A DNA stretch of 64,000 nucleotides, from positions 149,151-213,150 of IMG/VR virus record IMGVR_UViG_3300033997_000136. One strand, given 5' to 3'. Below, piece by piece: positions 1 through 64,000 of the stretch. How positions within the stretch are numbered: the first letter of the stretch is position 1; each line of letters opens with the position of its first letter. The notes under the pieces were generated by a model that was not told where the DNA came from, searched no databases, and saw only the letters and a program-made list of their open reading frames with translations. The position numbers were made by a program, and so were the translations under genes.

Positions 1-95
1 TTTGCATAGGTAGAAAGTTCACCTACACTGGAATTTAAACCTGGGGCATTTTGAATCACAAGACTCAACGATGCAAAACCTTTCAAACTGTACAT
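1..95 (-). CDS. 5' end of a probable virion structural protein, running off the window (MYSLKGFASLSLVIQNAPGLNSSVGELSTYA...)
   Basis: Not in the ORF track. Minus-strand ATG at 95 with GGGAG upstream, open to the window edge; the MYxLKGF...N..G...GELST start resembles a conserved phiKZ-like virion protein (recalled). Confidence 0.6.
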   Translation of the reverse strand, partial: MYSLKGFASLSLVIQNAPGLNSSVGELSTYA

Positions 96-179
96 ACGGT
101 CGCTCCCAGCAATGATATGAATCGTCGGATGGAAAATCTATCCAAAACCATACGATGGATTCCTTTAAGCTTATGAGGA

Positions 180-536
180 ATGGCTATGTCGCAAAAAACT
201 TTGTTTGACTTGCTAAAACCGTTCATCAAAGAGCTGTTCTTAAGTGAGGACACTGAGCAAGAAGTTCAGTCGAAACGGACCTTATTACTCAGCCTCACCA
301 TGACCATTATTAGCATTGTTATCTTTGCCGGTCTCCTTGGTCACGGAGTCGGTACGGCTGTCAAGTACAACCAACACGAAGAACAGCGGATGAATGGTCC
401 GACTGTGAGTCCCCCTATGGTTGTTCAACCACCTCAGAAAAAAGAAGGTGATGAAAAGAAACCACAACCCACTGACGATGAGATGGCTCGACGTCTTCGT
501 CGTTTGTATGAACTGGAAAAAGAAAATGACGGGTAA
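180..536 (+). CDS. single-pass membrane protein, candidate i-spanin (Rz-like)
   Basis: One hydrophobic segment (LLLSLTMTIISIVIFAGLLG), Pro-rich linker, charged helical C-terminus; overlaps a lipoprotein gene; GAGGA upstream. Confidence 0.5.
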   Translation: MAMSQKTLFDLLKPFIKELFLSEDTEQEVQSKRTLLLSLTMTIISIVIFAGLLGHGVGTAVKYNQHEEQRMNGPTVSPPMVVQPPQKKEGDEKKPQPTDDEMARRLRRLYELEKENDG

Positions 537-903
537 TTATTTATGCATGTTGTGTACTGTGGTATTAGCTGGATGTAGTTTCAGTTTAAACGTAACCAGT
601 ACGCAACCACCTGTTGCAATTACAACAACAACCACACATGAGACTGGTGTTGAACAAACACCAGTCTTGTCTTCCGATGAAAAACCTAAGCAAGGTGTAT
701 TATCAAAGAAAGGATGTGAAGCATTCGTACTCCCGGAATATACTCCACCAAAAATCCCTCGTTTTACAGATAAAGAATTAGAAGATTCTAAACTTGTCAA
801 CATACGTTTATTACAACATATTGAAGTAGCAATGCTTGCTCAGAAAGAATACTCACGATTACTTGTTGAATCACACCGACGGCATCTAAAAGGATGCCAA
901 TGA
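526..903 (+). CDS. lipoprotein, candidate o-spanin (Rz1-like)
   Basis: Start reassigned to ATG 526, giving signal peptide MTGNYLCMLCTVVLAG|C with LAGC lipobox, T/P-rich linker and two further Cys. Confidence 0.6.
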   Translation: MTGNYLCMLCTVVLAGCSFSLNVTSTQPPVAITTTTTHETGVEQTPVLSSDEKPKQGVLSKKGCEAFVLPEYTPPKIPRFTDKELEDSKLVNIRLLQHIEVAMLAQKEYSRLLVESHRRHLKGCQ

Positions 904-982
904 TTTTACACCTGGATGACTTACTGTATAGGTAGGTCATCTAAGGTCTTTATAACCTTTTTGCATACAGGATTTTTTTATT

Positions 983-2569
983 ATGTCTGAACCCATTGCT
1001 TCATTATTAGTTCTTTACACAGATGGTTCATGTCAACCAAGTTCTCGTGGTTACGCTGGAAGTGGTATTCATGGCTACATGTGTTTTGACCCGTTTAAAT
1101 ACCCCCCTAAACAAGGCGCTGGTGCAAAACAAATCCCCACTATGGATGGTTACATTCCTAATCAAGAAAAATTGATTGTGGACAATGCTATCACGTTAAA
1201 TGTGGAATCATTCATTGATATTCCATCAACGTGGGAACAATTCAAACGTACTGTTGAGATTGATTACTACATCGATTGGTGGCAAGCCATAGAAGGTGAG
1301 AGTACATCCAACGTAGGTGAATTAAAAGCTGCACTTAAAGCGCTAACGATTGTTATTGAGAAGAAGCCACTTCGCGCTCGTATTCTCATGGACAGTGATT
1401 ACACGTTAAAAGGTTTGAACGACTATGTTCAAACATGGAAGTCTCGTGGTTGGAAGAAAAGTGATGGTCAACCACCAGAGAACGTTGAATGGTGGATGTT
1501 GTTGGATGAAACCTTTGCAAAAGCAAAAGAAGTTTGTCCTGATACACAACTTATCAAAGTGACAGGTCATAGTGGTGAATTAGGTAACCACATGGCAGAC
1601 ATTGCTGCCAACCGTGCAAGTATTCGTTCTCGTCTAGGTCGCTATGAAGAGATGTACTTTGAAGTTCCAGGAAAAGGATATTGGAGTTATAAAAGTGAAC
1701 ACAATCGTTTGCTGAGTAAAGCTCATCTGTACTTTAACTGTGATACTACAAAAGACACTGTGTTTAATCAAATCGATACATCAGTGGGTGTTCGTTATGT
1801 TTACTTCACTGGTGACGAAGGTAGTGAAGATACGTTGTTTGGTAAGCGTATGAGTAACACCTCATTCAGTGTTCTTTTATTGGAACAACCTGAAGATATT
1901 GTGGCGACGGTGTACGATAAACAAAAGGCGGTTATCGAACAAGGCTCTGCTCCATTTGTATTCGTAAAACTATCTGCATTGGTGAATCCTCGTCATGCAC
2001 ATGAAATACGTGAACACAATGGTGATTACTTGTATGTGAGAATAGGGGATGAAGAGTTATGTCTGCACACACCAGATAAAACAAAAATCACCACGGTTCC
2101 ATTAAAACCGCACATCACCTATGCAGGTGCTTCTGAGTTATTGGATATACAATCTGTTTTGTTGGAATCATTACCTTTCTTTACTCAGGAGAAGTCAAAT
2201 ACGTATCTTCGTGAAAATAATCTTATAGCCACAGAAATTACGGATATGTTGTATGAGCCGTTGGAAAAGAAAGGCGAAGTGGTTGGGGTAAAACTCAAAA
2301 AAGAGTTTACGGTAAGTTCTAAACTTATCAATACACCCGTGTACTACACAACTGGACGTGAGGTAAAGTCAGTCAAACATAAATTCTTGTTTGATTTAGA
2401 TTTACCAAACCGTAACATGTTAGCTGCATTGGTTGCTTTAAATTGTCGTGTCCTTTTGGTGACATGGATGGAATCTGATTGTAGTTTCCGTTACGCAACT
2501 GTGTTGCAGCATAACAACGATTATGGAATATGGTGCTCTGCTTACTCAAACTTACGGTTTGTTAAGTAA
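983..2569 (+). CDS. rnhA: ribonuclease HI with long C-terminal extension (phiKZ gp155-like)
   Basis: RNase HI motifs LYTDGSC, ELKA, MDSDY, KVTGHSGELGNHMAD. Confidence 0.92.
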   Translation: MSEPIASLLVLYTDGSCQPSSRGYAGSGIHGYMCFDPFKYPPKQGAGAKQIPTMDGYIPNQEKLIVDNAITLNVESFIDIPSTWEQFKRTVEIDYYIDWWQAIEGESTSNVGELKAALKALTIVIEKKPLRARILMDSDYTLKGLNDYVQTWKSRGWKKSDGQPPENVEWWMLLDETFAKAKEVCPDTQLIKVTGHSGELGNHMADIAANRASIRSRLGRYEEMYFEVPGKGYWSYKSEHNRLLSKAHLYFNCDTTKDTVFNQIDTSVGVRYVYFTGDEGSEDTLFGKRMSNTSFSVLLLEQPEDIVATVYDKQKAVIEQGSAPFVFVKLSALVNPRHAHEIREHNGDYLYVRIGDEELCLHTPDKTKITTVPLKPHITYAGASELLDIQSVLLESLPFFTQEKSNTYLRENNLIATEITDMLYEPLEKKGEVVGVKLKKEFTVSSKLINTPVYYTTGREVKSVKHKFLFDLDLPNRNMLAALVALNCRVLLVTWMESDCSFRYATVLQHNNDYGIWCSAYSNLRFVK

Positions 2570-2609
2570 GTACAGCGGTGGTGTTGAACAATTAACAAAA
2601 GGTGTTCTT

Positions 2610-3095
2610 ATGAACATACTTCACGGCACACTGTTAATCTTCGTTATTGGTTTAGCAGTGCTTATGTTTTATCATCTTCTTCTGCGACCGCAGAATAACG
2701 AACAGATGACGAAACCTTCATGGTTAGTTCAGTTTGGAATTCTGTTGTTAGGATGTTTTGCTAATGAACGCATGAAGCGTATGATAGTCACAGCATCCTT
2801 CACGTCTAAAGTGTCGTCTAAATCACATGCATTGGATGACACGATTATTCAGAAGCTTGAAGAGGTGACACAGAAGTTGCACGTGCAAAGTCATGTTGAT
2901 GGTGCATTGTATTTTCCAGCAGTGTATTGTGACATGGTGTGGGGTGGTCTTAATCAGGACGATTTACAGCAGCAAAGTGTAGACGTCGATGTAGTTGTAC
3001 GACAAATCCCCAAAGCGTTACGCTACGGTACGCTTGAGCAGATGAAGATGGATATCATGGATATCTTAAGTATCACTCGCCCTGCATTAGCTTAA
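2610..3095 (+). CDS. hypothetical membrane protein
   Basis: ORF; start moved to ATG 2610 (AAGGTG upstream); N-terminal hydrophobic helix. Confidence 0.6.
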   Translation: MNILHGTLLIFVIGLAVLMFYHLLLRPQNNEQMTKPSWLVQFGILLLGCFANERMKRMIVTASFTSKVSSKSHALDDTIIQKLEEVTQKLHVQSHVDGALYFPAVYCDMVWGGLNQDDLQQQSVDVDVVVRQIPKALRYGTLEQMKMDIMDILSITRPALA

Positions 3096-3104
3096 TGATA
3101 GAAG

Positions 3105-3139
3105 AAGACAAGAAGGTGGCAGTGCCACCTTCTTGTCTT
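3105..3139. terminator. bidirectional intrinsic terminator
   Basis: 17-bp inverted repeat aagacaagaaggtggca-g-tgccaccttcttgtctt between convergent genes. Confidence 0.85.
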
Positions 3140-3147
3140 TATTTATG

Positions 3148-4092
3148 TCAGCTTTGGTATTGTTTAGCTACCGCTGAAGCATCATCAATCGATGCACCAA
3201 TGGCTTCTAAGTTAAATGAGAAGATTGAGTAAAATTCAATCAACTGGGCTAAGTTAAATAAGAAATCACCCATGGTCTTTGCAGTCACACCGGATGGTTT
3301 GTAAACATCAGGTTCTTCTTCAAGACGTTGCGCAAGTAAAGTTAGCAGTGGAATGATTGCATCTAACTTCTTCTGAACTACATCCCGTGGGATGGCATTC
3401 ATTTGAAGAATAAGTTCGTTGTACAGTTTGTACACTTCAACCCAATCAGAACTTCTGTCAATAATCTCACCGTAAGGTCTACGTTCAGCATTGTCACGAC
3501 TAAAATCGCTTGCAAAGGCAGTTTTGAGTTTACTCACATCAATCGTTTTAAAACCACCTAAACGTTTATCTTGGTGTAAACTACTTAACGACTCAGGTGC
3601 ATGAAGTAGTGTACTTAAGAAACGTTCTAGCGGTATCAGAATCTGTTCTAAAATAGGTTGCAGTGCTTGTTGAAACATCGCTTGATGGCGAAGATGTTCT
3701 ATTAACGTTGTTTTCAAACCACGAGGCACAATGACTAACTTGTCCATTGCAGCAACATGCTTTGCTTTACCTAAATAGCTTTCAAAACGACGCTGATGTA
3801 AAAACACATCCTTTGTTTCAAAGAATGAAGTAAAGAAAGATTTTGCTGAAAACAACGCTTTAGATAGCGTGTTGCTAATTCTTGCTTTTGCCATCTCAGC
3901 AAACGCCAGAGTTTGTTGCCATGCAGTTTCTGCTTGCATAGTCATCTGTGTTGGGTCTTCTTGACGCACTTTATTTGCATCATCAATTAATTCGCAGTCT
4001 AAATTAACATCATTTAGACACGAAACTAATTCCTGTAGTGGTTCAGTCAATGGACTGTTTAACTCATCTGGCATTAACGCTGGGTATGTCAT
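3148..4092 (-). CDS. probable virion head protein with acidic N-terminal propeptide
   Basis: 314-aa ORF, AAGGA RBS, position between RNase H and UvsX as in phiKZ-like phages; acidic ~50-aa leader ending TMQA. Confidence 0.55.
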   Translation of the reverse strand: MTYPALMPDELNSPLTEPLQELVSCLNDVNLDCELIDDANKVRQEDPTQMTMQAETAWQQTLAFAEMAKARISNTLSKALFSAKSFFTSFFETKDVFLHQRRFESYLGKAKHVAAMDKLVIVPRGLKTTLIEHLRHQAMFQQALQPILEQILIPLERFLSTLLHAPESLSSLHQDKRLGGFKTIDVSKLKTAFASDFSRDNAERRPYGEIIDRSSDWVEVYKLYNELILQMNAIPRDVVQKKLDAIIPLLTLLAQRLEEEPDVYKPSGVTAKTMGDFLFNLAQLIEFYSIFSFNLEAIGASIDDASAVAKQYQS

Positions 4093-4205
4093 AAATTATT
4101 CCTTAAAGAGAAGATGGCTGCATCGCTATAAAATTAGACAGTCTTACTCCATTATTTAGAACTCTACAGAATATTTTTTAGTTGTACAACACAAAAGGAT
4201 TCGCT

Positions 4206-5696
4206 ATGTCAATTTTTGCTTTTACACCAGCACCTTACATTCGTCCACGCGGTGTTATTGGTGGCGGGTTAGATATTCCATTTGGTCGCTATTACAAAGG
4301 TAAGTATGGTGACAACATTTTAAGTGGTGGTTATACTAACTTCTTAGGTGCAGGTGGTCGTGGTAATACGTTTAAAACGTTATTGCTGTTAACTATTGCC
4401 ATTATTGAAATGTCGCAAAACGAAGAATACACTCTGGTGATTTATGACACTGAAATCACTATGGACTGGAATCGTCTTCGTGATATCTGTACACAACTTG
4501 GTGTGGATTACGACAAGATGTTGGATGCAGGTCGTATCATTATTACAACGACTGCGGAACACATGGGGAACGAATGGTTTGAATTAGTGAAAGAGGAAGG
4601 TAACTCTCGCGCTAAGGATAAATCACTTCTTCGTGAAACTCCTTTCTTAAACCGCGATGGTAAACCAATCAAGGTTGTTGTTAAACGCACTCACTTCTTA
4701 GACTCTATGTCTGAGTTTACCACTGAACACATTCAGGATATCTACAAGAAGAATGAAATCGATGATGGTGGTGCAACTACAGATAACATGCGTGAAGGGG
4801 GTGTTAAAACACGGATGATTCGTTTGTTCCCAGCAATTACTGCAAAGAGCAATATGAGTATTCTGTGTACAGCTCACGTCGGTGATGAAATTAAAGTGGA
4901 TACGTATGCTGCATTTAAACAGCAACTTATGCATTTGAAGAAAGGCTTAAAGTTTAAGAACTGTCCTGAGAAGTTTACGTTCTTAACATCAATCATGTTA
5001 GTGATTGGTAAAGCTGACCTTCTTCAACACGATGATAAAACGCAGAAGTATCCAGCCAAAGGGTTTACGAAATCAGACGGTGATACGGACTTACAAGAAT
5101 TAGATGTTGTTGTTGTTCGTAGTAAGCATGGTCCATCAGGTCACAACTATTCATTGATTGTATCACAAGCAGAAGGTTTCTTACCTGAGCTTTCTAACTA
5201 CCACAACCTGATTCAGAACAAAGCCTTTGGTTTAGTAGGTCCTGAAGGTCAACGGCGTAGCTGGCGTTGTGCGCTCTATCCTGATGTACTGATTCACCGT
5301 ACTGAAGCACGTTGGAAAGTTAAAGAAGATAAGAAGTTAGCATGTGCATTAGAACTGACTTACAACTTATCTCAAATGTACGATTACTGGGTGAACTATC
5401 CGCGTGAAGAAATCGTTGAACCAACTGAACTGTACACTCGTTTAAAAGAAATGGGGTACGATTGGGAACTGTTATTACAAACACGTAACTGGTGGACGTA
5501 TGACGATTATAAACATCCTATTCCGCGATTGACTGCACTGGATTTAATCGACATGTACTTTGGGCGTTATGTTCCTTACTGGTGGCCTAAAGATAAACCA
5601 ATTGATTTGACAAAAGCGGTAAAAAGTCCGCTAACTGGTATTGAGGGTGTAGTGTATGGTGCTGCAGACGAAGACGAAAAAGACGGCCACGAATAA
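4206..5696 (+). CDS. uvsX: UvsX/RecA-family recombinase
   Basis: Walker A GRGNTFKT, YDTE, Walker B HFLDS; start ATG 4206 after AAGGA. Confidence 0.85.
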   Translation: MSIFAFTPAPYIRPRGVIGGGLDIPFGRYYKGKYGDNILSGGYTNFLGAGGRGNTFKTLLLLTIAIIEMSQNEEYTLVIYDTEITMDWNRLRDICTQLGVDYDKMLDAGRIIITTTAEHMGNEWFELVKEEGNSRAKDKSLLRETPFLNRDGKPIKVVVKRTHFLDSMSEFTTEHIQDIYKKNEIDDGGATTDNMREGGVKTRMIRLFPAITAKSNMSILCTAHVGDEIKVDTYAAFKQQLMHLKKGLKFKNCPEKFTFLTSIMLVIGKADLLQHDDKTQKYPAKGFTKSDGDTDLQELDVVVVRSKHGPSGHNYSLIVSQAEGFLPELSNYHNLIQNKAFGLVGPEGQRRSWRCALYPDVLIHRTEARWKVKEDKKLACALELTYNLSQMYDYWVNYPREEIVEPTELYTRLKEMGYDWELLLQTRNWWTYDDYKHPIPRLTALDLIDMYFGRYVPYWWPKDKPIDLTKAVKSPLTGIEGVVYGAADEDEKDGHE

Positions 5697-5988
5697 GGAC
5701 GTCTCCCTTGTGGAAGAGGTGATGGGTTTATTAAAACAATACGACCCATCGTTAGCGCAATCGTTTTACACCTTGTATCAAGGGTTTGACGATGTAGTAG
5801 ACGCCAATCGTTTTTGGCGTCGTCAACTTAGTTTATTAACTACGTTTGATGGTGTTGATACATCAAGTCAACGACGGATGCTGTATGATGGTATCAGTTT
5901 AGACATGTGGTTAGATAACTTTCAAAAATACACGCTGGCTTTTGTTGTTCAACACAAACTGCCTCGTTTTAGCTACGAATCACTATAG
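5656..5988 (+). CDS. hypothetical protein
   Basis: ORF in operon between uvsX and RNAP subunit. Confidence 0.65.
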   Translation: MVLQTKTKKTATNKDVSLVEEVMGLLKQYDPSLAQSFYTLYQGFDDVVDANRFWRRQLSLLTTFDGVDTSSQRRMLYDGISLDMWLDNFQKYTLAFVVQHKLPRFSYESL

Positions 5989-6007
5989 TAGATAAAGGAG
6001 AGTGTAG

Positions 6008-6688
6008 ATGAAGCCACGTGAGAAAGCAACGAAGGAGGCCGTGCGCCTCCTTTCCATGTTTGCAGGGTATACAGATGGAGTAAAAGAAGTAGAAGCAATG
6101 TTAAATGCATTGTCTGATAAAGACTTTGATTTATACATGCACCAACTTCGTGATGGGAGTGAGATACTACCCTATATCCATCCAAACCTATCAGAGGTGA
6201 AGTTAAGTACAACACGCAATCTAGAAATTGCAGATGAACTTGGTCACAACTTCTACGAACGTATTTGGATTGAAGACCCAGATACAGGTGATAAAAACTT
6301 AACGGATGTTGAAGCACTTATTGTTGATTTACCATTTAGACGCCAACAACAGCATTTAAGTAAGAAGATAGGTATTCCATCATCCAATAGAAGTATTGAT
6401 GAAACGACAGGTCAAGTGACTGGTGCGTCAAAGGGTTCTCGTTTATCTTACCCAGAGATGCAGATTGGTCTGTACTCACAAGGGTTAGAGTATTCTACTC
6501 TTGAGCTATTTACGATTCGTGGTGGGAATATGAAAGCAAATGCGGCACTTGAAGCAAATGCAACAAAGAACGTATTCCCTAGTATTCGCGAATCCTACGA
6601 CAACAACACTGAAGTTGTATCAAATAGAACGTTAAGTAGCTATCTGACAGCAGCGATGTTTGATCACAACCTTCTACAAAAAGGGTAA
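6008..6688 (+). CDS. virion RNA polymerase beta subunit, C-terminal piece (phiKZ gp149-like)
   Basis: RSIDETTGQVTGASKGSRLSYPEMQ and ELFTIRGG match the RpoB C-terminal TQQP..G....GGQRFGEME / E.LT.KSD region; AAGGAG RBS. Confidence 0.85.
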   Translation: MKPREKATKEAVRLLSMFAGYTDGVKEVEAMLNALSDKDFDLYMHQLRDGSEILPYIHPNLSEVKLSTTRNLEIADELGHNFYERIWIEDPDTGDKNLTDVEALIVDLPFRRQQQHLSKKIGIPSSNRSIDETTGQVTGASKGSRLSYPEMQIGLYSQGLEYSTLELFTIRGGNMKANAALEANATKNVFPSIRESYDNNTEVVSNRTLSSYLTAAMFDHNLLQKG

Positions 6689-6692
6689 CTTT

Positions 6693-7286
6693 ATGTCTGT
6701 ACAATTAACCACACTCACCTACCCACAACCTGTGGCAGTAGCGTTGGCTTTGTTAGAACAAGCCACTTTATCACATGTTCAATTTAATGGTGCAGACATT
6801 GTTTTTGGTGTAGATAAAGAAATACTAACATCATTGTCTGAAATTGTGACAGACAGTGGTTTAGTGTATATCACCACAATAGAAGAAGTAAAGGAGTTAT
6901 GGGAATCTATTGTTGAAGAAAACGTTATCGTAGATTGGTTAAACCACGCAGTTTCTCGTTGGTTCCTAATTTCGTTTGAGCGTCGCACTGCGGAGTATGA
7001 GTCGTGGTTAAGTACATTACTTCATGCGACGTGCATTCACACTGAATCATCAATGACCAAACCCACGTTCTGCGCGCGTTCTCCTGATGATTTAGGAAAT
7101 CTGTTTGTTAAGAGTGAGTTAAAAGAAATACTTGAAGCCAATCCGTGGTTCGTGTTTCTACTGACACTTAGCTTTGCTGAAACTGATATCATCAATATTA
7201 GTTTTAAATACGCAATGGCGCTTCAAACAGCACCTGCGATAAACCGTGCACCTGATGAAACAAAAGGTGATGGAGGTACATCGTGA
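6693..7286 (+). CDS. hypothetical protein
   Basis: ORF; ATG 6693 follows stop of upstream gene. Confidence 0.65.
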   Translation: MSVQLTTLTYPQPVAVALALLEQATLSHVQFNGADIVFGVDKEILTSLSEIVTDSGLVYITTIEEVKELWESIVEENVIVDWLNHAVSRWFLISFERRTAEYESWLSTLLHATCIHTESSMTKPTFCARSPDDLGNLFVKSELKEILEANPWFVFLLTLSFAETDIINISFKYAMALQTAPAINRAPDETKGDGGTS

Positions 7287-8017
7287 TTGTAAACGCAAAA
7301 GAGATACTGGTGGATTTAGATGCTATCTTAGATACTCGAATGGGTACGCTATTGTGTATGCACCCAGGTATCATCGGTCCAGCAATCGCGTGTAACTATC
7401 ATAGTCGCTTAACTGACGTGTGGAAAGAAATAGGATTGCCTGTTAATCAACACGAGTACAAACGTCGTTATGCTGAACGTGATGCAGACGTCTTAGAGAA
7501 ATCTATCGTCACACCTATCATTGATGCGATTAGTAAAATTGCAAATGCGATTATTATTCAACTTGGTAAAACTCCTTTTTACGAAGGGATTGAACTTAAG
7601 GTGAATGTGTGGCCTTATCAGATTCATGAAAGTGCACATGCTGGTCTTATTCGAAGTATTGCTCATCATGTTCCAATTGATTTAAAGGTATCGCTGGTAA
7701 ACATTCCGTTATCTGACCTTACACCACTGCTCATTAAGTCAAAATACATCGCTGTATGTATGTACGGGTTTGACGAATGGTTACAGTGTCATGGTAAGTC
7801 GTTAGAGACAGTTGAGTTACCAGATGTTGAATTCTTAGTTCCTGCGATTTATTACACAGGACGAGTGGCAACTGAGGCGGATTTAAAAGAGACAGCAACA
7901 AACTTTCGTTTAGAAAAAGCAACACACAACGTTCACTTTGGTGCAACTGAACTTCAGTTTGTTTCTAAGATTAAATTGATTATGGTTGATGTACTTAACT
8001 TTTCATTTGTGGTATAA
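7283..8017 (+). CDS. conserved phiKZ-like protein with HAD-like DxD start
   Basis: N-terminal ILVDLDAILDTR; GGAGG RBS; GTGA overlap with upstream stop. Confidence 0.55.
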   Translation: MIVNAKEILVDLDAILDTRMGTLLCMHPGIIGPAIACNYHSRLTDVWKEIGLPVNQHEYKRRYAERDADVLEKSIVTPIIDAISKIANAIIIQLGKTPFYEGIELKVNVWPYQIHESAHAGLIRSIAHHVPIDLKVSLVNIPLSDLTPLLIKSKYIAVCMYGFDEWLQCHGKSLETVELPDVEFLVPAIYYTGRVATEADLKETATNFRLEKATHNVHFGATELQFVSKIKLIMVDVLNFSFVV

Positions 8018-8018
8018 A

Positions 8019-8049
8019 GAAGAGAAGGTGGCATCGCCACCTTCTCTTC
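8019..8049. terminator. bidirectional intrinsic terminator
   Basis: gaagagaaggtggc-atc-gccaccttctcttc between convergent genes. Confidence 0.85.
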
Positions 8050-8566
8050 ATTCTTTGCCTTTTACACGCTTTACAAAGTCTGCAGATGATTCTTGAATCA
8101 CTTCAGATGACACTGTAGCTGGGTCTATCTCGATTAACTCAATTTCATCATCAGGGGCTACATGCCGATACTCACCTGGGATAATGTCTTTCACATAACC
8201 AGGACCACGAGGTTGTGCTTGGTTCAACTGTGCTACGATTTCTAACACTTGTTGATTGACAGCATTTGCACCTTCGTCTACCTTCAGACGTTTATTTGCT
8301 TGAGCTTGAGAAGACATATCGTTTAACGCTTGTAAGAACGCAAGGCGGTCTGTGTTTTTCTCAGGCATCTTCCCTTCGGCGGTCATCGACTTCACTAACA
8401 TTAACCGCTGTGTTTGTGCAAACGCAAGCACTGAATCATCTGTAATTTCATCTTCTTCAACGACAGGTAATTCTTTAGGAGGATTTGCACTGAAGCGGTC
8501 TTTTGGTAAATCATCGACGTGTTCGGGGAATTCTGCTGTGTGTACTTTTTTATTTGTATAGCTCAT
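8048..8566 (-). CDS. hypothetical acidic protein
   Basis: ORF; start moved to ATG 8566 (GAGGAG RBS). Confidence 0.65.
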   Translation of the reverse strand: MSYTNKKVHTAEFPEHVDDLPKDRFSANPPKELPVVEEDEITDDSVLAFAQTQRLMLVKSMTAEGKMPEKNTDRLAFLQALNDMSSQAQANKRLKVDEGANAVNQQVLEIVAQLNQAQPRGPGYVKDIIPGEYRHVAPDDEIELIEIDPATVSSEVIQESSADFVKRVKGKE

Positions 8567-8592
8567 TTTATGCTTCTCCTCAAAGAAATTTG

Positions 8593-8605
8593 AAACATAC
8601 ATTAT
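8593..8605 (+). promoter_or_regulatory. early (vRNAP) promoter-like box aaacaTACATTAT
   Basis: Recurrent intergenic motif, resembling phiKZ early TATATTAC; 40 bp upstream of ATG 8646. Confidence 0.55.
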
Positions 8606-8645
8606 AAAGTTGATTATCATAAATATAATTCAAAAGGAAGCCCAC

Positions 8646-9206
8646 ATGTTTTCTTTTCTCAAGCGCAAACAACGTGTGAAACGTTATAGCGACTTTGTTG
8701 AATCATTGCGATTGTTAAAAACAAATAAAGTTCGTGAGCTTTATTACTTCACTATTCTTGAGCAAACGGTTGCGTATTGCAACGATATTCCAACTATCGA
8801 TGCTCAAGAAATGCGAAGTATTCGACGGTATCGGATTAAGTCATGTTTTGAGAATTTAGATTCTCTTACACAGACGTGTGTACTTACAGATAGCTTAATC
8901 CAGACGCGCGCATTTGGACATGATGCATTTGGTCAGTTTAATCAAAAGCCAGATGTTTATCCATTGTTTGAATGGTCTTTACAATACGCTGACTTCGTTA
9001 ACTTAGATGTTGCGTATACTGTATTGACTGCACGTTTAAAGCGACTGCTTTCGCTACACACAGCGATGTCACATGATAGTAGTGATTTTCATGTGTCATT
9101 AGTTTGTTCGTTACCGTTGATGCGTGAGTTGTTGTCGATTATGCATCAAGTTTTATCCATTCACTTCGGAGTAGATTATGCTACCGGTTACGGAGAACTT
9201 GCTTGA
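8646..9206 (+). CDS. hypothetical protein
   Basis: ORF; ATG 8646 with AAGGAAG RBS. Confidence 0.65.
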   Translation: MFSFLKRKQRVKRYSDFVESLRLLKTNKVRELYYFTILEQTVAYCNDIPTIDAQEMRSIRRYRIKSCFENLDSLTQTCVLTDSLIQTRAFGHDAFGQFNQKPDVYPLFEWSLQYADFVNLDVAYTVLTARLKRLLSLHTAMSHDSSDFHVSLVCSLPLMRELLSIMHQVLSIHFGVDYATGYGELA

Positions 9207-9873
9207 ATTACTTGAACTGGATGACAAAGGCTTATCACTAACGGAAGATGGTTTATCGTATTTATTTCGAATGATGTTGCGTGACTTATGTGTAAGTGCC
9301 GATGTATGGTCTACACTAATGGAAGCGTATCTAGATGACCCGCGTGCAGGTGTGGGTGCTAGTAAAACAGACAGGTCAAGTAAACGAAACGGATTAAACC
9401 GTGCTTTAGGAAAAACAGTTATCTCATGGAAAAAGTTTAAAAACGGTATTCGGATTCTTGGAATGCGAAGCTGTGAGTTTGAACTTAGTATTTCTAAATG
9501 GGATGATAAAATAGATGTTCCAAAGCAACCTCCAAAAGTGACGATTGATAGTCGCATTAGTCAAGATGATTTAAAAGCACTCATACAACGTTTAGAGGGT
9601 ATGATGCGTATCACGCCTCAGACTCTATTACGTTTGATAGAAGAGTTTATAAACCACCCCATTAGTCGCACCACCGATAACCCTGCGGATAAATCTACAC
9701 GTCGTGGAAATATCAACAAAGGTTATAATGGTGAATCGTATAGTTGGCGAACATTCAATGAGTTACTTGCTATATTTTCTATACGAGAATATACATTGAC
9801 TGCGCTGGTTGTGTGGAAGAATGGTAAACAATCAAAACACAAAATGACTGTTGATGTCGCAAAAGCTTTCTAA
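9178..9873 (+). CDS. hypothetical protein with two tandem ~95-aa repeats, possibly DNA-binding
   Basis: Halves align: DRSSKRNGLNR...ISWKKFKNGIRIL vs DKSTRRGNINK...YSWRTFNELLAIF; GGAG RBS. Confidence 0.6.
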   Translation: MLPVTENLLELLELDDKGLSLTEDGLSYLFRMMLRDLCVSADVWSTLMEAYLDDPRAGVGASKTDRSSKRNGLNRALGKTVISWKKFKNGIRILGMRSCEFELSISKWDDKIDVPKQPPKVTIDSRISQDDLKALIQRLEGMMRITPQTLLRLIEEFINHPISRTTDNPADKSTRRGNINKGYNGESYSWRTFNELLAIFSIREYTLTALVVWKNGKQSKHKMTVDVAKAF

Positions 9874-9883
9874 CGAGGTTAGT

Positions 9884-10297
9884 ATGTCGCAATCCCCCAT
9901 TGTAGTAAGTTTTCATTCGCCGTGTCCAATTGGTAAAAAATTAGACATTGGTTACGCTCGACCATTTACACATAATGGTCATGTGTTTCACTCAATCATT
10001 GGTTACTGCGTCTTTTTAAAGACAGGTGTAGCTGCGTATAAATCACACACAGGACCAGTTCCTATTCGTGAAGCGGCTCAGTTGAATTACAATGCAACTG
10101 TAGGTGTCAATGATTTAGATGATGTGATTAAATCATCTATTCAAACAGATGCTGACTTAGTTGCTGATTTAATTGAAAACAAACAGCGCTCAATTGAATA
10201 CAAAGTATTGTTAGCAAATGGTACTGAAATCGAAACTGCGGAACAACCGTATGGTTGGTACATTGACGCACTTCGACGTGTGATTCAAACGCTATAA
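9884..10297 (+). CDS. NADAR-like (T4 gp30.3-like) protein, degenerate
   Basis: LDIGYARPFTHNGHVFHSIIGYCVFLKTG resembles the LSNF...PF.....F.SVE.....K pattern; GAGG RBS. Confidence 0.4.
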   Translation: MSQSPIVVSFHSPCPIGKKLDIGYARPFTHNGHVFHSIIGYCVFLKTGVAAYKSHTGPVPIREAAQLNYNATVGVNDLDDVIKSSIQTDADLVADLIENKQRSIEYKVLLANGTEIETAEQPYGWYIDALRRVIQTL

Positions 10298-10299
10298 CG

Positions 10300-10321
10300 A
10301 GGTGGGGGTCAAACCCCACCT
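10300..10321 (+). terminator. intrinsic terminator
   Basis: aggtgggg-gtcaaa-ccccacct followed by T-rich tract. Confidence 0.75.
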
Positions 10322-10354
10322 GTTCTATTTTATTTTTTGTTAGGATACTGGACA

Positions 10355-11425
10355 ATGATTAAGATAAGCAAACCTTCAAATTCACTTCCAAGTGATGGTG
10401 GTAAATTAGCACCAACTATGGCGAGCACGGGTCCTAAAGATAAGTTAGAAACAAAAGACATTTATAATGCGGAATACGTTGAGCAGGCTGCTTCTGTTGC
10501 GAAATCTGCATTAGGGTTAGATTCACTATTACCACAACAAGATAAGAACGCAGCGTACAGTGTAGGTGGTTTTGCTGTCAGTGATATCTTAAACAGTGCA
10601 GTCACTGTAGGGACTGAAGTTTATTCAGGAACTGGCAATGGTTCTGTTACAAATCGAATTAAGGATGTAACGGCTGGTGATGCGTACCGACGTTTATCAC
10701 CTGATATGAAAACTGGGTTATTTAACACGCTATTAAGTAGCACAGGTTTAGCGGGTTCTGAAGCAACTGTTATTGTAGATGGTGTGAGCACAGCAATAGC
10801 CACTGAAGATATTGGTAATGTTACAAACCTCATGAGTCTTGTACAAGGACTCACTGGAAGTCTTAGTGGTATCACTTACATGGATATTGGTGCAAAAGTG
10901 GCCTATGCTACTGCTGCGCTTGATTTGATTAATCAATTAGGTATTCCATCGCTTGCTGATAAAATCATCAACAGCATCGATGACAAGCGTGCTCGTGAAG
11001 AGATGATGATATCTCGCGCTACTATGTTTGCGCAATCTGCAGATATAGAAACATTACGAAAGATTATTGACCTCGTTGGGTTAGATGGTCTTCTAGAACG
11101 AGTTCCGCGTCTTATTGAGTTTATTGTTGCTGGGTATTCATTCCCAAATTTAGAAGAAGGACAAGTCGTTGACTATCCAGCGCAGTACAGTCGACTACAT
11201 GACTTTATGCAAATGGTTAATCCTAATTGGAACATGACAACTCGAAACAATACACCAGTTGTTTCGTTTAAGATTTATTCAATGGGAAGTCCTGATTTTA
11301 AAGTGTTGTTTAAACGAGAAGATATTCATGTTGTTCCGTTATTAGCCGCAGAGCAATACCCTGAAGAATCGTTATCTGGTGTTATTCAAAAACATCACCC
11401 CATGATAACACTGTTAAATAATTAA
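10355..11425 (+). CDS. probable virion structural protein
   Basis: ~356-aa ORF adjacent to tail genes; S/T/G-rich N-terminal half. Confidence 0.5.
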   Translation: MIKISKPSNSLPSDGGKLAPTMASTGPKDKLETKDIYNAEYVEQAASVAKSALGLDSLLPQQDKNAAYSVGGFAVSDILNSAVTVGTEVYSGTGNGSVTNRIKDVTAGDAYRRLSPDMKTGLFNTLLSSTGLAGSEATVIVDGVSTAIATEDIGNVTNLMSLVQGLTGSLSGITYMDIGAKVAYATAALDLINQLGIPSLADKIINSIDDKRAREEMMISRATMFAQSADIETLRKIIDLVGLDGLLERVPRLIEFIVAGYSFPNLEEGQVVDYPAQYSRLHDFMQMVNPNWNMTTRNNTPVVSFKIYSMGSPDFKVLFKREDIHVVPLLAAEQYPEESLSGVIQKHHPMITLLNN

Positions 11426-11437
11426 AAGACATAGAAG

Positions 11438-11467
11438 AGACTAGAGAGGGGAAACCCTCTCTAGTCT
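11438..11467. terminator. bidirectional intrinsic terminator
   Basis: agactagagaggg-gaaa-ccctctctagtct between convergent genes. Confidence 0.85.
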
Positions 11468-11481
11468 TCTTTATTTTTTGT

Positions 11482-13431
11482 TTATGGTCTATCTGTTGAA
11501 CGAGATAATGCAGAGACAACTTGTCCCGGTACAGTACCGTTCCACACAGCAGCCCAACGTGCTGGACTTTTCCATTCCTGAAAGGCTTGTATTTTACGAG
11601 TCAAGTTAATCTTAACACGTGACCATGATTCGATTTGTTCAACCATGGACATACTACCAAGTACAGCGATGTAATCGTTAAAGGTATTATCGTGGTCAAA
11701 GATACCCGGTGAAGCATTGATTGGCATAGCAAGTGACGTAGACAAAGAGGCTATTTCAAAACTAATATCAATACCCAGTGGTTGTTGCTCGCGAGTCCAC
11801 CCTACATTACCTACACCGCGTCTAAAGTTAGCATTCTTTAAAAGACCTAAGCGTGTTTGCGCACGACCTTTGTCATAAAGTTCTAACAAGAACGGAGAGT
11901 CGTATGCTGCCTTACCTACACTCTTTGGGAGTGCAAGAGCTAACACACATGAGACGGGTAACCACAAGTTTAACACACGACTTAACGGGTCACCTGACCA
12001 TGAACGACATTCCATGGTGTATGACATCGTTGGTAGCTGTGCAAACGAATCAGCCCACATCTCTGGAATATCCACAAACGCAGCACCTGCTAACGCACGT
12101 AATCCAGATACGTTGAATGAATCCATCACACCAAAGGCAAAGTCTTTTACACTGTTGACACTGGCTTCTAACGTGGATGCAACTGGACCATCACCAATGT
12201 TACCCCCTGACAAGTCAAACATCTTACTACGCATATCCGCAGATGTACCATTGATACTTTGCTTTAACGCAGACTCTTGACTTGTACTTCCAAACGATTC
12301 ATCTGCAGTCCCTGTATGGTTTACTCGAAGTGTTAAGAACTGACCACCATCCCGAGCTTCTGCAATCGCAAAGTCAACAAAGCTACTAAACCATGAACCT
12401 GCTTTTTCCACAGGGTCAGTGACTGAGTAATCTGGTTTAGCTGCATCGGTTTTCTCCCATGCTGCAAGATAAGCATCAAGTGATGCTTTACCACCAAACG
12501 CACCACCTGGGTCAGTGACTTTCTCTTTTGCGTATTCTGCCATTTTACCACGAAGGTCAGCGAGTGAACCACCGGTAGATGCAGCTTCTATTGCACGACG
12601 ACGAGATACGTCTGCCATACGTTGTGCTCGGTTCGATAAAGCATACGCATCGATACCACCACCGGGTTGGAAGATGTCTGGGAAATACTTGTGATAGATA
12701 GCTAAATCACCAGACGTTGGGTTGGAACTTGGGTCTGGGTTTAAGTTACCTGAGTTGTATGTTTTTACTTTATCATCAAGTTTCTGACCTGTAGCTGCGT
12801 TAGCATCGGTTGAGAATACCCGAGGAATAAAGCCCATTGTTACCAAGATACCGTTTAAGATGGTATTGACCGATTGCCAGTACAAAGGCATCGTTGGTTT
12901 TAAATAGTAAAACTGACCTGATGGTTGGTCGGTTAAAAAACGATACGCTTGTCCAATTAAAATAATAGGTGCTAGTGGTAATGTCACTACAAAACCAGTG
13001 GCACGACCTAGGTAATAGAAGAACCCAGGTGCTCTACCTGTCTTAGACAGGATGGCTGCTTTACCATCAAAGAATCCAGTAAAGAACGTAGTGATTGAGT
13101 TAAATTGCGCAACACCAGCACGAATATGAATCAGTTGACTATTGTCTGCTATCGTGGTCGCATACTTACGACCTACCCCATTGGACGTTAAACTCCGTGA
13201 TTGTACTTGTTGGTCACGAGGTGATGCAAATTTAGAAGACACTCGTAAATCAGCAGTACGCGGCAATTGGGGTGGTGGGTTAATTTCAAAGCTACCACCA
13301 GGAGATGTATCTGTGAAGCGAAGATTCGCATCAGTAAAAAGACGGTTCCTTGCATCAAGTAAGTTACCTGCATGTTTAGGTAACAAGAAGGCAGTTTGTG
13401 CCCATTTGTCATCGGTGACAGGACGAGCCAT
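11482..13431 (-). CDS. virion tail/baseplate structural protein (phiKZ gp182-like)
   Basis: Start reassigned to MARPVTDDKW at 13431 (AAGGAG RBS, terminator upstream); FTDTSPGGSFEINPPPQ motif; directly follows gp181-like gene. Confidence 0.7.
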   Translation of the reverse strand: MARPVTDDKWAQTAFLLPKHAGNLLDARNRLFTDANLRFTDTSPGGSFEINPPPQLPRTADLRVSSKFASPRDQQVQSRSLTSNGVGRKYATTIADNSQLIHIRAGVAQFNSITTFFTGFFDGKAAILSKTGRAPGFFYYLGRATGFVVTLPLAPIILIGQAYRFLTDQPSGQFYYLKPTMPLYWQSVNTILNGILVTMGFIPRVFSTDANAATGQKLDDKVKTYNSGNLNPDPSSNPTSGDLAIYHKYFPDIFQPGGGIDAYALSNRAQRMADVSRRRAIEAASTGGSLADLRGKMAEYAKEKVTDPGGAFGGKASLDAYLAAWEKTDAAKPDYSVTDPVEKAGSWFSSFVDFAIAEARDGGQFLTLRVNHTGTADESFGSTSQESALKQSINGTSADMRSKMFDLSGGNIGDGPVASTLEASVNSVKDFAFGVMDSFNVSGLRALAGAAFVDIPEMWADSFAQLPTMSYTMECRSWSGDPLSRVLNLWLPVSCVLALALPKSVGKAAYDSPFLLELYDKGRAQTRLGLLKNANFRRGVGNVGWTREQQPLGIDISFEIASLSTSLAMPINASPGIFDHDNTFNDYIAVLGSMSMVEQIESWSRVKINLTRKIQAFQEWKSPARWAAVWNGTVPGQVVSALSRSTDRP

Positions 13432-13469
13432 AAAAAACTCCTTTACTAACAAACTAACAAAAAGAGAAA

Positions 13470-13489
13470 GGGAGTGGTTACCCACTCCC
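13470..13489 (-). terminator. intrinsic terminator after tape-measure gene
   Basis: gggagtgg-ttac-ccactccc with minus-strand T tract. Confidence 0.7.
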
Positions 13490-13495
13490 ATCTCT

Positions 13496-16400
13496 TCATC
13501 TATCAAGTGCCAACGTTGTAGGTGGTCTACTTGGTCCACTACTCTTCGGAGCAGACTCTCGCATCTGTTCGGTTTTACGAACAGTGTTTTGAACTGCTTT
13601 ATTAACCTGTCCTTCTGGAACAGGTGCAGCATTGCTTACATTCCCTGAACGTTTACTAATGGACTCAGCAGCCGCTTCAGGGTCTAACAATAACTCACGA
13701 ATATCGCGAAGACTTCTATCCATAGACGTCTGTAGCAATACTTGAGTCGTGAGTATTTCAGCAATGTGTCGCATACTGCTTGTGGTTTGATTGGAACGAG
13801 CCGTGTTTGCTGTTTGTGTCTGTACAGACGACATTGCTACACGTTGTTGCTCTTTCTCAATTTCCCCTTGCAATTGGGAATCACTCATACTGGATGCGTT
13901 CATACCAAGTGTCATTGCAGAGAGTGAACCAGCACCTACACCAGGAATCGGATTCACTGGTGTACTTCCCACCATTTTCACAGAGTCCATCGATTCATTC
14001 TCTGGAACTGTAGTTTCTTTTGGTGGTGCCATCATCAGCATCGGTGGAACTGTTGCTGCACCTAACGTCCGTGTTTGTGGTGTAAATGATGGTGTAGGTT
14101 GTGGTGCATTTAAACTAGGTACACTACGGTTAAACGGATACAACAACGGAGCAGGTGCTGACGTCATTGATTTGACCGTTTGTTTTTGAGGTGTTGTATT
14201 TGCTAACGATTTCTCAGAACCAATCAATGATGTTTTCAATGATTTTTCCATGTTCTGTACATCACCAATTCCTTTGGTTAACGTTTGACGTTCCATATCT
14301 ACAAATGGTGATGTTAATTCGCTATACGCAGATTTTAAATGCGTACTGTCAGCAACTTTTAAGAAGAACCGTTTCTTGTCTTCTTCAGATAAATCATCAT
14401 CTAAATCGTCTAAATCAGCTGACTTGTCAATCTGATTCAAAACAGTAAGATGTGTTAAGTACACTGGTTTAAAGCGGGTTTCAAACCACTTTGCAAATCT
14501 ATCAACATGTTGTGCGTTATCTGGTTGGATACCACACGTTTCAATGATGTCATTTAAATCGTCATCATCTAACCGCGATAAGTTTGCTTGACCTGTGTCT
14601 TTATCGTAATACACATAATCCTCTAACGTAGATTCAATAGAGTTGATACGACGAACCATATCTCCATCTGTTGAATCAATACCGTATTGCGTTAAACGAT
14701 ACGTATGTAAGTCACCATTAGGTTTCCCATCAAAGTACCGCCACAACGCATACCCACCTGCTGCTGTCGCTGCGACTGCTAACCCTGGGAGTAATAGTGG
14801 AGATGCAATCACTGCACCAATAGCTGCTGCACCCGTACTGGCTGCCGCTGCCGCACCACTTGCTAACGCACTTCCAGCAGTGACTGCCAACGGAGCTGCT
14901 GCTAACGCAAGACGACCTGCTCCCGCAGCTAAACCTCCAGCACCTCTGGCTAAACTACCCGCACCTCGCGCTAAGCTTCCAGCTCCGCGTTTAAGTGCTC
15001 CACCTGCACGTCGTATTCTACCCGGTTTCTTTTGTGGAGTAGTAGGACTTGTTGTTGGTCCGCGATTACGTCCGTCCATATCGATATCAATCTCAGGAAC
15101 AAATCCGTCACCACCACCGCCAAACATATCACCCAATCCACCCAATATACCTTTCCCTTCACCCAATCCAAACAATGCAGCTAAACCACCCCCTAATTTC
15201 CCTAGAAGTGATTTTGACTTATCATGTCCTTTATGGTCTTTCATTTTACGACGCGCTTCATCGTCTTCGTTTTTCCGTTTGCTAAAGATATCTTGCCAAC
15301 TTCCTTTACGAATTCGATTTGGTTTTGGGATACGGTCATTTAACAATGCATAGATTTTATTCAATACATCATTTGACTTTCCAACACCAGTGGCAGTTTG
15401 TTGTTCAAACTGAGCTTCCACAGACGCTTCAGGAGGCAAACCAAGTGCACCCCGTACTGCACGCTTCCCTATTCGGAATCCGCCACCTAAGACCGTTCCA
15501 GCGGCTTTAAACGCAGTTGAATAGACAGACTTCACTAACCCCACAGTTTTTGTTGCAGCAGACTTCAAGAAACCACCTAGGGCTTTAAATTTACGACCAT
15601 CGGGTCCAATCAACCCTTTCTTTAAATCTTCCACACTAATCACTACATTTCCTTCATTGTCAATAACCTCACCTTTAATGTCTCGGATGGTTTTAATGAC
15701 ATCTCCAGAAACTTTATCTCTGTAAAGACCTCGTTCCATAAGTATCTTTAAAAGACGTGGTGTCTCTTCACCTTTTACGTAGACATCGGTTGGTCGATTA
15801 ACAACACCAAATATGCGCTCTTTTGCAAACGTAAACACACTACGTCCTGCTTTAAACAACGCACCGTATCCTGTCGCAGCAAAACGCCCATAGGCAAATG
15901 CAGCACTTCGAATACCCTGTCCTATTTTCACACCAATCGGCTCACCCGTTGGTGCAATCAATCTATTCTGTTCAATGTCCTCTAGTTTAATAACCAGATT
16001 ACCTTCTTTGTCGTAGACTGGACCTTTGATATCGTCAAATGAATGAATAGGTTTACCATCAGCATCAACAAACTCACCTTCCTTTAATTGCTTAGCTGTA
16101 ATAACTGGTTCCTGTTCACCTTTTAGATAAATATCGCTGACTGCTCGTGATTTACCTAATAATCCTAAACCAATGTTACGGGCACCACTTAAACCAGCAC
16201 CTGCGGCTTTTACACCTAACTTAGCACTGAGTAATGCACCTTTGCCTGCAAGTTTAAATGTTGCTGCATACGCTTTCCCTGTGAATCTCAAAAGACCCAT
16301 GGTTCCACGTTTTGCAAGACCTACACCTTTACCCGCTAATTCACCTGCTGCACCAAAGTTTCTACGAACAAACCCTGATTCATTGGCTGCAAGTGCACCA

Positions 16401-19400
16401 CCCACACCAGCTACACCGCCTGCTAAAATAGCTTGTGTGTTTTCGGCTGTGGCTTCTTTTAAGTATGTAACTTCCTCACGAAGTGCTTCAAGTGCTTGAG
16501 TTAATGTATCAGTCGGTGGAGTTGTACCTCCTAGTGAAGTTCCCACAACAGGAGCCTCTCCTGTGCGCACACCATCAAACCACGATTTTACAGACTCAAA
16601 GCCCTGTAACATAGATGTATGAATACTGTTTGCTTTCGCTGCAGCATCAAATTCACCCAGTTGACTTTTTATCCGTTCTATCAACGATGCTTTTACAAGC
16701 TGTTCATCATTAGACGCTTCTTTGTTTGGGTCTACACCAAAGAGTTCTTTTAACCGAACACCAATCTGGGTATCTTCAAACTTACCGCGTTGTGATTTTA
16801 ACTCTTCTAACACTCTATCAATTTCAGACACAAAAGAATCTGACAATTGATTAAACGACACACTGTCATCACCAGATATACGTTTGTATTGTGCATCAAA
16901 CGAATCGCGTAACGTTAGTGCTTGGTCATCCAATTTACGCCACAGTTCATCCTTTAATTCAATGATGTTTTGTTTTGAAGACTGTACACTAAAATCACCT
17001 TTCTCATCTTTAAATGTTCCGGTAAGTTTAGACCACTTATCTTCAATACCAGCACGTGTATCGCGTGCAATTCCTTCAACAAACATCGCTGTTCCATGTT
17101 CCTTACCAAACACGCTGATAAGGGACTGAAGTTCTTTTTCCTTTTCCTTTAACGAATCAGGTAATTCAAACTTAGGAAGTTTGTCTTTAAATTCATTGAA
17201 CATTCCTTTTACAGAATCTAACTTCTCATCAAGAGCATAGTCTTTTCTGAGCGAATCAAACTTGTTTGTCAAGTCAAATTTATCGTCAGCTTTGGCGTAC
17301 CATGTTGAAAGTGTTGAACCAATTGAATCTTTTACTTGAGACCCTTTTGATTGAATCACATCCAGTGCATTGTATCCATTGCGTTTTGCATCATCCAAAA
17401 TTAATTCAGCAGCGGCTTTAGGACCGTATGCATCTACTAATTCTTTATACACAGTAATCTTTTCAGTTATCTGTGTAGTGACACTACCGACTTTCTCTTT
17501 CACTTGAGTAGGCACATACTCTTGCACTTTACTCACACCTGATGCAAGTGCTGATTTTCCTTTTCGCATGGCGTCGTCAGCTAAAAGCTCTAACGCACCT
17601 TGATGACCATAGTCCTTTGCTAACTCGTCATATAACGCTTTCTGCTCTTTTGTAAAAGCAGCAAGATTGTCAAACTGTTTGGTCATTGCATCTTTGATTG
17701 TTGTCACCTGCGATGATAGTGTTGACATCACAGATGGACCACCATCTGGTCCTGGCGGTGGGCTTTGTGGTCCTGACCCCGGTCCTGTTGGTGGTGTAGG
17801 TGGAGGTTTACCCCATCCATTTAAAATGGTGTAGATTTCTTCTAACCACAAATTAGACATGTCCACACGACCAGATAACCCCTCTACACCTTCTAGGTAT
17901 TGATTGGCAACTGAGAGCTGCATGTTCATACTGTCTAATCGCGACCCTAATCCACTTAAATCAAATTGAGATTGATTCACGGGTTGTTGTGGTACAGCAT
18001 CAAGAGGTTGTTGTCTAGCAGGAACTAACGCACTTGGGCGCGGAGCGTAACGTTTGTCATCAATCACATAATCAGAAAATGCTGAGCGATTTAACAACGA
18101 ACGACCATCTCGCCCTTCGTTCAATATACCAAGGTCCTTTAAAAGACTTGTTCCATAAAACGGCGTTTGTAGTGCAGCAGCACGTTGTACGTTTGGTACA
18201 TCCTCAATAATCCGTTTATAGTCATTCGCAAGTTTATTACGAAGTGTTTTAACGGATGCGTCTTTCTTGACTTTATCACCATCCATAAAACGGGTAGCTA
18301 TAGCAGAGATAATTTCTTGACGGTACTCTTGTGCCACATTGTCCAACCGGTCTGGTTGTAAATAGCGGTCTAATGAGAAACCATATCCCTGCGCCATATC
18401 GCTGATAAACTGTTTCCCTAATTCACTGCGTGCTTTAGGAGATAACAATGTACCTGATGGGTCTAATTGGTCAATCAGCGCATTAATGCTTTCACGAACA
18501 TTCTTCAGTTTTTCAGCAGGAAGAATCTCTTCCATGATGTCAGCTTTTACTACGTCTGAGCGAGTAAACTCGTCACGGTTAAAGTTGAACTGAAGTTTCT
18601 TAACCGTATCATCGCCAGTTAACATCCGTTCATTCACATGAAGGATTTCAGTTAAAAGACCAGGAATGATTTGTGTGATTGCTTTATCTGCTAATGCATT
18701 GTACGTGAAGTTCTCTTCAAGTAACTTTTCTTTACTAAGACCTACCGTGTCAACGCGCTTCATTTGAGGTGCAACTTCAAGCAAGGTATCCGCAATTACA
18801 CCCAATGCTTTGTTTGCAACACTTCCTGTGTTGCGTTTAAACTTCTCAGCAATGCTTCGTTCAATTGGACGACCATCTTCGTCTACGTCATCCTCAGCGG
18901 TTGTGATGCCAATGCTTCTGTCGCCGTATTTACCCGATAGCTGTTCAAGCTTTTCGCGTATTAACGTAGGTGCGTTCTTAACCGCATATTCAGCATCAGC
19001 GCCGACGCCCATGATACTGTTGTTTCCAGTAGTCAAAGGTCGAATAAACTTAGCTAATATTTCACCTGTTTTTTGCGTAAGAAAACCACCAGCTACACTG
19101 CCTACAGTTTCTTTTGCGTCAACACCACTTTCACCGGCTAATTCAATAGCATCTGCAACATCTGTTACGTTGCTTGCAAATCCTTTTGCTTTTTCACCCA
19201 CTGCTTTTAAGATGTTTTTCTTAAAGTTAGGAAGGTAGTCGTTTAAAAATTCAGCCGCATCTTGTTGCAAATCACCGATGATACGTTCACGCAACATCAT
19301 CGCAGACGTTTCTCCTAAACGCATCTTCACAAAGTCAGGCAATCCTGTATTCTTTGTAATAGAAGCAAGAGCGTCTTTAGCGATAACTTTGTAGTCTTTA

Positions 19401-20104
19401 AATTCAGACAACAAGTCTTGTTGAGTAAACAATGAACGGTATTGAAGTTCAAGATGTTTACGTTGATAACCTGTTAACACCGTGTTTTGGAATGCAACTA
19501 CTTTTTCACCAGAACGACGAATTACATCCAATAAACCAATTGTGTTATGATGACGTTTATCTTCAATAACCTCTGCGGCAAGATCACGTTGTTCTTGGTC
19601 ACTTGCAAGGTATTGTTGATGTTCCATTTGGGTTTTGAAGATGTCATTTAACTGACTGTCAATTTCCATTTGCTGCCAATCCATTTTAGCAGCATCAACA
19701 TCATCCGTACTTTCTGAAAACGATTTTAAACGTTTGCTGATACCCTCCGGTAAAATACTATCTACAGCAGGGAGTAATCGTTTGGTTATTTTCCGAAAAG
19801 CGCGACGGGCTGGCGCAAGCTCCCTCGCTGTCGTATCGTATAGGTCTCGACCAAACTCGATGCCGTCAGAGACTCCGTCGTACGCGACGGAGTAACTTTC
19901 AGGCAATGATTCTTTTACGAGTTTACGACGAAATTCTGGAGACACTACAGTGTCTTTTGCACCCTGTACAGCGCCACGTTTAATTGCTTCTACAGGGTTA
20001 CGGTCTTTCTTTTTACCACCTGAATCTAACTCAGGTAAAAATTCATCACCGCCAAAGTCAAGATCGTCTAGATCAAAACTATCTAAATCGATATCTTTAG
20101 CCAT
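13496..20104 (-). CDS. tail tape-measure-like protein (phiKZ gp181-like)
   Basis: 2202 aa, helical and G/A-rich; YQRKHLELQYR, NTGLPDFVKM, IIPGLL, DxYxKGE repeats, WFETRFKPVY; divergent from the vRNAP beta' gene as in phiKZ. Confidence 0.8.
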   Translation of the reverse strand: MAKDIDLDSFDLDDLDFGGDEFLPELDSGGKKKDRNPVEAIKRGAVQGAKDTVVSPEFRRKLVKESLPESYSVAYDGVSDGIEFGRDLYDTTARELAPARRAFRKITKRLLPAVDSILPEGISKRLKSFSESTDDVDAAKMDWQQMEIDSQLNDIFKTQMEHQQYLASDQEQRDLAAEVIEDKRHHNTIGLLDVIRRSGEKVVAFQNTVLTGYQRKHLELQYRSLFTQQDLLSEFKDYKVIAKDALASITKNTGLPDFVKMRLGETSAMMLRERIIGDLQQDAAEFLNDYLPNFKKNILKAVGEKAKGFASNVTDVADAIELAGESGVDAKETVGSVAGGFLTQKTGEILAKFIRPLTTGNNSIMGVGADAEYAVKNAPTLIREKLEQLSGKYGDRSIGITTAEDDVDEDGRPIERSIAEKFKRNTGSVANKALGVIADTLLEVAPQMKRVDTVGLSKEKLLEENFTYNALADKAITQIIPGLLTEILHVNERMLTGDDTVKKLQFNFNRDEFTRSDVVKADIMEEILPAEKLKNVRESINALIDQLDPSGTLLSPKARSELGKQFISDMAQGYGFSLDRYLQPDRLDNVAQEYRQEIISAIATRFMDGDKVKKDASVKTLRNKLANDYKRIIEDVPNVQRAAALQTPFYGTSLLKDLGILNEGRDGRSLLNRSAFSDYVIDDKRYAPRPSALVPARQQPLDAVPQQPVNQSQFDLSGLGSRLDSMNMQLSVANQYLEGVEGLSGRVDMSNLWLEEIYTILNGWGKPPPTPPTGPGSGPQSPPPGPDGGPSVMSTLSSQVTTIKDAMTKQFDNLAAFTKEQKALYDELAKDYGHQGALELLADDAMRKGKSALASGVSKVQEYVPTQVKEKVGSVTTQITEKITVYKELVDAYGPKAAAELILDDAKRNGYNALDVIQSKGSQVKDSIGSTLSTWYAKADDKFDLTNKFDSLRKDYALDEKLDSVKGMFNEFKDKLPKFELPDSLKEKEKELQSLISVFGKEHGTAMFVEGIARDTRAGIEDKWSKLTGTFKDEKGDFSVQSSKQNIIELKDELWRKLDDQALTLRDSFDAQYKRISGDDSVSFNQLSDSFVSEIDRVLEELKSQRGKFEDTQIGVRLKELFGVDPNKEASNDEQLVKASLIERIKSQLGEFDAAAKANSIHTSMLQGFESVKSWFDGVRTGEAPVVGTSLGGTTPPTDTLTQALEALREEVTYLKEATAENTQAILAGGVAGVGGALAANESGFVRRNFGAAGELAGKGVGLAKRGTMGLLRFTGKAYAATFKLAGKGALLSAKLGVKAAGAGLSGARNIGLGLLGKSRAVSDIYLKGEQEPVITAKQLKEGEFVDADGKPIHSFDDIKGPVYDKEGNLVIKLEDIEQNRLIAPTGEPIGVKIGQGIRSAAFAYGRFAATGYGALFKAGRSVFTFAKERIFGVVNRPTDVYVKGEETPRLLKILMERGLYRDKVSGDVIKTIRDIKGEVIDNEGNVVISVEDLKKGLIGPDGRKFKALGGFLKSAATKTVGLVKSVYSTAFKAAGTVLGGGFRIGKRAVRGALGLPPEASVEAQFEQQTATGVGKSNDVLNKIYALLNDRIPKPNRIRKGSWQDIFSKRKNEDDEARRKMKDHKGHDKSKSLLGKLGGGLAALFGLGEGKGILGGLGDMFGGGGDGFVPEIDIDMDGRNRGPTTSPTTPQKKPGRIRRAGGALKRGAGSLARGAGSLARGAGGLAAGAGRLALAAAPLAVTAGSALASGAAAAASTGAAAIGAVIASPLLLPGLAVAATAAGGYALWRYFDGKPNGDLHTYRLTQYGIDSTDGDMVRRINSIESTLEDYVYYDKDTGQANLSRLDDDDLNDIIETCGIQPDNAQHVDRFAKWFETRFKPVYLTHLTVLNQIDKSADLDDLDDDLSEEDKKRFFLKVADSTHLKSAYSELTSPFVDMERQTLTKGIGDVQNMEKSLKTSLIGSEKSLANTTPQKQTVKSMTSAPAPLLYPFNRSVPSLNAPQPTPSFTPQTRTLGAATVPPMLMMAPPKETTVPENESMDSVKMVGSTPVNPIPGVGAGSLSAMTLGMNASSMSDSQLQGEIEKEQQRVAMSSVQTQTANTARSNQTTSSMRHIAEILTTQVLLQTSMDRSLRDIRELLLDPEAAAESISKRSGNVSNAAPVPEGQVNKAVQNTVRKTEQMRESAPKSSGPSRPPTTLALDR

Positions 20105-20158
20105 AAAAAGCTCCTGAGGATAGTCTTTGGGTTGTCATAAGAAAAGAGGTATTTCACG

Positions 20159-21847
20159 ATGGCTAGTTCAACGATTACTAAAATCATTGCACCATTGAAT
20201 TTAAAACTACTAAACCTTCGTTCTAAACGAGATGTGCTTCGGATGTTACCTCGCATCACATCGCAAGATATTTACGAGACAGCCAATAGTACCAATTTCC
20301 ACTCTGAGGGTTTATTTTCTACGGAGATATTTGGTCGCGTAGGAGACCCTCGTCGCGATACTCAGTTTGCATGGATTGATTTACGTGCTACTATATTACA
20401 CCCAGCTACGTTTGACCGTGTGGTTCAGGTCAAAGGTTTGTATGGTGAAATCATGGCTGGTAAAGCATATGCCGTGTGGGATGAGAAGGCGAAGGAATTT
20501 GTTGCAAGTGACGAATTAGAAGGCGATACTGGGTATCACTTCTTTATCTCTCATTGGAAAGATATTGTCTTCCCTAAAAGTGAAGACAGTGTGAACACCA
20601 CACCAGGTGAACAAGATTTAACGACTTTACGTAATCAACGTATTGCTGCAATTGACAAATACCGAGACATTGCTCTTATTGACACGATTCCGGTTTTACC
20701 TGCTGGTTTACGCGACATTGAAATCGATGAAGTAGGTCGTGTTAATGAAGGTGAGTTAAACCCAATGTATCGAAGCGTACTTCGGATTGTGAACACAATT
20801 TCTGATTCGTACGATAAGAACAATGCAGCGCTTGATAATGCTCGGATGGTTCTTCAATTAGAAGTGAATGCCATTCACCAATATTGGTTAGACTTGTTGT
20901 TTGGTAAAACAGGTTTCTTACAATCAAAATGGGCAAGTCGTAAAATCGTCAACGGTACACGGAACGTTATCTCTGCAATGAATGCAGTAGTGCACGATTT
21001 AGACGATGAAGAAAGCGTAGGTTCAAATGACACGATTGTAGGTTTATGGCAAGTATCACGCGGATGTTTACCTATCACACGCCCTGCTATTCGTCGTTTC
21101 TTAATTGATGATATTTTCTCATCAGCCGACGGTATGATTCAATTAATCGATAAGAAGACATTGAAGTTAGTGAGTGTGCAACCCACACCACGTGCGTTTG
21201 ATGCATGGACAACAAATACAGGGTTAGAGAAACTTATCAATTCTCAAAGTGTGTTTGAACTTCGTAATCGACCAATACTTGTGGATGACTACTATCTTGC
21301 ATTGGTTTATCGCCCACGTCGTTCTACTGTCTTTAAAGTGTTTCGTGATATCACTACACTCCCTGAAGGGTTTTCTAAAGATGATGTTTACCCTATTACA
21401 CTCATGGAACTTATCTATTTGTGTAACTATCAGAATTGGAACAAAGTAAAAGTGTTTATTACACGGTATCCAATCACAGGTGAGGGTAGTATTTATCCAA
21501 GTAATGTGCGTGTCGCAACAACCACTCGAAGTGAAAAGCGGTATGAGTTGGATGATGATTGGGTGACATATAAGTACCCTGATAGCCCAGCATCTGCGTT
21601 CCCTGACTTTGAAGAAGGGAAGTACATTGATACGACCATGGTACATCCATTCCGTGTAGCGGGACTTGGTGCGGATTTTGACGGTGACCAGACATCCAAT
21701 AACTTCATTTATACACAAGAAGGTATCGATGAAATTAATACGTATCTGAGCACTGCAAACGCATACATTGACCCAGCTGGTGGATTTCGCTCAAGTGTAG
21801 CGACCGATGTACTCGCACTTGTTTTGCGTAACTCAACAACATTGTAG
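20159..21847 (+). CDS. virion RNA polymerase beta' subunit, N-terminal/catalytic piece (phiKZ gp180-like)
   Basis: GLFSTEIFG, IPVLPAGLR, TRYP and catalytic GADFDGD. Confidence 0.93.
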   Translation: MASSTITKIIAPLNLKLLNLRSKRDVLRMLPRITSQDIYETANSTNFHSEGLFSTEIFGRVGDPRRDTQFAWIDLRATILHPATFDRVVQVKGLYGEIMAGKAYAVWDEKAKEFVASDELEGDTGYHFFISHWKDIVFPKSEDSVNTTPGEQDLTTLRNQRIAAIDKYRDIALIDTIPVLPAGLRDIEIDEVGRVNEGELNPMYRSVLRIVNTISDSYDKNNAALDNARMVLQLEVNAIHQYWLDLLFGKTGFLQSKWASRKIVNGTRNVISAMNAVVHDLDDEESVGSNDTIVGLWQVSRGCLPITRPAIRRFLIDDIFSSADGMIQLIDKKTLKLVSVQPTPRAFDAWTTNTGLEKLINSQSVFELRNRPILVDDYYLALVYRPRRSTVFKVFRDITTLPEGFSKDDVYPITLMELIYLCNYQNWNKVKVFITRYPITGEGSIYPSNVRVATTTRSEKRYELDDDWVTYKYPDSPASAFPDFEEGKYIDTTMVHPFRVAGLGADFDGDQTSNNFIYTQEGIDEINTYLSTANAYIDPAGGFRSSVATDVLALVLRNSTTL

Positions 21848-21855
21848 GGTTTTTT

Positions 21856-24800
21856 ATGAAATCATATTTACAGCGAATTGAAGAATTGTTACAAGGCGAT
21901 ATTACCCTTGAAGCAAAATACTTCAAAGAGTTTTACCGTGTGTACGGTATTCGCAATCAAAGCATGTTGATATCACCAAAAGTTTCACCTATCAGTGCGT
22001 TTGAAATGCCTTTGGAATCCGTGGCACACCATTTTAGCTTTGATGATGTGTTGTTAGGTCCTGAGCCAAAAGGCAGTGTGTATTCTACAAATAGTGGTCG
22101 TGTATTGATTGAGCATATCTCTGCACTTCACGACCCTGTTGGAAAACCGCTACCTGCACCAGGTGCAAATGCTGAACGACTGGCACGTGATTATCATCGT
22201 CGAGTAAAAGTGTTTCGTCCAGCGCAAGACTTTGAACGGAGTCTTCGTGATAACAAAACTCTGGTGGTAGAGAACTATGCACTTTTAAACAAGTTGTATC
22301 GTTATCAATTATCCGTGTATAGCAACATCTACAAATGGACAAACATCTTACGTGCTGCTTTCTTTAACCTCGGTAAGAAAGTACCGATGTCAGATAGACA
22401 GCACTATGTGTTTTTAGAGTTACCAGCCATTATTCCAGATATAGTGATGTTAAATCAATCATCTGGTGCCATTACTGCGATTAAGCGGGAGTTCTTAGAA
22501 GTCTTCTCAAAACCAGAAGCGTTAATGATTCTGGAACTTTGGAAATGGATGGGGAAACCTATCAAGCAAAAAGTAGACGGAAAAGAAACGGTTGGTCCTC
22601 GTCCGAGTGTGTTTGATTACATTGCACCTGAGCAGTTAGCAAAGATTAACTTGGTCTGGTTAGACAATGGAAACTGGATACTTTTAAACCTGGGTACATT
22701 TGTTGAATTGTCGAAGATGGACAAAGGTGAAGAGATTGAAGGGAGTAACACCGTTCAACGTCGTTTCCTTCGCATGTTAATCATGTTGATGAGTCAACGT
22801 GTGGATGTCACTGAAACTGCCACTGATATTGAATCAACGATTGACGCGGATGTTGCAAAAGAAGACATCGTTGAGACCAAACATGTTGTTCGTGATGCAC
22901 TCAAATCTATCGAAGCTAACCCGTACGATGATTCCGATTTACCTAATTTGGATATCGTTCAGGATGAACAATTGGTTAGCGTTGATGATGTTAAATCAAA
23001 AGAACAGCAACAAATAGATGAAGAGATTGAAATCCAAAAAGATTTAGATATGCTTCGTCGGTTAAATGAGCGTAAGTTAGCACCACAAGCTCAGACAACT
23101 ATTGTGGATGTTGTTCAACCTCCTAAAACTCCTATTGAACGTTTGAATCGTAAAATAGAAGACAAGGTTGAGAAGGGTGAATTAACTGCAGCAGAATATC
23201 GTCGTGCTAAGAAATTATACGACAACATGCTTGCACTGGACAACCCATTTGGTGATGGAAAGTTACAAGACTTTATTGTTGTTTTTGAAGAGTTGAAACA
23301 GATTACTGAAGAAGAGTCTGTAAAACGTATTAAGAACATTCGTGGTGTTGTTGACAAATCCATGTTAAAAAGCCGTGTAGATGTCTTTGATAAGAAGTAT
23401 GTCACACAAGTCATGGAACGACATATTGCTGCAACGATGCTGTCTGTGCAAGGCGCTGGTCTTATCGCTACTGATTTATCAGTTGAAGAAGTAGTAGATG
23501 TGGGTAACCGTTATAAAACGTTACGCCTTCGTCTTTCACCATTAGAAGGTGAAGGTAGCACTATTGTTGCTCGCATCCCTGTTGTAGACGATGAGGGAAC
23601 GTTCTTAGCCAACGGTACGAAATGGCGGATGAAGAAGCAAAAAGCGGATATCCCTATTCGTAAGACAAGTCCTGTTGAAGTTGCTTTGACAACGTACTAT
23701 GCAAAAGCATTTGTACATCGTTCTGTGAAAAGTGTAGTCAACTATCCAAAGTGGTTAAATCGTCAGATTAACTTACTGGAGATGGCAGACAAAGGTGCGG
23801 TGAAAATAACGCACGTTAAACGGATTAACACGTTTGTAAACGATGTGACGTTACCTCGTATCTACACCACACTTTCTATGTCCTTTAAAGAGTTGACTAT
23901 TGACAAAGACTTACGTTTGTTTGTTGATTATCAACATCGCTTTACAGAGTTTGGTCAGTCGTTTGTCGAGTCTGTTGAGCGAGAAGGGTTTGTGTTTGCT
24001 GGGACACTTAAAGGCAAACCAGTTGTTGTTGACTTTGTAAACATGTTTTACGTCGTTGATAATAATCAATTGCTTGAACTAGGTTCATTTGAAAGTCTTC
24101 TGAAAGTATCGGAACAAAGCGTTCCTACTGAAGTTGCTGAATTTAGTTTGTTCACTCGCCAAGTTCCTGTGGGGATTGTACTGGGGTATCGTTACGGGTT
24201 AATCAATTTACTTGGTTTATTGAATACTCCGTTTCGCCGTGTGTTAAGTGGTCAACAGTTAAACCTTGCTGCAAATGAATTTGCTATTCGCTTTAGCGAT
24301 GAAACCTTAATTGTTTCTCGCGTTGACAAGAAAGCGGAACTTATTCTTGCGGGATTGAATCGCTATCATGCGTCAATTAAACACTACACGTTGGAGTCGT
24401 TTAACAACCCTGATGTGTTTGTTAACGTGCTTGAAGAAAATGGTTTCCGTATTGGTTTTGTTCGGGAACTTGATTTAGCTTTTGACATGTTTGTTGACCC
24501 TGTAAGTGCTGACATTCTGATATCAATGAATGAACCCACTACGTTGGAAGAACTGTTGTTACGTTCGTGTGAATTGTTAACTACAGATGCACATCCTGAC
24601 GAAGTGGATGAATACGCGATGCGTTATCGTGGTTATGAGCGTTTTGCAGGTCATCTGTACAAAGAGTTGGTTTCTGCTACGCGTCAATTCCGCAGTCGTG
24701 GTATTGGTAAAGCAGCAAAACTGAGTATGAACCCAGAAGCGGTTTGGCAGTCTATCATTGGTGACAGTTCTTGTTCACCGATTGAAGAGAGTAATCCGGT

Positions 24801-26205
24801 TCAAAACACAAAAGAGAAGGACATCTTTACGTTTGGTGGTACTGGTGGTCGTTCTACTCGGAGTATGGTGAAACGTACACGTGCGTATCACAAGAACTCA
24901 CCGGGGATTGTATCTGAAGCATCAACAGACAGTGGTAGTGTAGGTGTAAACGCGTACTTGGCTGCTAATGCGTTATTAACCGATGTGACAGGACGTCCTG
25001 ACCAGAGTGCAAATAAGAAACTTGAGAGTAGTAACCTGTTTAGTACAACAGCATTGTTGTCACCTTGTATTGAACACGATGACGCCAAACGAATAGTTTT
25101 CGCTAACATTCAGTATTCACATGCGGTTGCGTGTTCTGGATATGAAGTGTCTCCATTCCGTACAGGAGAGGAGAAAGCGATTGCTCACCGAGTCGGTTCT
25201 TTGTTTGCAGGTGTTGCTGAAGAAGATGGTGTCGTCACTGAAGTAAGTGACCATGCTGTGGTGGTTGAATACAAAGGTGGTAAAAAGAAATCATTTGAAA
25301 TTGGAACACGATTTGGTAATGTGACAGGAACCACTGTACCTCACCGTCTTGTGACTGATTTAAATGTAGGTGATAAAGTAGATATGGGTGATGTAGTGAC
25401 GTTTAACCAAGGGTTCTTTAAACGAGACCGGTTAGACAAACGTCAATGCATGATGATGCCAGGTGTTCTTGCAAAGGTGGCTATTCTTGAAAAGAATAGT
25501 ACATTTGAAGATGCGTGTGTAATCTCTCCACGTCTTGCTGGGTTGTTTAAAACCGAACTCACTGAAATTCGTTATATCACTGTACGTTTTGACCAACAGG
25601 TTAATAACTTAGTTCGTGTGGGTGCACAGGTAGACCTTGAAAGCATCTTATGTACAATTGAAGACGCTGTCACTGCTGATAATGACTTATTTACTGCGGA
25701 TAACATTGATTTGTTAACCACATTAGCAGCGCAAGCTCCTAGTGCAAACGTGAAAGGTCGTGTAGAACATATTGAAGTGCTCTATCACGGTGACGTAGAA
25801 GATATGGGTGAGTCTATTCGTAAGCTGGTTGATGAAAGTGATAAACAGCGTAAACGAAAAGCAAAACAGCTCAATGAACCTATTGTTACAGGTGCTGTAG
25901 ATAGTTCGATTAAAGTAAATAAACAACCTGTTGAGTTAGATACTGCTGTGATAAAGATTTACATCACAAAAGAAATCGACGCAGGGTATGGTGATAAAGG
26001 TGTTTTAGGTAATCAGATGAAAACGATTATCTCTGATGTAATGATAGGCGAACATGTCTCTCAGCGCACAAAAACTCCTATCGACATTTATTTCTCGTAC
26101 TTGTCTATCGCTGCTCGTATCGTGGGGTCACCCGAGTTAATTGGAACCACCATCACATTGTTAAAACTCATGAGTCCACGTGTGGCTGATGCTTATTTTG
26201 AATGA
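21856..26205 (+). CDS. virion RNA polymerase beta subunit, large piece (phiKZ gp178-like)
   Basis: GTFLANG, EHDDAKR, FEDACVIS, GDKGVLGNQMKTII RpoB motifs. Confidence 0.92.
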   Translation: MKSYLQRIEELLQGDITLEAKYFKEFYRVYGIRNQSMLISPKVSPISAFEMPLESVAHHFSFDDVLLGPEPKGSVYSTNSGRVLIEHISALHDPVGKPLPAPGANAERLARDYHRRVKVFRPAQDFERSLRDNKTLVVENYALLNKLYRYQLSVYSNIYKWTNILRAAFFNLGKKVPMSDRQHYVFLELPAIIPDIVMLNQSSGAITAIKREFLEVFSKPEALMILELWKWMGKPIKQKVDGKETVGPRPSVFDYIAPEQLAKINLVWLDNGNWILLNLGTFVELSKMDKGEEIEGSNTVQRRFLRMLIMLMSQRVDVTETATDIESTIDADVAKEDIVETKHVVRDALKSIEANPYDDSDLPNLDIVQDEQLVSVDDVKSKEQQQIDEEIEIQKDLDMLRRLNERKLAPQAQTTIVDVVQPPKTPIERLNRKIEDKVEKGELTAAEYRRAKKLYDNMLALDNPFGDGKLQDFIVVFEELKQITEEESVKRIKNIRGVVDKSMLKSRVDVFDKKYVTQVMERHIAATMLSVQGAGLIATDLSVEEVVDVGNRYKTLRLRLSPLEGEGSTIVARIPVVDDEGTFLANGTKWRMKKQKADIPIRKTSPVEVALTTYYAKAFVHRSVKSVVNYPKWLNRQINLLEMADKGAVKITHVKRINTFVNDVTLPRIYTTLSMSFKELTIDKDLRLFVDYQHRFTEFGQSFVESVEREGFVFAGTLKGKPVVVDFVNMFYVVDNNQLLELGSFESLLKVSEQSVPTEVAEFSLFTRQVPVGIVLGYRYGLINLLGLLNTPFRRVLSGQQLNLAANEFAIRFSDETLIVSRVDKKAELILAGLNRYHASIKHYTLESFNNPDVFVNVLEENGFRIGFVRELDLAFDMFVDPVSADILISMNEPTTLEELLLRSCELLTTDAHPDEVDEYAMRYRGYERFAGHLYKELVSATRQFRSRGIGKAAKLSMNPEAVWQSIIGDSSCSPIEESNPVQNTKEKDIFTFGGTGGRSTRSMVKRTRAYHKNSPGIVSEASTDSGSVGVNAYLAANALLTDVTGRPDQSANKKLESSNLFSTTALLSPCIEHDDAKRIVFANIQYSHAVACSGYEVSPFRTGEEKAIAHRVGSLFAGVAEEDGVVTEVSDHAVVVEYKGGKKKSFEIGTRFGNVTGTTVPHRLVTDLNVGDKVDMGDVVTFNQGFFKRDRLDKRQCMMMPGVLAKVAILEKNSTFEDACVISPRLAGLFKTELTEIRYITVRFDQQVNNLVRVGAQVDLESILCTIEDAVTADNDLFTADNIDLLTTLAAQAPSANVKGRVEHIEVLYHGDVEDMGESIRKLVDESDKQRKRKAKQLNEPIVTGAVDSSIKVNKQPVELDTAVIKIYITKEIDAGYGDKGVLGNQMKTIISDVMIGEHVSQRTKTPIDIYFSYLSIAARIVGSPELIGTTITLLKLMSPRVADAYFE

Positions 26206-27860
26206 GGGAAAGTATGATTACGCAACAAGCAATTGAAGCTGTACAAAATGCTGCGGACAACTTACTGGGGGCAGGCTTTAAAGCCTGCCCCATCGTAGGA
26301 ACTCCGTTGGCTGATTTAGTCTCACGTAGCCAAAACGTTGCGACGGTGGGGACGTCTATTCCATTAGAACGTTTAGTGGAAGCCACATCTATTCCGCTTT
26401 CAGAAGGTGGTCCATCAGCACACGATGTGTTCATGGAGAAGACGGTTGAAGTTGCCGGTAAAGTCGTTACCAATTCATTTGAGTTGACTCGTAATGTCAT
26501 CACTCCTCTGGTAAAACAGTTGATTGAAAACTACGAAGCAACGTTAGGTGGTTTGGTGTATGATGTATTGCCACCGGCACGCATTTTACCTAATATCTGG
26601 AGCAGCATTTGGAGCAGCACACTGTTAGCAGAAATGGTAGCGAAGTTCAAAGACGTTCCATTGGAACTTCGTCCATTTGGTGTGAAGATGCCTGAAATGA
26701 CAGCAAGTCAAATCAGAGCCATGTTAAAGACACGCATTTCACTTTTGGATGCGTCTATTGAAAAGTGGTTCGATGACTTACCTGAAGACTTTGTTCACGA
26801 AACATGGACTCAGGTGTTTGTTTATCAAAACATTGCTATTGGTCGTCGTACGAACTCAAAGTTCTCTTTGGATTCGACTACATTAAATCGTGATTCTATC
26901 TTGTTGGTGTATTTCATCAGTAAAGGTATGGAACAGGCGTTACCAGATGGTTTGAATGTAAGTCTCGATGCACTTCGCAAAGAACTGGTTCATTTACAAA
27001 ACCAAGCTGCTCGCGCTGTGGCTCAGGAATTAGCATTCCGTGAAACCATTCAACGTTCGAATCTACTGGTTGCTTATGTGAATAAGACACCAAACAAAGA
27101 CGGTTCAACGACGTACGATGTTGTGGTTAATAACGATGTCTATCTGAAGTTCTTAAGCGACCCTATGGGTAGTGCGGAAGCTATTTTGGGTAGTGCAGCA
27201 TCAGGTGATGGTGTGTACATGTATTCTGCTTTGTTGGAAAACAAAGTGAAGTACGAAAACTTCTGGGCGAAAGCTTTAGGTGTGCATAATCAAAAGATTG
27301 CAGCGAACCGTTTCACGTTCCAACGCGATTCCTTGCGTTTAACGTTTAACCGTTACATCAACAGTCAAGATGAAGCGAATCTTCCAGCGGTACGTGCTTA
27401 TTTGCATGAGCGTGCAGCAAGCTTCATCAATAAACTGGAACCACGTGATGTTGTTGACCCAGTTGTCTGTATCCGCGATTTAGTGTGCTGTATTTTGTTT
27501 GCAGATAGCAACGCAGGTCAATTCTACAAATCGTTTGACCAGGTGGAGCTTGAAAATCCAAACATCAACACGCGTGAATGTGCGCTTTACGCAACGATTG
27601 ATTTAGTGAGTCGTTGGTTAGCCTCACAAATCCTTCGCAAGTCAGCCAGTGAGAAAACTGAAGTCCCTGAAGACGGACGTTACCTTACTGTGTGTACGTT
27701 GTCGAATGCGATTACGTTGGGTGTGAAGATTATTCAGTCTATTGCAGGCAATGAAATCAGTGACAGTACCGGTGGTAAGTTTGTTGACACAGACGAGCTA
27801 CGTGTTACGTTTACTGCAAAACTGAACAGTTATGTTCACGTTGAGCACAGCACCAAGTAA
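26202..27860 (+). CDS. conserved head/ejection protein (phiKZ gp177-like)
   Basis: 552-aa ORF in the vRNAP-protease operon; assigned by synteny. Confidence 0.55.
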   Translation: MRESMITQQAIEAVQNAADNLLGAGFKACPIVGTPLADLVSRSQNVATVGTSIPLERLVEATSIPLSEGGPSAHDVFMEKTVEVAGKVVTNSFELTRNVITPLVKQLIENYEATLGGLVYDVLPPARILPNIWSSIWSSTLLAEMVAKFKDVPLELRPFGVKMPEMTASQIRAMLKTRISLLDASIEKWFDDLPEDFVHETWTQVFVYQNIAIGRRTNSKFSLDSTTLNRDSILLVYFISKGMEQALPDGLNVSLDALRKELVHLQNQAARAVAQELAFRETIQRSNLLVAYVNKTPNKDGSTTYDVVVNNDVYLKFLSDPMGSAEAILGSAASGDGVYMYSALLENKVKYENFWAKALGVHNQKIAANRFTFQRDSLRLTFNRYINSQDEANLPAVRAYLHERAASFINKLEPRDVVDPVVCIRDLVCCILFADSNAGQFYKSFDQVELENPNINTRECALYATIDLVSRWLASQILRKSASEKTEVPEDGRYLTVCTLSNAITLGVKIIQSIAGNEISDSTGGKFVDTDELRVTFTAKLNSYVHVEHSTK

Positions 27861-27873
27861 GTAAGGAACAAGT

Positions 27874-28602
27874 ATGGACTTAAAACAGTATAAGCGTGAC
27901 GGTGCTAAGATTCATGCTTGTTTACTCGAACAAAGCGATGGTCATCAGATCATCGCTAAACGGGATGTAAAGATTTACATCCCTACTCGTTTTCGAGATA
28001 AGAATCTTGCAACCATCGGGAGTGATATTTTTATCTTGGGTATTTACCTTATTACAACGGAAGACGAATCGGGTAAGTATTACGCAGTTGAAGTGACCGA
28101 TGCAATGATGCAAATCGAACCATCTAATGTAAATACAGTAACATTGGCTGGGGTGGAGATGTTTGAATTTGAATTCTTCAAAGGGGATGTTGTGGTCAGC
28201 AATACGCAGTTGGTTCAAAATGCGAAATTGTTGTATTACATCTTTGAAGAGTTTGTGGGTAAAGGAAACGTTCCGCCGTACATGAACTACATCGATATGT
28301 GTCGTACATTTTCTACAGCCACTAAACATGCCGGAGTGGTCTTATCCAGTACACCCACCATACTGGAGATGCTCATTTCCATGATAGGTCGCGATCCAAA
28401 AGCACCTATGACGTATTTCCGCCAAATCACAAATGGTAAAGATTTTGATAACGTGTTGTTTGTTCCACTTCGAAGTCCTATCTTTGGAGCAACAAACGCA
28501 ACTGCAAAACTACTTGGTGCGTATCCGAATGATGCGATGACAAGTATTCTTGTAACAGAGTCAACCAATGTGGAAGATATTGAAACCATTCTGAGGGTAT
28601 AG
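27874..28602 (+). CDS. probable fifth vRNAP subunit, beta' C-terminal piece (SPN3US gp244 / phiKZ gp176-like)
   Basis: Immediately upstream of protease; C-terminal VPLRSPIFGATNATAKLLGAY resembles the RpoC C-terminal region. Confidence 0.6.
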   Translation: MDLKQYKRDGAKIHACLLEQSDGHQIIAKRDVKIYIPTRFRDKNLATIGSDIFILGIYLITTEDESGKYYAVEVTDAMMQIEPSNVNTVTLAGVEMFEFEFFKGDVVVSNTQLVQNAKLLYYIFEEFVGKGNVPPYMNYIDMCRTFSTATKHAGVVLSSTPTILEMLISMIGRDPKAPMTYFRQITNGKDFDNVLFVPLRSPIFGATNATAKLLGAYPNDAMTSILVTESTNVEDIETILRV

Positions 28603-28604
28603 CC

Positions 28605-29363
28605 GTGGCTGCTAAAGTAATTTTTGAAAACTTGATTTTGAAAGGGATGAACAAGGGTGGTACGTTAAAGCCTGATGAAAAGGGCTATTACCCTTGTGTC
28701 GTTGGTGTGTTGGGTGCTGACGATTCTATTGGTGAACACTACTCGATTAACGACCGTGTACGACAGGTGTTTGCAAATTCATCTCAGTTGAACCGTCGTG
28801 CAGCAGAAGGATTGTTGCGTGGTGAGTTTGGTCATCCAGACCCGATGCAGTATGCAAACCAGTTGGCTTTTGAAATTCGTGTTCGTCGTATCGATGAAAA
28901 ATCTGAATCGCATCACATTCGTAAAGTGTGGTTAGAAGAAGGTGAAATCGATGGACGTAAAGTCACGTTGATTATGGCCGATGTGCGACCACAAGGTCCG
29001 TACGGTAAGTTCTTAAAAGACGCATTGGACAACCCGGATTGTAATGTTGCATTCTCTGGTCGCTATTACAGTAATCCAAGCAAAGTGGGTAATAAAGTCT
29101 ATCGTGAGATTTATGCGGTAGGTACGTTTGATTATGTCACTGAACCTGGTCTACGTGGTAGCACAAAATACAACTCACCTCAGTTGCAATCTGCGTCTGT
29201 TCTGATGTTAGACATACATCAGATTCAATCGATTGTGGGTGCTGAAAAGTCAATGAGTTCTCAGCTACGGCAACAAACGATGCAATCAGGTGGTTTGACT
29301 GCGCAGCAGCTTTATGGTGATATTGTTCCGCAACACAAACCACGTAAAGCTTTAACATTCTAA
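28605..29363 (+). CDS. prohead (head maturation) protease (phiKZ gp175-like)
   Basis: LRGEFGHP, SHHI, PQGPYG, NVAFSGR, TFDYVTEPG motifs of the T4 gp21/phiKZ gp175 family. Confidence 0.9.
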   Translation: MAAKVIFENLILKGMNKGGTLKPDEKGYYPCVVGVLGADDSIGEHYSINDRVRQVFANSSQLNRRAAEGLLRGEFGHPDPMQYANQLAFEIRVRRIDEKSESHHIRKVWLEEGEIDGRKVTLIMADVRPQGPYGKFLKDALDNPDCNVAFSGRYYSNPSKVGNKVYREIYAVGTFDYVTEPGLRGSTKYNSPQLQSASVLMLDIHQIQSIVGAEKSMSSQLRQQTMQSGGLTAQQLYGDIVPQHKPRKALTF

Positions 29364-29373
29364 CGGAGTTTAC

Positions 29374-30084
29374 ATGGGTGGTCCAACAAAACGAGATGTT
29401 ATCAGTGCACTTCCTATTTTAACTCGGGATGTTGTTGATGTATTTACACCTGAGGAAGTAGGATATCCTGTATTGATACACATCAGTCATGATGCGTCTA
29501 TCAAGAAGTTTATCCCACGGATATCAGGTCGGACAATGTCCGCTGAAGATAAAACTGTTCCTCGTGTTAGTGTAGCACCCAGTATCTCTGAATGTGTAGC
29601 AGGTCATGGGTCTACGGATTGGTTCCATATTGACAACGGAGACTTTAACAAGCTCTGGCAGATTTATGGATTTGATTACGAGTATGCAGTTCAACCAAAG
29701 ACGTCGTTGTTACCTGATGGTGCGGTTACAAACGAATATTGGTTAGTTACGTACAACAAAGCGACAACTGAATACGTTCCGAAAAAGATAGGAACGTTTT
29801 TCTACTCGGCAATTACATACCGGAAGATTACGAAAGTAGTCGAATTCGATATGTACATTAACGCAGGGGAAAACGGGATTCGTTTTAGTGATGAAGTTTT
29901 CTTAGAGAAAGGATACTGGTTTATTAAAGGGAAGTTAGCGAAGAAGACGGTGAAGAAAGTAATGGCAGGTAAACCACTTGAGGTATTGGCTATGCGTCCT
30001 TCATCTAAATCTGAGTTTGACAAAGAACATCACGGGTTGTTTACGTTTCAATCTGTAGGTGCGCGATTATCCTTGAATTGGTAG
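29374..30084 (+). CDS. conserved virion protein, possible ADP-ribosyltransferase-like fold
   Basis: HIS...F.PR...ED.TVPRVSVAPSISEC...E.W; paralogous to the N-terminal domain of 47170..48060. Confidence 0.5.
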   Translation: MGGPTKRDVISALPILTRDVVDVFTPEEVGYPVLIHISHDASIKKFIPRISGRTMSAEDKTVPRVSVAPSISECVAGHGSTDWFHIDNGDFNKLWQIYGFDYEYAVQPKTSLLPDGAVTNEYWLVTYNKATTEYVPKKIGTFFYSAITYRKITKVVEFDMYINAGENGIRFSDEVFLEKGYWFIKGKLAKKTVKKVMAGKPLEVLAMRPSSKSEFDKEHHGLFTFQSVGARLSLNW

Positions 30085-30089
30085 ATAGT

Positions 30090-30117
30090 ATGGATAACGG
30101 GTTATACCGTTATCCAT
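30090..30117 (+). terminator. intrinsic terminator
   Basis: atggataacgg-gttata-ccgttatccat plus T tract. Confidence 0.75.
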
Positions 30118-30197
30118 CTTTTATGCCGTTTTATAAAAATTTAAAAACCTATATAATGGTTTTGATATGATAAATAGAAAACCCCACGGAGATTGCT

Positions 30198-30635
30198 ATG
30201 TCTAACCCAACTATTCAAACCATCGAAAACATTTTATCCAAAGGTGCACTGGCTGTTGTAAACTTAAGTTTACTGGATGGCTTAGAGCGTAGTCAACCTT
30301 TGTTCATCACTATCGGTAACCCACAGCACTGGGATTGCCCTGAGTTCATTATTCAAGGTTGTGAGAGTGCGATTGACGCAACCAAAGCAGCACGCGTTGC
30401 GGCAGAGTCATGGGTGCGGGCTAATCAAACGAAAGGTCAGTTCAGTGGTGTGAGTAAAGAAAACGTGTACTTTAACTTTACTCCTGAATCAACCAGCACT
30501 ACGTTTGCTGAACATGTGGATGATGCTGAAGTACAAGCGTTGTATCATACCTACGTTCGCCCTAAACGTTTAAAGCCAACTGAACCTGTTGTCCGTTTAA
30601 CAGTGTCTATTATCGCTACCGCGCAAGACCAATAA
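30198..30635 (+). CDS. hypothetical protein
   Basis: ORF with GGAG RBS. Confidence 0.7.
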   Translation: MSNPTIQTIENILSKGALAVVNLSLLDGLERSQPLFITIGNPQHWDCPEFIIQGCESAIDATKAARVAAESWVRANQTKGQFSGVSKENVYFNFTPESTSTTFAEHVDDAEVQALYHTYVRPKRLKPTEPVVRLTVSIIATAQDQ

Positions 30636-30641
30636 GCATAC

Positions 30642-30667
30642 AAGAGAGTGGGTTAACCCACTCTCTT
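30642..30667 (+). terminator. intrinsic terminator
   Basis: Palindrome aagagagtgggttaacccactctctt plus T tract. Confidence 0.8.
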
Positions 30668-30704
30668 TTTATTTCTTTTTAATTAAAAATAAGAGAATAC
30701 AACT

Positions 30705-31265
30705 ATGTTGAAATTACTTCCCACTATTAAAGCTGTACACGCAAACATTCCATTAGTTTTAACCATTCGTGATAGTCTGTGTTCACCTGTCAAAGAGTGT
30801 ATCCTTCTACAGGACAACGAGTTGTTACCAGGCGATAAGCTTGTAAACGATGGCGTATTGACTGGGATAGAAACGAAGTTATCTAAACAATTAAAATCAG
30901 GTGTTGTTTCTATTCATCGGTTCTTTATTGATAAAGAACATGTAAGTGCTTCTACGGTTGGTGTCTTAATCATTGACCCTAAAGCGCACCTTGAATCTAC
31001 ACTGAATCGTTTTGAACATGCTGCACCCGATAAAACGTATGCGGATGTCATGACGTATGAAGAGTTTATGTACAGCACTGGTTTAAAAGATACGGTGGAT
31101 GATGTTCGTATCTACACCATGATTTGTGCCTACCGTCTCTTCGCAAAAGAGATGTTACGTTCAAACCACTGCAATCAACCTGTTTTAAATAACCGCCGTT
31201 CGTTTATGAAACTGATAGCACCAAAACAACAACGTCGTACGTCACGTGCTATTACTGCGTCTTAA
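30705..31265 (+). CDS. hypothetical protein, paralog of 31299..31718
   Basis: ORF; shared motifs with next gene. Confidence 0.7.
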   Translation: MLKLLPTIKAVHANIPLVLTIRDSLCSPVKECILLQDNELLPGDKLVNDGVLTGIETKLSKQLKSGVVSIHRFFIDKEHVSASTVGVLIIDPKAHLESTLNRFEHAAPDKTYADVMTYEEFMYSTGLKDTVDDVRIYTMICAYRLFAKEMLRSNHCNQPVLNNRRSFMKLIAPKQQRRTSRAITAS

Positions 31266-31298
31266 TTATCAACCACTAAAATAAGAAAGGATTCCACA

Positions 31299-31718
31299 AT
31301 GGAATTAACCCCACATGTTAAAGCTGCAAACCGTCCTGTATTCATCACTGTACGTGCGAGTGTATTTGGTGAAGTAGAACAGATGTTCTTTGTAAAGCAT
31401 TCGGATGGTGACGTTAAGCACGATGTCACGAGCGATGATTTACTTCAGATTGCTGGGCGTGTTAAACAAAAAGTTAAATCTGGTCTTGTGACCATTAACA
31501 AAGTGCTGAGTCGATTTGAAGAGAAAGAACCACATGTTGTTGCGCTTGGAATGCTTATCTGTGATAAACAAGCGGATGCGCATTCAAATGCTCGTTTAAC
31601 GTTGTCGGGTGACCAACCCATAGAACCTATTGCATTGTATCTTAAAGATACGAAGTTAGCAGGTTCGTCGTACGAAGCATCATTACATCAATTAGTTGAA
31701 AAATTAAAAACGGAATAA
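31299..31718 (+). CDS. hypothetical protein, paralog of 30705..31265
   Basis: ORF with AAGGA RBS. Confidence 0.7.
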   Translation: MELTPHVKAANRPVFITVRASVFGEVEQMFFVKHSDGDVKHDVTSDDLLQIAGRVKQKVKSGLVTINKVLSRFEEKEPHVVALGMLICDKQADAHSNARLTLSGDQPIEPIALYLKDTKLAGSSYEASLHQLVEKLKTE

Positions 31719-31723
31719 GTGGA

Positions 31724-31751
31724 TAGGGAAGAGCACATGTGCTCTTCCCTA
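31724..31751. terminator. bidirectional terminator (perfect 28-bp palindrome)
   Basis: tagggaagagcacatgtgctcttcccta between convergent genes. Confidence 0.85.
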
Positions 31752-32012
31752 CACTACCCGATGATGGAACGATGTGTACTGTTCTTTTGAAAAGGCAATC
31801 GTTTGATTTGAATGCGTTACTAATATCGCACCGTCTTTTTCAAGGTAGTCACCAAGTGGTGAGTCTATCTCAAATTCGAAAGGTTCTACGTGTGGTTCTT
31901 TTGGATAAACAGTAATTGTTTCTCCATCTCGAATAACATCTTCGATTTCAACAACACGAAAGATACCTTGTAAACTTTTGAAGGGTAGTGATGTATCCGT
32001 TAACGTACTCAT
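31749..32012 (-). CDS. hypothetical protein
   Basis: ORF with AAGGAG RBS; exact start 32012-32021 uncertain. Confidence 0.65.
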   Translation of the reverse strand: MSTLTDTSLPFKSLQGIFRVVEIEDVIRDGETITVYPKEPHVEPFEFEIDSPLGDYLEKDGAILVTHSNQTIAFSKEQYTSFHHRVV

Positions 32013-32067
32013 AATCATCACTCCTTAGAGAATCAATATAACTCCCATATGAATGAACATTATTAGG

Positions 32068-32079
32068 GACACACATTAT
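32068..32079 (+). promoter_or_regulatory. early promoter-like box gacaCACATTAT
   Basis: Same motif as upstream of phuZ; no ORF follows before a terminator. Confidence 0.5.
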
Positions 32080-32084
32080 TAATG

Positions 32085-32178
32085 GGATAAACCAGTTTAC
32101 TACGTGGGACGCTCATCCTTAACGATGAGTTTTTAAGGGGTGTTGTGTTTATTGCGGAATGCAACACCCCTTCTTTTT
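32085..32178 (+). ncRNA. candidate ~90-nt early small RNA
   Basis: Promoter box, ctcatc/gatgag hairpin, then terminator aaggggtgttg...caacacccctt-cttttt; only ORF is ATG-GGA-TAA. Confidence 0.35.
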
Positions 32179-32389
32179 AAGCCTACGTGCTATTCTAACG
32201 CATCATCTATGCCTTATGCATAGAACCACTTTACTTAAATCGTCAGTGTCTTAAAATCGATTACAGGACGTTTTACGTAACTCGTCATGTTGTGTATTCA
32301 GTAAATAAAAAAATACTGGGATATAACCTGATATGAACACTGGTCGTGTTGACCAATTTTACCCACACTAAAGAGAAAAGGAAAAGACA

Positions 32390-32848
32390 ATGAGTCTGGA
32401 AAAAGTCACCCCGGAAATTTTAGCCTTATCAAGAGCGTTTGTTGAAAGCAAAAAACTGAACGGTGCCACCGTAGAGTTTACTTTACCTGAATCAGTGGAC
32501 CAGGCTGAAGTGTTAAAAGCAATTGACCTTATCGGCGATTTATCCTGTGCATTCACTCACGCTACCGGCGAAGTCGCACACGAAGCCTCTTTGAAAGACA
32601 AATCTATCAAAGAAGTATCTGCTGAGCTGGATTTAGGTAAACGCAAAGGCAAACCATGTATCACGCTCAAAGCCAGCTGGGAACGTGAAGTACAGGTGCC
32701 AGCAGATGCCACTGGTTCTGGTGAAAAGAAAACTGTGTATGGTCGTCTGACTCCGGCTATCACAACAACCTTCACCAAAAACAAAGGTATGATGGGCGAT
32801 ATCCGCAGCCACTGGGCTACTCTGGGTGCTGAAGCATTCGGTAAGTAA
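32390..32848 (+). CDS. hypothetical protein, probably highly expressed
   Basis: AAGGA RBS, codon style like chimallin and tube genes, own terminator. Confidence 0.75.
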   Translation: MSLEKVTPEILALSRAFVESKKLNGATVEFTLPESVDQAEVLKAIDLIGDLSCAFTHATGEVAHEASLKDKSIKEVSAELDLGKRKGKPCITLKASWEREVQVPADATGSGEKKTVYGRLTPAITTTFTKNKGMMGDIRSHWATLGAEAFGK

Positions 32849-32889
32849 TACACACTTAACGTATTCGCAACGTTATGTAGGACACAAAG

Positions 32890-32915
32890 GTAAGTAGGGG
32901 TTCGCCTCTACTTAC
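32890..32915 (+). terminator. intrinsic terminator
   Basis: gtaagtagggg-ttcg-cctctacttac plus long T tract. Confidence 0.8.
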
Positions 32916-32968
32916 TCTTTCCTTTTTATTTTTTGTTTATTTTTTGTTGAAGTTAACAGGAGTGTGTT

Positions 32969-33316
32969 ATGAAAAAGAATGCAATCACCATAGAAGTGAA
33001 AGGTGCAACTGGAAGTGGTAAGACAGAAGTGTGTGAACTCATACACAATGCGCTGACTGCGTACTACGGTAAGAACGTGGAGGTAGTGGCACCACAACTG
33101 GACTTAGACCGTAAAGCATCACATCTAGGTATCTTAGATGATGCGAAGTACACAGGTCAATCTTGTTTAATGATGGATAGTACCATCACATTAGTTGAGA
33201 CTGTTGTAGAGCAGCAAGAAGGTCTTAAACCACTTATGGTGATGGATTGGCACCTAGGTGACGGTGTTCAATTGGACAAAACTGATAGCTCACCTACAGG
33301 TCTTACCTTTAGTTAA
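32969..33316 (+). CDS. small P-loop protein
   Basis: ITIEVKGATGSGKT Walker A; AGGAG RBS. Confidence 0.65.
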   Translation: MKKNAITIEVKGATGSGKTEVCELIHNALTAYYGKNVEVVAPQLDLDRKASHLGILDDAKYTGQSCLMMDSTITLVETVVEQQEGLKPLMVMDWHLGDGVQLDKTDSSPTGLTFS

Positions 33317-33337
33317 AATTCAAAGACGGAATAAAGT

Positions 33338-33365
33338 AGGAGGGAGGGCAATTGCCCTCCCTCCT
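33338..33365. terminator. bidirectional terminator (perfect palindrome)
   Basis: aggagggagggcaattgccctccctcct. Confidence 0.8.
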
Positions 33366-33368
33366 CTC

Positions 33369-33550
33369 TATGTGGGTTGCATATCGTACGCCAGTTAATG
33401 AGCGCGCCATCAGCACACGGCAGCCATCAACAGGGAGAACGCTGTGTCACACACAGCCATCAGCACCAGCACGCCATACGGCAACGAATGTGTTTAGTAT
33501 CAAGTCAAAAAGTCAGCAAAATCCTTGACACAAACTGCACCACCCACATA
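33369..33550 (-). ncRNA. candidate ~185-nt structured non-coding RNA
   Basis: Ends complementary (tatgtgggt / acccacata), internal hairpins with minus-strand G-U pairs, repeated UGAUGGC motif, bounded by two terminators, no credible ORF. Confidence 0.5.
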
Positions 33551-33567
33551 CCATATACGGAATAAGA

Positions 33568-33595
33568 AGTAGAGAGGGCACGTGCCCTCTCTACT
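33568..33595. terminator. terminator after tail tube gene (perfect palindrome)
   Basis: agtagagagggcacgtgccctctctact. Confidence 0.85.
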
Positions 33596-33604
33596 CTTAC
33601 GCTA

Positions 33605-34462
33605 TTAACGACCTGACACAGCCGCAGCGATATCTTCAAGGTAACCTTTAGATACAGCTTTGATGCTGGAATCCACAGTATCAACCACAGCTTTACGCTG
33701 CATTGGGCCTGCGTTGGTATAGTTAATTTTGCTCAAGAAATCCTGAGCAACCGCTTTGATACCATCATCGCGAATTGGTGTACACGCAAACTCAATGGAG
33801 ATTTCCGGTACTGGCTGACCAGTAGTCGGGTCCATTTGGTATTCCAACTCACCAGAGGTAAGTGGCCACTCGTTTACACATAACCAGGCATCCAGTGCGA
33901 ATTGCTTCGTTGGGTCCGGCTCAATGTAAAGCGTAGTGAATGCGTAGAAGTCAATCAGACGATCAGTAGGTAACGTACCACCTAACGAGAACACACCCGG
34001 TTGACGAGTAATAGGTTCGTTAATCAGCAAGCGCTTGTAACGTTCCCAGAAGTTCGAAATACCTTTGTTGTAGTTTACATCCCACACGTGTGTAGGTGTA
34101 GACATCGCTTCGGTTGATTTACCCGCTTCACGAATCTGGTGACCACCACCACCCACAGCACGGTCAGACGCTTCGGTAGTGATACCTGAACGCAAACCGG
34201 TGATTTGTTTAGATTGCACTTCAATCAGAGATTTTAATGCAGCCGTCCACTTTTCACGCTGTGGTAAGAATGTGAAACCGCGTGGTGGTAACACCAGTAA
34301 CGGAATCAAATCCTGAGGCATGTAACCAGTCGAGTTGGTTAACTGTCCAAAATTTGGATGGTAGCCATTTTGACCACCAACCGTTAAATCTAACATAGGT
34401 GCAGCGTTACCTGCAGCATATGCTTGATTATTGAGAAACGCTGCTTTAGCGAGAGATGCCAT
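33605..34462 (-). CDS. tail tube protein (phiKZ gp30-like)
   Basis: 285 aa directly downstream of sheath; GGQNGY, LYIEPDP, AWLCVNEWP motifs. Confidence 0.8.
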   Translation of the reverse strand: MASLAKAAFLNNQAYAAGNAAPMLDLTVGGQNGYHPNFGQLTNSTGYMPQDLIPLLVLPPRGFTFLPQREKWTAALKSLIEVQSKQITGLRSGITTEASDRAVGGGGHQIREAGKSTEAMSTPTHVWDVNYNKGISNFWERYKRLLINEPITRQPGVFSLGGTLPTDRLIDFYAFTTLYIEPDPTKQFALDAWLCVNEWPLTSGELEYQMDPTTGQPVPEISIEFACTPIRDDGIKAVAQDFLSKINYTNAGPMQRKAVVDTVDSSIKAVSKGYLEDIAAAVSGR

Positions 34463-34475
34463 AATTCATTACTCC

Positions 34476-36539
34476 TTATGCAGCGGCTGCTAATTGAGCA
34501 CGGTCACGTGCGATGATGGTGTAGCTACCCACATAGCGACGGTCGTTCGTGTAAACAACGATGTCTGCGCTGTAAGCATAACCTAATGCCACATCTTCAT
34601 CGGTGAAATAAGTATTCACCTCGATGATATAACGATCATCAAAACGAGCACCATCGCGGATATCAGTTAAGATATCGTTGTTAGATTTCGTGATGAACTC
34701 TTCAGGCGTCATCCGGCTGTGACCGCCAGACATGCGTCGCCAGTTACGCTCAGCAACCTTTTCCATCTCGGTAAAGACGAATACGTTTACTAAGTCGTTT
34801 AATGAAGAACGTTTATCTTCGTACACGGACTGGAATGCCGGAATAAACAAACGTTTGTTGTGGTCAAAGGTTTGCACGCCGATAAGACCTAAGTCCCAAT
34901 CGCTATTCGCTGCAGTTTCACGTTTGTACGTCAGGTTTACGTTCTTGAATAAACTGATGACGTTGCCCGGAGATTCGTCGAAACGATTCGCATCGTCCCA
35001 CTCACCTGTGCCAGCACCCATATACTTACTAAACATGTCAGCAAGTTCGATAGTCAGCGGCAGTAAACCAGGATAACTTTCATCCGTTAACCAACCTGAG
35101 TGACCCATGATAGCGATACGACATGCTGGAGTACCGAATAATTCAGACTCAACAAAGTTACGAGCATATGCACGTAAAGCAGCTAAAGCAGACGCTTCGG
35201 CTTCTAAGTCATTCTGAGGTGCATCGACATCCTGTGTACACACAATTGCCATCACATCTTTACGAACACCTACAGGACGCATCAACGCGTACTTAGTATC
35301 CATTGGGAAACCAGTGTCGTAATAAATGCTAAGTGGAAGTGCAGCACTATCCAAATAGTTAAACGGCGATTCGGTGTAGTTGCTTAAATGGAACTTCACA
35401 GATTCAGCAAACGCTGCGTTTGACAGAGTACCGTCGCCACCGCCTACACAGTAGTGGTTTGAGTATTGAGTCAGACTGATACCGTCATTACCTAAATCAG
35501 CTAACACGATTGCGTTGTATGGAACATCGTCAATGTCGCGTGCAGATAAGAAGTTAATCAGGTACTTACCTTCTTCTGTATCTTCAGGCCAATCTAAGTG
35601 GAACGACTTTTCAGCGTCGTACAGTAAACCAACCAGCTCGTCAATAAACTCCGAATAGAAGTGAATATCTGAGAAGTTGCCTGATGTTTCTGGACGCACG
35701 TTTGGATTTTTGTATGCTTTCTGAACAACGTCAGGTGCATACAGTTTTTGTTTGGTGCGGCTGACTACTGAACCTGGTTTAAAGGTAAAGTCAACATACT
35801 CACCGCCACGCGCTGTTAACACTTCACTTGGTTGTGAACGATTGTCGGCACGTTTGATTTGCTGTATGCGGAAAATAAAGGCAGCATTTTCAGCCACGGC
35901 TTCTGTGTTAACACCATAGCTGTTACCAACCGGTGCCCACATACGGTAACCTTTGTTGTTACCATGTTCGCCGAAACTTGCAACTTTAGAATCGCAGATT
36001 GGGTAAAGTACAGACTGTGCACCACCAGTTGTTGTTTGTGTACCTACTAACTTCGTTGCCTCAGCAAAGTTGGTTGCAGGTAATTTCACGAACTTAATCC
36101 GGTAGCCAGGTACAGTATCACCCGTTGGTTGTGGTAAACCGTTAGCACCTAACACTAAACGACCCGCAGTATCGCGAATATAGGTTGGTACTTGGTCAGC
36201 TAACACATCAGCACAAAGACGCATAGTTGCTGGGTCTGGTGCATCTTCAGGTTGGATACGCTGATAAATCGCAGCGTTACCGTTCCCGTTAACAATGTTA
36301 GCCAAAACAGTTTGGTGATTTGCAAACTTCGAATCTAACTCGAATGTCTTGCTACCATACGCTCTGATTCGTTCATCACCCACCAGTAATTGAGGGTAAA
36401 TATTCCCTTCTTCAGCATAAATGAAAATATGCGGAAGGTGAGTAGGAAGCGAGTCTATCGTGGCTGCAAGTACATCCGGCGTTTGATCCTGCACACCATT
36501 TAAAATAGCGCGCGGTCTTGAGTTTAGGGCGACGGTCAT
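34476..36539 (-). CDS. contractile tail sheath protein (phiKZ gp29-like)
   Basis: 687 aa; PTHLPH, FANHQT, GGGDGT, YYDTGF, ESELFGTPACR; GGAGG RBS. Confidence 0.85.
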   Translation of the reverse strand: MTVALNSRPRAILNGVQDQTPDVLAATIDSLPTHLPHIFIYAEEGNIYPQLLVGDERIRAYGSKTFELDSKFANHQTVLANIVNGNGNAAIYQRIQPEDAPDPATMRLCADVLADQVPTYIRDTAGRLVLGANGLPQPTGDTVPGYRIKFVKLPATNFAEATKLVGTQTTTGGAQSVLYPICDSKVASFGEHGNNKGYRMWAPVGNSYGVNTEAVAENAAFIFRIQQIKRADNRSQPSEVLTARGGEYVDFTFKPGSVVSRTKQKLYAPDVVQKAYKNPNVRPETSGNFSDIHFYSEFIDELVGLLYDAEKSFHLDWPEDTEEGKYLINFLSARDIDDVPYNAIVLADLGNDGISLTQYSNHYCVGGGDGTLSNAAFAESVKFHLSNYTESPFNYLDSAALPLSIYYDTGFPMDTKYALMRPVGVRKDVMAIVCTQDVDAPQNDLEAEASALAALRAYARNFVESELFGTPACRIAIMGHSGWLTDESYPGLLPLTIELADMFSKYMGAGTGEWDDANRFDESPGNVISLFKNVNLTYKRETAANSDWDLGLIGVQTFDHNKRLFIPAFQSVYEDKRSSLNDLVNVFVFTEMEKVAERNWRRMSGGHSRMTPEEFITKSNNDILTDIRDGARFDDRYIIEVNTYFTDEDVALGYAYSADIVVYTNDRRYVGSYTIIARDRAQLAAAA

Positions 36540-36596
36540 GCGACCCTCCTTATCGTATCAAACTCTGGTGGATGTTATGAGTGATGTATAAGACAT

Positions 36597-36633
36597 CATA
36601 CAATGATGCCTATCTCGTTATAGGACGTGTATG
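36597..36633. promoter_or_regulatory. divergent late-promoter region (TATG on both strands)
   Basis: CATA at 36597-36600 and TATG at 36630-36633 between divergent structural operons; phiKZ late promoters use TATG; the motif is short, so evidence is weak. Confidence 0.35.
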
Positions 36634-36666
36634 TAATAAAAGATTTAACCCGTTGGAGAATTCAAT

Positions 36667-37623
36667 ATGTTTCGTTCACCCTATGCGACAACCGCATGTA
36701 AAAATCACGTAATGACCGCTATCGAGAAATCGGTGCGTGATGCAACTAAAATATCCGACGGCGTTCGTTACTTAACGATGAGTGACAATCCCCACCACAT
36801 TTCTAAAGTGGATTGGATTTCTCGGGTGTATTGTGTTGATGCGAATAACAAAACAATTAGTTTTTTTGCGCATCCGCTTGTCATCCAAATGGATGGCAGT
36901 TCCTCAGATGATGTGCACATTGTATTCGATGCTCGTCCAACAACTCGTTTAGATACGGTTGAAAACAAACTTATTCCAACACCAACGTTTCATTTCCAAA
37001 AACTTCGTGCTGACATCATGGATAAGTTGTGGTTGCGTGGAACGCCATCTGATTTAATGGCCTGTGGTTCATTTCCACATGAAGTGTTTGTTTATTTAAT
37101 CACAAACACATTAAAGACTCGTTTAAATTTAGATGAGAACATTGCAGGGCGCATCAGTTGCTTAACTGCGTACTACTACATGTGTTTGTTTGAAGAAGAC
37201 ATTGTCGATGATAAAGAAACCTTTATTAAGGCAATGACAAAAGTATCTCGTATTGCACGGATGCCACTGCCCGATGTTTTAAACATCATGGGTGAAGAAG
37301 ATGGTGACCGTATTCGTCCAATGATGAATATCACTGAGTTCTGTGAAGCATTATCTACCTACGGACAATCTGCTCGTTTAGAGCGTATGAATGTAGGGAT
37401 GTTGTTTAGCATGTTAGGTGGTGTATGGATTCGTCCTAACGCAACAGAAACTGTATGTGTTGCACTTGAACATCCACCAACATGGTGCGCTATGGTTGCA
37501 TCTGCTATTGATGATCGTAGTTTAAGTAAAACGACATTAGGTGATGTGTGCAAGATGCGTGAGCGCATTAGTCGTAACAGCAGTGATTTTGTTGTTGCTT
37601 TAAAACGAGCTGTACAAAACTAA
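36667..37623 (+). CDS. virion structural protein (phiKZ gp28-like)
   Basis: MFRSPYATT start, ALEHPPTW motif; synteny between sheath and terminase. Confidence 0.7.
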   Translation: MFRSPYATTACKNHVMTAIEKSVRDATKISDGVRYLTMSDNPHHISKVDWISRVYCVDANNKTISFFAHPLVIQMDGSSSDDVHIVFDARPTTRLDTVENKLIPTPTFHFQKLRADIMDKLWLRGTPSDLMACGSFPHEVFVYLITNTLKTRLNLDENIAGRISCLTAYYYMCLFEEDIVDDKETFIKAMTKVSRIARMPLPDVLNIMGEEDGDRIRPMMNITEFCEALSTYGQSARLERMNVGMLFSMLGGVWIRPNATETVCVALEHPPTWCAMVASAIDDRSLSKTTLGDVCKMRERISRNSSDFVVALKRAVQN

Positions 37624-37636
37624 GTAGGGGGGTCTC

Positions 37637-40210
37637 ATGATTCCATACCTCATGGACCACGCCATTAATAATGTATGGTGTGCTCCACAACAAGATAAAC
37701 AAGCGCTAATTAAGTTAGCGCGTTTATCAGGACGAGACGGTGTGAAGAAATACATGGATGTCATGTTTCGTCGGGTTTACATGCCAGACAACACACATCG
37801 CTTTCATGTATTTCAGATGGGTGGTTGGTATCCCGCAACACTTGGTATTAAACACTTACCAAATCAATGGGTGAGTCTGGCATCACTTATCCACCAAAGC
37901 ACACTGATTGCAGGGGTGTATAAAGACAATGGAAAGTTCTTTGCATTGGGTAGCACCTTTTTGCAGTTTACATCCAATGGAAATATCATTGTTGCGCTAA
38001 GACAAGACGTCTATGGAACTGGATACAACGACCCTGAAATATACTTCCGTGCTTACTCAAACATTTACTATTCGTCTGACCGTTACGTAGGTCCTGCGAA
38101 TCCTGTTCAGTGTGAAAGTATAAAAAGCACAGGGTTAGTCAGTGTTGTTGACTTCCAACGAAAACTGGCTGACATTCAGTTACTTCCAGGTCATGTGTTC
38201 ATTTATGTAAATGGTACGCTCACCAATCGGATTACACCAACTCAGGTTCGTGAAGGTGATTTGTTGGAATATGTGTACGACCCAAGTATTGCACTGACGT
38301 ATGATTTCAAAGTCGGTGAATTAAAGTCGTTTACAAGTACCGTAGATGTCATGGAAAAGTTCTTACTTCATTTTAAAGGAGTTGAGCTTGACTCTATTTA
38401 TTTTGAAGATGACATTGATGTTTATGTTGTTAACAAAAGTGGACAATGGATAGATGGTGTGTACTATCATCGACATTTACCGTCTGGACTTCGGATGGTA
38501 ACGCATCGTGATTATTCACTGTCTGCACAAAGTTTGCTTGAGTTAATCAATGAACATGAAAGTACATTCCCTGTAGCGGATGATGCTTTTGTTCGCATTC
38601 ATCTTCGTTATAGTGGATTTGAACGTAATCTGATTCTTGAAGCAAATCGTTTGTTTGAGCTGTACAAGTTATCTGATGACGATGTTGAAATGGCGTTGTT
38701 AGGGATTAACGCTACTGTACCTGAGTGGAGTGCTGAGAAGTTAGAATACTCACCTTACACTCAAATCATGGGATGGCGAGCACCGTTGTTAGACGGTACG
38801 TTAGTACAAACCATGTATGGGTACAATGCCATGAGTCGTTTGTTTGGAGACAGTCCTTTAAAACCAACGATTGTAGATGGGTTAAAAACAGTTATTTTAC
38901 CTATCGCACTTCGCGGTGATGTCACTGTGTATGAATACGATGCACAAGGTAAGTTACTAGGGTGGCGTTACACAACGGAACCTTATCGCTATTTGTGTGA
39001 ATACCAAACTACAGAGTTAGTGGAGTTAATCGGGGGTCGTGGAACTGATACGTTAAGTATCATTTATGATTCAGATGAACTACCTATTGACAAACGGTTT
39101 AATTACCGAGCGTACATGTGTACTCGCGCATCAGACGGTCCAGTGTTTAACTGGCAAGACATCACCAATACGCCGTTGTATGCGATTGCCAACAACACGT
39201 TATATTGGTTGTTAAATAAAGAACGTTATTACACAGCGCTTGCTAGTGATGAATGTTTTTTAGCAGACACCTATGTATTACCTCCGAATAATGGTGTGCT
39301 TCGTTTAACGATTTCGGTGAATGAAAACCATGGAGGTGATAACTTATTCTACGCATCATCGATTCCACCTCGTCGTTTGGATGTGTGGTTGAATAAGTCG
39401 CCGTTGATTGAGAATATTGATTTTCAAGTCAAATGGCCTCAGGTTGTTATTTTTAACACGGCGTTTTTAAACACGACTGAAAATAACGTGATAGATATTC
39501 GCGGAGTGAATTTCTGTAACGAACAAATGCAGTTAGAAACTCAACGTGAAGTGGGGTTTGTCCGTCATGGTTTTATTAGCCAAGACCATCGTTTTGATAT
39601 TCGTGATGATAAGGTACTGAGCTTTGTGCTGAATGGTTCTTTAAAATCACGTGATGTCATTCCTGTTGCAGAACAAGAAGGTGATGTCGGTGCACGACCT
39701 GAATGGAATGGATTGCCATATAGTGTTCGTGAAACTGTAGTTCCTCTGCGTGGTGAAACGTATTTAGATACGTATCGATTGCGACAACTTAGTATTGAAA
39801 CAGATGAACGTGTGTCTGATTACATGACTGAGTATTATCCACAACGTGTGTTTGAAAATCCGAATATCATCCAGAATCGTCTTCGTGTCTATAGTCCATT
39901 TGTAAGTGCATTGATTTATGCACTGCAGAACGACAACATCGTTCTTCCAGAAATGAAGACGAATCGTTACGGGACGATGGATATTAAAGCAGCTTTACGT
40001 GAATACGAATATCTGCTTGATTTTGAACCTACTAAAATACCTCACATGACAGAACAGTTGGTCGATGTGTTACCGCACTTCTACTTAACTACAGTGACAC
40101 TCAATGTGTATCACTTTAACTTCTTACGTCGTGCATGTGAAGTTTATTTAAGTCCCCGTATCACGAATCACTTAGGTCGATTCATTGCGGTGATAAACCC
40201 AACTGATTAA
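37637..40210 (+). CDS. virion structural protein, probably baseplate (phiKZ gp27-like)
   Basis: NVWCAPQQD, RMVTHRDYS, GYNAMS, IRDDK; synteny. Confidence 0.7.
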   Translation: MIPYLMDHAINNVWCAPQQDKQALIKLARLSGRDGVKKYMDVMFRRVYMPDNTHRFHVFQMGGWYPATLGIKHLPNQWVSLASLIHQSTLIAGVYKDNGKFFALGSTFLQFTSNGNIIVALRQDVYGTGYNDPEIYFRAYSNIYYSSDRYVGPANPVQCESIKSTGLVSVVDFQRKLADIQLLPGHVFIYVNGTLTNRITPTQVREGDLLEYVYDPSIALTYDFKVGELKSFTSTVDVMEKFLLHFKGVELDSIYFEDDIDVYVVNKSGQWIDGVYYHRHLPSGLRMVTHRDYSLSAQSLLELINEHESTFPVADDAFVRIHLRYSGFERNLILEANRLFELYKLSDDDVEMALLGINATVPEWSAEKLEYSPYTQIMGWRAPLLDGTLVQTMYGYNAMSRLFGDSPLKPTIVDGLKTVILPIALRGDVTVYEYDAQGKLLGWRYTTEPYRYLCEYQTTELVELIGGRGTDTLSIIYDSDELPIDKRFNYRAYMCTRASDGPVFNWQDITNTPLYAIANNTLYWLLNKERYYTALASDECFLADTYVLPPNNGVLRLTISVNENHGGDNLFYASSIPPRRLDVWLNKSPLIENIDFQVKWPQVVIFNTAFLNTTENNVIDIRGVNFCNEQMQLETQREVGFVRHGFISQDHRFDIRDDKVLSFVLNGSLKSRDVIPVAEQEGDVGARPEWNGLPYSVRETVVPLRGETYLDTYRLRQLSIETDERVSDYMTEYYPQRVFENPNIIQNRLRVYSPFVSALIYALQNDNIVLPEMKTNRYGTMDIKAALREYEYLLDFEPTKIPHMTEQLVDVLPHFYLTTVTLNVYHFNFLRRACEVYLSPRITNHLGRFIAVINPTD

Positions 40211-40219
40211 GGATTAGTT

Positions 40220-41869
40220 ATGGCAGATATGAGTCTAGCGGACATCATCAACCCCAATCGAGGTTGGCGGATGATTCATTGGGATGAAGTCTACCGGGGT
40301 GGTAGTGTGGAAGGAAAGATTGTACCTAACGTAGGTGACGCTTTATTTTCTTGGGTAAAACCATTAGAGCGTGTCTACGAGGTTGATTATACCACTGGTT
40401 TGAGTAAATCCATTCCAGATGGTCCACCTGCTGCAAGTGACCAGTTAACCGATGAAGATATTTTACTCGGTGCATACCCAGGTCATCCTCGTGAATCGAA
40501 TGTTATCTTTGTAGATGACAGTGTATTACCTCGTCGGCTGTCGTTTGATAGTCGTCTGAAAATGCCAGGTTCTAAGGTAGCGTACGTTAAAGTCTTCTTT
40601 GGTAGTAATATTGAAGCAGATGGTGAAGTCGTGTCTCGCACCTATGACAGTTCAATGAATGTCACGGGTGAAAACATTCCGATGATAGTCAGTAAATACA
40701 ACACAGATGGAACTGTTTCTGAGAAAGTTCCTGACAACGCGTACATCTCACGTAGTGTTGATAATAAGGATGTACTGACAGCCGTGTTTTACACGTTAGA
40801 TAACGTGGTTCAATCGGTATGTCAATTGCTTGTGTACAATTCACGGTGGATTCGTGACTTGAACGCTACGCAGCGGATTGTGACAGGTATTCACTTACAA
40901 AGTCCAAACATGAGTGATGCGGATAGTCGTACATTGTTGCGACCAATCAACTTACCTGCTGAATCCATTATGATGCAGGGTGTAGTCACGTATCTTGATG
41001 GTAAGCAGCGCGTACTTCCTGTGGATGGAACGAAGTTCTATTTAATGGGTTTGTATCAAAACGTAAGTACGCAACTTGGTTATCGTCAACCGTTTAGTTT
41101 GGCGTATCGCTTAGGTGACGATGAAGTGTATCAAGGCTCACAAGGAAACAACCAACGTCTTGTTATAGAACCGTATACTGCTGTTTCTACAAAAGTAGAT
41201 GGTGCTTATGCTGTGAAGTTGTTTGGTTATCCAGAATGGGTCGATGGTATTAACGGATACCGGATGCGTTACTGGTTGTACAACTTAGAACGTGACCAGT
41301 ATTTTGAAGTGACTTCATTGGTTGAACTGACGTCTAGTTCAGCGGCGTTTGAGCCGTTGGGATATGGTTTCAGACAACAACTCAATGTGGCTTTAGATTT
41401 AAGTCGTGTATCTAACGAGTTCAAAGCACATCGCCATTTACAAAACATCTACGTGACACTTCGTGCACATGGTACTGAAGATACGACCACCTGGTCTGTA
41501 AACTTTGATATCAATCGCGAAGATTACGGGATTGGCTTGTACGCTGAAGCGGACATCATTAACCAGAACTTATGGAATGTGAACATCACAAGTGGTATCA
41601 CAACGATTGAGGAATGGTTAACTCGAATGTTTAGTGACATCCGTCCTATCTTCGATGAAACTGCTGAAGTGAAAGCACCTGACCCTACGCACTTTAAATT
41701 AGTTGTAGGGGATTTTGAACAAGTGTACCCACTTCAAATGTGGAACACTACCTTTTCGATGTCTAGCAATTTAGCAGATGGTCGAAATGTGTATGTTCAC
41801 TTCTTCAGACGCACTGCTACTGAAGATTTGCAATTAGGTGTTGCTGCTATTCCGTGTCGTCATGTGTAA
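40220..41869 (+). CDS. virion structural protein (phiKZ gp26-like)
   Basis: VPNVGD, AYAVKLFGYPEW; synteny. Confidence 0.7.
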   Translation: MADMSLADIINPNRGWRMIHWDEVYRGGSVEGKIVPNVGDALFSWVKPLERVYEVDYTTGLSKSIPDGPPAASDQLTDEDILLGAYPGHPRESNVIFVDDSVLPRRLSFDSRLKMPGSKVAYVKVFFGSNIEADGEVVSRTYDSSMNVTGENIPMIVSKYNTDGTVSEKVPDNAYISRSVDNKDVLTAVFYTLDNVVQSVCQLLVYNSRWIRDLNATQRIVTGIHLQSPNMSDADSRTLLRPINLPAESIMMQGVVTYLDGKQRVLPVDGTKFYLMGLYQNVSTQLGYRQPFSLAYRLGDDEVYQGSQGNNQRLVIEPYTAVSTKVDGAYAVKLFGYPEWVDGINGYRMRYWLYNLERDQYFEVTSLVELTSSSAAFEPLGYGFRQQLNVALDLSRVSNEFKAHRHLQNIYVTLRAHGTEDTTTWSVNFDINREDYGIGLYAEADIINQNLWNVNITSGITTIEEWLTRMFSDIRPIFDETAEVKAPDPTHFKLVVGDFEQVYPLQMWNTTFSMSSNLADGRNVYVHFFRRTATEDLQLGVAAIPCRHV

Positions 41870-41874
41870 CAGTT

Positions 41875-41900
41875 AAGAGAAGACCTTCGGGTCTTCTCTT
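41875..41900 (+). terminator. intrinsic terminator with cUUCGg loop
   Basis: aagagaagacc-ttcg-ggtcttctctt. Confidence 0.8.
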
Positions 41901-41933
41901 CTCTATCCCGTTTTTACGTATTAAGGGTAATTT

Positions 41934-44036
41934 ATGGCTGGCATTTGTTTCCTTGAGGATTGGGCAAGATACCCCAATGCAATTGCAGACACAAAAACAA
42001 AAAACAAGTCATTTATTAAAATGGCACAAACCTACCGTTCTATGGGGATTAAAAACTATTACTTTCACCTTGCGTTATTACAGCCTCAGCTTCAAGGTGT
42101 AGACCCCTATGACCCTAATTTAACTGTACTACAGAAATCTCAAATTCTGTGGGAATGTGACAACAACATTTGGTATTTCTTACGTGAGATTGTTCGTGTA
42201 AAAGGTGCAGGTGAGACTGCTGAAGAATGTATGTACATCGCTGACCGTGCGCAGTTAGCTGCCACATGGCTTATGTTAGCGTGCATCGATTACATTCGAA
42301 TCCAACCACGACAAACTGGTAAGTCGTACGGAACCAACTGCAACACGTTGTGGTTGTTGTATTTTCATTATCAAGATGAAACGATTAACCTCATTACAAA
42401 AGATGAAAAGTTACGCCAGAGTAACATTAAGTCTTACAAAGATATTCGTGATGAGTGGCCGGATTATATCAACCGAAATACGAAGAAAGACGATAACAAC
42501 CAAGCTTCAATGTCATGTCTTTCAAGGAACAATAAGTTATTTACACACGTTGCTCAAAACTCTGAGAAGAGTGCGAACAACTTAGGTCGTGGATTAACAT
42601 CACCTTACTTGCACTTCGATGAACCGCCGTTCATTGCCTTTATTGAAAAGACAATGGTCGGTGCATTGGGTTCAACAGGTAAAGCACGTATTCGTGCTGA
42701 ACGTCGTGGTAAAGTGTTTTGTAACGTATTCACAACGACAGCAGGTGATAAAGATGACCGTGATGGTAAAGTGATTTACCAAATGTGGTCTGATGCTGCA
42801 CCGTTTAACGACATGATGTTTGACTCACTTAATCGAGAAGAACTGATTCGTCTTATTCGAACAAACATGTCTGGTGATGCTGTTACTGTCAACATTACCA
42901 TGAACCATCGTCAGTTAGGGTATGACGATGCATGGTTATTAGACAAGATAGCTGTGGCTCGTGGTAAAGGAGATGACATCGATAAAGATTACATGAACTT
43001 GTGGACAGGGGGTGGTGCGAATAGCGTTATTCCACGTCACTTAACAGAACGAGTTCGTGAATCACAGCGTACACCGCTACGTACAGATGTCAGCCGTGAA
43101 TATTACATGTTTAAGTGGTATGAAGCATTTGACCCTAGCCGCAGTTATCTACTGACAGTGGATACGTCTGATGCAGTGGGTAAGGATGATATCGGTATTA
43201 CATTAGAAGATACAGTGACTGGGAATGTGACGGGAGCTGCAGGGATTAACACAACAAACCTGCAAGACTTTGCGTACTGGGTAGCTGATTTTTTAATCAA
43301 ACACAAAAATGTAACGTTGATTATTGAAAATAAATACAATGCTCAAGTTATCATTGATATCATTTATCTACAATTACTTGCTGCGGGTGAAGATCCATTT
43401 AAACGGATATTCAATCAGATTGTGCAAAACAAGGACGATAGACGCACAGACTACGCTGAAATAGCAGGTGCAAAAGCAAAAGGTCGTATGATTGTTGATA
43501 AGTATCGTCGTGAGTTTGGTTTCTTTACGACAAGTGAATTACGTAGCTTTATGTATTCACAAACGATTATCAATGCTTGTGAAGACAGCGGTCATGGAAT
43601 TCATGATGAGAAACTTATCAATCAAATGTTAAGTCTTATTGTGAAAAACAATCGAGTCGACCACGGACCTGGTGGTCATGATGATATGGTGATTTCCTAT
43701 CTAATGGGCCAATGGTTCTTACGGTTAGGACGGAACCTTTCTTATTACGGTATCGACTACAGTCGGGTATTGAGTCAAATCAACAAAGACGTAGAAGAGA
43801 AAACTGTAGCTGAAGTCTATGAGGATACACAACAAGCGCGGTACGTTGCGCAAATTGAGGACGTCTATGAGCAGCTAAAAACTGCGAAAGACCCGTACAG
43901 TATCTTCCGTCTTGAAGCAAAACTTCAAATGCTGATGGGAAAAGTGGACCGTGTGAAAGCGGGTATACAAACGTATGATGCAATGATTGAAGAGAGTGTT
44001 CGTCAACGCAGAAATAACATCCGCATGAGACGTTAA
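41934..44036 (+). CDS. terL: terminase large subunit
   Basis: Walker A PRQTGKS, Walker B LHFDE, FTTTAG, nuclease VDTS...IENK...HDDMVIS. Confidence 0.93.
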   Translation: MAGICFLEDWARYPNAIADTKTKNKSFIKMAQTYRSMGIKNYYFHLALLQPQLQGVDPYDPNLTVLQKSQILWECDNNIWYFLREIVRVKGAGETAEECMYIADRAQLAATWLMLACIDYIRIQPRQTGKSYGTNCNTLWLLYFHYQDETINLITKDEKLRQSNIKSYKDIRDEWPDYINRNTKKDDNNQASMSCLSRNNKLFTHVAQNSEKSANNLGRGLTSPYLHFDEPPFIAFIEKTMVGALGSTGKARIRAERRGKVFCNVFTTTAGDKDDRDGKVIYQMWSDAAPFNDMMFDSLNREELIRLIRTNMSGDAVTVNITMNHRQLGYDDAWLLDKIAVARGKGDDIDKDYMNLWTGGGANSVIPRHLTERVRESQRTPLRTDVSREYYMFKWYEAFDPSRSYLLTVDTSDAVGKDDIGITLEDTVTGNVTGAAGINTTNLQDFAYWVADFLIKHKNVTLIIENKYNAQVIIDIIYLQLLAAGEDPFKRIFNQIVQNKDDRRTDYAEIAGAKAKGRMIVDKYRREFGFFTTSELRSFMYSQTIINACEDSGHGIHDEKLINQMLSLIVKNNRVDHGPGGHDDMVISYLMGQWFLRLGRNLSYYGIDYSRVLSQINKDVEEKTVAEVYEDTQQARYVAQIEDVYEQLKTAKDPYSIFRLEAKLQMLMGKVDRVKAGIQTYDAMIEESVRQRRNNIRMRR

Positions 44037-44052
44037 AGAGTGGGGGGAAACC

Positions 44053-44442
44053 ATGCGCGCACTGTGGTATCGCAGTAAATCATGGTTTTACATGGGAATG
44101 TGTTTTGTACTTGGATGGTTTATCCACCCTCACGTAGAGGTGGGTGAGTTAGTGCGGTTAAGACGTAAAATCACAACTGATGTTACTAAGGAAAGTAAGT
44201 TTTGGTTTCGGATTAGCACACTAAGTTATCGCATAGGTCGCCAACACGCACATTGGAAGTATGTATTGGTCACGTATGAGGTTAACCCATGCGAACGAAC
44301 TGAATCGTTTAGTGATAAACGAGAACAGTATACACAACATCGATGGTACTACGGATTGTCTGTTCCTGAGTTCTCATTGTTAGTTACTCGCGATTTTCCG
44401 TACATCACGGGAATGCAGTACGATACACCACCTAGCGAATAA
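44053..44442 (+). CDS. hypothetical protein
   Basis: ORF after terL with G-rich RBS; hydrophobic N-terminus. Confidence 0.55.
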   Translation: MRALWYRSKSWFYMGMCFVLGWFIHPHVEVGELVRLRRKITTDVTKESKFWFRISTLSYRIGRQHAHWKYVLVTYEVNPCERTESFSDKREQYTQHRWYYGLSVPEFSLLVTRDFPYITGMQYDTPPSE

Positions 44443-44444
44443 GA

Positions 44445-44474
44445 AGAGAGAGGAGGCAGACGCCTCCTCTCTCT
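44445..44474. terminator. bidirectional intrinsic terminator
   Basis: agagagaggaggc-agac-gcctcctctctct between convergent genes. Confidence 0.85.
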
Positions 44475-44479
44475 ATCTT

Positions 44480-45706
44480 TTATACGTAAAATTCCATAGC
44501 AAGCGTTCGAAGCACAATGTACAACATTAAACCAGTGCGTAACGAAGAGAGCATAGATTCATTTGTCGTTGCTGTTGCTTTCTTACAAATCGATTTGGAT
44601 TGTTCTCGGATATCAAACAACAATGGTTCTGTAGAACGAGGACTACCATATAACGATTTTAGTTTTACAAGGATTACTGCAAAACGAGTAGATGAACGCA
44701 TTAGCTCACGGTTGTTGTTTATGTAATCAAGTGCATGAAGCATGACATTATCAATCAGTTCACTGACATGTTTATCGCCCCCATGACCATGATTGTTAAC
44801 CATGTACTCAAGTGTTTCAACAAACAGTCTCTCATTCATGGTGTGAACTAAATCAACAATCACACCAATGAGTTCCTGACGGATAAATGTATCTTTATCA
44901 ATCAACACTTCATGAGCATAACGCTGCAGTTGAGAACTCTTTCTCACCAAGTCACGTAAATGGAATTCACCATCAATATTCACGGTAGATGAACGCGTTG
45001 TAATTCGAGAATTACTGTTATGCACACGTAGAAATACAGAGTACATTTTCTTTACTACTTCACGAATACGACCTTGAATATCATTTAATGATTTAACAAT
45101 ATCATCGTCAGTTGCAAAGTTTAAGATACTCGGATAACGTTTACCACGGGTATCTAAAATAGACAGTGCTCGATGGTCAATAAGTTTAGACCATGAACCA
45201 TGTTGTTTTAAACTAAACTTGTTATCAAGTGCAGCGTACGTTGCTTCCATGGTTTCACGTTTAGGTTCAAACTTAAAGTAGTTACTTCCTGTCATGAGTG
45301 ACGTGATAAAGCGATAGTGCATCACACGAATAACCGCAACACACCCTTGTTGCTTTTGTTGGGGATTTAACGTTTTACTTGTTGTGAATAAATGAATCAA
45401 GTAAAAACACGTTAAGTTAAATGTATCACTTGATACTTTAAACTCTGGGTTGATAGAGGGTAGTTTGTGTATCTCTTTTTGAAGAATGACTTCATCTACA
45501 CTTAACACTTCATCAAACCAACGATGCATGTCTGAAGCAGTAAAGACAACCCGAGGTGTGCCCATCAGATTTCCACCAAAAAAGGTGATGTTCTCTTCAC
45601 GACTGTTCACCCAGTGTCGTTCATACGTTGTAATACGTTTTAATAAAGCCGCATCAGCAGCTAAATGCCCACATTCTGTTTTGAACACTTGTAATAATGT
45701 AGCCAC
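44480..45706 (-). CDS. conserved phiKZ-like protein, probably virion-associated
   Basis: 408 aa; FFGGNLMG, VSSDTFNL, KFSLKQHGSW, RTGLMLYIVLR. Confidence 0.65.
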   Translation of the reverse strand: MATLLQVFKTECGHLAADAALLKRITTYERHWVNSREENITFFGGNLMGTPRVVFTASDMHRWFDEVLSVDEVILQKEIHKLPSINPEFKVSSDTFNLTCFYLIHLFTTSKTLNPQQKQQGCVAVIRVMHYRFITSLMTGSNYFKFEPKRETMEATYAALDNKFSLKQHGSWSKLIDHRALSILDTRGKRYPSILNFATDDDIVKSLNDIQGRIREVVKKMYSVFLRVHNSNSRITTRSSTVNIDGEFHLRDLVRKSSQLQRYAHEVLIDKDTFIRQELIGVIVDLVHTMNERLFVETLEYMVNNHGHGGDKHVSELIDNVMLHALDYINNNRELMRSSTRFAVILVKLKSLYGSPRSTEPLLFDIREQSKSICKKATATTNESMLSSLRTGLMLYIVLRTLAMEFYV

Positions 45707-45791
45707 ACGCCACCCCCATAAATTTTCATAGAATACGTCTATGATGTGGACACTCTTTTAAATCGCTCTAGAATCAATTAAGGATACGTTT

Positions 45792-46025
45792 ATGGAAAAC
45801 CTATACGCTACTATTCATCAATACCGAGAAGAGGTTCTAAAGTCATTAGAGAACGCCTCAGGTGACATAGAACAAACGCTTGTCACTGCTGAACAAACAC
45901 TACGTAAACAAGTGCAAGAACTTTGTTTACAACAAGGTGTATCGATGGATTCTATTCCAGAGAACATGTTACGCTTTGAGTCGGATTTAGCCAGTCGTTT
46001 TAATAAACCTGTTATTATTCACTAG
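45792..46025 (+). CDS. hypothetical protein
   Basis: ORF with AAGGA RBS and terminator. Confidence 0.65.
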   Translation: MENLYATIHQYREEVLKSLENASGDIEQTLVTAEQTLRKQVQELCLQQGVSMDSIPENMLRFESDLASRFNKPVIIH

Positions 46026-46051
46026 AAGAAGAGGGGTTTCCCTCTTCTTCT
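46024..46051 (+). terminator. intrinsic terminator
   Basis: agaagaagaggg-gttt-ccctcttcttct. Confidence 0.8.
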
Positions 46052-46154
46052 CTTATTTCGCCTTTAATTTTCAACAACTTATACACTTTGACCCGTGTGA
46101 TGAAACTATCATCTGCTCCCTTAGGGAGTACATTTCATCTACAAAGGATTCATT

Positions 46155-46571
46155 ATGAACTTAACTGGCTTTTATCAAAAGAGTTATTGTCTTACCACAG
46201 GACACTGTATCAATGTCATTGGTTCAGAAGTCCACATGTACATGAAGACAGATAAGAGTATCAATTACATCGGTTCGTTAGCTGGCTTTCAAAGTCACTA
46301 CCCAGAACTGTATGCCAAGTGCAAAGAATTAGATGAAGGCTATTTAGATGTTGAGAAATCAGGATGGTCTCCTGTTTCTATTGAAATCACACGCAAAGAT
46401 AGAGTCGCGTTGCTACAGGCTATGCATAAACCCGCTGTAACGCTCTGTGTAGCATCAGACCAGCCGAACACGATTTATTTAGGCGAAGGTGTGGATGCAC
46501 TCAGTATCGCTCCGTATCGTGATTTGAGCGCGTTACAACGACTCGTCAGTATGGAGATGCATTCTGCGTAA
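46155..46571 (+). CDS. hypothetical protein
   Basis: ORF with AAGGA RBS. Confidence 0.7.
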   Translation: MNLTGFYQKSYCLTTGHCINVIGSEVHMYMKTDKSINYIGSLAGFQSHYPELYAKCKELDEGYLDVEKSGWSPVSIEITRKDRVALLQAMHKPAVTLCVASDQPNTIYLGEGVDALSIAPYRDLSALQRLVSMEMHSA

Positions 46572-47169
46572 TATTCGCTGATTTGCGTTGCCTATTTATA
46601 CTCATGATCTTTATTTAGATACCTCCGGTAGGAGTAGTAGATAAATAAAGATCATTCTATCCTTAGATAGAATTAGTTAGCGTAGCTTATATAACTTTGC
46701 TCTTTTGTTTTAATGATTGTTTCTTTTAAACTACTTTATAACTTTTATCTAAAAACTAATATCTATCTTTGATTAGATAGTAACTGAGAGAGGCTTATAA
46801 GCCTCTCTCATGGGTTATTCTATCTCTTTTATTTTTATTAAAATAATTTTATATTTGTTTGTACTTTATTTTATGTGAATAAAAGCGGAGTACAGATAAG
46901 GAACGAAGTGGATTAGATGGACGACAACCTAACTCATCGCAGCGTAGGCGCAGCGGAGGGGTACGGAACGTACACTGTAGCGGAAATAGCCGAAGCGAGA
47001 AAACCATTACTTCTATCTTTTCGAAGGGCCAAAGGCCCTTCTATGTATGTATGTATGCAGATTATAAAGTTTTTATGTAAAAAATTATTTAATGAATAAA
47101 ACAGAATAGGAGAAGCAGATAGCTTCTCTTTTTTATATGTCTTTTTAAAAAACTATTGAGAATCTAGAT
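46572..47169. other. 600-bp non-coding AT-rich, hairpin-rich locus (candidate origin or ssDNA signal)
   Basis: 14-bp IR atgatctttattta/taaataaagatcat, 26-bp palindrome 46785-46810, AT tracts, seven CGNAG motifs at 46886-46995, (TATG)4 at 47042-47057. Confidence 0.45.
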
Positions 47170-48060
47170 ATGAATGCAAAGTATGGCTATCATCTATCGT
47201 TTAATGGTGAGTTAGAGGGAAAGTGGATACCTAGACAACCCGATGGGTACGATGAGCAGAACAATAAAGATTCTACAATAGGGGAACCATCAGTCGCTCG
47301 AATTAGCGTAGCACCGACTATAGAAGGATGTATTCGTGCTATTTATCCAAACGTATTTAGATTCTTTGAAAAGAATAACTATCCTTACATTGATATGTAT
47401 GTGTACAGTCCAGAGAAGTTATTAAAGCGTGATGTTGTTTCTACAAAAGAGTTAACAACAAAACGCTATGTATGGGATGCACATGTAACAGGGGAGTTTT
47501 GGATTATCCATCCTGTGGTAATGAAACGTATTGCAAAGATACGGATAATGAATCCAGGAAAGAACAATGTGATGCATACGTATCCATTTAATGATAAGTC
47601 AGTGGGTGAATTGTATGACATACGCCCAGCAATCGTGGACTATAGTGTACGCGAATTGTATATTGATGAGGAAGTGAGAATGACCAGTCAAGAAACGAAG
47701 TTAGCTGCATTGATGACACGGTTACAAAGTAGTCAACAAATGCAAGAAGAAATGAAGAAGCTAATCCAGGAAGAAGCACAAGCTGTGCTTATTACTCCAG
47801 CGAACTACGACGAAGTAGATGCTGCTGAGTTTGCACTTGCGGTGCATTCGATGATTAAAGAACCTGAAAAGCATGTGGTGATTATTGCTGAAGAAGATGA
47901 TGGGGTGGTGTATACGGATGAACAAGGTCCTCGTGTACGTCAAGTCTCATCTATCTTAAAAGAAGCCGGTGTGACTGTGTATGACAGTGTAGACGCCTTT
48001 CAAGAAGTGATAGAAGGCCAAACTCATGTGACTGGGGATGATACCACAACGGTAGAATAA
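47170..48060 (+). CDS. two-domain protein: ART-like virion domain plus nucleoside 2-deoxyribosyltransferase-like C-terminal domain
   Basis: YHLS...WIPR...ARISVAPTIEGC...TGEFW; C-terminal VLITP...KEPEK...GVTVYDSV; in-frame internal GAGGA + ATG at 47680. Confidence 0.5.
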   Translation: MNAKYGYHLSFNGELEGKWIPRQPDGYDEQNNKDSTIGEPSVARISVAPTIEGCIRAIYPNVFRFFEKNNYPYIDMYVYSPEKLLKRDVVSTKELTTKRYVWDAHVTGEFWIIHPVVMKRIAKIRIMNPGKNNVMHTYPFNDKSVGELYDIRPAIVDYSVRELYIDEEVRMTSQETKLAALMTRLQSSQQMQEEMKKLIQEEAQAVLITPANYDEVDAAEFALAVHSMIKEPEKHVVIIAEEDDGVVYTDEQGPRVRQVSSILKEAGVTVYDSVDAFQEVIEGQTHVTGDDTTTVE

Positions 48061-48063
48061 GCG

Positions 48064-48091
48064 AAGAGAGGAGGCTACTGCCTCCTCTCTT
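48064..48091. terminator. bidirectional intrinsic terminator
   Basis: aagagaggaggc-tact-gcctcctctctt-like IR between convergent genes. Confidence 0.85.
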
Positions 48092-48096
48092 CTTAG

Positions 48097-48918
48097 TTAT
48101 CCGCGATTCATCATTAAACCAATAAATTTCTTCATGCGATTTCTGTCGTTTGTAAATTGAGCTTTACCCCATTTCTCTTTAAAGATAGTTTGATACAACT
48201 CATTTGCATCTGCGTATCCTTCGACGACTTGTTTGAAGACACCTAAACTAAAACCGCCTTTGATTTTATCATCTCCTAATTTAATGATAAGATGATTGTA
48301 GACATACGCCTTGACTGCATACTCTACCATCTCAGCATAAAGTGGGAACAGGCTAGGTTTTAACGTGTTCATGTTTTCATCATGAGAGATGTTAAGCACG
48401 ACGTACAATTGTGTTGCATTAATAACCGCTTGGTCTTGCATCACAATCGTAGTAGGACCAATAGGTTCTACATGACAGGTGTTTACAATCGGTAATGATG
48501 CAACAGAGCGATACATTTCAATGGCTGCGTTAAGAAGCATATTCCCTGAAGAACGTGAGTTGGTAGGGAACCATGAATGTGCGATGTTGGTGTAGTGTAC
48601 ACTCTTTACAGAGATGATACGACGACCCCCGAGTAATTCTGCAGGGATATCGTAGGTACGTGTGTATACATCGTGGTCAGTACGTTTACATTTGTTTAAA
48701 TCCACAGCAATTTCTAAAGCACCTTTTAAACCACAGTCAACGTTGACTCGGTCATTAATGACTTTATGACGAATGTTGTGTTCTACAAAATCAAATGTGT
48801 TTGAAGGAGAATCAAAAGCACTAGCAAAGCTGCGAGGCGCAGTTTTAAACGCTTCTTTTAAAATCTCTTCAGGCACCACATGTTTAACGTGGTTTAATGC
48901 ATAGTTGATAGCGTTCAT
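48097..48918 (-). CDS. conserved virion structural protein
   Basis: Start moved to MNAINYAL at 48918 (AAGGA RBS); AVKAYVYN, GYADANELY motifs; divergent from phuZ. Confidence 0.65.
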   Translation of the reverse strand: MNAINYALNHVKHVVPEEILKEAFKTAPRSFASAFDSPSNTFDFVEHNIRHKVINDRVNVDCGLKGALEIAVDLNKCKRTDHDVYTRTYDIPAELLGGRRIISVKSVHYTNIAHSWFPTNSRSSGNMLLNAAIEMYRSVASLPIVNTCHVEPIGPTTIVMQDQAVINATQLYVVLNISHDENMNTLKPSLFPLYAEMVEYAVKAYVYNHLIIKLGDDKIKGGFSLGVFKQVVEGYADANELYQTIFKEKWGKAQFTNDRNRMKKFIGLMMNRG

Positions 48919-49004
48919 AATGCGTTCCTTTACTACAGCATAGAGAGAATGAAATAGAAATCTATACCATAGTCTTAGATAGAAGTATGGAATAGATAAA
49001 AAAT

Positions 49005-49018
49005 AAGACACACATTAT
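49005..49018 (+). promoter_or_regulatory. early promoter-like box aagacaCACATTAT upstream of phuZ
   Basis: Recurrent motif. Confidence 0.55.
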
Positions 49019-49094
49019 AGATAGGATACCCCAACAAAAAGAACGGTATCTTTTGAATGAATGTATTTTGTTTATCCCCACAGGAGTTTAACAC

Positions 49095-50105
49095 ATGTCC
49101 GCAAAGAAAGAAATGCAAACTGCCACTCAATCCGCTGAAAAGAAACCAGCCGTATTACGGTTATGGGGATGTGGTGGTGCTGGTATCAATATTGCATCGC
49201 GTTACATTGACAGCAAACCTGAAGAAGGGTGTGCGATTATTAAGCCTGCGTTCTTAGACACCAGCGACAGTAACTTAGGTTCAATGGATTACCCTGACAA
49301 GTATCTGATTCCAGGTGTAAATGGTAGCGGTGCAGTGCGTGGTACAAATGCTGAACCTATCTCTAAAAGCATCAAAAACATTTTAGCGTCTATTTCACCA
49401 GGTGATGTAAACGTTATCATTAGCAGTGCCGGTGGTGGCAGCGGTGCGGTGTTCTCTGCGTTGCTAACAGGTGAACTTTTGGATATGAATCAGAAGGTGT
49501 TTGTGATTCTGATTGGTAGTACCGAATCGCGTATCCGTACTGAAAACACAATCAAGGCATTAAGTAACTTAGAGCTGATTGCTGAAGATACGAATCAGCC
49601 TGTGAACGTGCACTATTTGCAAAACGTAGAGAGTCGTACCAAAGTCGATAAAGATGCTATCGCTGCTATCGCCGCCTTTAGCTTAGTGACAAGCAACATG
49701 CATCTGGGTCTTGACCCTGAAGACATCCATAACTTCTTACGTCACCACCGTTTCACAGGTGCATCTCCACGCCTGACTATGTTAGACATTATTGTACAGA
49801 CTGAAAAGTCTGATGTGTCTGACAAGTTAGCATCGTACGACGCACCGTACAGTATCTTGTCCTTGTACAACAACCAAGACGATGTGCGCACCAACATCCC
49901 CGCAGATTACGACACGCAGGGTTTCTGTAACTTAGCGTCAAAGAGCTTGAGTGAACTTCACTTAATCACTCATGATGGCGTTGCAGTTATTTACAAACAG
50001 TTGTCTGACTTAAACCAAAAGATAGCAACTGCACGTGAAAGCGTGGTGCAACGTGAATCAATTGCCGCTGAAGGTGCTGTGAAAGGTAAACGTTTAGTTC
50101 TGTAA
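49095..50105 (+). CDS. phuZ: PhuZ phage tubulin
   Basis: GCGGAGINI, DTS, GSGAVR, tubulin signature GGGSG, DPEDI; AGGAG RBS. Confidence 0.93.
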   Translation: MSAKKEMQTATQSAEKKPAVLRLWGCGGAGINIASRYIDSKPEEGCAIIKPAFLDTSDSNLGSMDYPDKYLIPGVNGSGAVRGTNAEPISKSIKNILASISPGDVNVIISSAGGGSGAVFSALLTGELLDMNQKVFVILIGSTESRIRTENTIKALSNLELIAEDTNQPVNVHYLQNVESRTKVDKDAIAAIAAFSLVTSNMHLGLDPEDIHNFLRHHRFTGASPRLTMLDIIVQTEKSDVSDKLASYDAPYSILSLYNNQDDVRTNIPADYDTQGFCNLASKSLSELHLITHDGVAVIYKQLSDLNQKIATARESVVQRESIAAEGAVKGKRLVL

Positions 50106-50110
50106 AAACT

Positions 50111-50138
50111 AGAAGGAGAGGGTAACACCTCTCCTTCT
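50111..50138 (+). terminator. intrinsic terminator
   Basis: agaaggagagg-gtaaca-cctctccttct plus T tract. Confidence 0.85.
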
Positions 50139-50255
50139 TTTATCTCTTTTTTATTTTTTGTTTATAGAACGCTCTAGAATCGATTATAATAGAAAAAGAT
50201 ACATAGGTAAGCCATGTTATGTTTAGAACGCTCTACGTCTTTTGTACGCATTTTA

Positions 50256-50268
50256 AAGTATACATTAT
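50256..50268 (+). promoter_or_regulatory. early promoter-like box aagtaTACATTAT
   Basis: Recurrent motif, 35 bp upstream of ATG 50303. Confidence 0.55.
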
Positions 50269-50302
50269 TAAGATAGTGTAACCATTATAAAAAAGGAATC
50301 TC

Positions 50303-50749
50303 ATGAACTGGTTTAGTGTATTCGATATTAAAGATGCGTTTGAAGTCATGTACAATGCACTTAAATTAAATCACCCTTCATTGACTAAACGTCTGTTGGT
50401 TGATAGTGTGAATCGGATATTTAGTCTGTTATCGATTTACATGAATAGACCTGATGTTGCTGAGTTGGAGTTGACTGGTTCAATCCATGAACTGAATGAA
50501 GAAATCATGTTGTTACTCTCTGTGTTCATTGATGGAGAGACGGAAGATGTTCTATTGATGGAAATTTATTCTGAAATGAATAAAGTCATTCACTTAACGA
50601 TTCCTGCACCCATGCTTCATCAACATGTATTAACTGCAGTATGTGTTTCACCTCGTGGTGATGAAATGCTTGGGTTCTTTGGTGAGATGACAAAGGAATC
50701 TGAAAAAGTCGTGAACGATGTGTTCTTAAAGTTAGGATTAAAACCATGA
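50303..50749 (+). CDS. hypothetical protein (array member 1)
   Basis: ORF with AAGGA RBS. Confidence 0.7.
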   Translation: MNWFSVFDIKDAFEVMYNALKLNHPSLTKRLLVDSVNRIFSLLSIYMNRPDVAELELTGSIHELNEEIMLLLSVFIDGETEDVLLMEIYSEMNKVIHLTIPAPMLHQHVLTAVCVSPRGDEMLGFFGEMTKESEKVVNDVFLKLGLKP

Positions 50750-51111
50750 TTACATTGTTCGATATTCGAGATTACCATACAGTGCTTGATGTGGATGATT
50801 TGGGATTGAACGATGTGAATCGCAAAGAGTTAGCGGATATCATTGCGTACATCTTGTATCGTGAGATTGCACTTGATACGGGTGTGTACTCTATTGATTT
50901 ACGGTACATGGCATGTACACAACCTGGTGTGGTGAGTGTATTACAAACCGTTATCAGTATTGTGTATAAAACTGCATTGGAATTTAATGCATGGTCGTGT
51001 AAAGTTAGCCTTAACGGATATGACTTACAACTTGACTGGGGACCATTGGAACGCTACAAAGCATTGTCTAAATGGTACAACCCACCTCTTCAATTAAAAC
51101 CAAAACTATAA
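50746..51111 (+). CDS. hypothetical protein (array member 2)
   Basis: ATGA overlap; LFDIRD start resembles VFDIKD of upstream gene. Confidence 0.7.
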   Translation: MITLFDIRDYHTVLDVDDLGLNDVNRKELADIIAYILYREIALDTGVYSIDLRYMACTQPGVVSVLQTVISIVYKTALEFNAWSCKVSLNGYDLQLDWGPLERYKALSKWYNPPLQLKPKL

Positions 51112-51127
51112 CCACGGAGTTTACTCG

Positions 51128-52300
51128 ATGTCTACAGTGAATGTAACTGATTTCATGCAACTTGCATTAGGAACGACCGAACCAAGTGAGATGGAATTAT
51201 TTCATGGACAAACCGATATTCTTTTAACAGACGATACTGAGTTCTGCAACAACTTGCGTCAGATATCTCGTGCACTTTTTACTATCAGTGGACCACTGCG
51301 CGTCAGTACATTCATTGAGTTCTTGTGTCGTGATTTTAGTCTTTTAAAAGAAGCGCGTAAAAGTAGTGCAGAAGCGAAAGCAAAACCAAAGTTTTCGTTA
51401 AAAACATTACGTGCACTTAGCTTTGAGTACACGCCGCAATTAAAAGGTGAAATCCTAACATACATCGAAACGAACGTAGCTGAGTTTAATGCATTTGTTA
51501 CTCGCGTTAAGATAAACCAAGCACGTGAAGTGTTGTTATCCGCGATTAAACCAAAGATTACGTTAAACGAAGTGATGTTGAACAATGAGTATTCGCAGCT
51601 ATTGACTAACGAACAAACGGTGGTATACGACGCGTATCACGAGTCATTGCTTCGTGAGTATGAAAATCAGTTACATGACTTTACAGTCATTGACCACATT
51701 AATCGCTTGCTTGTTAACAAAGCACGTGAATTATCGATGACAAAAGGTGCTGTGAAGAATCGACTATCACGTAAGTACGATAAGTTCTCAACCTTAATTT
51801 CGACAACACCACCACCGGGTGTTCAAACAACGTCAAAAACGTTGTACATCACTGAAATCACAGACTTGTTACAACAAGACTTGGGTGATGTGTTTGAACC
51901 TTCAATTGTCAGCGTTCTTATGGCCGACGCAGGTGGTCTTTTAGTTGCTTACATCAATGAGCTGTTTAGACTGAAGTTGCGCTGGGTTACATCAAAGAAA
52001 GAATCGCCTTTATTAGAGGCGTTGATTTGTTTGGTTGGTGACGAAATAGCCATGTATGTATTTGAAGATAATGAGACTACCTACAGTCTTATTTTAAATA
52101 TATTCAATGGTATATTTGAAACACTAAATCTAGAGAACTGGTTTAAAGAATGGGACTACCCAGCAGTTCAAATAGCAGGTCGTCGTTTGGTGTTGTTAAA
52201 TCAAGGAGATTATCGAATTCATGCGTACCATCGAGCTGTAGACCGTGGTGATGAATCGATTAATTTCATTGACCACACCGAAGTGATTCTTCCGTACTAG
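51128..52300 (+). CDS. conserved hypothetical protein (C-terminal domain is array member 3)
   Basis: 390 aa; C-terminal GDYRI motif; GGAG RBS. Confidence 0.7.
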   Translation: MSTVNVTDFMQLALGTTEPSEMELFHGQTDILLTDDTEFCNNLRQISRALFTISGPLRVSTFIEFLCRDFSLLKEARKSSAEAKAKPKFSLKTLRALSFEYTPQLKGEILTYIETNVAEFNAFVTRVKINQAREVLLSAIKPKITLNEVMLNNEYSQLLTNEQTVVYDAYHESLLREYENQLHDFTVIDHINRLLVNKARELSMTKGAVKNRLSRKYDKFSTLISTTPPPGVQTTSKTLYITEITDLLQQDLGDVFEPSIVSVLMADAGGLLVAYINELFRLKLRWVTSKKESPLLEALICLVGDEIAMYVFEDNETTYSLILNIFNGIFETLNLENWFKEWDYPAVQIAGRRLVLLNQGDYRIHAYHRAVDRGDESINFIDHTEVILPY

Positions 52301-52302
52301 AG

Positions 52303-52692
52303 GTGCCTATGCCTTCTAAATGTGCATTAGTGTCTATTCAGGAGATAATTGATTTACTCCCTGAAACGATTCCAGACACAGTTAAAAGTCGTGTAGTTCA
52401 TTTAATGTTACGTCGTCTTTTACAAAAGGAAGTGTACGTTACACTCACTCCTCGTGATTTGTTAAAAGTATACGTTCCTATTCCTGAGGATTTAGACGAG
52501 ATACTCGATGTTACAAAAGATGCACTTATCATGCAGTTTAGTAAGTGGTGTATGATAGCACCGTATCGTGTATCTGCTGTTCAACCTCATGGGCAGACTG
52601 ATGTGTTTATTGAATGCAAGTACGATGTTACATTAGCGCGAGAATTACTTTTAGAAGAAGATGGTGAATTAACCATTGCTTCTGACACATAA
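52303..52692 (+). CDS. hypothetical protein (array member 4)
   Basis: ORF; real start may be ATG 52309 (GAGG RBS). Confidence 0.7.
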   Translation: MPMPSKCALVSIQEIIDLLPETIPDTVKSRVVHLMLRRLLQKEVYVTLTPRDLLKVYVPIPEDLDEILDVTKDALIMQFSKWCMIAPYRVSAVQPHGQTDVFIECKYDVTLARELLLEEDGELTIASDT

Positions 52693-52701
52693 ACCAACTA
52701 C

Positions 52702-52727
52702 AGTAGCAGGACAAACGTCCTGCTACT
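52702..52727 (+). terminator. hairpin / weak terminator
   Basis: agtagcaggac-aaac-gtcctgctact. Confidence 0.65.
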
Positions 52728-52758
52728 TATTCCCAAATTAATGTAGTGGAGATTACTT

Positions 52759-53211
52759 ATGCGAAGTTCTACGTGTAACCTAAACGACGAACCATTGTTT
52801 CATCCAGATTGGAAGAATGTAGTCGCGTTGTTAAAATCGACGCAGGAACACACCATGTGTATTGATGGCGCTACGCTTTACAACGACATTTATCTGAAAA
52901 AGAAAGAAGAAGGGCTTACAAATAAAAACGCACGGCAAATTTATATGCTTTGCATTGAAGAAGCTGTTCGACAAGCAGATAGAGAATTAGCGTATCAGTA
53001 CAGAACACCTCGTTACAAAGCGCTTTGTGATGAAAAGGTGTTTAATCAATACAGTGCTTTGTATGAAGTTCTTGAATTTAAACGCGAGATTATGAATCAT
53101 TGCAGTCGCCTGTTACGTTCAACACCCCAACCTTTAGAAGTTGAGTTAACTCTTCTTCAAGTAGAAAAACGCAATGTCTCGTTGGTTCTTCGTTTTCATC
53201 AACTGGAGTAG
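52759..53211 (+). CDS. hypothetical protein (array member 5)
   Basis: ORF with GGAG RBS. Confidence 0.7.
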   Translation: MRSSTCNLNDEPLFHPDWKNVVALLKSTQEHTMCIDGATLYNDIYLKKKEEGLTNKNARQIYMLCIEEAVRQADRELAYQYRTPRYKALCDEKVFNQYSALYEVLEFKREIMNHCSRLLRSTPQPLEVELTLLQVEKRNVSLVLRFHQLE

Positions 53212-53214
53212 GAT

Positions 53215-53670
53215 ATGCAACGTTCACTGTTGCTAAATATGTCTTCTATAGCCACACTTATTAAAAGTCATCAAAGCGTATCAAGGGAGCACCTGTATCA
53301 ACTTTTACTTATTGTTGCAGGAGTGGCATGTTCTCGTTTAGTCAATTACGTGGATGACCTTAGTTCTAAAACGTTATTGGAGATAGCAGACAGTGAATTG
53401 TGTGACTTGGTGTATGAAGAACTTATGTTAATCATTCAATCTCAACACCCTGAAGACATGTTTGATATAGAGGTGGAAAAACGTGCACTTAACTTTGCAG
53501 AAGAGTGGTACATAACCATCATGGAGTGTCTTGCGATGTGGACGCCGGATGTATTGGGTGCTATCTATATATCTGCAAAACAATACGGTCATCGAATGTA
53601 CAATGATATTTCACTTATTGAAATCAGTGCACGATATGACGTTTTGTACATTATTAGTTGGGATGATTAA
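53215..53670 (+). CDS. hypothetical protein (array member 6)
   Basis: ORF with GGAG RBS. Confidence 0.7.
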   Translation: MQRSLLLNMSSIATLIKSHQSVSREHLYQLLLIVAGVACSRLVNYVDDLSSKTLLEIADSELCDLVYEELMLIIQSQHPEDMFDIEVEKRALNFAEEWYITIMECLAMWTPDVLGAIYISAKQYGHRMYNDISLIEISARYDVLYIISWDD

Positions 53671-53673
53671 TGT

Positions 53674-54033
53674 ATGCAAAAAGGTTATCGAATTGATTTT
53701 GACCAAGAACATGAATTCTTTTACGAACAAGTCGTTGAAGGTCAATTTTGGGATTATGATTTAAATGAACTCATTGCAACCATTATTGAAACCAATAACC
53801 CACTACCCCCACTGAGTGATATTCATATTCCATACGACCATAGTCTAAATTCAAACGAGCCTTTTAACAACGCAGTACGTAGTTTGACTTATACTGTGTA
53901 TTGGGCCATCGCTGGAAATAAACTAGTAGACGAGTACATGAACATCACCCACACAAAATTCTTCTTAGATGAAGATGCTCGTGAATTGATTTTACTACCT
54001 AATGATTGTAATTATTGTGAACCACCCACGTAA
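53674..54033 (+). CDS. hypothetical protein (array member 7)
   Basis: ORF, tightly coupled to neighbours. Confidence 0.7.
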   Translation: MQKGYRIDFDQEHEFFYEQVVEGQFWDYDLNELIATIIETNNPLPPLSDIHIPYDHSLNSNEPFNNAVRSLTYTVYWAIAGNKLVDEYMNITHTKFFLDEDARELILLPNDCNYCEPPT

Positions 54034-54044
54034 GAAGGTGAAGT

Positions 54045-54533
54045 ATGATTGGACTATACACAGACCACGAATTATCGTCGTGGATAAGTCGCTTTGAATC
54101 CATGTATCCATTTATGTCAGCAGGACACTTTATTGCTTTGTTCAGCAGATTTTGGGCGTATGATGGCGTTATTCATTTTGATGATGATGCAACACGTACA
54201 CCAAGTTACATGTTAGAAGAAGAAATGCAGGAAGAGATATTTGATAAGTGCCATGCAGAAATAGAAGGGTTGTTGTATCACAATGGTCTTCGTGATGAAG
54301 TTCATCAATTGATGGAAATTCTAATGATACCTTATGTGAATCCAGAATGGTTTGCTACACTCATACCACTTCGTGGTGGTGATTATTTCATTCTTCAATG
54401 GGATATAGAGGTATCTGATGGACCGCTTGATAGTGATGCGATTATTCCACACATCAAAGGTTTGTTTGTGAATCATATAGACCCGATGTTGGTGTTAAAT
54501 AATTCATGGTTGCGAGGGGAATTGAATGGCTAG
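54045..54533 (+). CDS. hypothetical protein (array member 8)
   Basis: ORF with AAGGTG RBS. Confidence 0.7.
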   Translation: MIGLYTDHELSSWISRFESMYPFMSAGHFIALFSRFWAYDGVIHFDDDATRTPSYMLEEEMQEEIFDKCHAEIEGLLYHNGLRDEVHQLMEILMIPYVNPEWFATLIPLRGGDYFILQWDIEVSDGPLDSDAIIPHIKGLFVNHIDPMLVLNNSWLRGELNG

Positions 54534-54924
54534 TAAAACAGACTTTACAGATGGTGCAGTCTACAACTTTGTGACGACATCCACTGTGCTTGGTACATTT
54601 AAAGGTGTTACCGCTGAAGGGGTTGTTAATTATCGAGTTGCATCAAAATACATTGATGCTGCTGCTCTACACGCAAACATCTTTAGCACACTACCCGCAG
54701 GAACACCAAACGACTTTACGCAATACCAATATTTGATTGTGCGTCATCCAAATGGTAACGAAACTGCCGTGGGTTTACCGTGGATACAAGATGGTACAGT
54801 GGAAGTTGTTGAACGTACAGATTGCCACATTAAGTTGGTTGATGTTTCTTCTGAGAAAGAAGCATTGATACGTCAACTTATTGCTGATAACGGCTTTCGT
54901 TTAGGTTCGTTAGTGTTCAAATAA
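54526..54924 (+). CDS. conserved Chimalliviridae protein upstream of DNA polymerase (phiKZ gp49-like)
   Basis: LHANIFSTLPAGTPND, AVGLPWI motifs; synteny. Confidence 0.65.
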   Translation: MASKTDFTDGAVYNFVTTSTVLGTFKGVTAEGVVNYRVASKYIDAAALHANIFSTLPAGTPNDFTQYQYLIVRHPNGNETAVGLPWIQDGTVEVVERTDCHIKLVDVSSEKEALIRQLIADNGFRLGSLVFK

Positions 54925-54938
54925 TTTCCTACACTGGG

Positions 54939-55064
54939 AACCCCATTATATGAGGTTTAGCTTGGGGTTACTCCCGTTCTCCCGATGTGTCCTGCAACAT
55001 ATCGGTTCTTTACTGGGGATTGTTTAACAATCATTTAGGAGGGTAGAAATACCCTCCATTTTTT
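54939..55064 (+). other. structured intergenic element (four hairpins, last one a terminator); contains 25-codon ORF 54950-55027
   Basis: aacccca/tggggtt, ccgatgtgt/acatatcgg, gattgtt/aacaatc, ggagggta/taccctcc plus T tract. Confidence 0.45.
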
Positions 55065-55137
55065 CTTTTATTTTTTTCCTTTTTTATTTTTTGTTACAGA
55101 TGACGTTTATCGTGTGTATAGTTATCTCGGAGACACT

Positions 55138-57282
55138 ATGGAAAATTTACACACACTGTTCCAACGGGAACCAGCGCAGTATCGTCGAGATTTAGATATA
55201 AAGACTGCGTACTTTCAGGACATGATTTCAGGTATATCCAAGAAATATGGCATCAGTGTTGAAAAAGCAAAAGAGTTTGTCTTAAACGTTACATCTGAGC
55301 AAGGTAAATATCCGTTTAAAGATAAGCCAACACGAATTGTTGCACCAAATGAACATGGTGACCGCCAGCTTGTTGATACAACCTTTTTGTCGTACGTGAG
55401 TAAAGCTCAAGAAAACGATATGGTGTTATCACCCTCTATGGTTATCTATGAGAATCCAGATAGAGAACATTCTATCTCAGCCAAATTCATCGCAGTAAAC
55501 GTAAAGGCTCGTGGCGTTGCTAAAGATGAAATGAAACAAGCAGAAAGTGCTGGTCTTGTTGATTTGCAAATCAGTAAAAACAACGAACAGAAAAACAAGA
55601 AGCTCGATAACAACGCACTCTCTGGCGCGCACGTATCTGCATCAACGGTGTTACATAAGCCAAGTATTCACACATCACTAACATCTATGTGTCGCTGTGC
55701 TGCAAACTACGGTAATGCGAATAACGAAAAGATTATTGCAGGGAACCGTCATTACTTCTCACCAGACATTATCGAAGCGAATATATTAGCTACGATACGT
55801 TTAGTTAACCTTGAAACATTTGGCGCAATGGTTATTGAACACAATCTGGTGTATCCAACAGTTGACCAAGCGATGGAAGTGGCTATTCATGGTAGCCATC
55901 GTTATTTTAGAAATCCAAAACGAATGGATGATGTTCGCCACCTTCTAGAAGGGATATCTCCTTTAGAACGTGCAGCATGGGTTTACATTGGTGACCTGTA
56001 TCACATCTGTAAGTTTAATCAGGATTTTGTATTTAAGCTACTTGACCGTTTGTCTTGTCGCACAAATCCTGTTGTTGAAATGGAATCAGGTGCTATTTTA
56101 AAAGTATTGCCTGAAGATGGTGTTATCTTAGTCGCACACTTATGTGCAGATTTACTTGCAGGTAAGTCAATTAAAGCTGTGAAAGAAATGCCTATCGAAA
56201 CACAGCAGATTGTTGCAGCTACTGCCTACAATGTGTTTACAACACTGATAGACTACCATTCGTTTATTCGTGAAATCTTTGTTACAGACATTATGCCGTC
56301 GTCTGTTTGGGATGTACCATCACAAGTTCGCGAAGCAGTGTTGGCAGGTGATACCGACTCAACGATATTCTCAGTTCAAAATTGGTTGGAATGGCGTTTT
56401 AATGAAATCACGTTCAAACCAGAAGCAGTGAACTTTGGTCATGCGGTTGCATTCTTAACATCTGCATCTATCATCAACGTACTTGCTATCATGTCTAAAA
56501 ACGTAGGTGTGCGTGATAGACAGTTATTCCAGTATGCAATGAAGTCTGAGTTCTACTTCTCTGTGTTCTTGTTAACGTCACGTGCTAAAACTTACGCTGC
56601 GATTAAAGCAATACAAGAAGGTATCGTTAAATCGAAGTTTGAGTTAGAACGCAAGGGTGCAGTCCTTAAAGGAAGTAATACACCTGAGTTCATTATGGAA
56701 AAAGTAGAAGCTGCTTTAATCCGAATACTCAAAACTGTACGTGCTGATGAAAAGATACGCGTGATGGATTACTTGACCGAATGTGCTGACTTAGAACGTG
56801 CATTGGAGAAGGGGTTACGTGCTGGAGATACGTCGTTCTATAAACGTGCTCAGATAAAGCCTGCAGAGACGTACAAGAAGGGTGAAGATGAAAGTCCATA
56901 CTCACACTACTTGTTGTGGAAAGAAGTGTTTGCTGATAAGTATGGACACACTGTAGAGCCACCGTACGCTGGATTAAAGATTAATCTAGAAAGCGATGGA
57001 AGTCAGCCGTTATTCAATAAATGGTTAGCGTCTATTGAAGACCCTGTTATTCGCGATAAACTTATTGCGTATTTAAAACGCACAGGGAAAACAAAGATAA
57101 CTAACGTAATAATTCCACAAGCAATTGCCAATTTAAACGGCGTGCCTGCGGAGTTATTAGATGGAATGGGATTACGGAAGATTATCTCGACCTTGTTAGA
57201 ACCGTACTACGTATTACTTGAACCACTTGGTCAGTTCTTTGTAGATGACAACCAACTACGTTTAGTGTCTGATTTTTATTAA
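55138..57282 (+). CDS. family B DNA polymerase, polymerase subunit of split enzyme (phiKZ gp50-like)
   Basis: QKNKKLDNNALSG (motif B), GDTDSTIF (motif C), KTYAA, ERKG; ATG 55138 with GGAG RBS; no exonuclease domain seen. Confidence 0.88.
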   Translation: MENLHTLFQREPAQYRRDLDIKTAYFQDMISGISKKYGISVEKAKEFVLNVTSEQGKYPFKDKPTRIVAPNEHGDRQLVDTTFLSYVSKAQENDMVLSPSMVIYENPDREHSISAKFIAVNVKARGVAKDEMKQAESAGLVDLQISKNNEQKNKKLDNNALSGAHVSASTVLHKPSIHTSLTSMCRCAANYGNANNEKIIAGNRHYFSPDIIEANILATIRLVNLETFGAMVIEHNLVYPTVDQAMEVAIHGSHRYFRNPKRMDDVRHLLEGISPLERAAWVYIGDLYHICKFNQDFVFKLLDRLSCRTNPVVEMESGAILKVLPEDGVILVAHLCADLLAGKSIKAVKEMPIETQQIVAATAYNVFTTLIDYHSFIREIFVTDIMPSSVWDVPSQVREAVLAGDTDSTIFSVQNWLEWRFNEITFKPEAVNFGHAVAFLTSASIINVLAIMSKNVGVRDRQLFQYAMKSEFYFSVFLLTSRAKTYAAIKAIQEGIVKSKFELERKGAVLKGSNTPEFIMEKVEAALIRILKTVRADEKIRVMDYLTECADLERALEKGLRAGDTSFYKRAQIKPAETYKKGEDESPYSHYLLWKEVFADKYGHTVEPPYAGLKINLESDGSQPLFNKWLASIEDPVIRDKLIAYLKRTGKTKITNVIIPQAIANLNGVPAELLDGMGLRKIISTLLEPYYVLLEPLGQFFVDDNQLRLVSDFY

Positions 57283-57291
57283 CCGACATAA

Positions 57292-57323
57292 TGAAGAGAA
57301 GAGGCGTACGCCTCTTCTCTTCA
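57292..57323. terminator. bidirectional terminator (perfect 32-bp palindrome)
   Basis: tgaagagaagaggcgtacgcctcttctcttca. Confidence 0.85.
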
Positions 57324-58397
57324 CGTAGTAACGTATGGCGTAATAAAACGACTTATTTCATCTTTTACAAACCGTGGTAGTGAACGGTCAATCAACGCTT
57401 CACGAATCAGACGACGTATTTCAATCTTATCGTCACGAGACGCATCTCCTGGTGATTCACTATCTAGATGCAACACAATCCGAAGCGCAGGAATAACTGA
57501 TGCACTAAGTACCCACGCTAATTGTCGAGGAACAAAGGTATCAGGCATCTTCATTAACTGAAGATAATCTTTTGCATGGATTGGTTGTAGATTCATCAGA
57601 AACACTTCAAACGAATACGACTTCTTCGATAGGAATAACATCTGATTAAACATATACGCGTTTAAGTCTGAATCTACGTTAAGCATTGGTGTAGGTAATG
57701 ATACCAGCTCTTTATTTGGTTTGTCACCATTTAGCAGAGTTAAGAATCGATTCAAGTGTGCAACATCCTGAAAAGATTTCAACGCATTTGCCATAGGGTA
57801 TGCAACAAGGAATTGACGAACTGTTTCATAAAACGGTAAGTCTCGTTCAGCCATTGCTTTATACCAGTGGTAAAACTGAATACCTAACTTTACCATGTCG
57901 ATTTGAATGACAGCTACACCACTTGATATCGGTGTGTAGGTTCCATCAGGTAATACAACCGTTGTATCATCGACTGGATGCCTTAGGAAACGGATAGGTG
58001 TTAACGATTGCCATACGTCAGGTTGGCTTGAGCGAAGTAAATCGAAATCTTCATTTACAGTAAACAAGACTTCATTCACATTCCCTTTAAAGAAAACGCC
58101 AGTTCGTTCAGTAGTCCCTACCTGATGAACCGTCGTTATTCCGTGAGCCATCGCAACTTGTTTATACCGATGCAACAATAAACGATGCATTTCAAACACA
58201 TCAAGTGTTGGGTCAATCCGTAATGACTTTAATACAGAAACGAGAAGATGTCTATTGCTTAATGCTGACTTAGAGAAACGATACCAGCGAATTGCCTTTA
58301 CACCATTGACTTGTAGTTGCCGTCGTGTTAAGCGATAACCAGCAGGATGTGAAGTAGGGCGATTGTCACTGTAAGTCCGTGTAAAAAACTGATACAT
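57321..58397 (-). CDS. conserved protein between DNA polymerase and chimallin (phiKZ gp52-like)
   Basis: Start moved to MYQFF at 58397 (AAGGA RBS); WQSLTPIRFLRHP motif; synteny. Confidence 0.65.
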   Translation of the reverse strand: MYQFFTRTYSDNRPTSHPAGYRLTRRQLQVNGVKAIRWYRFSKSALSNRHLLVSVLKSLRIDPTLDVFEMHRLLLHRYKQVAMAHGITTVHQVGTTERTGVFFKGNVNEVLFTVNEDFDLLRSSQPDVWQSLTPIRFLRHPVDDTTVVLPDGTYTPISSGVAVIQIDMVKLGIQFYHWYKAMAERDLPFYETVRQFLVAYPMANALKSFQDVAHLNRFLTLLNGDKPNKELVSLPTPMLNVDSDLNAYMFNQMLFLSKKSYSFEVFLMNLQPIHAKDYLQLMKMPDTFVPRQLAWVLSASVIPALRIVLHLDSESPGDASRDDKIEIRRLIREALIDRSLPRFVKDEISRFITPYVTT

Positions 58398-58515
58398 ACT
58401 TGAGTCCTTACCGTGAAATAAAATAATACATGAAGAGTGGCTATAGTATGGAAACATGCATCGGGTAGCCGGTACATGTTACATATGCGCGTATATCTCT
58501 AATGAACGAGAATAC

Positions 58516-58654
58516 AAACATACATTATCATTGTGGTTATACGGATTTAAAATAAAATTCTACATAGCCACCCCACAGTATGAGTTTAACTACTATCGCC
58601 TAAACGCGATAGACCTAATGATGTCGAATGAATAAAAATTCAAAGACACATTAT
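58516..58654 (+). promoter_or_regulatory. two tandem early promoter-like boxes upstream of chmA
   Basis: aaacaTACATTAT at 58516-58528 and aaagaCACATTAT at 58642-58654. Confidence 0.55.
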
Positions 58655-58718
58655 TAACCTGAATTCGAGATACTCTCTCGATGTTTGCGCAAATATAAAA
58701 GTCAAAACGGAGATTTTC

Positions 58719-60629
58719 ATGATTAACGACGAAAACAATAAATCGACTACTCAAGCATCTGCAGCTCCTGCTGGTGGTCGCCGCGTAGAACCCATTGATC
58801 GTACTTCTGGTGCAGACCAAGTGCAACGCACTGGTCGTTTAGGTCGTAACGTAGCCCGTGGTCGCATCGGCGAAAACGTTGCTATTATTGCGGAAGCAAT
58901 GAACAAAGCGTTAGCACAAACGTCACAAAACCAGGATTATCAGCACCGCGTGTTTCCTGTGGATGCTTCGCAAATCCAAACTCACTACAGCCTGATTTTA
59001 ACAACTGCTGAAATCGCTGTCGGTTCTCGTAAAGTCGTCACTGTGTGTACACTGATGGCTGCTGGTTCTAACAAGACGCCAGCGTCTCAACGTATCCACA
59101 TCGGTCGTGACCAAATCGCTGAACGTATCGTTGTTCCAGGCGATGGTTGGGATTTGAAGACTTGGGAAAAAGTGCAAGCACACGTGCTGCGTTTAGTTGG
59201 TGGCTCTAACCAAAACAACATCGAAGTCGTGAATGCTGGTTGTATCGTTATCCCTGAAGACTTCACAGTCGAAGACGCTAACGCTATCCAGGACATTCTG
59301 TGGGCTTCTACAGAAGCAACTGCTGCCGTTATCGAACAACAGTTCCCGAACGTATTCCCGGTATTCACTGTATCTGATTCACTTCGCAAAGACTCGCAGA
59401 AGCTGGTCGGTGTGTGGTCTGAAGATTACACAGGCGTTATCATGGATGAGATTGGTCGCCCAATCCGTTCTGACCTGAAAGTATCTGTGACTGTACAGCC
59501 GCGTGTTGAAAACCAAAACAGTGTATCTGGCTTCATGCATGAAAATGTTGAAGAACTGTGTACTGCTGCCGGTTATGTTGATTTGATCTTCACCCCACAA
59601 GACCCGGAACCTGCTGGTGCTCGTTACCGTCAACAGCAAGCACCTACCCAACAGTTTACGCCACGTATCATCATCACTAAGCTGACTGCTCCAGTGCTGA
59701 CTACTGAAACGATGCTGTTAGGTCTGGTAAACTTCTTCCTGGTCGGCGACGATTACCAATGGGCAAACCGTTTCCGTCGTGCCCACGGTAAACTGGATAA
59801 CATCGGTGCGTTAGGTTATTTAATTCCTAACCCTGAGAATCCAGATGAGTCTATGGGTAAAATCGATACCGGTGCTGCATTAAGCGATCGCGATTTTGCA
59901 AACTTAATCACCACAGTGATTGAGCATGACCCTGTGTTCTCTATTCACTGCAGTGAAACTGGTCCAGATAGCTGGTTAACAGGTATCTTCCAGGCGGCTG
60001 CTATCGAAAACACTGAGCAAATGATCAACCGTCCAAATGACCCTGAGTTCATGGGACCTGCAAACCAAGCCATTATCCAGGCGATGGACAATCTGTTCGA
60101 CAATCAGTTCTCTCCAATCTGGGGTAACCGTCCAGTCGTACACTTAGACCAAAACCGTTTAATCTATGGTACATACACTGGTCCTGAAGGCGACTTACGT
60201 GACAAACGTGATATCGACCAACTGGCCGTGTTAAACGAAGCTGGTGCTGGTAACTTAGACCTGTTCTTCGACTACGCCGCAACCTATGACGCTATCGATG
60301 TTCCAATGGACGTTCGTCTGGATACTCGTAACCGTCTGGAACGCAGCATGTCTCCGAAGAACATGAAACACGAAGGCTATATCGAAGTGGTTAACTTCGC
60401 TGCTGACTTCGCTGCTGTAGCTATCTCAGCCGCTGCTGCTGCTGATTACGCTGTAGAAGTTTCTGGTCTGACGCCGCTGTATCAACAAACTACAACCCGT
60501 GGTAACCGTTACTTAGGTCAGTTCCGTAGCCATGGCTTAGGCGCTAACCGTTTACATCAACAAAACAACGTTGGTGGTGGTAGCAACTACGGTGGTACTT
60601 ACCGTTCGTACAACCGCTTCGGTCGTTAA
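58719..60629 (+). CDS. chmA: chimallin, major phage nuclear shell protein
   Basis: 636 aa at the canonical locus between DNA pol/gp52 and nvRNAP beta'; GRPIRSD, AGYVDLIF, QQFTPRIIIT, NIGALGY, GTYTGPEGDLRDKRDID; G/N/Y-rich tail. Confidence 0.88.
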   Translation: MINDENNKSTTQASAAPAGGRRVEPIDRTSGADQVQRTGRLGRNVARGRIGENVAIIAEAMNKALAQTSQNQDYQHRVFPVDASQIQTHYSLILTTAEIAVGSRKVVTVCTLMAAGSNKTPASQRIHIGRDQIAERIVVPGDGWDLKTWEKVQAHVLRLVGGSNQNNIEVVNAGCIVIPEDFTVEDANAIQDILWASTEATAAVIEQQFPNVFPVFTVSDSLRKDSQKLVGVWSEDYTGVIMDEIGRPIRSDLKVSVTVQPRVENQNSVSGFMHENVEELCTAAGYVDLIFTPQDPEPAGARYRQQQAPTQQFTPRIIITKLTAPVLTTETMLLGLVNFFLVGDDYQWANRFRRAHGKLDNIGALGYLIPNPENPDESMGKIDTGAALSDRDFANLITTVIEHDPVFSIHCSETGPDSWLTGIFQAAAIENTEQMINRPNDPEFMGPANQAIIQAMDNLFDNQFSPIWGNRPVVHLDQNRLIYGTYTGPEGDLRDKRDIDQLAVLNEAGAGNLDLFFDYAATYDAIDVPMDVRLDTRNRLERSMSPKNMKHEGYIEVVNFAADFAAVAISAAAAADYAVEVSGLTPLYQQTTTRGNRYLGQFRSHGLGANRLHQQNNVGGGSNYGGTYRSYNRFGR

Positions 60630-60644
60630 TGTAGTGGTATAAAG

Positions 60645-60668
60645 AGAGAAGGGGGTTTCCCCTTCTCT
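60645..60668 (+). terminator. intrinsic terminator
   Basis: agagaagggg-gttt-ccccttctct plus long T tract. Confidence 0.85.
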
Positions 60669-60751
60669 TCTTTTCTTTATTTTTTCCCTTTTCTTTTTTC
60701 ACAGAAAGACGTAAGGATATGGTCCCCAACAAAATAAATAAAGGAGAGAAC

Positions 60752-62275
60752 GTGAGCCATTATATCGATGCCTCAGTACGTGGCGGTGTAGTACCCAAGT
60801 TCCAACCTCAAAAACAACGTTATTCTGGAATATTCTTATCAGTCCCAAACCTAGACCGCGATTATGAACAAGTAGCACATCAAGCGCGCATCATTAACCA
60901 CATTGATGCAAAAGACCCTGTGAAGATGGAAGCGTTGAATCGTCAACTCTATGTGCAATTCGAAGGTGATATCCTCGATACCACACCTAGTTGTGATTGT
61001 GGTCGCTTTCGTGGTCAACACAAAGTAGGTCTTGTGTGTCGCCCTGAACATGGTGTACGTGATGATGGTTCGTACTGTTACACTGAAGTTGCTAGTATTA
61101 CAGAACGTCCTATGGAAAGTATTTTGTGGATGACCACCCCAAAAGGGATTCATCGCTTAGTCGTTCCACGGGTATGGTTCATGTTAAGTAACTTCTTTAA
61201 GTCAGATAAGTTTAGTCCTATGGATTATCTTGCTGACCCAACGTACAGAACAAGTGACCTGCGTTCAATTGCTCGTTTAAAAGAGTTATTGGATACTGGG
61301 TGGAAACGTGGGTTAAATCAGTTTATTGAACGATTTGACGAAGCCATGGAGTTCTTAATTAAAAACCGGTTTGGGAGTGCAAAAGATGCGCAACCTCGCG
61401 AGCATTTAATTAAGTACATTGAAATGCATCGTGATAAGTTCTTTCCGCGTTACATCCCTATTCCTAACCGTGCTGTTCTTATTATTGAGAAAACACCATT
61501 AGGAACGTGGACTGACCCAACGTTGTCGTTTGGTTTAAATGCAGTACGAACAATATGTTCAATCGAAAACTCATTTATACCGTTAACACCGCGACAAATA
61601 GAGAACGCAACAATCCGTGCTATTCGTCAGTTAGCTGATTATTACGACCAGTACATCAATCGTAACGTCAGTAAGAAACCAGGTATTGCTAGACGTCAAC
61701 TTGCTGGTGGTCGATTAGACTTCTCAGCACGTGCAGTTATTAGTAGTATTCCAGGTCGACATCAATACGACGAAGTGCATATTCCGTGGGGCGTGGGTGT
61801 GATGATGTTAAAGTCACACATCACAAGTAAGTTACTTCATAGACGATATACTCCACGTCAAGCTGAAGAACTTATCTCGTTGTACACAAAACGGTATCAT
61901 CCCGTGTTAGATGAAGTTATGCAGGAACTTATCGATGAATCGCCTTATAAAGCGCTTCCTTGTATTCTCCAGCGTAACCCTACATTGACACGTGGTAGTG
62001 CTCAGTTGTTATACATTACCAAAGTTCAAACAGACCCGCGTATTAATACGTTTGCGTTTAGTGTTCTTGTACTTGCTGCATGTAACGCGGATTTCGATGG
62101 TGATGAGTTGAACATGGAGCTTCTACTGGATAGAGAAGAGCATGATAACTTTTATCGGTTATCTCCTCATTTGTATCTTTTAGATACACAGGAACCACGT
62201 AGAGTGTCTGGATTTGTAAAGATACCTGCACCTGTGATGCAAACCATCATCAACTTCATTCACGAGTTTGATTAA
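60752..62275 (+). CDS. non-virion RNA polymerase beta' subunit, N-terminal/catalytic piece (phiKZ gp55-56.1-like)
   Basis: Zn finger CDCG...C...C, KKPGIARR, RLDFSARAVI, LQRNPTL, NADFDGDELN; GTG 60752 after AAGGAG. Confidence 0.93.
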   Translation: MSHYIDASVRGGVVPKFQPQKQRYSGIFLSVPNLDRDYEQVAHQARIINHIDAKDPVKMEALNRQLYVQFEGDILDTTPSCDCGRFRGQHKVGLVCRPEHGVRDDGSYCYTEVASITERPMESILWMTTPKGIHRLVVPRVWFMLSNFFKSDKFSPMDYLADPTYRTSDLRSIARLKELLDTGWKRGLNQFIERFDEAMEFLIKNRFGSAKDAQPREHLIKYIEMHRDKFFPRYIPIPNRAVLIIEKTPLGTWTDPTLSFGLNAVRTICSIENSFIPLTPRQIENATIRAIRQLADYYDQYINRNVSKKPGIARRQLAGGRLDFSARAVISSIPGRHQYDEVHIPWGVGVMMLKSHITSKLLHRRYTPRQAEELISLYTKRYHPVLDEVMQELIDESPYKALPCILQRNPTLTRGSAQLLYITKVQTDPRINTFAFSVLVLAACNADFDGDELNMELLLDREEHDNFYRLSPHLYLLDTQEPRRVSGFVKIPAPVMQTIINFIHEFD

Positions 62276-62289
62276 CAGAGGACTTCACA

Positions 62290-62907
62290 ATGGCTCAAAT
62301 GGTCTCAATGGACCCAGGTCTATTTAGACATCGTGTGTATGGTGAACGTAACGAGAGTACCATGCAATTCATTCAGAATGCATACGAGGGTTCTCGCGAT
62401 ATTCTTCAACGCACAAGTTCAGCTATGCTTGAACGTATCGAGCAGTCATGGGAGAAATATTCATCTGAAGCATCGCAGCGACGTTTAAAAGCGGCTGCAC
62501 GTAATATAGAAAACGGTTGGAAAGGAAACCGTGTTCGACCATTGCGTAGCATCGGTGAACTTCAAACTGCACCACCTATTATGCAACGTTACATGATGGC
62601 AGAACCTACAACACGTGCTCGTTATCAACGAGGTCAATGTGAAGGGTTCCGTGGTAGCTATGTTGATTTGTTTGAAGGACAAATTAGCTATGGTCACTAC
62701 GATTGGCGTCGTGTGATGGATGGTATGATAGAAGAGGATAGCGAAGGGTATATGGTTGTACACGAATTTGGTGATGACTTACTGTCGGGAGACGTTGAGT
62801 TAGAGTTTGACCAGAAACGTTCAATCAGAGATACTTGGGCATTTCAAGTTGCCGCATTTGCTAAGGATGAAGATGATCCTACAAGCAGATGGAACGCTTC
62901 CTTGTAA
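62290..62907 (+). CDS. conserved Chimalliviridae core protein (possibly phiKZ gp59/Imp3-like)
   Basis: MQRYMMAEP, HYDWRRVMDG, DPTS motifs; directly follows nvRNAP beta'; identity from synteny only. Confidence 0.5.
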   Translation: MAQMVSMDPGLFRHRVYGERNESTMQFIQNAYEGSRDILQRTSSAMLERIEQSWEKYSSEASQRRLKAAARNIENGWKGNRVRPLRSIGELQTAPPIMQRYMMAEPTTRARYQRGQCEGFRGSYVDLFEGQISYGHYDWRRVMDGMIEEDSEGYMVVHEFGDDLLSGDVELEFDQKRSIRDTWAFQVAAFAKDEDDPTSRWNASL

Positions 62908-62916
62908 CCTAATAAC

Positions 62917-62938
62917 GAGAAGGGGTAACCCCCTTCTC
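62917..62938 (+). terminator. intrinsic terminator
   Basis: gagaagggg-taac-ccccttctc plus T tract. Confidence 0.8.
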
Positions 62939-62955
62939 TTATTTTTTGACGGGAC

Positions 62956-63357
62956 ATGAACATGGCGAAGTTATTAGCAACATTGGATACAGGTGGGTGG
63001 GTGCGAGACCCATTAACAATTGCAACGAAGTTAATGGATTACTATAAAGCAACAGAACACTCACAGTCCAATGAGTTTCAAGCAACAACGTATTCATTGG
63101 CGTATTTAGTCCAACAATACGGAAATAAACCTGAAGACTTTGCCAGTAATATGGAACGAGAGTTGCAAAGCATATTCGGTTCACATTTTGAAATGGCGAC
63201 CGTAAGTGTTAGACCCAATAAAGAAGGTGACGAAAATGGATACTTTGGTGTAGATATCGATGTAAAAATCCAGCAGGGTGGAGAAAACTATTCCCTCGGT
63301 GCTTTACTCATTACATCGTCCAGTAACGTCATTAGTTATCAAATCAAAACTGCTTAG
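62956..63357 (+). CDS. conserved hypothetical protein
   Basis: TLDTGGWV...SQS...SLAYLVQQYG; resembles a conserved phiKZ-like core gene. Confidence 0.6.
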   Translation: MNMAKLLATLDTGGWVRDPLTIATKLMDYYKATEHSQSNEFQATTYSLAYLVQQYGNKPEDFASNMERELQSIFGSHFEMATVSVRPNKEGDENGYFGVDIDVKIQQGGENYSLGALLITSSSNVISYQIKTA

Positions 63358-63375
63358 TAAAAGGTATTAAAAGTC

Positions 63376-63957
63376 ATGCAAATCCAATTAGATTTACGGA
63401 ACCATTTGATTACTCGTTTAAATCAGTTACAGGCGAATGCAAACAATCTCGCCCATCAACTTGAACACATGGTTACTGAAATTCAAGAAGTCAGTAAAGT
63501 GATTATGACTATCCCAGCGGTGATGTCTGAAGCTCAGATGCAACAAATCATAGACAACATTCAACAGAATGGTGATATTGTTTTCTCAACTGACTTTAAC
63601 CGAGCCACAGCATTGGGTTTTATTACTCACCATATTGAAGATGGTTCGCCGATTTATACATTTGAGTCAGTCCACACTGAAATCACCGTAGAGACTGCTC
63701 CAATCTATCAACGTCTGACCGAGATGTACTCTGCCGACATTAAAGCAATTATGGACGCAACAGGCAGCACAACAGTTTGGTTCTATGTAAAACCAAAACC
63801 AGTCCCTGTTGTGGATGATACCCACGTAGTACAACAAACAACTGAACAGGTTGCTGTTGAAGCAGTGAAAACTGAAACAACCAATGTGGTTGTTGAATCT
63901 CAAAACGTAACGGACCCAGTCCAAATTAACACAGCCGATGGCGGCACATCAGAATAA
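63376..63957 (+). CDS. hypothetical protein with N-terminal coiled coil
   Basis: ORF with AAGGT RBS; T/V/E-rich tail. Confidence 0.65.
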   Translation: MQIQLDLRNHLITRLNQLQANANNLAHQLEHMVTEIQEVSKVIMTIPAVMSEAQMQQIIDNIQQNGDIVFSTDFNRATALGFITHHIEDGSPIYTFESVHTEITVETAPIYQRLTEMYSADIKAIMDATGSTTVWFYVKPKPVPVVDDTHVVQQTTEQVAVEAVKTETTNVVVESQNVTDPVQINTADGGTSE

Positions 63958-63964
63958 ATAATAC

Positions 63965-63988
63965 GGACTCAGAGCATCCTCTGAGTCC
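63965..63988 (+). terminator. intrinsic terminator
   Basis: ggactcagag-catc-ctctgagtcc. Confidence 0.7.
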
Positions 63989-64000
63989 TTAACCTTGTAT

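Follow-up and report, generated by a model that had tools for sequence, protein, structure and literature searches.

Prohead proteases trim head proteins during the maturation of tailed phages, and cleavage after glutamate is shared by the enzymes of T4, phiKZ, 201phi2-1 and SPN3US. In the phiKZ-like phages the protease belongs to the Peptidase S80 family: phiKZ gp175 cuts after Glu in S/A/G-x-E motifs, for example at E163↓N164 of the capsid protein (the arrow marks the scissile bond), while SPN3US gp245 cuts after A-x-E at 14 mapped sites and removes its own C-terminal tail at AQE-203. T4 gp21 also cuts after Glu, in a short motif (PMC5694885). The present locus came to attention because a sequence-only reading noted Gln instead of Glu before two expected self-cleavage sites of a prohead protease, and proposed that protease and substrates had together switched to a Gln-specific code. 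We confirmed the observation, and the interpretation was supported at the sequence level with some restrictions described below.

The protease gene and its surroundings

The window, i.e. the whole stretch of 64,000 nucleotides that was analysed, corresponds exactly to the last 64,000 bases of a 213,150-bp JGI metagenome contig also present in IMG/VR (IMGVR_UViG_3300033997_000136). It is part of a nucleus-forming, phiKZ-like jumbo phage and holds a chimallin homologue, virion and non-virion RNA polymerase subunits, a tail sheath, the large terminase and a DNA polymerase, while ARAGORN found no tRNA genes in the window. In the GenBank collection no nucleotide match was found, and the best protein identities were 36-42% (Burkholderia phage SURPRISE13, Ralstonia phage RSL2). 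Near-identical DNA occurs mainly in subsurface metagenome runs from 2018-2020, with partial matches in wastewater and freshwater runs, and a 201,933-bp ENA assembly runs about 30 kb past the window end, as expected for a circularly permuted genome. The features relevant to this study are the following.

28605..29363 (+), prohead (head maturation) protease, Peptidase S80 family, 252 aa, GTG start; catalytic domain about residues 1-190, C-terminal tail 191-252
28722..28724 (+), Asp40, replacing a near-invariant family Asn; candidate specificity or permissive residue, by inference only
28833..28835 (+), His77, predicted catalytic histidine
29055..29057 (+), Ser151, predicted catalytic serine, followed by invariant Arg153
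29130..29132 (+), Asp176, predicted third triad residue
29178..29192 (+), tail site 1, PQLQ↓S (P4-P1'), Q195 codon CAA at 29187-29189, predicted self-cleavage site
29274..29288 (+), tail site 2, QTMQ↓S, Q227 codon CAA at 29283-29285, predicted second self-cleavage site
29374..30084 (+), gene next to the protease (phrog_5043, weak match to SPN3US gp246), candidate C-terminal site TFQ↓S at 30043-30054
3148..4092 (-), 314-aa protein (phrog_4682, function unknown), acidic N-terminal leader ending in TMQ↓A (3931-3942, minus strand), candidate substrate with weak support
26202..27860 (+), homologue of phiKZ gp177 (annotated structural head protein, phrog_3841), N-terminal ITQQ↓A (residues 6-10, 26217-26231), candidate short propeptide, unsupported

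The protease ORF matched Pfam PF20034 (Peptidase_S80) over residues 7-223 with an E value of 3.6e-59 (200 bits against a cutoff of 23.4) and the PHROG head maturation protease family (phrog_3014) at 1e-57. The surrounding gene order is the same as phiKZ gp181-180-178-177-176-175, SPN3US gp239-gp245 and RSL2 ORF039-033. His77, Ser151 and Asp176 were invariant in 146 aligned S80 proteins and aligned with H77, S153 and D178 of SPN3US gp245, the triad assigned in PMC5694885. An AlphaFold model built on 146 homologues showed a mean pLDDT of 86.3, and its best structural match by a clear margin was T4 gp21 (5JBL, Z 12.5, rmsd 2.5 A over 135 residues), followed by herpesvirus proteases (VZV 1VZV and HCMV 8J3S, Z 6.9 and 5.9). 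This match was obtained in a VIA wide search only, as Foldseek against the PDB returned nothing significant and a profile search of PDB sequences returned nothing. The identification of the ORF as the prohead protease is secure.

The exact 252-aa protein is encoded on six independent contigs from different samples and on two roughly 213-kb JGI assemblies, thus ruling out an assembly artefact. Finally, comparison with the sister phage introduced below showed that the virion RNA polymerase large subunit, a single 1449-aa ORF in the window (21856-26205), is split in the sister (locus L128:1821-7609, Logan ERR11282840 contig) into 1067-aa and 324-aa ORFs, separated by a 334-aa gene with a faint I-HmuI/NUMOD-like hit, which looks like a homing-endonuclease insertion.

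The two tail sites in the Peptidase S80 family

The protease was aligned by MAFFT with 23 close homologues and 150 representatives of 50%-identity clusters, in an alignment of 176 S80 proteins. The tail holds two conserved motifs, SP-[SATG]-L-E↓S (site 1) and x-S-[ML]-E↓S (site 2), in agreement with the sequence-only reading, which had placed xLE↓S and xME↓S sites after the EPG motif of homologues. The two motifs carry Glu at P1 in about 97% of 171 family representatives. Site 1 is E in 167 of 176 sequences and Q in only 5; site 2 is E in 166 of 171 sequences outside the Q clade and Q in the same 5, namely this phage and the proteases P0001 (97% identical), P0002 (64%), P0004 (61%) and P0005 (58%). 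At site 2, P3 changes from Ser to Thr in the same sequences. The concerted switch of both sites in the same five sequences is more than chance. P0003 (60% identical), the protease of the sister phage, belongs to the same well-supported clade (100/100), although the order of branching among the sister and the Q lineages was unresolved, and keeps Glu at both sites, site 1 reading PQLE↓S.

Site 1 aligns with ALE-210↓N of phiKZ gp175 and SLE↓S of RSL2, and site 2 with phiKZ GFE-240↓C and SPN3US ATE-234; ALE-210 and GFE-240 are the only [SAG]-x-E motifs in phiKZ gp175. In the model, site 1 lies in the coil between the folded core and helix 204-216, and site 2 in a linker with pLDDT below 50 (residues 224-229), both sites thus being in flexible linkers. 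Most S80 proteases end in a short tail finishing with Trp after their second cut site, whereas this protease ends in ...ALTF; the protein encoded next to it ends in a conserved ...LSLNW, ten residues after its candidate site, which may be a shared C-terminal targeting or removal signal.

In the 50%-identity library the whole clade collapses into one of 773 family clusters, so the variant is rare, and a metagenome scan for more Q-clade proteases found only another assembly of the same phage. Few columns of the catalytic domain separate Q-type sequences from all others: 38, 40 and 42 in a hairpin loop, and 113 and 115 in another turn. Among these, only Asn40 is a near-invariant family residue, being N in 161 of 171 sequences, D, D, A, A, A in the Q clade and S in the sister. 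Its loss in the common ancestor may have been permissive, although this is inferred from the alignment alone and the E-type sister has also lost the Asn.

Head-protein sites in the same genome and in a sister phage

Since the window has no capsid, portal or internal head protein genes, we looked for these substrates on the same contig. Profile scans did not locate the capsid gene, as the capsid alignment was too divergent and helicase-anchored scans returned 80 other phages but not this one; the contig was then walked upstream with exact-protein look-ups, and positions 38,209-213,150 were recovered without a single mismatch in the overlaps. This yielded the capsid protein (727 aa, PF25620), the portal (910 aa) and two internal head proteins. 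Between the conserved tail/baseplate block and the portal, where RSL2 has its radical-SAM gene block, the contig carries roughly 50 kb (about 74,800-127,000) made almost entirely of small same-strand ORFs, of which only a thymidylate synthase-like gene and one weak hit match RSL2, RSF1, SPN3US or phiKZ.

The capsid protein was aligned with 77 other non-identical phiKZ-like capsid proteins, 71 of them taken from IMG/VR loci. At the maturation site the others showed E at P1 in 77 of 77 and A/S/G at P3 in 76 of 77, in a column that includes the verified SPN3US site (VATE↓Y, ATE-130) and the phiKZ-type VGLE↓N (E163↓N164). This phage reads YTQQ↓SF, and its propeptide holds three further T-x-Q↓S motifs at residues 38-41, 83-86 and 124-127.

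The sister phage (ENA NODE_66, 203,677 bp) was used as a natural control. Its capsid protein P0026, on the same contig as protease P0003, reads TLE↓S, TME↓S and TQE↓S where this phage reads TVQ↓S, TLQ↓S and TQQ↓S. In the portal, this phage has TLQ↓S and TLQ↓A where the sister has TLE↓S and SLE↓S; in internal head protein 1, TLQ↓G twice where the sister has TIE↓Q and TQE↓G; in internal head protein 2, ITLQ↓F faces MSLE↓G, but with an ambiguous two-residue offset. The gene after the protease, which is not known to encode a virion protein (PHROG match at 2.6e-37; tblastn match to the SPN3US gp246 region), has TFQ↓S where the 44% identical sister orthologue reads VTLE↓H. We then counted the Q/E differences in 11,277 aligned columns (49% identity). 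Within the motif context, 11 were own-Q/sister-E and 1 was the reverse, the latter in a non-virion RNA polymerase subunit, whereas outside the context the counts were 36 and 34 (Fisher p = 0.011). The codons checked were CAA here and GAA in the sister, each a single G-to-C change.

The Gln residues are under selection: only 28 of 150 capsid propeptide columns are invariant among four Q-type capsid proteins 48-57% identical overall, and these include T83/Q85/S86, T124/Q126/S127 and T145/S148. Across 196 ORFs of this genome the looser motif of the sequence-only reading, [LMF]-Q-[SA], counted as [LVMF]-Q-[SA], was not enriched (65 seen, 66.6 expected), while T-[LVMFQ]-Q-[SA] was (16 seen, 5.7 expected, z = 4.0), so that the motif is better written T-x-Q↓S/A/G. 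Three of the genome's T-x-Q-A hits belong to a repeat, K-x-A-I-T-x-Q-A-V-T-P, at residues 321, 382 and 443 (spaced 61 residues apart) of an 847-aa protein (contig 125,498-128,041, minus strand), and look like structural repeats of a fibre-like protein, not cleavage sites.

The other sites put forward by the sequence-only reading were located exactly where it had placed them, but fared less well. TMQ↓A, in an ORF whose minus strand that reading did not mention, has only weak support: T-x-Q↓A is kept in two 88-91% identical homologues while neighbouring residues vary, and the homologue search found only 88-100% identical copies, with no E-type comparator. RLQ↓S at 47719-47730, in ORF 47170-48060, is not T-type and lies in a protein that is not a recognised head protein (phrog_10766, unknown), and we treat it as chance. 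The N-terminal parts of this protein and of the 29374-30084 product share a weak motif (R[IV]SVAP[ST]I..C; BLASTP E 0.001) and both touch phrog_5043, suggesting that they may be distant paralogues of unknown function. The virion RNA polymerase N-terminus, with LLQG and TLEA, was uninformative, since the sister's ORF starts after this stretch. HLQQ↓S against VLQE↓S in the phrog_3245 protein and TYQ↓S against EYK↓S in the head-tail joining protein lie in conserved mid-protein or unaligned contexts and were not counted as sites.

Possible explanations and relation to known proteases

Taken together, these data suggest that in a small clade (this phage, P0001, P0002, P0004 and P0005) the preferred residue of the S80 protease before the cut has moved from glutamate to glutamine, with substrates following the enzyme by GAA to CAA changes. 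The enzyme would still enter the prohead, remove its own tail at Q195 and Q227, cut the capsid propeptide at Q40, Q85, Q126 and Q147, and trim the portal and internal head proteins. As no cleavage product has been observed, cleavage of the Gln sites by this enzyme is inferred from sequence, but we consider it likely. Strict Gln specificity is not shown, and the term Gln-specific used in the sequence-only reading is too strong: the portal site aligned with SPN3US ATE-161 is still FTLE↓S, internal head protein 1 has TVE↓N where the sister has SLE↓S, and a related capsid protein (P0028, 48% identical, 20.5-kb Logan contig, not linked to a protease) has TQQ↓S and TLQ↓S in the propeptide but TME↓S at the maturation site, which may represent an intermediate or evidence for a dual-specificity protease. 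These facts fit an enzyme that accepts both Gln and Glu, or one that has abandoned some redundant sites.

A protease that is still Glu-specific, with the Gln positions being retired sites, would have some targets left, namely GAE-214↓K in the tail, the conserved GGE-135 in the capsid propeptide, TLE-167 in the portal and TVE in internal head protein 1, and the triad and nearly all family-conserved residues are unchanged. However, loss of sites would give assorted replacements and decay of the flanking residues, whereas every one of about 12 sites became Q, T at P3 and S/A/G at P1' stayed conserved across capsid proteins only 48-57% identical, and the capsid maturation Glu is otherwise invariant; moreover, GAE-214 sits inside a predicted helix and its P3 is not conserved in the clade (Q, E, E, D). 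We thus consider this explanation unlikely.

Cleavage of the Gln sites by a different phage or host protease, with the S80 enzyme having a lost or reduced role or acting only on the residual Glu sites, seems even less probable. SPN3US has a very diverged second S80-like protein, gp117 (PMC5694885), which a profile might miss, and a preference of the LQ↓S type is probably typical of the unrelated 3C-like enzymes, but an S80 profile search in six frames found only this ORF in the 175 kb examined of the 213-kb genome (about 38 kb were not examined). In addition, the switched sites include the two tail sites of the protease, which homologues remove by self-cleavage, and the S80 gene is fully conserved with an intact triad in all clade members. 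Conversion of Gln to Glu before cutting, by deamidation, RNA editing or unusual decoding of CAA, was considered only because all switched codons checked are CAA, and is very improbable: 161 other Q positions align with Q in the sister, so CAA/CAG is read as Gln in general, no deamidase or editing function was seen, and a site-specific conversion would itself need a recognition system.

A more speculative possibility, which we regard as tentative, is that the clade uses a truly orthogonal code, its protease cutting after Gln and no longer after Glu, having passed through a dual-specificity intermediate made possible by the loss of Asn40, with more than a dozen substrate sites converted one G-to-C change at a time. 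The sister preserves the ancestral Glu code, and the new code could also insulate head assembly from co-infecting jumbo phages. The lineage suggests that a rule treated as a fixed feature of this ancient enzyme line can change without breaking head assembly, and the pair of phages offers a ready-made system to ask how a protease and many substrates change specificity together and which residues set P1 choice in the gp21/assemblin fold. Cleavage-site prediction and proteome annotation in jumbo phages currently search for S/A/G-x-E and would miss every site in this clade.

Full-text literature searches found no report of a Gln-cutting S80 or jumbo-phage prohead protease. By profile, triad, predicted fold and gene context the protein is a member of S80, and shares with phiKZ gp175 and SPN3US gp245 the gp177-gp176-gp175 gene order, the triad positions, a C-terminal tail with two conserved motifs and a substrate set of capsid protein, portal and internal head proteins with N-terminal propeptides. 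It differs from them at the sequence level in having Gln at P1 and mostly Thr at P3 at the aligned sites and in the replacement of Asn40; cleavage after Glu is a property of the characterised members rather than of the family definition. T4 gp21 is the best structural match and has the same role, but uses L/I-x-E sites, not Gln, and no sequence match to solved structures was detectable. The herpesvirus assemblin proteases, which are also capsid maturation proteases that cut themselves, match the predicted fold at lower score and are distant relatives only. The 3C and 3C-like cysteine proteases of picornaviruses and coronaviruses appear to have a similar preference for hydrophobic-Gln↓Ser/Ala/Gly, which would be a convergent outcome; they have an unrelated chymotrypsin-like fold with a Cys nucleophile, the nucleophile position here is Ser151, and no 3C-like protease appeared among the structural matches, so that the resemblance is in the motif only.

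What the first reader, a model, noticed from the sequence alone, without database searches (positions are those of the whole stretch)
33369..33550. Insulated ~185-nt structured RNA candidate with repeated UGAUGGC motifs next to the tail tube gene
Seen: a GC-richer island between two palindromic terminators. Its ends pair (minus 5' UAUGUGGGU-GG-UGCA ... UGCA-ACCCACAUA 3'). Internal stems include GUGUCAAG/CUUGAUAC and GCCGU/AUGGC, which need G-U pairs on the minus strand, and a perfect GCUGUGU/ACACAGC (33441-33457). GUGCUGAUGGC occurs twice, with variants CUGUUGAUGGC and CCGUAUGGC. The 5' end coincides with TATG, the phiKZ late start motif, and the 3' end runs into the 33338-33365 terminator. 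Minus-strand ATG ORFs at its 5' end are only 13-14 codons. Inference: an independently transcribed late ncRNA with multivalent protein-binding sites. It could be a protein sponge, an assembly/packaging RNA or an RNAP decoy; its size is similar to 6S RNA and phi29 pRNA, but I see no sequence match to either.
Basis: partly seen in the sequence, partly recalled or inferred. Interest (0 to 1): 0.75.

Follow-up and report, generated by a model that had tools for sequence, protein, structure and literature searches.

The report
Conserved small RNA beside tail-tube gene
Just after the tail-tube gene of an uncultured phiKZ-like giant phage lies a small non-coding RNA gene of about 180-220 nucleotides, with its own phage-type start signal and terminator; it is real, conserved and structured, but its function is still unknown.

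Summary
Between two perfect 28-nt palindromes (33338-33365, 33568-33595) lies a GC-richer island (51% against 41% for the genome) whose ends pair and which carries three GCCATCA/UGAUGGC copies (about 0.01 expected).

Both palindromes are phiKZ-type terminators for the minus strand; each hairpin is followed by YTTATKYYGT.

Five distinct homologues come from metagenomes, with tube genes 89% identical in DNA. In them the unit is more conserved than neutral sites: 75% against 53% invariant columns. A GTATG start motif is invariant.

Covariation:
- The 8-bp hairpin P2 has three compensatory pairs and an invariant 19-nt loop.
- Many changes keep pairing only through G-U on the minus strand.

No reading frame is convincingly conserved. 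Rfam, including 6S and pRNA, gives nothing.

In three wastewater cDNA libraries the only near-identical pieces on 2.7 kb are whole contigs of 152-165 nt lying on the element. These runs were chosen for holding it, and two probably contain DNA.

Verdict: a genuine late, terminator-insulated, structured ncRNA on the minus strand. It is a new family of a known kind (intergenic small RNAs of phiKZ-like phages). The central fold and the function (protein binding seems likeliest) remain unproven.

The parts
33605..34462 (-). Tail tube gene (285 aa), the upstream neighbour on the same strand
   Evidence: PF23806 Phage_TTP_14, E 2.5e-73; phrog_3185. The sheath gene lies at 34476-36539.
33557..33595 (-). 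Terminator T2 of the tube gene: perfect 14-bp hairpin 33568-33595 followed by the tail CTTATTCCGT (33566-33557)
   Evidence: The tail fits the phiKZ terminator consensus YTTATKYYGT (PMC10914365). In relatives the stem has one compensatory change and the loop varies.
33547..33555 (-). Start signals: TATG (33555-33552) and TATG (33550-33547). The second, as GTATG, is invariant in all six homologues, so the predicted +1 is G 33547. The first is TATT in L034 and L040.
   Evidence: TATG with G as +1 is the phiKZ late promoter (PMC4666361). TTATTATATG stands at the same place in L003, L005 and L007.
33370..33547 (-). Body of the ncRNA (about 178 nt), followed by the terminator
   Evidence: 133 of 178 columns are invariant in six homologues against 53% of 4-fold sites in the flanking genes, P 2.5e-9. 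cDNA-library contigs cover 33373-33539. Single copy in the genome.
33537..33549 (-). P1 5' arm; it pairs with 33370-33380 to form the closing stem made by the two ends
   Evidence: 11 pairs, 98.5% of cells paired. U-A becomes U-G in relatives, which is allowed only on the minus strand.
33370..33380 (-). P1 3' arm
33497..33531 (-). P2 hairpin: stem 33524-33531/33497-33504 and an invariant 19-nt loop at 33505-33523 (GAUUUUGCUGACUUUUUGA)
   Evidence: 3 of 8 pairs changed on both sides and 2 more changed through G-U. The loop is invariant. L003 has an equivalent 8-bp stem of different sequence with the loop UUUGACUUUU. GACTTTTTGAC is also in L007.
33441..33457 (-). P3 hairpin GCUGUGU-GUG-ACACAGC
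   Evidence: The stem is invariant. The loop changes from GUG to AAG in L034, L035 and L040.
33456..33462 (-). Motif copy M1 (UGAUGGC)
   Evidence: kept as UGAUGGC in all six homologues.
33423..33429 (-). Motif copy M2 (UGAUGGC; UGAUGAC in relatives), within the invariant single-stranded stretch 33425-33436
33406..33412 (-). Motif copy M3 (UGAUGGC; UGAUGAC or UGAUAAC in relatives), within the stretch 33407-33417
33326..33365 (-). Terminator T1 of the ncRNA: perfect 14-bp hairpin 33338-33365 followed by the tail TTTATTCCGT (33335-33326)
   Evidence: Stem and tail are invariant in six homologues and the loop varies.
32969..33316 (+). Convergent neighbour: a 115-aa ORF with a Walker A motif. It is not part of the RNA but bounds the unit.

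Best explanation
The island is a stand-alone, moron-like gene for a structured non-coding RNA on the minus strand.

How it is made:
- Transcription by the phage's own non-virion RNA polymerase starts at the G of the conserved GTATG (about 33547). This is inferred.
- It starts immediately after the tube gene's terminator and stops at the second phiKZ-type terminator (hairpin 33365-33338 plus TTTATTCCGT). This is inferred from motifs.
- The product is about 180 nt plus a 3' hairpin.

Its structure:
- The 5' and 3' ends pair (P1), which together with the terminator hairpin should make the RNA stable.
- A 5' hairpin (P2) presents an invariant U-rich 19-nt loop.
- A central domain holds the P3 hairpin and invariant single-stranded stretches with UGAU motifs.
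- P1, P2, P3 and the invariant stretches are shown by comparison. The fold of the central domain is uncertain.

How it probably acts:
- It acts in trans through these invariant unpaired segments.
- The most likely mode is binding or titrating a phage or host protein late in infection, rather than pairing with phage mRNAs. This step is inference only.
For: Anatomy:
- Both flanking hairpins carry the phiKZ terminator tail on the minus strand only.
- The genome encodes RNAP beta- and beta'-like fragments.
- GTATG is invariant in six homologues, and TTATTATATG stands at the same place in three more distant relatives.

Selection:
- 75% of element columns are invariant against 53% of 4-fold sites, P 2.5e-9.
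- The loop plus bulges are invariant at 40 of 42 columns, P 2e-9.

RNA-level constraint:
- 5 pairs changed on both sides against 0-1 in slid controls, with 0 of 500 shuffles reaching this.
- The same pairs are 96.7% canonical on the minus strand but 82.4% on the plus strand.
- The P3 stem is invariant while its loop varies.
- L003 (78% tube identity) folds into the same layout, z -7.3, and is found by the covariance model at 21 bits.

Not coding.

Physical presence:
- Whole contigs of 152-165 nt with 0 mismatches, confined to 33373-33539, occur in three cDNA libraries with no flanking piece of 99% identity or more.
- The share of words held is 0.44-0.56 for the element against 0.09 for the 1.6-kb stretch.

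Precedent: short promoter-to-terminator intergenic RNAs are known in phiKZ and 201phi2-1.
Against: - Independent lineages: there are only three (the window; L002 and L038; L034, L035 and L040), so covariation rests on few events, and the structure was derived from the same sequences.
- Central fold: the consensus central rod is 27 kcal/mol worse than the MFE in the window's own sequence. Fold z-scores for the window are weak and equal on both strands.
- Promoter motif: TATG is not strand-biased in this genome's intergenic DNA, and no 5' end has been mapped.
- Read evidence: it consists of contigs without direction. The runs were selected for holding the element, two are flagged 'probably DNA', and the tool warns that holes prove nothing. 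X11 also holds a short tube-gene piece (89% identity) at similar depth.
- Mode of action: no target or partner was found, and scans of phage translation-initiation regions are no better than shuffles.
Confidence: 0.68

Rival explanations
1. There is no gene here. The stretch is a cis-acting 3' region of the tube/sheath late operon, or a spacer that insulates convergent transcription. A leaky first terminator is backed up by a second, and the structured stretch merely protects the tube mRNA from 3' exonucleases.
For: - It lies directly behind a highly expressed late gene, between convergent genes.
- Double terminators with short or different spacers stand at the same place in more distant relatives.
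- Contigs cannot tell a primary transcript from a processed 3' fragment.
- PAK_P3 ncRNA1 and ncRNA2 are processed 3'UTR pieces.
Against: - A spacer or backstop would not need 40 of 42 invariant unpaired nucleotides or a conserved GTATG directly after T2.
- The cDNA contigs do not include T2 or tube-gene sequence of the same strain.
Confidence: 0.12
2. It is a DNA-level element: repeated GCCATCA sites bound by a protein (for example iterons of an origin, or a packaging or partition site), lying in a transcriptionally quiet pocket between terminators.
For: - Three direct GCCATCA copies with about 0.01 expected.
- The island is GC-richer than the genome.
- Conservation is at nucleotide level, beyond any reading frame.
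- Two of the runs may contain DNA.
Against: - Substitutions keep pairing through G-U on the minus strand only: 96.7% against 82.4% of cells.
- Compensatory changes occur in P2, which duplex DNA has no need of.
- The repeat spacings of 17, 33 and 50 bp are not in helical phase.
- The motif itself drifts in relatives.
- Contigs stop inside the unit instead of running into the flanks.
Confidence: 0.07
3. It encodes a small protein: the 14-codon minus-strand ORF (MWVVQFVSRILLTF) that stays open in all six homologues, or the 52-70-aa plus-strand ORF that a gene caller annotated in L002.
For: - The 14-codon ORF is open in all six sequences.
- A 70-aa ORF is called in L002.
Against: - A 1-nt indel shifts the plus-strand frame between the window and L002. 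Its only database relative is itself, and its start lies inside the terminator hairpin with no Shine-Dalgarno sequence.
- The 14-codon ORF has no Shine-Dalgarno sequence. Its AUG overlaps the predicted +1. Its changes are mostly non-synonymous and follow the stem covariation.
- The internal 16-codon ORF is stopped at codon 4 in L034, L035 and L040.
- Nine 4-fold sites in the core show no change where about 3 are expected (my arithmetic).
Confidence: 0.05
4. It is a miniature mobile element or its relic: terminal inverted repeats (TATGTGGGT/ACCCACATA) flanked by a duplicated 46-nt target (the two terminator modules).
For: - A 9-nt perfect inverted repeat, and flanking direct repeats at 79-86% identity.
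- Its GC content differs from the genome's.
- Identical terminator modules recur in the genome, and the same hairpin flanks the L003 unit on both sides.
Against: - It is single copy in the genome.
- The core is absent from 185,579 bacterial and archaeal genomes and from IMG/VR.
- It is syntenic in all relatives.
- The flanking repeats are simply members of the genome-wide terminator family.

An origin as an inserted cassette is compatible with the best explanation.
Confidence: 0.03

Closest known systems
Small intergenic transcripts of phiKZ-like phages found by ONT-cappable-seq (e.g. the 141-nt phiKZ TU237 RNA ended by terminator T131; three intergenic sRNAs of 201phi2-1)
   Same: - A short unit of under 250 nt, bounded by a phage promoter and a phiKZ-type terminator.
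- No ORF with a Shine-Dalgarno sequence.
- Function unknown (PMC10914365; PMC11512511).
   Different: - No sequence relation was shown.
- Phikzvirus and LucasX have no such unit behind the tube gene.
- Transcription here is inferred, not measured.
6S RNA
   Same: - Similar size.
- The ends pair in a closing stem.
- The consensus fold in relatives is elongated.
   Different: - No hit to any 6S model at E up to 10.
- It has one-sided bulges and a side hairpin instead of a two-sided central bubble.
- phiKZ-like phages do not depend on the host polymerase that 6S targets.
phi29 pRNA
   Same: Similar size; a phage-encoded structured RNA.
   Different: - No Rfam match.
- pRNA belongs to small podoviruses with protein-primed genomes (my own knowledge).
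- Nothing links this RNA to packaging.
Protein-sponge sRNAs (CsrB/RsmY/RsmZ type)
   Same: Repeated short motifs in unpaired positions of a stable RNA.
   Different: - The defining GGA motif occurs once only (AAGGAU at the P2 loop edge; sequence).
- There are only three repeats here, of the form UGAU(G/A)(G/A)C, and they are partly degenerate.
PAK_P3 ncRNA1/ncRNA2 (abundant late phage RNAs)
   Same: Highly abundant late small RNAs of a virulent phage with unknown function.
   Different: Those lack their own start site and are processed from a 3'UTR. This unit has a conserved promoter-like motif.

Membership tests
phiKZ-type late transcription unit | TATG with G as +1 directly at the start site | tested here: met
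   GTATG at 33551-33547 is invariant in six homologues. TATATG stands at the same position in L003, L005 and L007. The definition comes from PMC4666361. This is sequence evidence only.
phiKZ-type late transcription unit | The phage encodes its own multisubunit RNA polymerase | tested here: met
   PF00562 (24.1 bits) and PF00623 (35.2 bits) hits in 739-aa and 546-aa ORFs, both over the cut-off.
phiKZ-type late transcription unit | Mapped 5' end and late timing | not testable with these tools
   There is no infection transcriptome, and the host is unknown.
phiKZ-type intrinsic terminator | GC-rich hairpin followed by YTTATKYYGT | tested here: met
   CTTATTCCGT follows 33595-33568 and TTTATTCCGT follows 33365-33338, on the minus strand only. 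The consensus comes from PMC10914365.
Structured ncRNA (general) | Base pairs kept by compensatory change | tested here: met
   5 pairs changed on both sides (3 of them in P2) against 0-1 in slid controls. L003 adds further P2 changes. There are few independent lineages.
Structured ncRNA (general) | One consensus fold shared by all members | tested here: inconclusive
   P1, P2, P3 and the terminator are shared. The central rod is near the MFE in five relatives but 27 kcal/mol above it in the window.
Structured ncRNA (general) | A discrete transcript exists | tested here: inconclusive
   Whole contigs of 152-165 nt lie on 33373-33539 in three cDNA libraries. There is no strand information, the runs were selected with the element, and DNA is possibly present.
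6S RNA | Match to the Rfam 6S covariance models | tested here: not met
   No hit at gathering score or at E up to 10.
6S RNA | Central two-sided bubble that mimics an open promoter; binding to RNAP | tested here: not met
   The consensus has one-sided 11-12-nt bulges and a branch hairpin. Binding cannot be tested here.
phi29 pRNA | Match to the Rfam pRNA model | tested here: not met
   No hit.
CsrB/RsmY-type sponge | Many GGA motifs in loops | tested here: not met
   One GGA in the 187-nt body (sequence).
Box C/D (K-turn) RNA | RUGAUGA and CUGA set opposite each other at a 3-nt bulge; Rfam snoRNA/sRNA models | tested here: not met
   UGAUGA and CUGA strings occur in relatives. No model matches, and the consensus fold does not place them opposite each other. 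The resemblance comes from memory.
tRNA/tmRNA | ARAGORN detection | tested here: not met
   0 genes in the window.

The most novel reading that the evidence does not exclude
A clade of uncultured phiKZ-like phages keeps, behind the tail-tube gene, a late RNA of common layout: a closing stem, a hairpin with a GACUUUUU loop, and a long domain with UGAU bulges. This RNA outlasts and outnumbers the phage's own DNA and mRNAs in environmental samples. On this reading it works as a decoy or scaffold for a protein, for example a host defence nuclease, an RNA chaperone, the ribosome or the phage polymerase, or it travels with the particle.
Probability: 0.15. Interest if true: 0.8.

Novelty: new member of a known kind. 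Interest (0 to 1): 0.55.

Why it matters
Non-coding RNAs of giant nucleus-forming phages are only beginning to be catalogued, and none has a known function. This candidate was found from sequence alone. It comes with a defined promoter motif, a defined terminator, covarying stems, invariant unpaired segments and a hint of high abundance in environmental RNA. That makes it a ready test object for three uses:
- mutating the loop or the bulges,
- pull-down of partners,
- use as a stable RNA scaffold.

It also shows that terminator-bounded pockets behind late structural genes are places where such phages gain and exchange small RNA cassettes.

Tried and rejected
- DNA similarity: searches of the element and of the tube/sheath genes against 50,697 phage records found nothing. 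The nearest cultured tube protein is 36% identical.
- Exact-pattern scans:
  - The invariant core is absent from IMG/VR and from 185,579 prokaryote genomes.
  - The 17-nt loop word gave 11 IMG/VR hits that the covariance model did not support.
  - The 21-nt loop word gave one hit inside a Pseudoduganella coding region, taken as chance.
- Protein trick: the antisense 70-aa ORF of L002 finds only itself among 5.8 billion proteins.
- Known RNA classes: Rfam at gathering score and at E up to 10 hit only the terminator hairpins, through miRNA models by chance. ARAGORN found nothing.
- Target search: the P2 loop and both bulges were paired against the translation-initiation regions of 229 predicted genes. 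The best energies (-20.5, -19.0, -20.9) lie within the range of shuffled queries.
- TATG census: enriched about 2-fold in intergenic DNA but equally on both strands, so it is not usable as proof of a promoter.
- The plus-strand TATG at 33369 was considered as a convergent promoter. It was rejected because it reads TCATG in all five relatives and the plus strand lacks the terminator tail.
- 6S, pRNA, CsrB-like, box C/D and retron-like readings were considered. See the membership tests. No reverse transcriptase gene is adjacent.
- The strain-variant contig L054 is identical to the window and adds nothing.

Full report
SETTING.
The window is bases 149151-213150 of a 213,150-bp IMG/VR phage contig. 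The contig encodes a phiKZ-type tail sheath (34476-36539, minus), a tail tube protein (33605-34462, minus; PF23806, E 2.5e-73) and a phiKZ vertex protein. It also carries split RNA-polymerase beta- and beta'-like genes. No cultured phage is close: DNA searches found nothing, and the best tube protein is 36% identical. The finding lies in the 288-bp gap between the tube gene and a convergent 115-aa ORF (32969-33316, plus).

THE OBSERVATION.
All described features are present.
- Two perfect 28-nt palindromes lie at 33338-33365 and 33568-33595.
- A 9-nt perfect inverted repeat joins the ends of the island (33369-33377 with 33542-33550), extended by TGCA/TGCA.
- Internal stems and a perfect hairpin at 33441-33457 are as described.
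- GC is 0.508 against 0.407 for the genome.
- GCCATCA (UGAUGGC on the minus strand) occurs three times in 187 nt, out of 15 in the whole strand, and the 11-mer GCCATCAGCAC occurs only here, twice.
- The 5' minus-strand ORFs are 13 and 14 codons.

Folding energy alone is weak evidence, with z about -2.3 on either strand.

WHICH STRAND, AND WHERE IT STARTS AND STOPS.
The genome has a family of purine/pyrimidine palindromes that serve as terminators. In phiKZ more than 70% of terminators are a hairpin followed by YTTATKYYGT (PMC10914365). Here that exact tail follows both palindromes, but only when read on the minus strand: CTTATTCCGT after 33568 and TTTATTCCGT after 33338. Only six hairpin-linked copies exist in the genome. 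The minus strand therefore reads: tube gene, terminator T2, then CGUAUAUGGUAUGUGG..., the island, then terminator T1.

The phiKZ late promoter is TATG with G as +1 (PMC4666361). Of the two TATG here, the first is lost in two relatives (TATT). GTATG is invariant in all six homologues, which puts the predicted start at G 33547. The plus-strand TATG at 33369 is not kept in relatives (TCATG). TATG as such is not strand-biased in this genome's intergenic DNA, so the promoter call rests on position and conservation, not on the motif.

RELATIVES.
A search with the tube protein found relatives at 96, 78, 72 and 62% identity and many near 50%. Fetching their contigs and the members of the 90% cluster gave five further distinct versions of the element. 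They fall into two groups (L002 and L038; L034, L035 and L040). Their tube genes are 89% identical to the window's in DNA, and 4-fold sites differ by 35-39% from the window and by about 19% between the two groups.

More distant relatives carry units of different or barely alignable sequence at the same spot. L003, L005 and L007 each have a terminator, then TTATTATATG, then about 170-220 nt, then a terminator. L011 has a 120-nt unit, L012 a 60-nt one and L009 none. Phikzvirus and LucasX have no such gap.

A covariance model built from the six sequences finds only the L003 unit, weakly (21 bits, E 7e-4). In the own genome it finds nothing but terminators. L003 nevertheless folds into the same layout: 5'/3' closing stem, 8-bp hairpin with a U-rich loop containing UUUGACUUUU, a long rod, then the terminator (z -7.3, terminator included). 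L007 contains GACTTTTTGAC.

SELECTION AND STRUCTURE.
- Across the six sequences, 133 of 178 element columns are invariant, against 170 of 320 4-fold sites in the adjacent genes (P 2.5e-9).
- The 19-nt P2 loop, a 12-nt stretch (33425-33436) and 9 of 11 nt at 33407-33417 are invariant: 40 of 42, P 2e-9.
- Variation falls in stems and linkers.
- RNAalifold gives P1 (closing stem), P2, a long irregular rod ending in P3, and the terminator.
- On that structure 97.5% of cells pair. Five pairs changed on both sides (three in P2, one each in two rod helices) against 0-1 when partners are slid. No shuffle of 500 reaches the observed values.
- By eye, the 3-4-bp extension of P2 with its 1-nt bulge is rebuilt from different letters in each of the three lineages.
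- Twelve further pairs change on one side through G-U. The same pairs read on the plus strand drop from 96.7% to 82.4% canonical. This points to RNA, and to the minus strand.

Caveats on the structure:
- There are only three lineages, and the structure was derived from these sequences.
- The central rod is the MFE, or within 5-8 kcal/mol of it, in the five relatives but 27 kcal/mol above the MFE in the window.
- Only P1, P2, P3 and the terminator are solid for the window itself.

CODING?
- The plus-strand ORF that a gene caller annotated in L002 (70 aa) is split by a 1-nt indel in the window and has no relative among 5.8 billion proteins.
- An internal minus-strand 16-codon ORF is stopped at codon 4 in three relatives.
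- The 14-codon 5' ORF stays open. However, it lacks a Shine-Dalgarno sequence, overlaps the predicted +1, and changes mostly non-synonymously in step with the stem.
- In the conserved core none of nine 4-fold positions changed. Conservation is therefore at the nucleotide level.

RNA IN PUBLIC RUNS.
The 1.6-kb stretch is fully held by subsurface and soil DNA runs, the likely source. Wastewater runs of one study held only 7-9% of its words. Asked with the 266-nt unit alone, four cDNA-type runs of that study held 44-56% of its words.

Laid on 2.7 kb, the only pieces of 99% identity or more in X11, X21 and X22 are whole contigs of 165, 152 and 156 nt. They lie on 33376-33539, 33377-33528 and 33373-33528, with no mismatch and word depth 5.3, 9 and 3.8. 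The flanks are empty. This is what an abundant, discrete, stable RNA would give.

The evidence is limited in several ways:
- The runs were picked for holding the element.
- Contigs have no strand.
- X11 and X22 are flagged as probably containing DNA.
- The tool warns that holes prove nothing.
- X11 also has a 217-nt tube-gene piece at 89% identity and similar depth, which could be another phage or a mosaic.

WHAT IT IS NOT.
- Rfam (4,227 families) gives no hit in the element at gathering score or at E up to 10, so it is not 6S, pRNA, a riboswitch, a ribozyme or a snoRNA-like RNA.
- It is not a tRNA or tmRNA.
- It has one GGA only, so it is not a CsrB/RsmY-type sponge.
- It is single copy, syntenic and absent from bacterial genomes, so it is not a mobile element now. 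The duplicated terminator modules on both sides, identical in L003, fit an origin as an inserted promoter-gene-terminator cassette.
- The invariant loop and bulges have no better complement in the phage's translation-initiation regions than shuffled sequences do.

CONCLUSION.

The mechanism is open. I favour action in trans through the invariant unpaired loop and UGAU-bearing stretches, most likely on a protein. The reasons are that these segments are conserved as sequence, occur in several copies, and have no evident RNA target in the phage. This last step is inference.

The thing belongs to a known kind: short intergenic RNAs of phiKZ-like phages seen by ONT-cappable-seq. As a family it is new and undescribed.

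Noticed in passing
window 62916-64000 (and the first 1085 nt of the contig, outside the window): The first and last 1085 nt of the 213,150-bp contig are 96.9% identical. This looks like the wrap-around of a circularly permuted or terminally redundant genome assembled from mixed strains, so the genome may be closer to complete than the 77% estimate.
   Followed up: partly
upstream of the genes starting at window 30198, 49095, 50303 and 58719, and many places outside the window: A strongly conserved AT-rich motif (roughly AACATACATTAT / AACCTATATCA; pattern AYMTAYATYAT, 12 copies, all on the plus strand) precedes many genes. It is probably this phage's early (virion RNAP) promoter.
   Followed up: partly
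genome positions 16291, 27610 and 110943 (outside the window); L003:3866-3889 and 4110-4133: A 45-nt terminator module is repeated identically three times in the genome. The same hairpin, GGAAGGGCAATTGCCCTTCC, flanks the L003 unit on both sides. Such repeats could mediate cassette exchange.
   Followed up: no
window 32969-33316 (+): The convergent neighbour is a 115-aa protein with a Walker A motif (GATGSGKT) and only sub-threshold AAA_18/ResIII hits. Its C-terminal third differs in L002, and a DUF488 gene takes its place in L003.
   Followed up: partly
window 33376-33539 (contig of run X11): The ends of this contig fall on the two strands of stem P1 with a 2-nt 3' offset, as an RNase III cut would leave. 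The other two runs end a few to eleven bases away, so this may be chance.
   Followed up: no
window 33804-34019 (run X11): The same run that holds the element at 100% identity holds a tube-gene piece only 89% identical to the window. This means either two related phages or a mosaic genome.
   Followed up: no
L011:2430-2552; L012 and L010 downstream of the tube gene: Relatives at about 50% tube identity carry other small units at the same position. One example is a 120-nt unit in L011 that starts CTTATTCCGTCTATGATATG and has GGGGGUUCCCGG twice (z -3.4). The slot behind the tube gene seems to be a hot spot for small RNA cassettes.
   Followed up: partly
window 61709-62125 (+) and genome 10819-11025 (+): RNA polymerase beta'-like (546-aa ORF) and beta-like (739-aa ORF) fragments are present, as in phiKZ-type phages with their own transcription apparatus.
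   Followed up: partly

What the first reader, a model, noticed from the sequence alone, without database searches (positions are those of the whole stretch)
46572..47169. Largest non-coding locus: AT-rich tract, long inverted repeats and a strand-biased cluster of C-GNA-G minihairpin motifs
Seen: a 14-bp IR enclosing a ctcc/ggag hairpin (46604-46655), AT-rich 46690-46880 with a 26-bp palindrome, then seven CGNAG motifs on the plus strand within 110 bp (46886, 46904, 46938, 46943, 46949, 46954, 46991), GTACG-GAA-CGTAC (46961-46973), a GC hairpin (47023-47041) and (TATG)4. Well under one CGNAG is expected by chance in that span. Known: C(GNA)G triloops are unusually stable in ssDNA, and hairpin triloops serve as N4 vRNAP promoters. 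Inference: a replication origin, priming site or packaging signal; phiKZ-like origins are poorly defined.
Basis: partly seen in the sequence, partly recalled or inferred. Interest (0 to 1): 0.6.

Follow-up and report, generated by a model that had tools for sequence, protein, structure and literature searches.

The report
Conserved non-coding RNA-like locus, jumbo phage
The largest gene-free stretch of this PhuZ-encoding jumbo phage is not junk: related phages keep a similar unit (start signal, purine-rich GCGNAG-rich segment, closing hairpin) at the same place, so it is most likely a small non-coding RNA gene set among transcription stops and starts, though a replication start site is not excluded.

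Summary
The 598-bp stretch is singular in the ~212-kb genome: it is the largest ORF-free stretch, holds the least stable (AT-richest) DNA, and has the densest CGNAG cluster on one strand.

Three of its four hairpins belong to this phage's ordinary terminator set. (TATG)4 repeats the phiKZ-type late initiator. No site of the phage's 21-member early-promoter class lies in the stretch.

The new result is conservation. Relatives with only 39-49% identity in the neighbouring core protein keep a large non-coding gap at the same place. Two lineages align to window 46803-46941 above shuffles (z 4-6), including a 15/16 match at TTATGTGAATAAAAGC. One lineage shows the same strand-specific AGCGNAR cluster. 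Burkholderia phage FLC9 shows the same plan. The called 60-aa ORF is not conserved in them.

Best reading: a conserved small RNA unit of about 170 nt (46875-47041), started at a TATG initiator and closed by a hairpin, inside a terminator- and promoter-dense spacer. No expression data exist. A transcription-primed replication origin is the main rival. ssDNA minihairpins or N4-type promoters are not supported.

The parts
46604..46655 (.). H1: long AT-rich hairpin or cruciform (14 + 3 bp arms) with a CTCC-GGTA-GGAG tip, 33 nt after the stop of the 138-aa gene.
   Evidence: It is the only hairpin of this AT-rich long type at a gene end among 52 perfect hairpins. The - strand scores 15.2 bits (E 0.004) with the group-B covariance model, on structure only.
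46655..46781 (.). AT-rich spacer (about 22% GC) with two small palindromes built on CTATC/GATAG (46655-46672 and 46762-46781).
   Evidence: It is part of the genome's global minimum of duplex stability.
46785..46810 (+). H2: perfect 26-bp palindrome, a GA-rich 11-12-bp stem of the same kind as this phage's standard terminators.
   Evidence: 47 of 52 such hairpins lie at gene ends.
46811..46870 (+). T-rich block (GGGTTATTCTATCTCTTTTA...) and the AT-richest 60 nt of the genome (10% GC). It aligns with the equivalent block of group B and shares words with group C.
46871..46886 (+). Conserved 16-mer TTATGTGAATAAAAGC containing a TATG initiator (46872-46875; proposed first base G46875).
   Evidence: It matches 15/16 in the 49%-identity relative and is unique in both genomes. 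Shuffle P is 0.011. ATAAAAGCGGA is identical in group B. TTATGTG also precedes the FLC9 cluster. The role of TATG is taken from phiKZ work (PMC7598289).
46875..47041 (+). Proposed small RNA body: purine-rich (68% R), 7-8 CGNAG, 5 GCGNAR, 7 GGA, ending in hairpin H3.
   Evidence: Transcription is inferred, not observed.
46938..46959 (+). Tandem 11-bp duplication CGCAGCGTAGG / CGCAGCGGAGG. It supplies 4 of the 7 CGNAG and folds into a small hairpin.
46961..46973 (+). GTACG-GAA-CGTAC hairpin.
   Evidence: Group A relatives carry GTAC-GNGA-GTAC hairpins in their conserved element; this is a resemblance only.
46917..47099 (+). ORF60, called as a gene by JGI; judged not to be a conserved gene.
   Evidence: No homologues. 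Low-confidence Atlas model. Codon usage is ambiguous. It runs through H3 and (TATG)4. Its ATG and frame are absent from the aligned group B and FLC9 units, whose longest forward ORFs are 16-28 aa.
47023..47041 (+). H3: 8-bp GC hairpin with a GAAGGGC stem like two other terminators of the genome, with no T run after it. It is followed at once by TATG.
47042..47057 (+). (TATG)4: four overlapping copies of the phiKZ-type late initiator. TATGTATGCAGA recurs 25-29 nt upstream of another gene.
   Evidence: PMC7598289
47108..47130 (+). H4: intrinsic-terminator-like hairpin with a T run.
47136..47139 (+). TATG 34 nt upstream of the 296-aa gene (47170-48060), whose N-terminal domain is a 'phage structural protein' in phiR1-37. 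It is the candidate late start for that gene.

Best explanation
The locus is a compound transcriptional spacer that holds a conserved small non-coding transcription unit.

Proposed order of events:
1. Transcripts of the upstream small genes stop at H1 and H2.
2. A TATG-type initiator at 46872-46875, of the kind used by phiKZ non-virion RNA polymerase, starts an RNA near G46875. It sits in the most easily melted DNA of the genome.
3. This RNA is about 170 nt, purine-rich, and carries an array of (A)GCGNAG / GGAG words and small hairpins. It ends at hairpin H3.
4. H3 is followed directly by four reiterated TATG initiators, then terminator H4 and a last TATG, which serve the downstream structural-type gene.

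Shown:
- the anatomy;
- its uniqueness in the genome;
- that H2, H3 and H4 match the phage's standard terminator set;
- that the left-central part (46803-46941) is conserved in related phages while the ORF is not.

Inferred:
- that the unit is transcribed;
- its ends;
- that it acts as RNA.

My guess for its action is a decoy that presents single-stranded purine motifs to a protein or to a pyrimidine-rich RNA. This is the least supported step.
For: 1. The locus is unique in the genome: largest ORF-free stretch, global minimum of duplex stability, only CGNAG cluster of 5 or more, top AGCGNAR cluster, purine island.

2. Terminator vocabulary: 52 perfect hairpins of 10 bp or more, 47 at gene ends, with the same GA-rich stems and TCTATCT/T-rich tails as H2 and H4. 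At least 7 are followed at once by TATG, as H3 is. H4 is called by the terminator scan.

3. Positional conservation: relatives fetched through the neighbouring core protein (homologue of phiKZ gp032) nearly all have a 270-630-nt ORF-free gap between that gene and the DUF7484/PhuZ genes. Burkholderia phage FLC9 has a 719-nt unannotated gap there.

4. Sequence conservation: local alignment of window 46780-47075 with group B gives z 5.6-6.4 (P <= 0.0025), and with group C z 4.3-4.6. Reverse-strand controls stay at background. There is a 15/16 match of a 16-mer that is unique in both genomes. ATAAAAGCGGA is identical in group B. A covariance model built from group B alone puts its two best hits in 22 kb inside this IGR, one at the expected place 46873-46977 (E 0.16).

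5. Shared motif array: the AGCGNAR cluster (4-6 copies, one strand only) is the maximum of each group B locus and lies in its gap. FLC9 has TTATGTG, then four GCGNAG in 34 nt, then a hairpin with a T tail.

6. The related gaps look structured. Group A has 33 predicted pairs, 8 with compensatory change and many G-U in this orientation. Group B has a long helix with compensatory changes.

7. ORF60 is not conserved.

8. Background: TATG is the late initiator in phiKZ (PMC7598289), and intergenic promoter-plus-terminator sRNAs have been mapped in 201phi2-1 (PMC11512511).
Against: - No RNA data exist. All sequencing runs that hold the phage are DNA contigs of near-identical strains.
- The proposed RNA folds only modestly better than shuffles (z -1.9).
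- H3 lacks a U tract.
- Profile HMMs built from the relatives do not find the window, and the covariance-model hit at the expected place is weak (E 0.16). Alignments to group A and to FLC9 are not significant. Homology therefore rests on pairwise alignment statistics and shared short blocks chosen after inspection.
- TATG is a 4-mer and common (1407 in the genome). No extended late-promoter consensus could be derived.
- Conservation of a promoter-plus-structured-RNA unit flanked by very AT-rich DNA is equally what a transcription-primed origin would look like.
Confidence: 0.5

Rival explanations
1. Replication origin or priming site. Transcription from the TATG initiator through the purine-rich (G over C) segment leaves a stable RNA-DNA hybrid. 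That hybrid primes DNA synthesis, and the extremely AT-rich flanks act as unwinding elements. This is the T4 oriF/oriG, T7 or ColE1 logic.
For: - The locus holds the genome's global minimum of duplex stability on both sides of a GC- and purine-rich island.
- It is a unique locus, conserved in position in relatives.
- G5-6 W3 G5-6 blocks occur in groups A, B and C.
- No origin is defined for this phage family (my own knowledge; the paper search gave none).
Against: - Cumulative GC skew rises monotonically with no turning point at the locus. Its detrended extremes lie elsewhere, although skew here is dominated by gene orientation.
- There are no iterons beyond one 11-bp duplication and short words that belong to the terminator vocabulary.
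- No initiator gene is recognisable next to it.
- The window lacks the G-run block seen in relatives.
- The phiKZ/PhiPA3 lineage has no gap at this place.
Confidence: 0.17
2. A small protein gene. ORF60 (46917-47099) is translated into a 60-aa ORFan protein, and the CGNAG words are a by-product of Ala-Glu / GCN-GAR codons.
For: - JGI's caller predicts it.
- G-first codon periodicity: the first 35 codons score like weak genes of this region (0.13 per codon against 0.10 and 0.00 for the neighbours). Only 4.4% of open off-frame windows score as high.
- The stop lies 9 nt before H4.
- Genes under 60 aa exist elsewhere in the genome.
Against: - No homologue by word search, tblastn, Pfam or PHROGs.
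- The Atlas model is poor (pLDDT 0.55).
- The last 25 codons look non-coding and run through a terminator-type hairpin and (TATG)4.
- The AAGGA box sits 14 nt from the ATG, where the genome's mode is 7.
- The aligned units of group B and FLC9 lack the ATG and have stops in all frames, with a longest ORF of 16-28 aa.
- An open frame of this size is expected by chance in roughly 1 in 7 such stretches (my estimate from composition).
Confidence: 0.08
3. A purely regulatory spacer. Stacked terminators insulate the downstream late structural-type gene from upstream transcription. The conserved blocks are only promoter and terminator vocabulary, and the purine-rich core is a decayed remnant with no function of its own.
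For: - H2, H3, H4 and the TCTATCT tails are standard vocabulary.
- The other AT-rich extremes of the genome are also terminator-plus-promoter spacers.
- The locus lies in a variable region whose gene content differs between relatives.
Against: - The alignment with group B runs about 65 nt into the purine-rich body, beyond any promoter.
- The same strand-specific AGCGNAR array recurs in group B and FLC9.
- The hairpins are perfect, not decayed.
- Saturated divergence (39-49% aa in a core protein) should have erased a neutral remnant.
Confidence: 0.15
4. ssDNA elements: C(GNA)G minihairpins acting as N4-type hairpin promoters. A packaging (pac) signal near the terminase gene is filed here as well.
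For: - The CGNAG enrichment is strand-biased.
- The locus lies 2.5 kb downstream of terL.
- The genome assembles as a circle, as expected for headful packaging.
Against: - Only 2 of 7 CGNAG (46904, 46949) can add a second base pair.
- The ssDNA fold of the core is not better than shuffles (z -0.3, 72 of 200 shuffles fold as well).
- The phage has a multisubunit RNAP piece and no single-subunit RNAP domain was detected.
- No read ends or joints were seen, but only contigs were available.
Confidence: 0.05

Closest known systems
Intergenic small RNAs of giant Pseudomonas phages 201phi2-1 and phiKZ, mapped by ONT-cappable-seq (PMC11512511; PMC10914365)
   Same: Same virus family context (PhuZ, gp032 homologue, multisubunit RNAP). 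Short units in which a terminator follows closely on a phage promoter, lying in intergenic regions. One such sRNA is conserved between genera by position and structure.
   Different: There is no sequence relation. The phiKZ/PhiPA3 lineage has no gap at this place. The published conserved sRNA lies upstream of the tail gene gp182, not near gp032. This unit has no expression data. Its GCGNAG array is not described there.
phiKZ late promoters, T(-3)ATG(+1), read by the non-virion RNAP (PMC7598289)
   Same: TATG lies directly before the conserved body (46872-46875). It occurs four times in tandem after H3, again 34 nt before the downstream gene, and after several terminators of the genome.
   Different: It is only a 4-mer. 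No start site is mapped in this phage, and no extended consensus was found. Group B has TATGG at a different spacing.
Transcription-primed phage and plasmid origins (T4 oriF/oriG, T7 primary origin, ColE1 RNA II)
   Same: A promoter, then a transcript with G-rich or purine-rich non-template strand, next to very AT-rich and easily unwound DNA. A single special locus per genome.
   Different: No evidence of replication starts, no skew signal, and no known initiator or RNase H-type processing site. These systems are recalled from general knowledge and were not tested here.
Protein-sponge sRNAs with repeated GGA motifs (CsrB, RsmY/RsmZ)
   Same: A purine-rich RNA with many GGA words (7 in about 110 nt), one of them in a hairpin loop (46961-46973).
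   Different: Rfam models give no hit. Seven GGA is close to the roughly 4 expected from composition. The repeated word is (A)GCGNAG rather than ANGGA. The host is unknown.
d(GCGAAGC)-type GNA-triloop minihairpins and N4 virion-RNAP hairpin promoters
   Same: CGNAG words are enriched on one strand, and there is one GAA-triloop hairpin.
   Different: Most copies lack a second closing pair. There is no ssDNA folding signal. The polymerase type differs.

Membership tests
Any Rfam 15 RNA family | Covariance-model score at or above the family's gathering threshold | tested here: not met
   No hit in the window at gathering scores. In 46400-47300 the best E-value is 0.14, far below gathering. No hit falls in the equivalent gaps of relatives.
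Intrinsic (factor-independent) terminator | GC-rich stem-loop followed at once by a T/U run, downstream of a gene | tested here: met
   Met for H4 (47108-47130). H2 has the stem but its T-rich tail starts about 12 nt later. H3 has the stem but no T run. All three share stems with the genome's 52 perfect hairpins.
phiKZ-type late promoter | TATG overlapping the transcription start | tested here: met
   TATG lies at 46872, 47042-47057 (four copies) and 47136. The motif alone is weak evidence.
phiKZ-type late promoter | Mapped 5' end at the G of TATG, late timing | not testable with these tools
   No RNA run holds the phage.
Early-promoter class of this phage (AAACATACATTAT..GTGA, 21 sites) | Position-weight score comparable to the 21 sites (19.7 or more) | tested here: not met
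   The best score in the IGR is 4.0.
Conserved non-coding unit of the related uncultured phages (groups B and C) | Same genomic neighbourhood and strand relative to the gp032 homologue | tested here: met
Conserved non-coding unit of the related uncultured phages (groups B and C) | Sequence similarity above chance | tested here: inconclusive
   Pairwise local alignment gives z 4.2-6.4 for L011, L015 and L006, with reverse-strand controls at background. nhmmer finds nothing. The covariance model gives E 0.16 at the expected place.
Conserved non-coding unit of the related uncultured phages (groups B and C) | Strand-specific AGCGNAR array | tested here: met
   Window: 4 copies, the genome maximum. 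Group B: 4-6 copies in the gap and 0 on the other strand. Groups A and C have only 1.
Iteron/DUE-type replication origin | AT-rich unwinding element | tested here: met
   Global minimum of GC and of nearest-neighbour stability at 60-300 nt.
Iteron/DUE-type replication origin | Three or more direct repeats (iterons), and a GC-skew turning point | tested here: not met
   Only one 2-copy 11-mer, plus short words shared with terminator tails. There is no skew extreme at the locus.
Iteron/DUE-type replication origin | Replication starts or a copy-number peak | not testable with these tools
   Only assembled contigs were available.
C(GNA)G ssDNA minihairpins / N4 hairpin promoters | Stem of at least 2 bp closing a GNA triloop, and ssDNA folding above background | tested here: not met
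   Only 2 of 7 can add a second pair (read). DNA fold z is -0.3.
Protein-coding gene (ORF60) | Homologues, or a conserved open frame in relatives | tested here: not met
Protein-coding gene (ORF60) | Codon usage like the genome's genes | tested here: inconclusive
   The first 35 codons are weakly gene-like and the tail is non-coding-like.

The most novel reading that the evidence does not exclude
The locus is the replication origin of this clade of PhuZ-encoding jumbo phages. A conserved TATG-started, purine-rich primer RNA forms an R-loop between the two most easily melted DNA segments of the genome. That would make it the first sequence-defined origin for nucleus-forming-type jumbo phages.
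Probability: 0.15. Interest if true: 0.85.

Novelty: new member of a known kind. Interest (0 to 1): 0.55.

Why it matters
Jumbo phages of the phiKZ type run their own transcription and replication, but their non-coding elements are barely charted. Only a few small RNAs have been mapped, in two Pseudomonas phages, and I know of no defined origin.

This locus is a non-coding unit that has survived divergence down to about 40% protein identity in a neighbouring core gene. It has a recognisable plan (TATG, GCGNAG-rich purine body, hairpin), and that plan also appears in a cultured phage, Burkholderia phage FLC9.

The question is therefore directly testable at the bench. One RNA-end mapping experiment and one marker-frequency experiment in FLC9 would decide between a new conserved sRNA family and an origin.

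The work also yields a working regulatory vocabulary for this uncultured phage: 21 early promoters, the terminator set, and terminator-TATG junctions.

Tried and rejected
- **tRNA/tmRNA scan:** none found.
- **Rfam:** nothing at gathering or permissive thresholds, in the window or in relatives.
- **DNA similarity to cultured phages and plasmids:** none for the IGR, its core, or the relatives' elements.
- **Exact core pattern in IMG/VR:** none.
- **The conserved 16-mer in IMG/VR:** 17 hits. Two lie in the relative's contigs. The other 15 have no related genes nearby and are taken as chance.
- **Paralogous copies in the genome:** none.
- **Public runs:** 20 runs hold the phage or close strains (97-99%). 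The four laid were contigs only, including the one labelled RNA-Seq.
- **A CGNAG cluster in the 49% relative:** it turned out to be a Thr/Ser-type coding repeat in a 903-aa gene and is unrelated.
- **Synteny of the downstream 296-aa gene in Klebsiella phages:** no large gap there.
- **Ralstonia phage RP12:** it has two large gaps but no clear unit.
- **PhiPA3:** no gap.
- **GC skew:** uninformative, because it rises monotonically with gene orientation.
- **sigma-70 promoter scan:** below shuffle expectation.
- **TGAATAAAA and CTATCT as promoter or iteron candidates:** the first is too rare to judge, and the second belongs to terminator tails.
- **Late-promoter consensus beyond TATG:** none.
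- **Profile HMMs of the relatives against the genome:** negative.
- **Covariance model with default filters:** missed the locus.
- **Ribosome-coupled attenuation by ORF60:** considered. I set it aside because phiKZ-like phages separate transcription from translation. I did not test for the nuclear-shell protein here.
- **Not run:** the large HMMER protein search, because an ORFan result would not have changed the verdict. Also a formal pair count with a typed structure string, to avoid long typed text.
- **Genetic code:** no code other than table 11 was used.
Full report
**Context**

The window is the last 64 kb of a 213,150-bp IMG/VR record from a subsurface metagenome.
- The first 1,085 bp of the record repeat at its end at 96.9% identity. 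A second contig of 213,073 bp carries the same locus in its middle. The genome is therefore a circularly assembling molecule of about 212,065 bp.
- It encodes a large terminase (41934-44036), a PhuZ tubulin (49095-50105) and a DUF7484 protein.
- It also encodes a 408-aa protein on the - strand (44480-45706) that is the homologue of phiKZ gp032 / PhiPA3 gp017, and a beta-like RNA polymerase piece.
- This makes it a distant member of the phiKZ-like jumbo phages. The nearest cultured relatives reach only 30-40% identity in the 408-aa protein; the best is Burkholderia phage FLC9 at 40%.

- Seven plus-strand CGNAG in 110 bp is the only cluster of five or more in the whole record. The mean is 0.29 per 110 bp.
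- Against dinucleotide shuffles of the 127-nt core alone, 1.3 are expected and none of 5,000 shuffles reaches 7.
- Four of the seven come from one 11-bp tandem duplication (46938-46959). Without one copy, P is about 0.001.
- The stretch is the largest in the genome without an ORF over 60 aa: 598 nt against 383 for the next.
- Its flanks are the AT-richest and least stable DNA of the genome at every scale from 60 to 300 nt. The 200-nt window from 46683 has 22% GC and lies about 5 SD from the mean.
- The core 46884-47010 is a GC-rich (99.7-99.9th percentile) and purine-rich (99.96th percentile) island.

**Much of the stretch is ordinary regulatory vocabulary**

- The genome has 52 perfect hairpins of 10 bp or more, 47 of them at gene ends. 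They have GA-rich 5' arms and tails such as TCTATCT or T runs.
- H2 (46785-46810), H3 (47023-47041) and H4 (47108-47130) are of this kind. H4 is called as an intrinsic terminator.
- The enrichment of CTATC/GATAG words (9 in 600 bp, the genome maximum) is largely explained by such tails and by two small palindromes.
- At least seven of the hairpins are followed at once by TATG, as H3 is.
- TATG is the late initiator read by the phiKZ non-virion RNA polymerase, with all four bases required (PMC7598289). The string TATGTATGCAGA recurs 25-29 nt upstream of another gene.
- I also found the phage's main conserved promoter class: 21 sites, all on the + strand, of the AT-rich type described for early promoters of such phages (PMC7598289). 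None lies in this stretch.

**What the core is not**

- It contains no tRNA, and no Rfam family matches.
- It has no copy elsewhere in the genome and no DNA similarity to cultured phages or plasmids.
- As single-stranded DNA it folds no better than shuffles (z -0.3). Only two of the seven CGNAG can add a second closing pair. The minihairpin idea therefore has no support.
- Cumulative GC skew rises monotonically and has no extreme here.
- ORF60 (46917-47099), which JGI called as a gene, has no homologue and a poor predicted fold. Its Shine-Dalgarno-like box is at an unusual spacing. Its tail runs through H3 and (TATG)4 and looks non-coding. Only its first 35 codons are weakly gene-like.

**The decisive evidence is comparative**

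I fetched relatives through the 408-aa protein.
- The backbone terL - gp032 homologue - ... - DUF7484 - PhuZ is conserved. The genes between differ.
- Nearly every relative has an ORF-free gap of 270-630 nt in that interval. FLC9 has an unannotated gap of 719 nt there. PhiPA3 does not.

Read in the window's orientation, the gaps fall into three groups.

*Group C (49% identity)*
- It shares a 16-mer, 15 of 16 identical, with window 46871-46886 (TTATGTGAATAAAAGC).
- The 16-mer is unique in both genomes. The shuffle P is 0.011.
- In all of IMG/VR the pattern occurs 17 times. Two of those are in this relative's contigs.

*Group B (39-40% identity)*
- It aligns with window 46803-46941: the T-rich block after the hairpin, a TATG, the identical word ATAAAAGCGGA, and about 65 nt of the purine-rich body.
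- The z scores are 5.6-6.4, with the reverse strand at background.
- Group B also carries 4-6 AGCGNAR words on that strand and none on the other. That is the maximum of each 13-kb locus. The window's 4 are the maximum of its genome.
- Its unit ends in a hairpin followed by CTATG.

*Group A*
- It is not alignable to the window.
- It shows a strongly conserved element of about 230 nt with 33 predicted pairs, 8 of them with compensatory changes, many G-U pairs in this orientation, and a GTAC-GNGA-GTAC hairpin.
- Group B likewise has a long helix with compensatory changes.

*FLC9*
- It shows the plan in miniature: TTATGTG, four GCGNAG in 34 nt, then a GC hairpin with a T tail.
- Its alignment to the window is not significant.

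*Limits of this evidence*
- Profile HMMs do not connect the groups.
- A covariance model built from group B alone finds the window only with filters off. Its two best hits in 22 kb then both lie in this stretch. One is at the expected place (46873-46977, E 0.16). The other is on hairpin H1 on the opposite strand and reflects structure only.
- I rate homology with groups B and C as moderately supported.

*ORF60 in the relatives*
- In the aligned units of group B and FLC9 the ATG of ORF60 is absent.
- All three forward frames are closed, with a longest ORF of 16-28 aa.
- What is conserved is therefore not a protein.

**Interpretation**

The anatomy that recurs is: an upstream terminator, a T-rich block, a TATG, a purine-rich body rich in (A)GCGNAG and GGAG words, a hairpin, and then the next gene's TATG. 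This is the anatomy of a small independent transcription unit.
- Such promoter-plus-terminator units in intergenic regions have been mapped as sRNAs in 201phi2-1 (PMC11512511).
- I therefore read 46875-47041 as a conserved small RNA of about 170 nt.
- I read the rest of the stretch as stacked terminators and late initiators that separate the upstream small genes from the downstream structural-type gene.
- What the RNA does is unknown. An array of exposed purine words suggests a decoy for a protein or for a pyrimidine-rich RNA.
- The words are not the ANGGA of Csr/Rsm sponges, and Rfam's models for those do not match.

**Main rival**

The main rival is a transcription-primed origin.
- A unique, conserved locus in which a promoter drives a G-over-C, purine-rich transcript between the two most meltable segments of the genome is what such an origin would look like.
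- Nothing I could run excludes it.
- It lacks iterons, a skew signal and a recognisable initiator gene.
- I give it about one chance in six.

**What could not be done**

- No RNA run holds the phage. The public runs that hold it are contigs of near-identical strains (97-99%) from subsurface, soil, freshwater and wastewater samples.
- Expression, transcript ends, replication starts and packaging ends are therefore all untested.
- The relatives are few and unevenly spaced, so covariation that includes the window could not be tested.

**Verdict**

Its general claim of a functional non-coding locus is supported by conservation. Most likely this is a new, conserved small-RNA unit of a clade of phiKZ-like phages, embedded in a terminator- and promoter-dense spacer. 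An origin remains possible.

Noticed in passing
genome record 1-1085 and 212066-213150 (window 62916-64000): The two ends of the record repeat each other at 96.9% identity. A second contig of 213,073 bp (Ga0247725_1000040) is a different permutation. The genome is probably a complete, circularly assembling molecule of about 212 kb with two strains in the sample, although CheckV rates it 77% complete. One contig carrying ORF60 is listed as 304,688 bp, which may be a concatemer.
   Followed up: partly
window 8583, 30135, 32057, 48996, 50246, 58506, 58632 (+ strand) and 14 more sites upstream of the window: A 21-member promoter class..TTTCAAACATACATTAT.A..GTGA, all on the + strand and upstream of genes (including phuZ). 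It is probably the early (virion RNAP) promoter of this phage.
   Followed up: partly
whole genome; e.g. window 33338-33365, 41875-41900, 44445-44474, 48063-48092: There are 52 perfect hairpins of 10 bp or more with GA-rich arms, 47 at gene ends. Several are followed at once by (C)TATG, which suggests fused terminator and late-promoter junctions.
   Followed up: partly
window 50106-50302: The spacer before the 148-aa gene holds a terminator, two copies of TAGAACGCTCTA about 70 nt apart, and an early-type promoter.
   Followed up: no
L007-L010, L014, L016, L017, L027, L029 (e.g. L008:2015-2285, - strand): An uncultured group of related jumbo phages shares a strongly conserved non-coding element of about 230 nt with G6-T3-G6, AAAGCGAAGC and a GTAC-GNGA-GTAC hairpin. 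Eight of its pairs have compensatory changes. It is not in Rfam and has no match in cultured phages.
   Followed up: partly
L052 (Burkholderia phage FLC9, LC667451.1 record 13752-14470): A 719-nt unannotated gap upstream of gp22/gp23 holds TTATGTG, four GCGNAG in 34 nt and a hairpin with a T tail on the complement strand. It also holds CCGCCGCGCC-type GC blocks like those in groups B and C.
   Followed up: partly
window 46592-46712 (- strand): Hairpin H1 read on the - strand is the best hit (15.2 bits, E 0.004 in 22 kb) of the covariance model built from group B's long helix. Its tip, CTCC-TACC-GGAG, resembles YCC-TAC-GGR in group B. I cannot tell whether this is chance or an inverted homologue.
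   Followed up: no
window 46574-46591 with 46939-46957: The sequence just after the stop of the 138-aa gene can pair over 17 bp (with G-U) with the tandem 11-mers of the core, 365 nt away. The 49% relative has a perfect 9-bp GC inverted repeat spanning about 385 nt of its gap.
   Followed up: no
L006:7321-10032 (- strand of the locus): A 903-aa gene next to the gp032 homologue of the 49% relative contains a CTCGTAGT-type repeat. It mimics a CGNAG cluster on the other strand.
   Followed up: yes
genome 145042-145424 and window 32022-32389: The next-largest ORF-free stretches contain plausible genes under 60 aa, including a hydrophobic peptide. Micro-genes therefore exist in this genome and may be under-called.
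   Followed up: no
window 47612-47738: In sample 3300034073 the assembly breaks inside the 296-aa gene. Two contigs overlap there by about 125 bp at 100% identity. This is probably an assembly artefact.
   Followed up: partly

What the first reader, a model, noticed from the sequence alone, without database searches (positions are those of the whole stretch)
50303..54533. Array of ~8 highly diverged, same-architecture proteins between phuZ and DNA polymerase: candidate nuclear-import adaptor family
Seen: eight consecutive, mostly acidic 120-160-aa units (one is the C-terminal domain of the 390-aa ORF). Each starts with a short hydrophobic strand then helix (SVFDIKD, TLFDIRD, TLYITE, ALVSIQE, MCIDGAT, LLLNMSS, YRIDFDQ, IGLYTDH), has a helical middle, and ends in a beta-hairpin (VCVSPRGDEMLGFF, KVSLNGYDLQLDW, VQIAGRRLVLLN, AVQPHGQTDVFIEC, LQVEKRNVSLVLRF, IEISARYDVLYIISW, FFLDEDARELILLP, LIPLRGGDYFILQW). 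An early box lies upstream. Known (recalled): phiKZ import factors Imp2/gp47 and Imp5/gp48 map to this interval. Inference: an ancient tandem expansion of one fold diversified into cargo-specific adaptors for the nuclear shell.
Basis: inference. Interest (0 to 1): 0.7.

Follow-up and report, generated by a model that had tools for sequence, protein, structure and literature searches.

The report
Fast-evolving small-protein operon beside phage tubulin
Between the tubulin and DNA-polymerase genes of an uncultured nucleus-forming jumbo phage lies a real operon of eight small, very fast-evolving proteins; two of them are predicted to share a phage-specific fold also predicted for a known phage-nucleus import adaptor, but no function has been tested.

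Summary
The eight plus-strand ORFs at 50303-54533 are real genes. A relative with 95% identical polymerase (L093) has the same eight genes in the same order, all under purifying selection.

Together with the SH3DP gene they form one unit between two terminators. This unit is syntenic with phiKZ gp40-gp49.

Each position is its own orthologous lineage:
- u3's C-terminal domain belongs to the phiKZ gp43 family (65 loci).
- u7 belongs to a family found in 49 loci.
- u2, u4, u5, u6 and u8 have counterparts at the same position in relatives.

No sequence or profile method links one unit to another, or any unit to Imp2 or Imp4.

This fold has no match among solved structures. Its structural neighbours are almost all small chimallivirus proteins, including Imp2 homologs, at modest scores.

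The other six units could not be folded.

A shared fold is supported for two of eight units. An ancient tandem expansion is plausible but unproven. A role as import adaptors rests on analogy only.

The parts
49095..50105 (+). PhuZ tubulin (upstream flank, not part of the array)
   Evidence: PHROG 4733 tubulin PhuZ E 9e-72; Pfam Tubulin
50111..50138 (+). Intrinsic terminator after PhuZ: 11-bp stem followed by a T run
   Evidence: The hairpin is kept by compensatory changes in L093 and L096.
50139..50302 (+). Leader of the operon. Conserved blocks at about 50200-50221 and 50250-50270 (ATACATTATTA core at 50260-50270); likely phage promoter.
   Evidence: Three-phage footprint. The core motif is enriched and also lies upstream of chimallin. 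A sigma-70-like match at 50161-50190 is also present. The TAGAACGCTCTA repeat (50165, 50224) is not conserved.
50303..50749 (+). u1, 148 aa, pI 4.8; the fastest-evolving unit; overlaps the u2 start by 4 nt
   Evidence: 60% identical to its L093 ortholog, pN/pS about 0.33. One homolog cluster in 5.8 billion proteins. No counterpart detectable in L096. Fold not determined.
50746..51111 (+). u2, 121 aa; position-specific family found in 12 loci
   Evidence: jackhmmer; L096 counterpart E 7e-6; 93% identical in L093
51128..51829 (+). u3 N-terminal region (aa 1-234): helical, clade-specific extension
51830..52300 (+). u3 C-terminal domain (aa 235-390): member of the phiKZ gp43 family; strand, six helices, beta-hairpin, helix
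   Evidence: Family HMM E 4e-9. jackhmmer: 66 hits in 65 loci, one per locus. phiKZ gp43 is recruited at E 3e-22. AF2 pLDDT about 81-93. BFVD neighbours include gp43 orthologs and Imp2 homologs.
52303..52692 (+). u4, 129 aa; position-specific family (11 loci by synteny-guided search)
   Evidence: L096 counterpart E 1.5e-4; collinear family; 80% identical in L093
52759..53211 (+). u5, 150 aa, pI 6.9; narrow family (4 loci)
   Evidence: L096 counterpart E 6.6e-4; 71% identical in L093; fold not determined
53215..53670 (+). u6, 151 aa; narrow family (5 loci)
   Evidence: L096 counterpart E 4.8e-3; 84% identical in L093; fold not determined
53674..54033 (+). u7, 119 aa; widespread family, usually the penultimate or last gene before SH3DP; fold beta1-alpha1-alpha2-alpha3-beta2-beta3
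   Evidence: jackhmmer: 56 hits in 49 loci, with adjacent duplicates in 6 loci. AF2 pLDDT 89, pTM 0.81. BFVD neighbours are chimallivirus small proteins. No PDB, AFDB or Atlas relatives.
54045..54533 (+). u8, 162 aa; last gene before SH3DP (same position as phiKZ Imp4); overlaps the SH3DP start by 8 nt
   Evidence: dN/dS 0.06 against L082. Exhaustive HMMER finds only the 90% and 27% orthologs; the latter sits at the same position in L096. Synteny-guided family in 11 loci. Fold not determined.
54526..54924 (+). SH3DP protein (phiKZ gp49 ortholog): last gene of the operon, not one of the eight units
   Evidence: Pfam PF20287 E 2e-32; phiKZ gp49 E 3e-15; present in 49 of 52 loci
55038..55057 (+). 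Intrinsic terminator between SH3DP and the DNA polymerase
   Evidence: 8-bp stem followed by a T run
55114..57282 (+). Divergent family B DNA polymerase (downstream flank)
   Evidence: Pfam PF20286 E 2e-216

Best explanation
The region is one terminator-bounded operon (about 50139-55057) of an uncultured chimallivirus. It encodes eight small, mostly acidic, very fast-evolving proteins plus the conserved SH3DP protein. It is the counterpart of phiKZ gp40-gp49.

Shown:
- All eight are real genes under purifying selection.
- Their order is fixed, and each position is a separate orthologous lineage. The u3 C-domain is the phiKZ gp43 family, u7 is a second widespread family, and the others are narrower.
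- The u3 C-domain and u7 are both predicted to have an N-terminal strand, a helical bundle and a C-terminal beta-hairpin.
- This fold has no relative among solved structures. Its predicted structural neighbours are almost all small proteins of other chimalliviruses, including homologs of the phiKZ import adaptor Imp2.

Inferred:
- The units descend from very old duplications of one chimallivirus-specific fold, and have diverged beyond any sequence recognition.
- By analogy with Imp2 and Imp4, which are encoded in the same interval of phiKZ, at least some units act as cargo-specific adaptors. They would present particular proteins to the Imp1/Imp3 import machinery, which this phage also encodes.

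The function is not tested here.
For: - Genes real and constrained.
- Operon boundaries and conserved leader.
- Synteny with phiKZ and 60+ chimallivirus loci.
- Position-specific orthology: seven of eight best hits in L096 are the positional counterpart; families are collinear across the clade.
- u3C is the gp43 family. u7 is a family in 49 loci.
- AF2 models match the predicted layout.
- BFVD neighbours of both models are chimallivirus small proteins, with 7 shared targets in the two top-50 lists. Several proteins come from a single phage. Eowyn's five hits match by length interval genes gp074, 075, 076, 083 and 084.
- Imp2 homologs among the u3 neighbours: PhiPA3 gp044 at probability 0.87; PS119XW 264 aa and SL2 178 aa at 0.85.
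- Tandem duplication does occur here and decays fast. L050 has three adjacent u7-family genes at 21-25% identity, one pair undetectable by BLAST; five further loci have adjacent pairs.
- Core import factors are present: Imp3 homolog at 62290-62907 (E 3e-24) and Imp1 homolog in the same genome (E 4e-30).
- phiKZ imp2 and imp4 lack disruptive transposon insertions (PMC12676376).
Against: - No sequence signal of common origin was found. BLASTP, phmmer and jackhmmer are negative. hhalign among units and among deep families gives at most 13% probability. A permutation test finds only a generic amphipathic-helix motif at non-collinear positions.
- Fold similarity is modest: Foldseek E-values 3e-3 to 0.7, TM 0.36-0.6.
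- The two models could not be superposed directly. u3C has six or seven helices, u7 has three.
- Six of the eight units have no structural evidence at all.
- Imp4 homologs do not appear among the top structural neighbours.
- In phiKZ, gp40, 41, 44, 45 and 46 tolerate transposon insertions, so the interval is functionally mixed.
- Identifying the BFVD hits with interval genes rests partly on matching lengths.
Confidence: 0.42

Rival explanations
1. The interval is a permissive region for hypervariable accessory genes, carrying unrelated small proteins with diverse jobs such as host takeover or anti-defence. On this view the similar layout is a simple, recurrent way for about 120-160 residues to fold. 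Only Imp2 and Imp4 of the Pseudomonas phages are import adaptors.
For: - No detectable sequence relationship between positions, even with deep profiles.
- Very fast divergence: u1, u4, u5 and u6 are lost to iterative search even in a collinear relative.
- Small acidic proteins behind a likely promoter shared with chimallin.
- The interval varies in length (2.3-8.5 kb) and content, with insertions such as a thymidylate synthase in L081.
- phiKZ gp40, 41, 44, 45 and 46 tolerate transposon insertions.
- Fold scores are modest.
Against: - Gene order and position-specific orthology are conserved far beyond what a free accessory region would show.
- The gp43 and u7 families are found in 49-65 loci.
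- The structural neighbours of both models are almost all chimallivirus proteins, several per phage, with nothing in PDB or the large Atlas clusters. That argues against a generic fold.
- All units are under purifying selection.
Confidence: 0.3
2. The proteins are accessory factors of the replication machinery or of nucleus assembly, not import adaptors. They would be co-expressed with SH3DP and functionally tied to the adjacent DNA polymerase.
For: - They share an operon with SH3DP, a domain family defined by its association with phage DNA polymerases, immediately upstream of the polymerase.
- This neighbourhood is conserved in essentially all loci examined.
- phiKZ gp43 and gp49 have no insertions in the stricter Tn-seq table.
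Against: - A terminator separates the operon from the polymerase gene.
- Replisome partners usually evolve slowly, whereas these change 2-10 times faster than the polymerase at non-synonymous sites.
- No nucleic-acid-binding or enzymatic signature was found.
- The only members of the interval with a known role (Imp2, Imp4) act in import.
Confidence: 0.15
3. Some of the ORFs are not genes but chance open frames in AT-rich phage DNA.
For: No database family matches. Orphan status of u1, u5 and u6 in most searches.
Against: - All eight are conserved in length and order in L093, with saturated synonymous sites and pN/pS of 0.08-0.33.
- Positional counterparts exist in L096 and L079.
- Packing is tight, with 4- and 8-nt overlaps.
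Confidence: 0.01

Closest known systems
phiKZ gp43 family (PHIKZ043; PhiPA3 gp039, 201phi2-1 gp75)
   Same: The u3 C-terminal domain is a sequence-level member (family HMM E 4e-9; phiKZ gp43 recruited at E 3e-22). There is one copy per locus, at the same place in the interval. It is the most conserved gene between PhuZ and SH3DP, found in 65 loci.
   Different: u3 carries a 234-residue N-terminal extension found only in its own clade, whereas phiKZ gp43 extends at the C-terminus. No function is known for the family.
Imp2 (phiKZ gp47; PhiPA3 gp044), cargo-specific factor for import of the recombinase Nlp1 into the phage nucleus
   Same: It is encoded in the same PhuZ-to-SH3DP interval, is of similar size, and has no known domains. 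Predicted structures of Imp2 homologs are among the Foldseek neighbours of the u3 C-domain (probability 0.85-0.87) and, weakly, of u7 (0.38).
   Different: No sequence or profile similarity to any unit. TM-scores are only 0.26-0.40 normalised by target. By sequence, Imp2 is confined to Pseudomonas phages. No functional data exist for the window's proteins.
Imp4 (phiKZ gp48), factor required with Imp5 for import of host TopA
   Same: Imp4 is the last gene before the SH3DP gene, the position that u8 occupies here.
   Different: No sequence similarity. Imp4 has no detectable homolog even in PhiPA3 or 201phi2-1 in my local search. It is not among the top structural neighbours of u7 or u3.
Core phage-nucleus import system Imp1/PicA and Imp3
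   Same: The phage encodes homologs of both (Imp3 at 62290-62907; Imp1 at G000:C1:6211-7605), so the pathway that Imp2 and Imp4 feed into is present.
   Different: These are unrelated, well-conserved proteins outside the array. Their presence is context, not evidence that the array proteins use them.

Membership tests
phiKZ gp43 family | Significant sequence-profile match to family members, including phiKZ gp43 | tested here: met
   u3 residues 239-377 against the family HMM, E 4e-9. jackhmmer from u3C recruits phiKZ gp43 at E 3e-22 and, with L093/L096 added, 65 loci. hhalign probability 90%.
phiKZ gp43 family | Single copy, located early in the PhuZ-to-SH3DP interval | tested here: met
   66 hits in 65 loci. 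The order u2, u3C ... u7, SH3DP holds in L013, L079, L081 and L085.
Imp2 (phiKZ gp47) family | Sequence homology to phiKZ gp47 or PhiPA3 gp044 | tested here: not met
   BLASTP and phmmer give no hit. The Imp2 jackhmmer family stays within 6 Pseudomonas-phage loci. hhalign of the Imp2 family against the u7, u3C and u2 families and against single units gives at most 4.8%.
Imp2 (phiKZ gp47) family | Same fold as Imp2 | tested here: inconclusive
   u3 model against BFVD: PhiPA3 gp044 probability 0.87 (TM by target 0.36); SL2 178 aa 0.85 (0.40); PS119XW 264 aa 0.85 (0.26). u7 against SL2 178 aa: probability 0.38, TM by query 0.50. No direct superposition was possible. Six units are unmodelled.
Imp2 (phiKZ gp47) family | Required for import of a specific cargo; itself imported in an Imp1-dependent way | not testable with these tools
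   Defined genetically in phiKZ. The window's phage is uncultured.
Imp4 (phiKZ gp48) | Sequence homology to gp48 | tested here: not met
Imp4 (phiKZ gp48) | Last gene before the SH3DP (gp49) gene | tested here: met
   u8 occupies this position. Position alone does not show homology.
Tandem paralog array of one fold | Detectable similarity between units (pairwise or profile-profile) | tested here: not met
   Best pairwise E 0.02 in a 9-sequence database. hhalign between position families gives at most 13%. Among 741 family pairs, only positional equivalents merge. The permutation motif test is negative for a collinear motif.
Tandem paralog array of one fold | All units adopt the same fold | tested here: inconclusive
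   u7 and u3C share the layout of N-terminal strand, helices and C-terminal hairpin, and share 7 BFVD neighbours. u1, u5, u6 and u8 fold at pLDDT 32-41 without alignments. u2 and u4 were not modelled.
Tandem paralog array of one fold | Evidence that duplication operates in this interval | tested here: met
   Adjacent u7-family genes in L050 (three copies), L052, L047/48, L037 and L021; copies are 21-25% identical or undetectable pairwise. No such duplicate was detected in the window itself.
Chimalliviridae (nucleus-forming jumbo phages) | Chimallin, PhuZ, divergent DNA polymerase with SH3DP, Imp1 and Imp3 present in conserved order | tested here: met

The most novel reading that the evidence does not exclude
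In all chimalliviruses the PhuZ-to-DNA-polymerase interval is a birth-and-death array of a single virus-specific fold (strand, helical bundle, hairpin). This array supplies the cargo-specific adaptors of the phage nucleus. On this reading Imp2-like adaptors are not a Pseudomonas-phage peculiarity but one visible tip of a universal repertoire. That repertoire would be ordered by position and diverging quickly, with each position dedicated to one cargo or cargo class that is presented to Imp1.
Probability: 0.2. Interest if true: 0.8.

Novelty: new variant of a known kind. Interest (0 to 1): 0.55.

Why it matters
How the phage nucleus selects its cargo is an open question. The known cargo-specific factors (Imp2, Imp4, Imp5) are reported as confined to Pseudomonas phiKZ-like phages on the basis of sequence searches.

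Suppose the interval proteins of distant chimalliviruses share Imp2's fold and keep a fixed order. That would give a concrete set of candidate adaptors, defined by position, in every nucleus-forming phage. The gp43-like and u7-like families, found in 49-65 loci, could then be tested in cultured phages such as phiKZ, PhiPA3, Goslar or Eowyn.

It would also be a striking case of paralogs diverging past all sequence recognition while keeping gene order.

If the fold link is not confirmed, this remains a well-delimited, conserved operon of fast-evolving proteins of unknown function. That is ordinary for jumbo phages.

Tried and rejected
1. Megablast of the region against GenBank phages found no match.
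2. Pfam and PHROGs gave nothing for the eight units.
3. phmmer of each unit against ORFs of 52 chimallivirus loci gave no hits, while SH3DP hit 49.
4. hhalign was negative apart from u3C to the gp43 family and a weak u7 to F3 match. I ran it with single units, with two-sequence profiles and with synteny-guided families, against each other and against 73 interval families and the Imp2, gp45 and gp46 families.
5. A permutation test for a shared ungapped motif found only a generic acidic amphipathic-helix pattern at non-collinear positions, which I rejected as evidence of homology.
6. The protein-atlas search for u1: the Atlas model has pLDDT 0.41, so its neighbours are meaningless.
7. Complex prediction with u1, u5, u6 and u8 gave pLDDT about 32 and the verdict 'no answer'. 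It is not evidence for or against folding or binding.
9. The TAGAACGCTCTA repeat in the leader is absent elsewhere in the window and not conserved in relatives, so I dropped it as a regulatory candidate.
10. The hit of u8 to a 4939-aa Cys/Thr-rich repeat protein consists of six weak repeated segments of about 10 bits each. I judged it spurious.
11. k-mer enrichment in intergenic regions returned only T-rich terminator tails.

Full report
**What is there.** Seven are acidic (pI 4.2-5.2); u5 is neutral. None matches a Pfam or PHROG family. Upstream is PhuZ (PHROG 4733, E 9e-72). Downstream lie an SH3DP protein (PF20287, E 2e-32; 54526-54924), a divergent family B DNA polymerase, a minus-strand gene, chimallin and an RNA polymerase subunit. 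The window is the end of a 213-kb IMG/VR virus record, estimated 77% complete. Its PhuZ is at most about 35% identical to that of any cultured phage.

**Operon structure.** A strong terminator (50111-50138) follows PhuZ, and another (55038-55057) follows SH3DP. u1/u2 overlap by 4 nt and u8/SH3DP by 8 nt. I aligned the 164-nt leader with two relatives whose synonymous sites are saturated. The alignment shows the hairpin kept by compensatory changes, and two conserved blocks. The stronger block is TTTTAAAgtATACATTATTA, 33 nt before the u1 start. Its core occurs 8 times in the window against 2.5 expected (0 of 100 shuffles reach 8). Sites include two upstream of chimallin, a tandem pair upstream of ORF 32390, and one just before u7. 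This fits a phage promoter class shared with chimallin. That it is 'early' is an inference.

**Are they genes?** Yes. A search with u1 found a 58% identical protein on contig L093. L093 carries the same eight genes with lengths 148, 121, 390, 127, 151, 151, 119 and 162 aa, followed by SH3DP and the polymerase. Identities are 60% (u1), 93% (u2), 81% (u3), 80% (u4), 71% (u5), 84% (u6), 77% (u7) and 90% (u8), against 95% for the polymerase. Synonymous sites are near saturation and pN/pS is about 0.08-0.33. For u8 against L082, dN/dS is 0.06.

**Synteny and orthology.** I gathered about 95 chimallivirus loci. The PhuZ-to-SH3DP interval exists in 61 of the first 77 loci. It is 2.3-8.5 kb long and filled with small plus-strand ORFs, as in phiKZ gp40-gp48. 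Results by unit:
- The u3 C-terminal domain (aa 235-390) belongs to the most conserved interval family. That family includes phiKZ gp43 (E 3e-22) and occurs once per locus in 65 loci.
- The u3 N-terminal 234 residues are clade-specific.
- u7 belongs to a family in 49 loci, normally the last or penultimate gene before SH3DP.
- u2 has homologs in 12 loci.
- An exhaustive HMMER search with u8 found a 27% identical protein. It lies at the same position in another collinear eight-gene array, L096.

I then scored two-sequence profiles of each unit against the eight L096 proteins. For u2 to u8 the best hit is exactly the positional counterpart (E from 4.5e-21 to 4.8e-3), and every cross-position hit has E > 0.05. 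Only u1 has no detectable counterpart. Synteny-guided family building extends u2-u8 collinearly into L079 and beyond. Each position is therefore a separate, ordered orthologous lineage.

**Are the units related to each other or to Imp2/Imp4 by sequence?** No evidence was found.
- Pairwise BLASTP is negative.
- Comparison with phiKZ gp40-gp49 finds only SH3DP to gp49 and u3 to gp43.
- hhalign between deep families (u3C 53 sequences, u7 40, u2 9, Imp2 6) gives at most 10% probability.
- hhalign between position families gives at most 13%.
- Among 741 pairs of interval families, only positional equivalents merge.
- A permutation test for a shared motif is negative for anything collinear.
- By tblastn, Imp2 homologs occur only in Pseudomonas phages, as published.
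- The family profiles hit nothing else in the window.

**Structure.** Only two prediction jobs were available, so I used them on the units with deep alignments.
- u7 (pLDDT 89, pTM 0.81) is strand 5-8, helices 10-22, 30-40 and 59-81, then strands 95-98 and 104-108.
- The u3 C-domain (pLDDT about 81-93) is strand 235-240, six helices, strands 343-350 and 353-361, then a helix.

Neither model has a relative among solved structures:
- Foldseek against PDB gives a best probability of 0.10.
- There are no relatives in the large ESM Atlas clusters.
- AlphaFold DB holds two small uncharacterised look-alikes of u7.

Against BFVD, both models retrieve almost only small uncharacterised proteins of chimalliviruses, often several from one phage. 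Foldseek probabilities reach 1.0, but E-values are only 3e-3 to 0.7 and TM is 0.4-0.6. Seven targets are common to the two top-50 lists. The five Eowyn hits have lengths 131, 187, 153, 116 and 123 aa. These equal the lengths of interval genes gp074, 075, 076, 083 and 084. By sequence only gp075 belongs to the u3C family. The Eowyn gene that matches the u7 profile, gp082, is not among the five. This match by length is an inference.

The u3 model also retrieves PhiPA3 gp044 at probability 0.87. The paper identifies PhiPA3 orf44 as an Imp2 homolog. Two further hits have the lengths of Imp2 homologs: 264 aa in PS119XW and 178 aa in SL2 (both 0.85). u7 hits the same SL2 protein weakly (0.38). TM-scores for the Imp2 homologs are 0.26-0.40 normalised by target, so the link is suggestive, not established.

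The four orphans u1, u5, u6 and u8 did not fold without alignments (pLDDT 32-41). u2 and u4 were not modelled.

**Duplication.** The window has no detectable duplicate. Six related loci, however, carry adjacent u7-family genes. In L050 three sit in a row, at 21-25% identity or undetectable pairwise. So duplication followed by rapid decay of similarity does operate in this interval. That makes an ancient common origin of the positions plausible but not shown.

**Function.** Published work shows three things.
- phiKZ orf47 (Imp2) is needed for import of the recombinase Nlp1 and is itself imported.
Together with orf287 (Imp5) it is needed for TopA import.
- All of these depend on Imp1 and Imp3.

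Imp2 and Imp4 lack disruptive transposon insertions. In the supplementary table, gp43 and gp49 also show none, whereas gp40, 41, 44, 45 and 46 tolerate many. I do not know exactly how the two supplementary tables differ.

The window's phage encodes an Imp3 homolog (62290-62907, E 3e-24) and an Imp1 homolog (E 4e-30), so the core pathway is present. Nothing here tests whether any unit binds cargo, binds Imp1 or reaches the nucleus.

**Verdict.**
It is an operon that includes SH3DP, with each position a conserved lineage.
- Same-architecture claim: confirmed for two of eight units and indirectly supported by the neighbours in other phages.
- Ancient tandem expansion: plausible, unproven.
- Import-adaptor function: a reasonable hypothesis by synteny and weak fold similarity to Imp2.

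I found no paper in the searchable library describing a fold family in this interval.

Noticed in passing
window 62290-62907 (+): This 205-aa ORF, directly after the RNA polymerase subunit gene, is a clear homolog of phiKZ gp59 (Imp3), the co-factor of the import protein Imp1. BLASTP gives E 3e-24 and 29% identity over 184 residues. It has no Pfam family.
   Followed up: partly
G000:C1:6211-7605 (+) = locus L098, outside the window: The same virus record encodes a 559-aa homolog of phiKZ gp69 (Imp1/PicA), at E 4e-30 and 28% identity. If the record is circularly permuted, the gene lies about 11.5 kb downstream of chimallin, as in phiKZ.
   Followed up: partly
window 58520-58530, 58646-58656, 32071-32081 (plus a tandem copy just upstream), 8597-8607, 50260-50270, 53646-53656: A motif with an A-rich run followed by A(T/C)ACATTATTA recurs in intergenic regions upstream of chimallin (twice), ORF 32390, ORF 8610 and the u1 operon. 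It also occurs inside the 3' end of u6, 20 nt before u7. It is a candidate phage promoter element of unknown class.
   Followed up: partly
window 50165-50176 and 50224-50235: An exact 12-nt repeat, TAGAACGCTCTA (nearly palindromic), occurs twice in the leader and nowhere else in the window. It is not conserved in L093 or L096, so its meaning is unclear.
   Followed up: yes
L050:11165-12386; L052:13959-14823; also L047/L048, L037, L021: Two or three adjacent u7-family genes sit immediately before SH3DP in several uncultured chimalliviruses. The copies are only 21-25% identical or cannot be detected pairwise.
   Followed up: partly
L081:4167-5531: One relative has a 454-aa thymidylate-synthase-domain gene inserted into the PhuZ-to-SH3DP interval. 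L083-L085 have one to three extra small genes between SH3DP and the polymerase. The interval accepts insertions.
   Followed up: no
window 48097-49011 (-): A DUF7484 gene (PF24302, E 3e-67) lies on the minus strand immediately upstream of PhuZ, here and in the near relatives. In phiKZ and its Pseudomonas relatives, the conserved minus-strand gene gp42 instead lies inside the interval, between gp41.3 and gp43. I did not test whether gp42 is the DUF7484 homolog; if it is, the two clades differ by a local rearrangement.
   Followed up: no
protein P0124 (4939 aa) from the exhaustive search with u8: u8 residues 51-111 match six repeats of a giant Cys/Thr/Ser-rich protein at about 10 bits each (summed E 2e-12). 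It looks like a spurious match amplified by repeats, not homology.
   Followed up: partly
L092 (Klebsiella phage Eowyn) gp082: This 133-aa interval protein weakly matches both the u7-family profile (E 1e-4) and the u3C-family profile (E 2e-3). It is the only hint at sequence level that the two families might be related.
   Followed up: no
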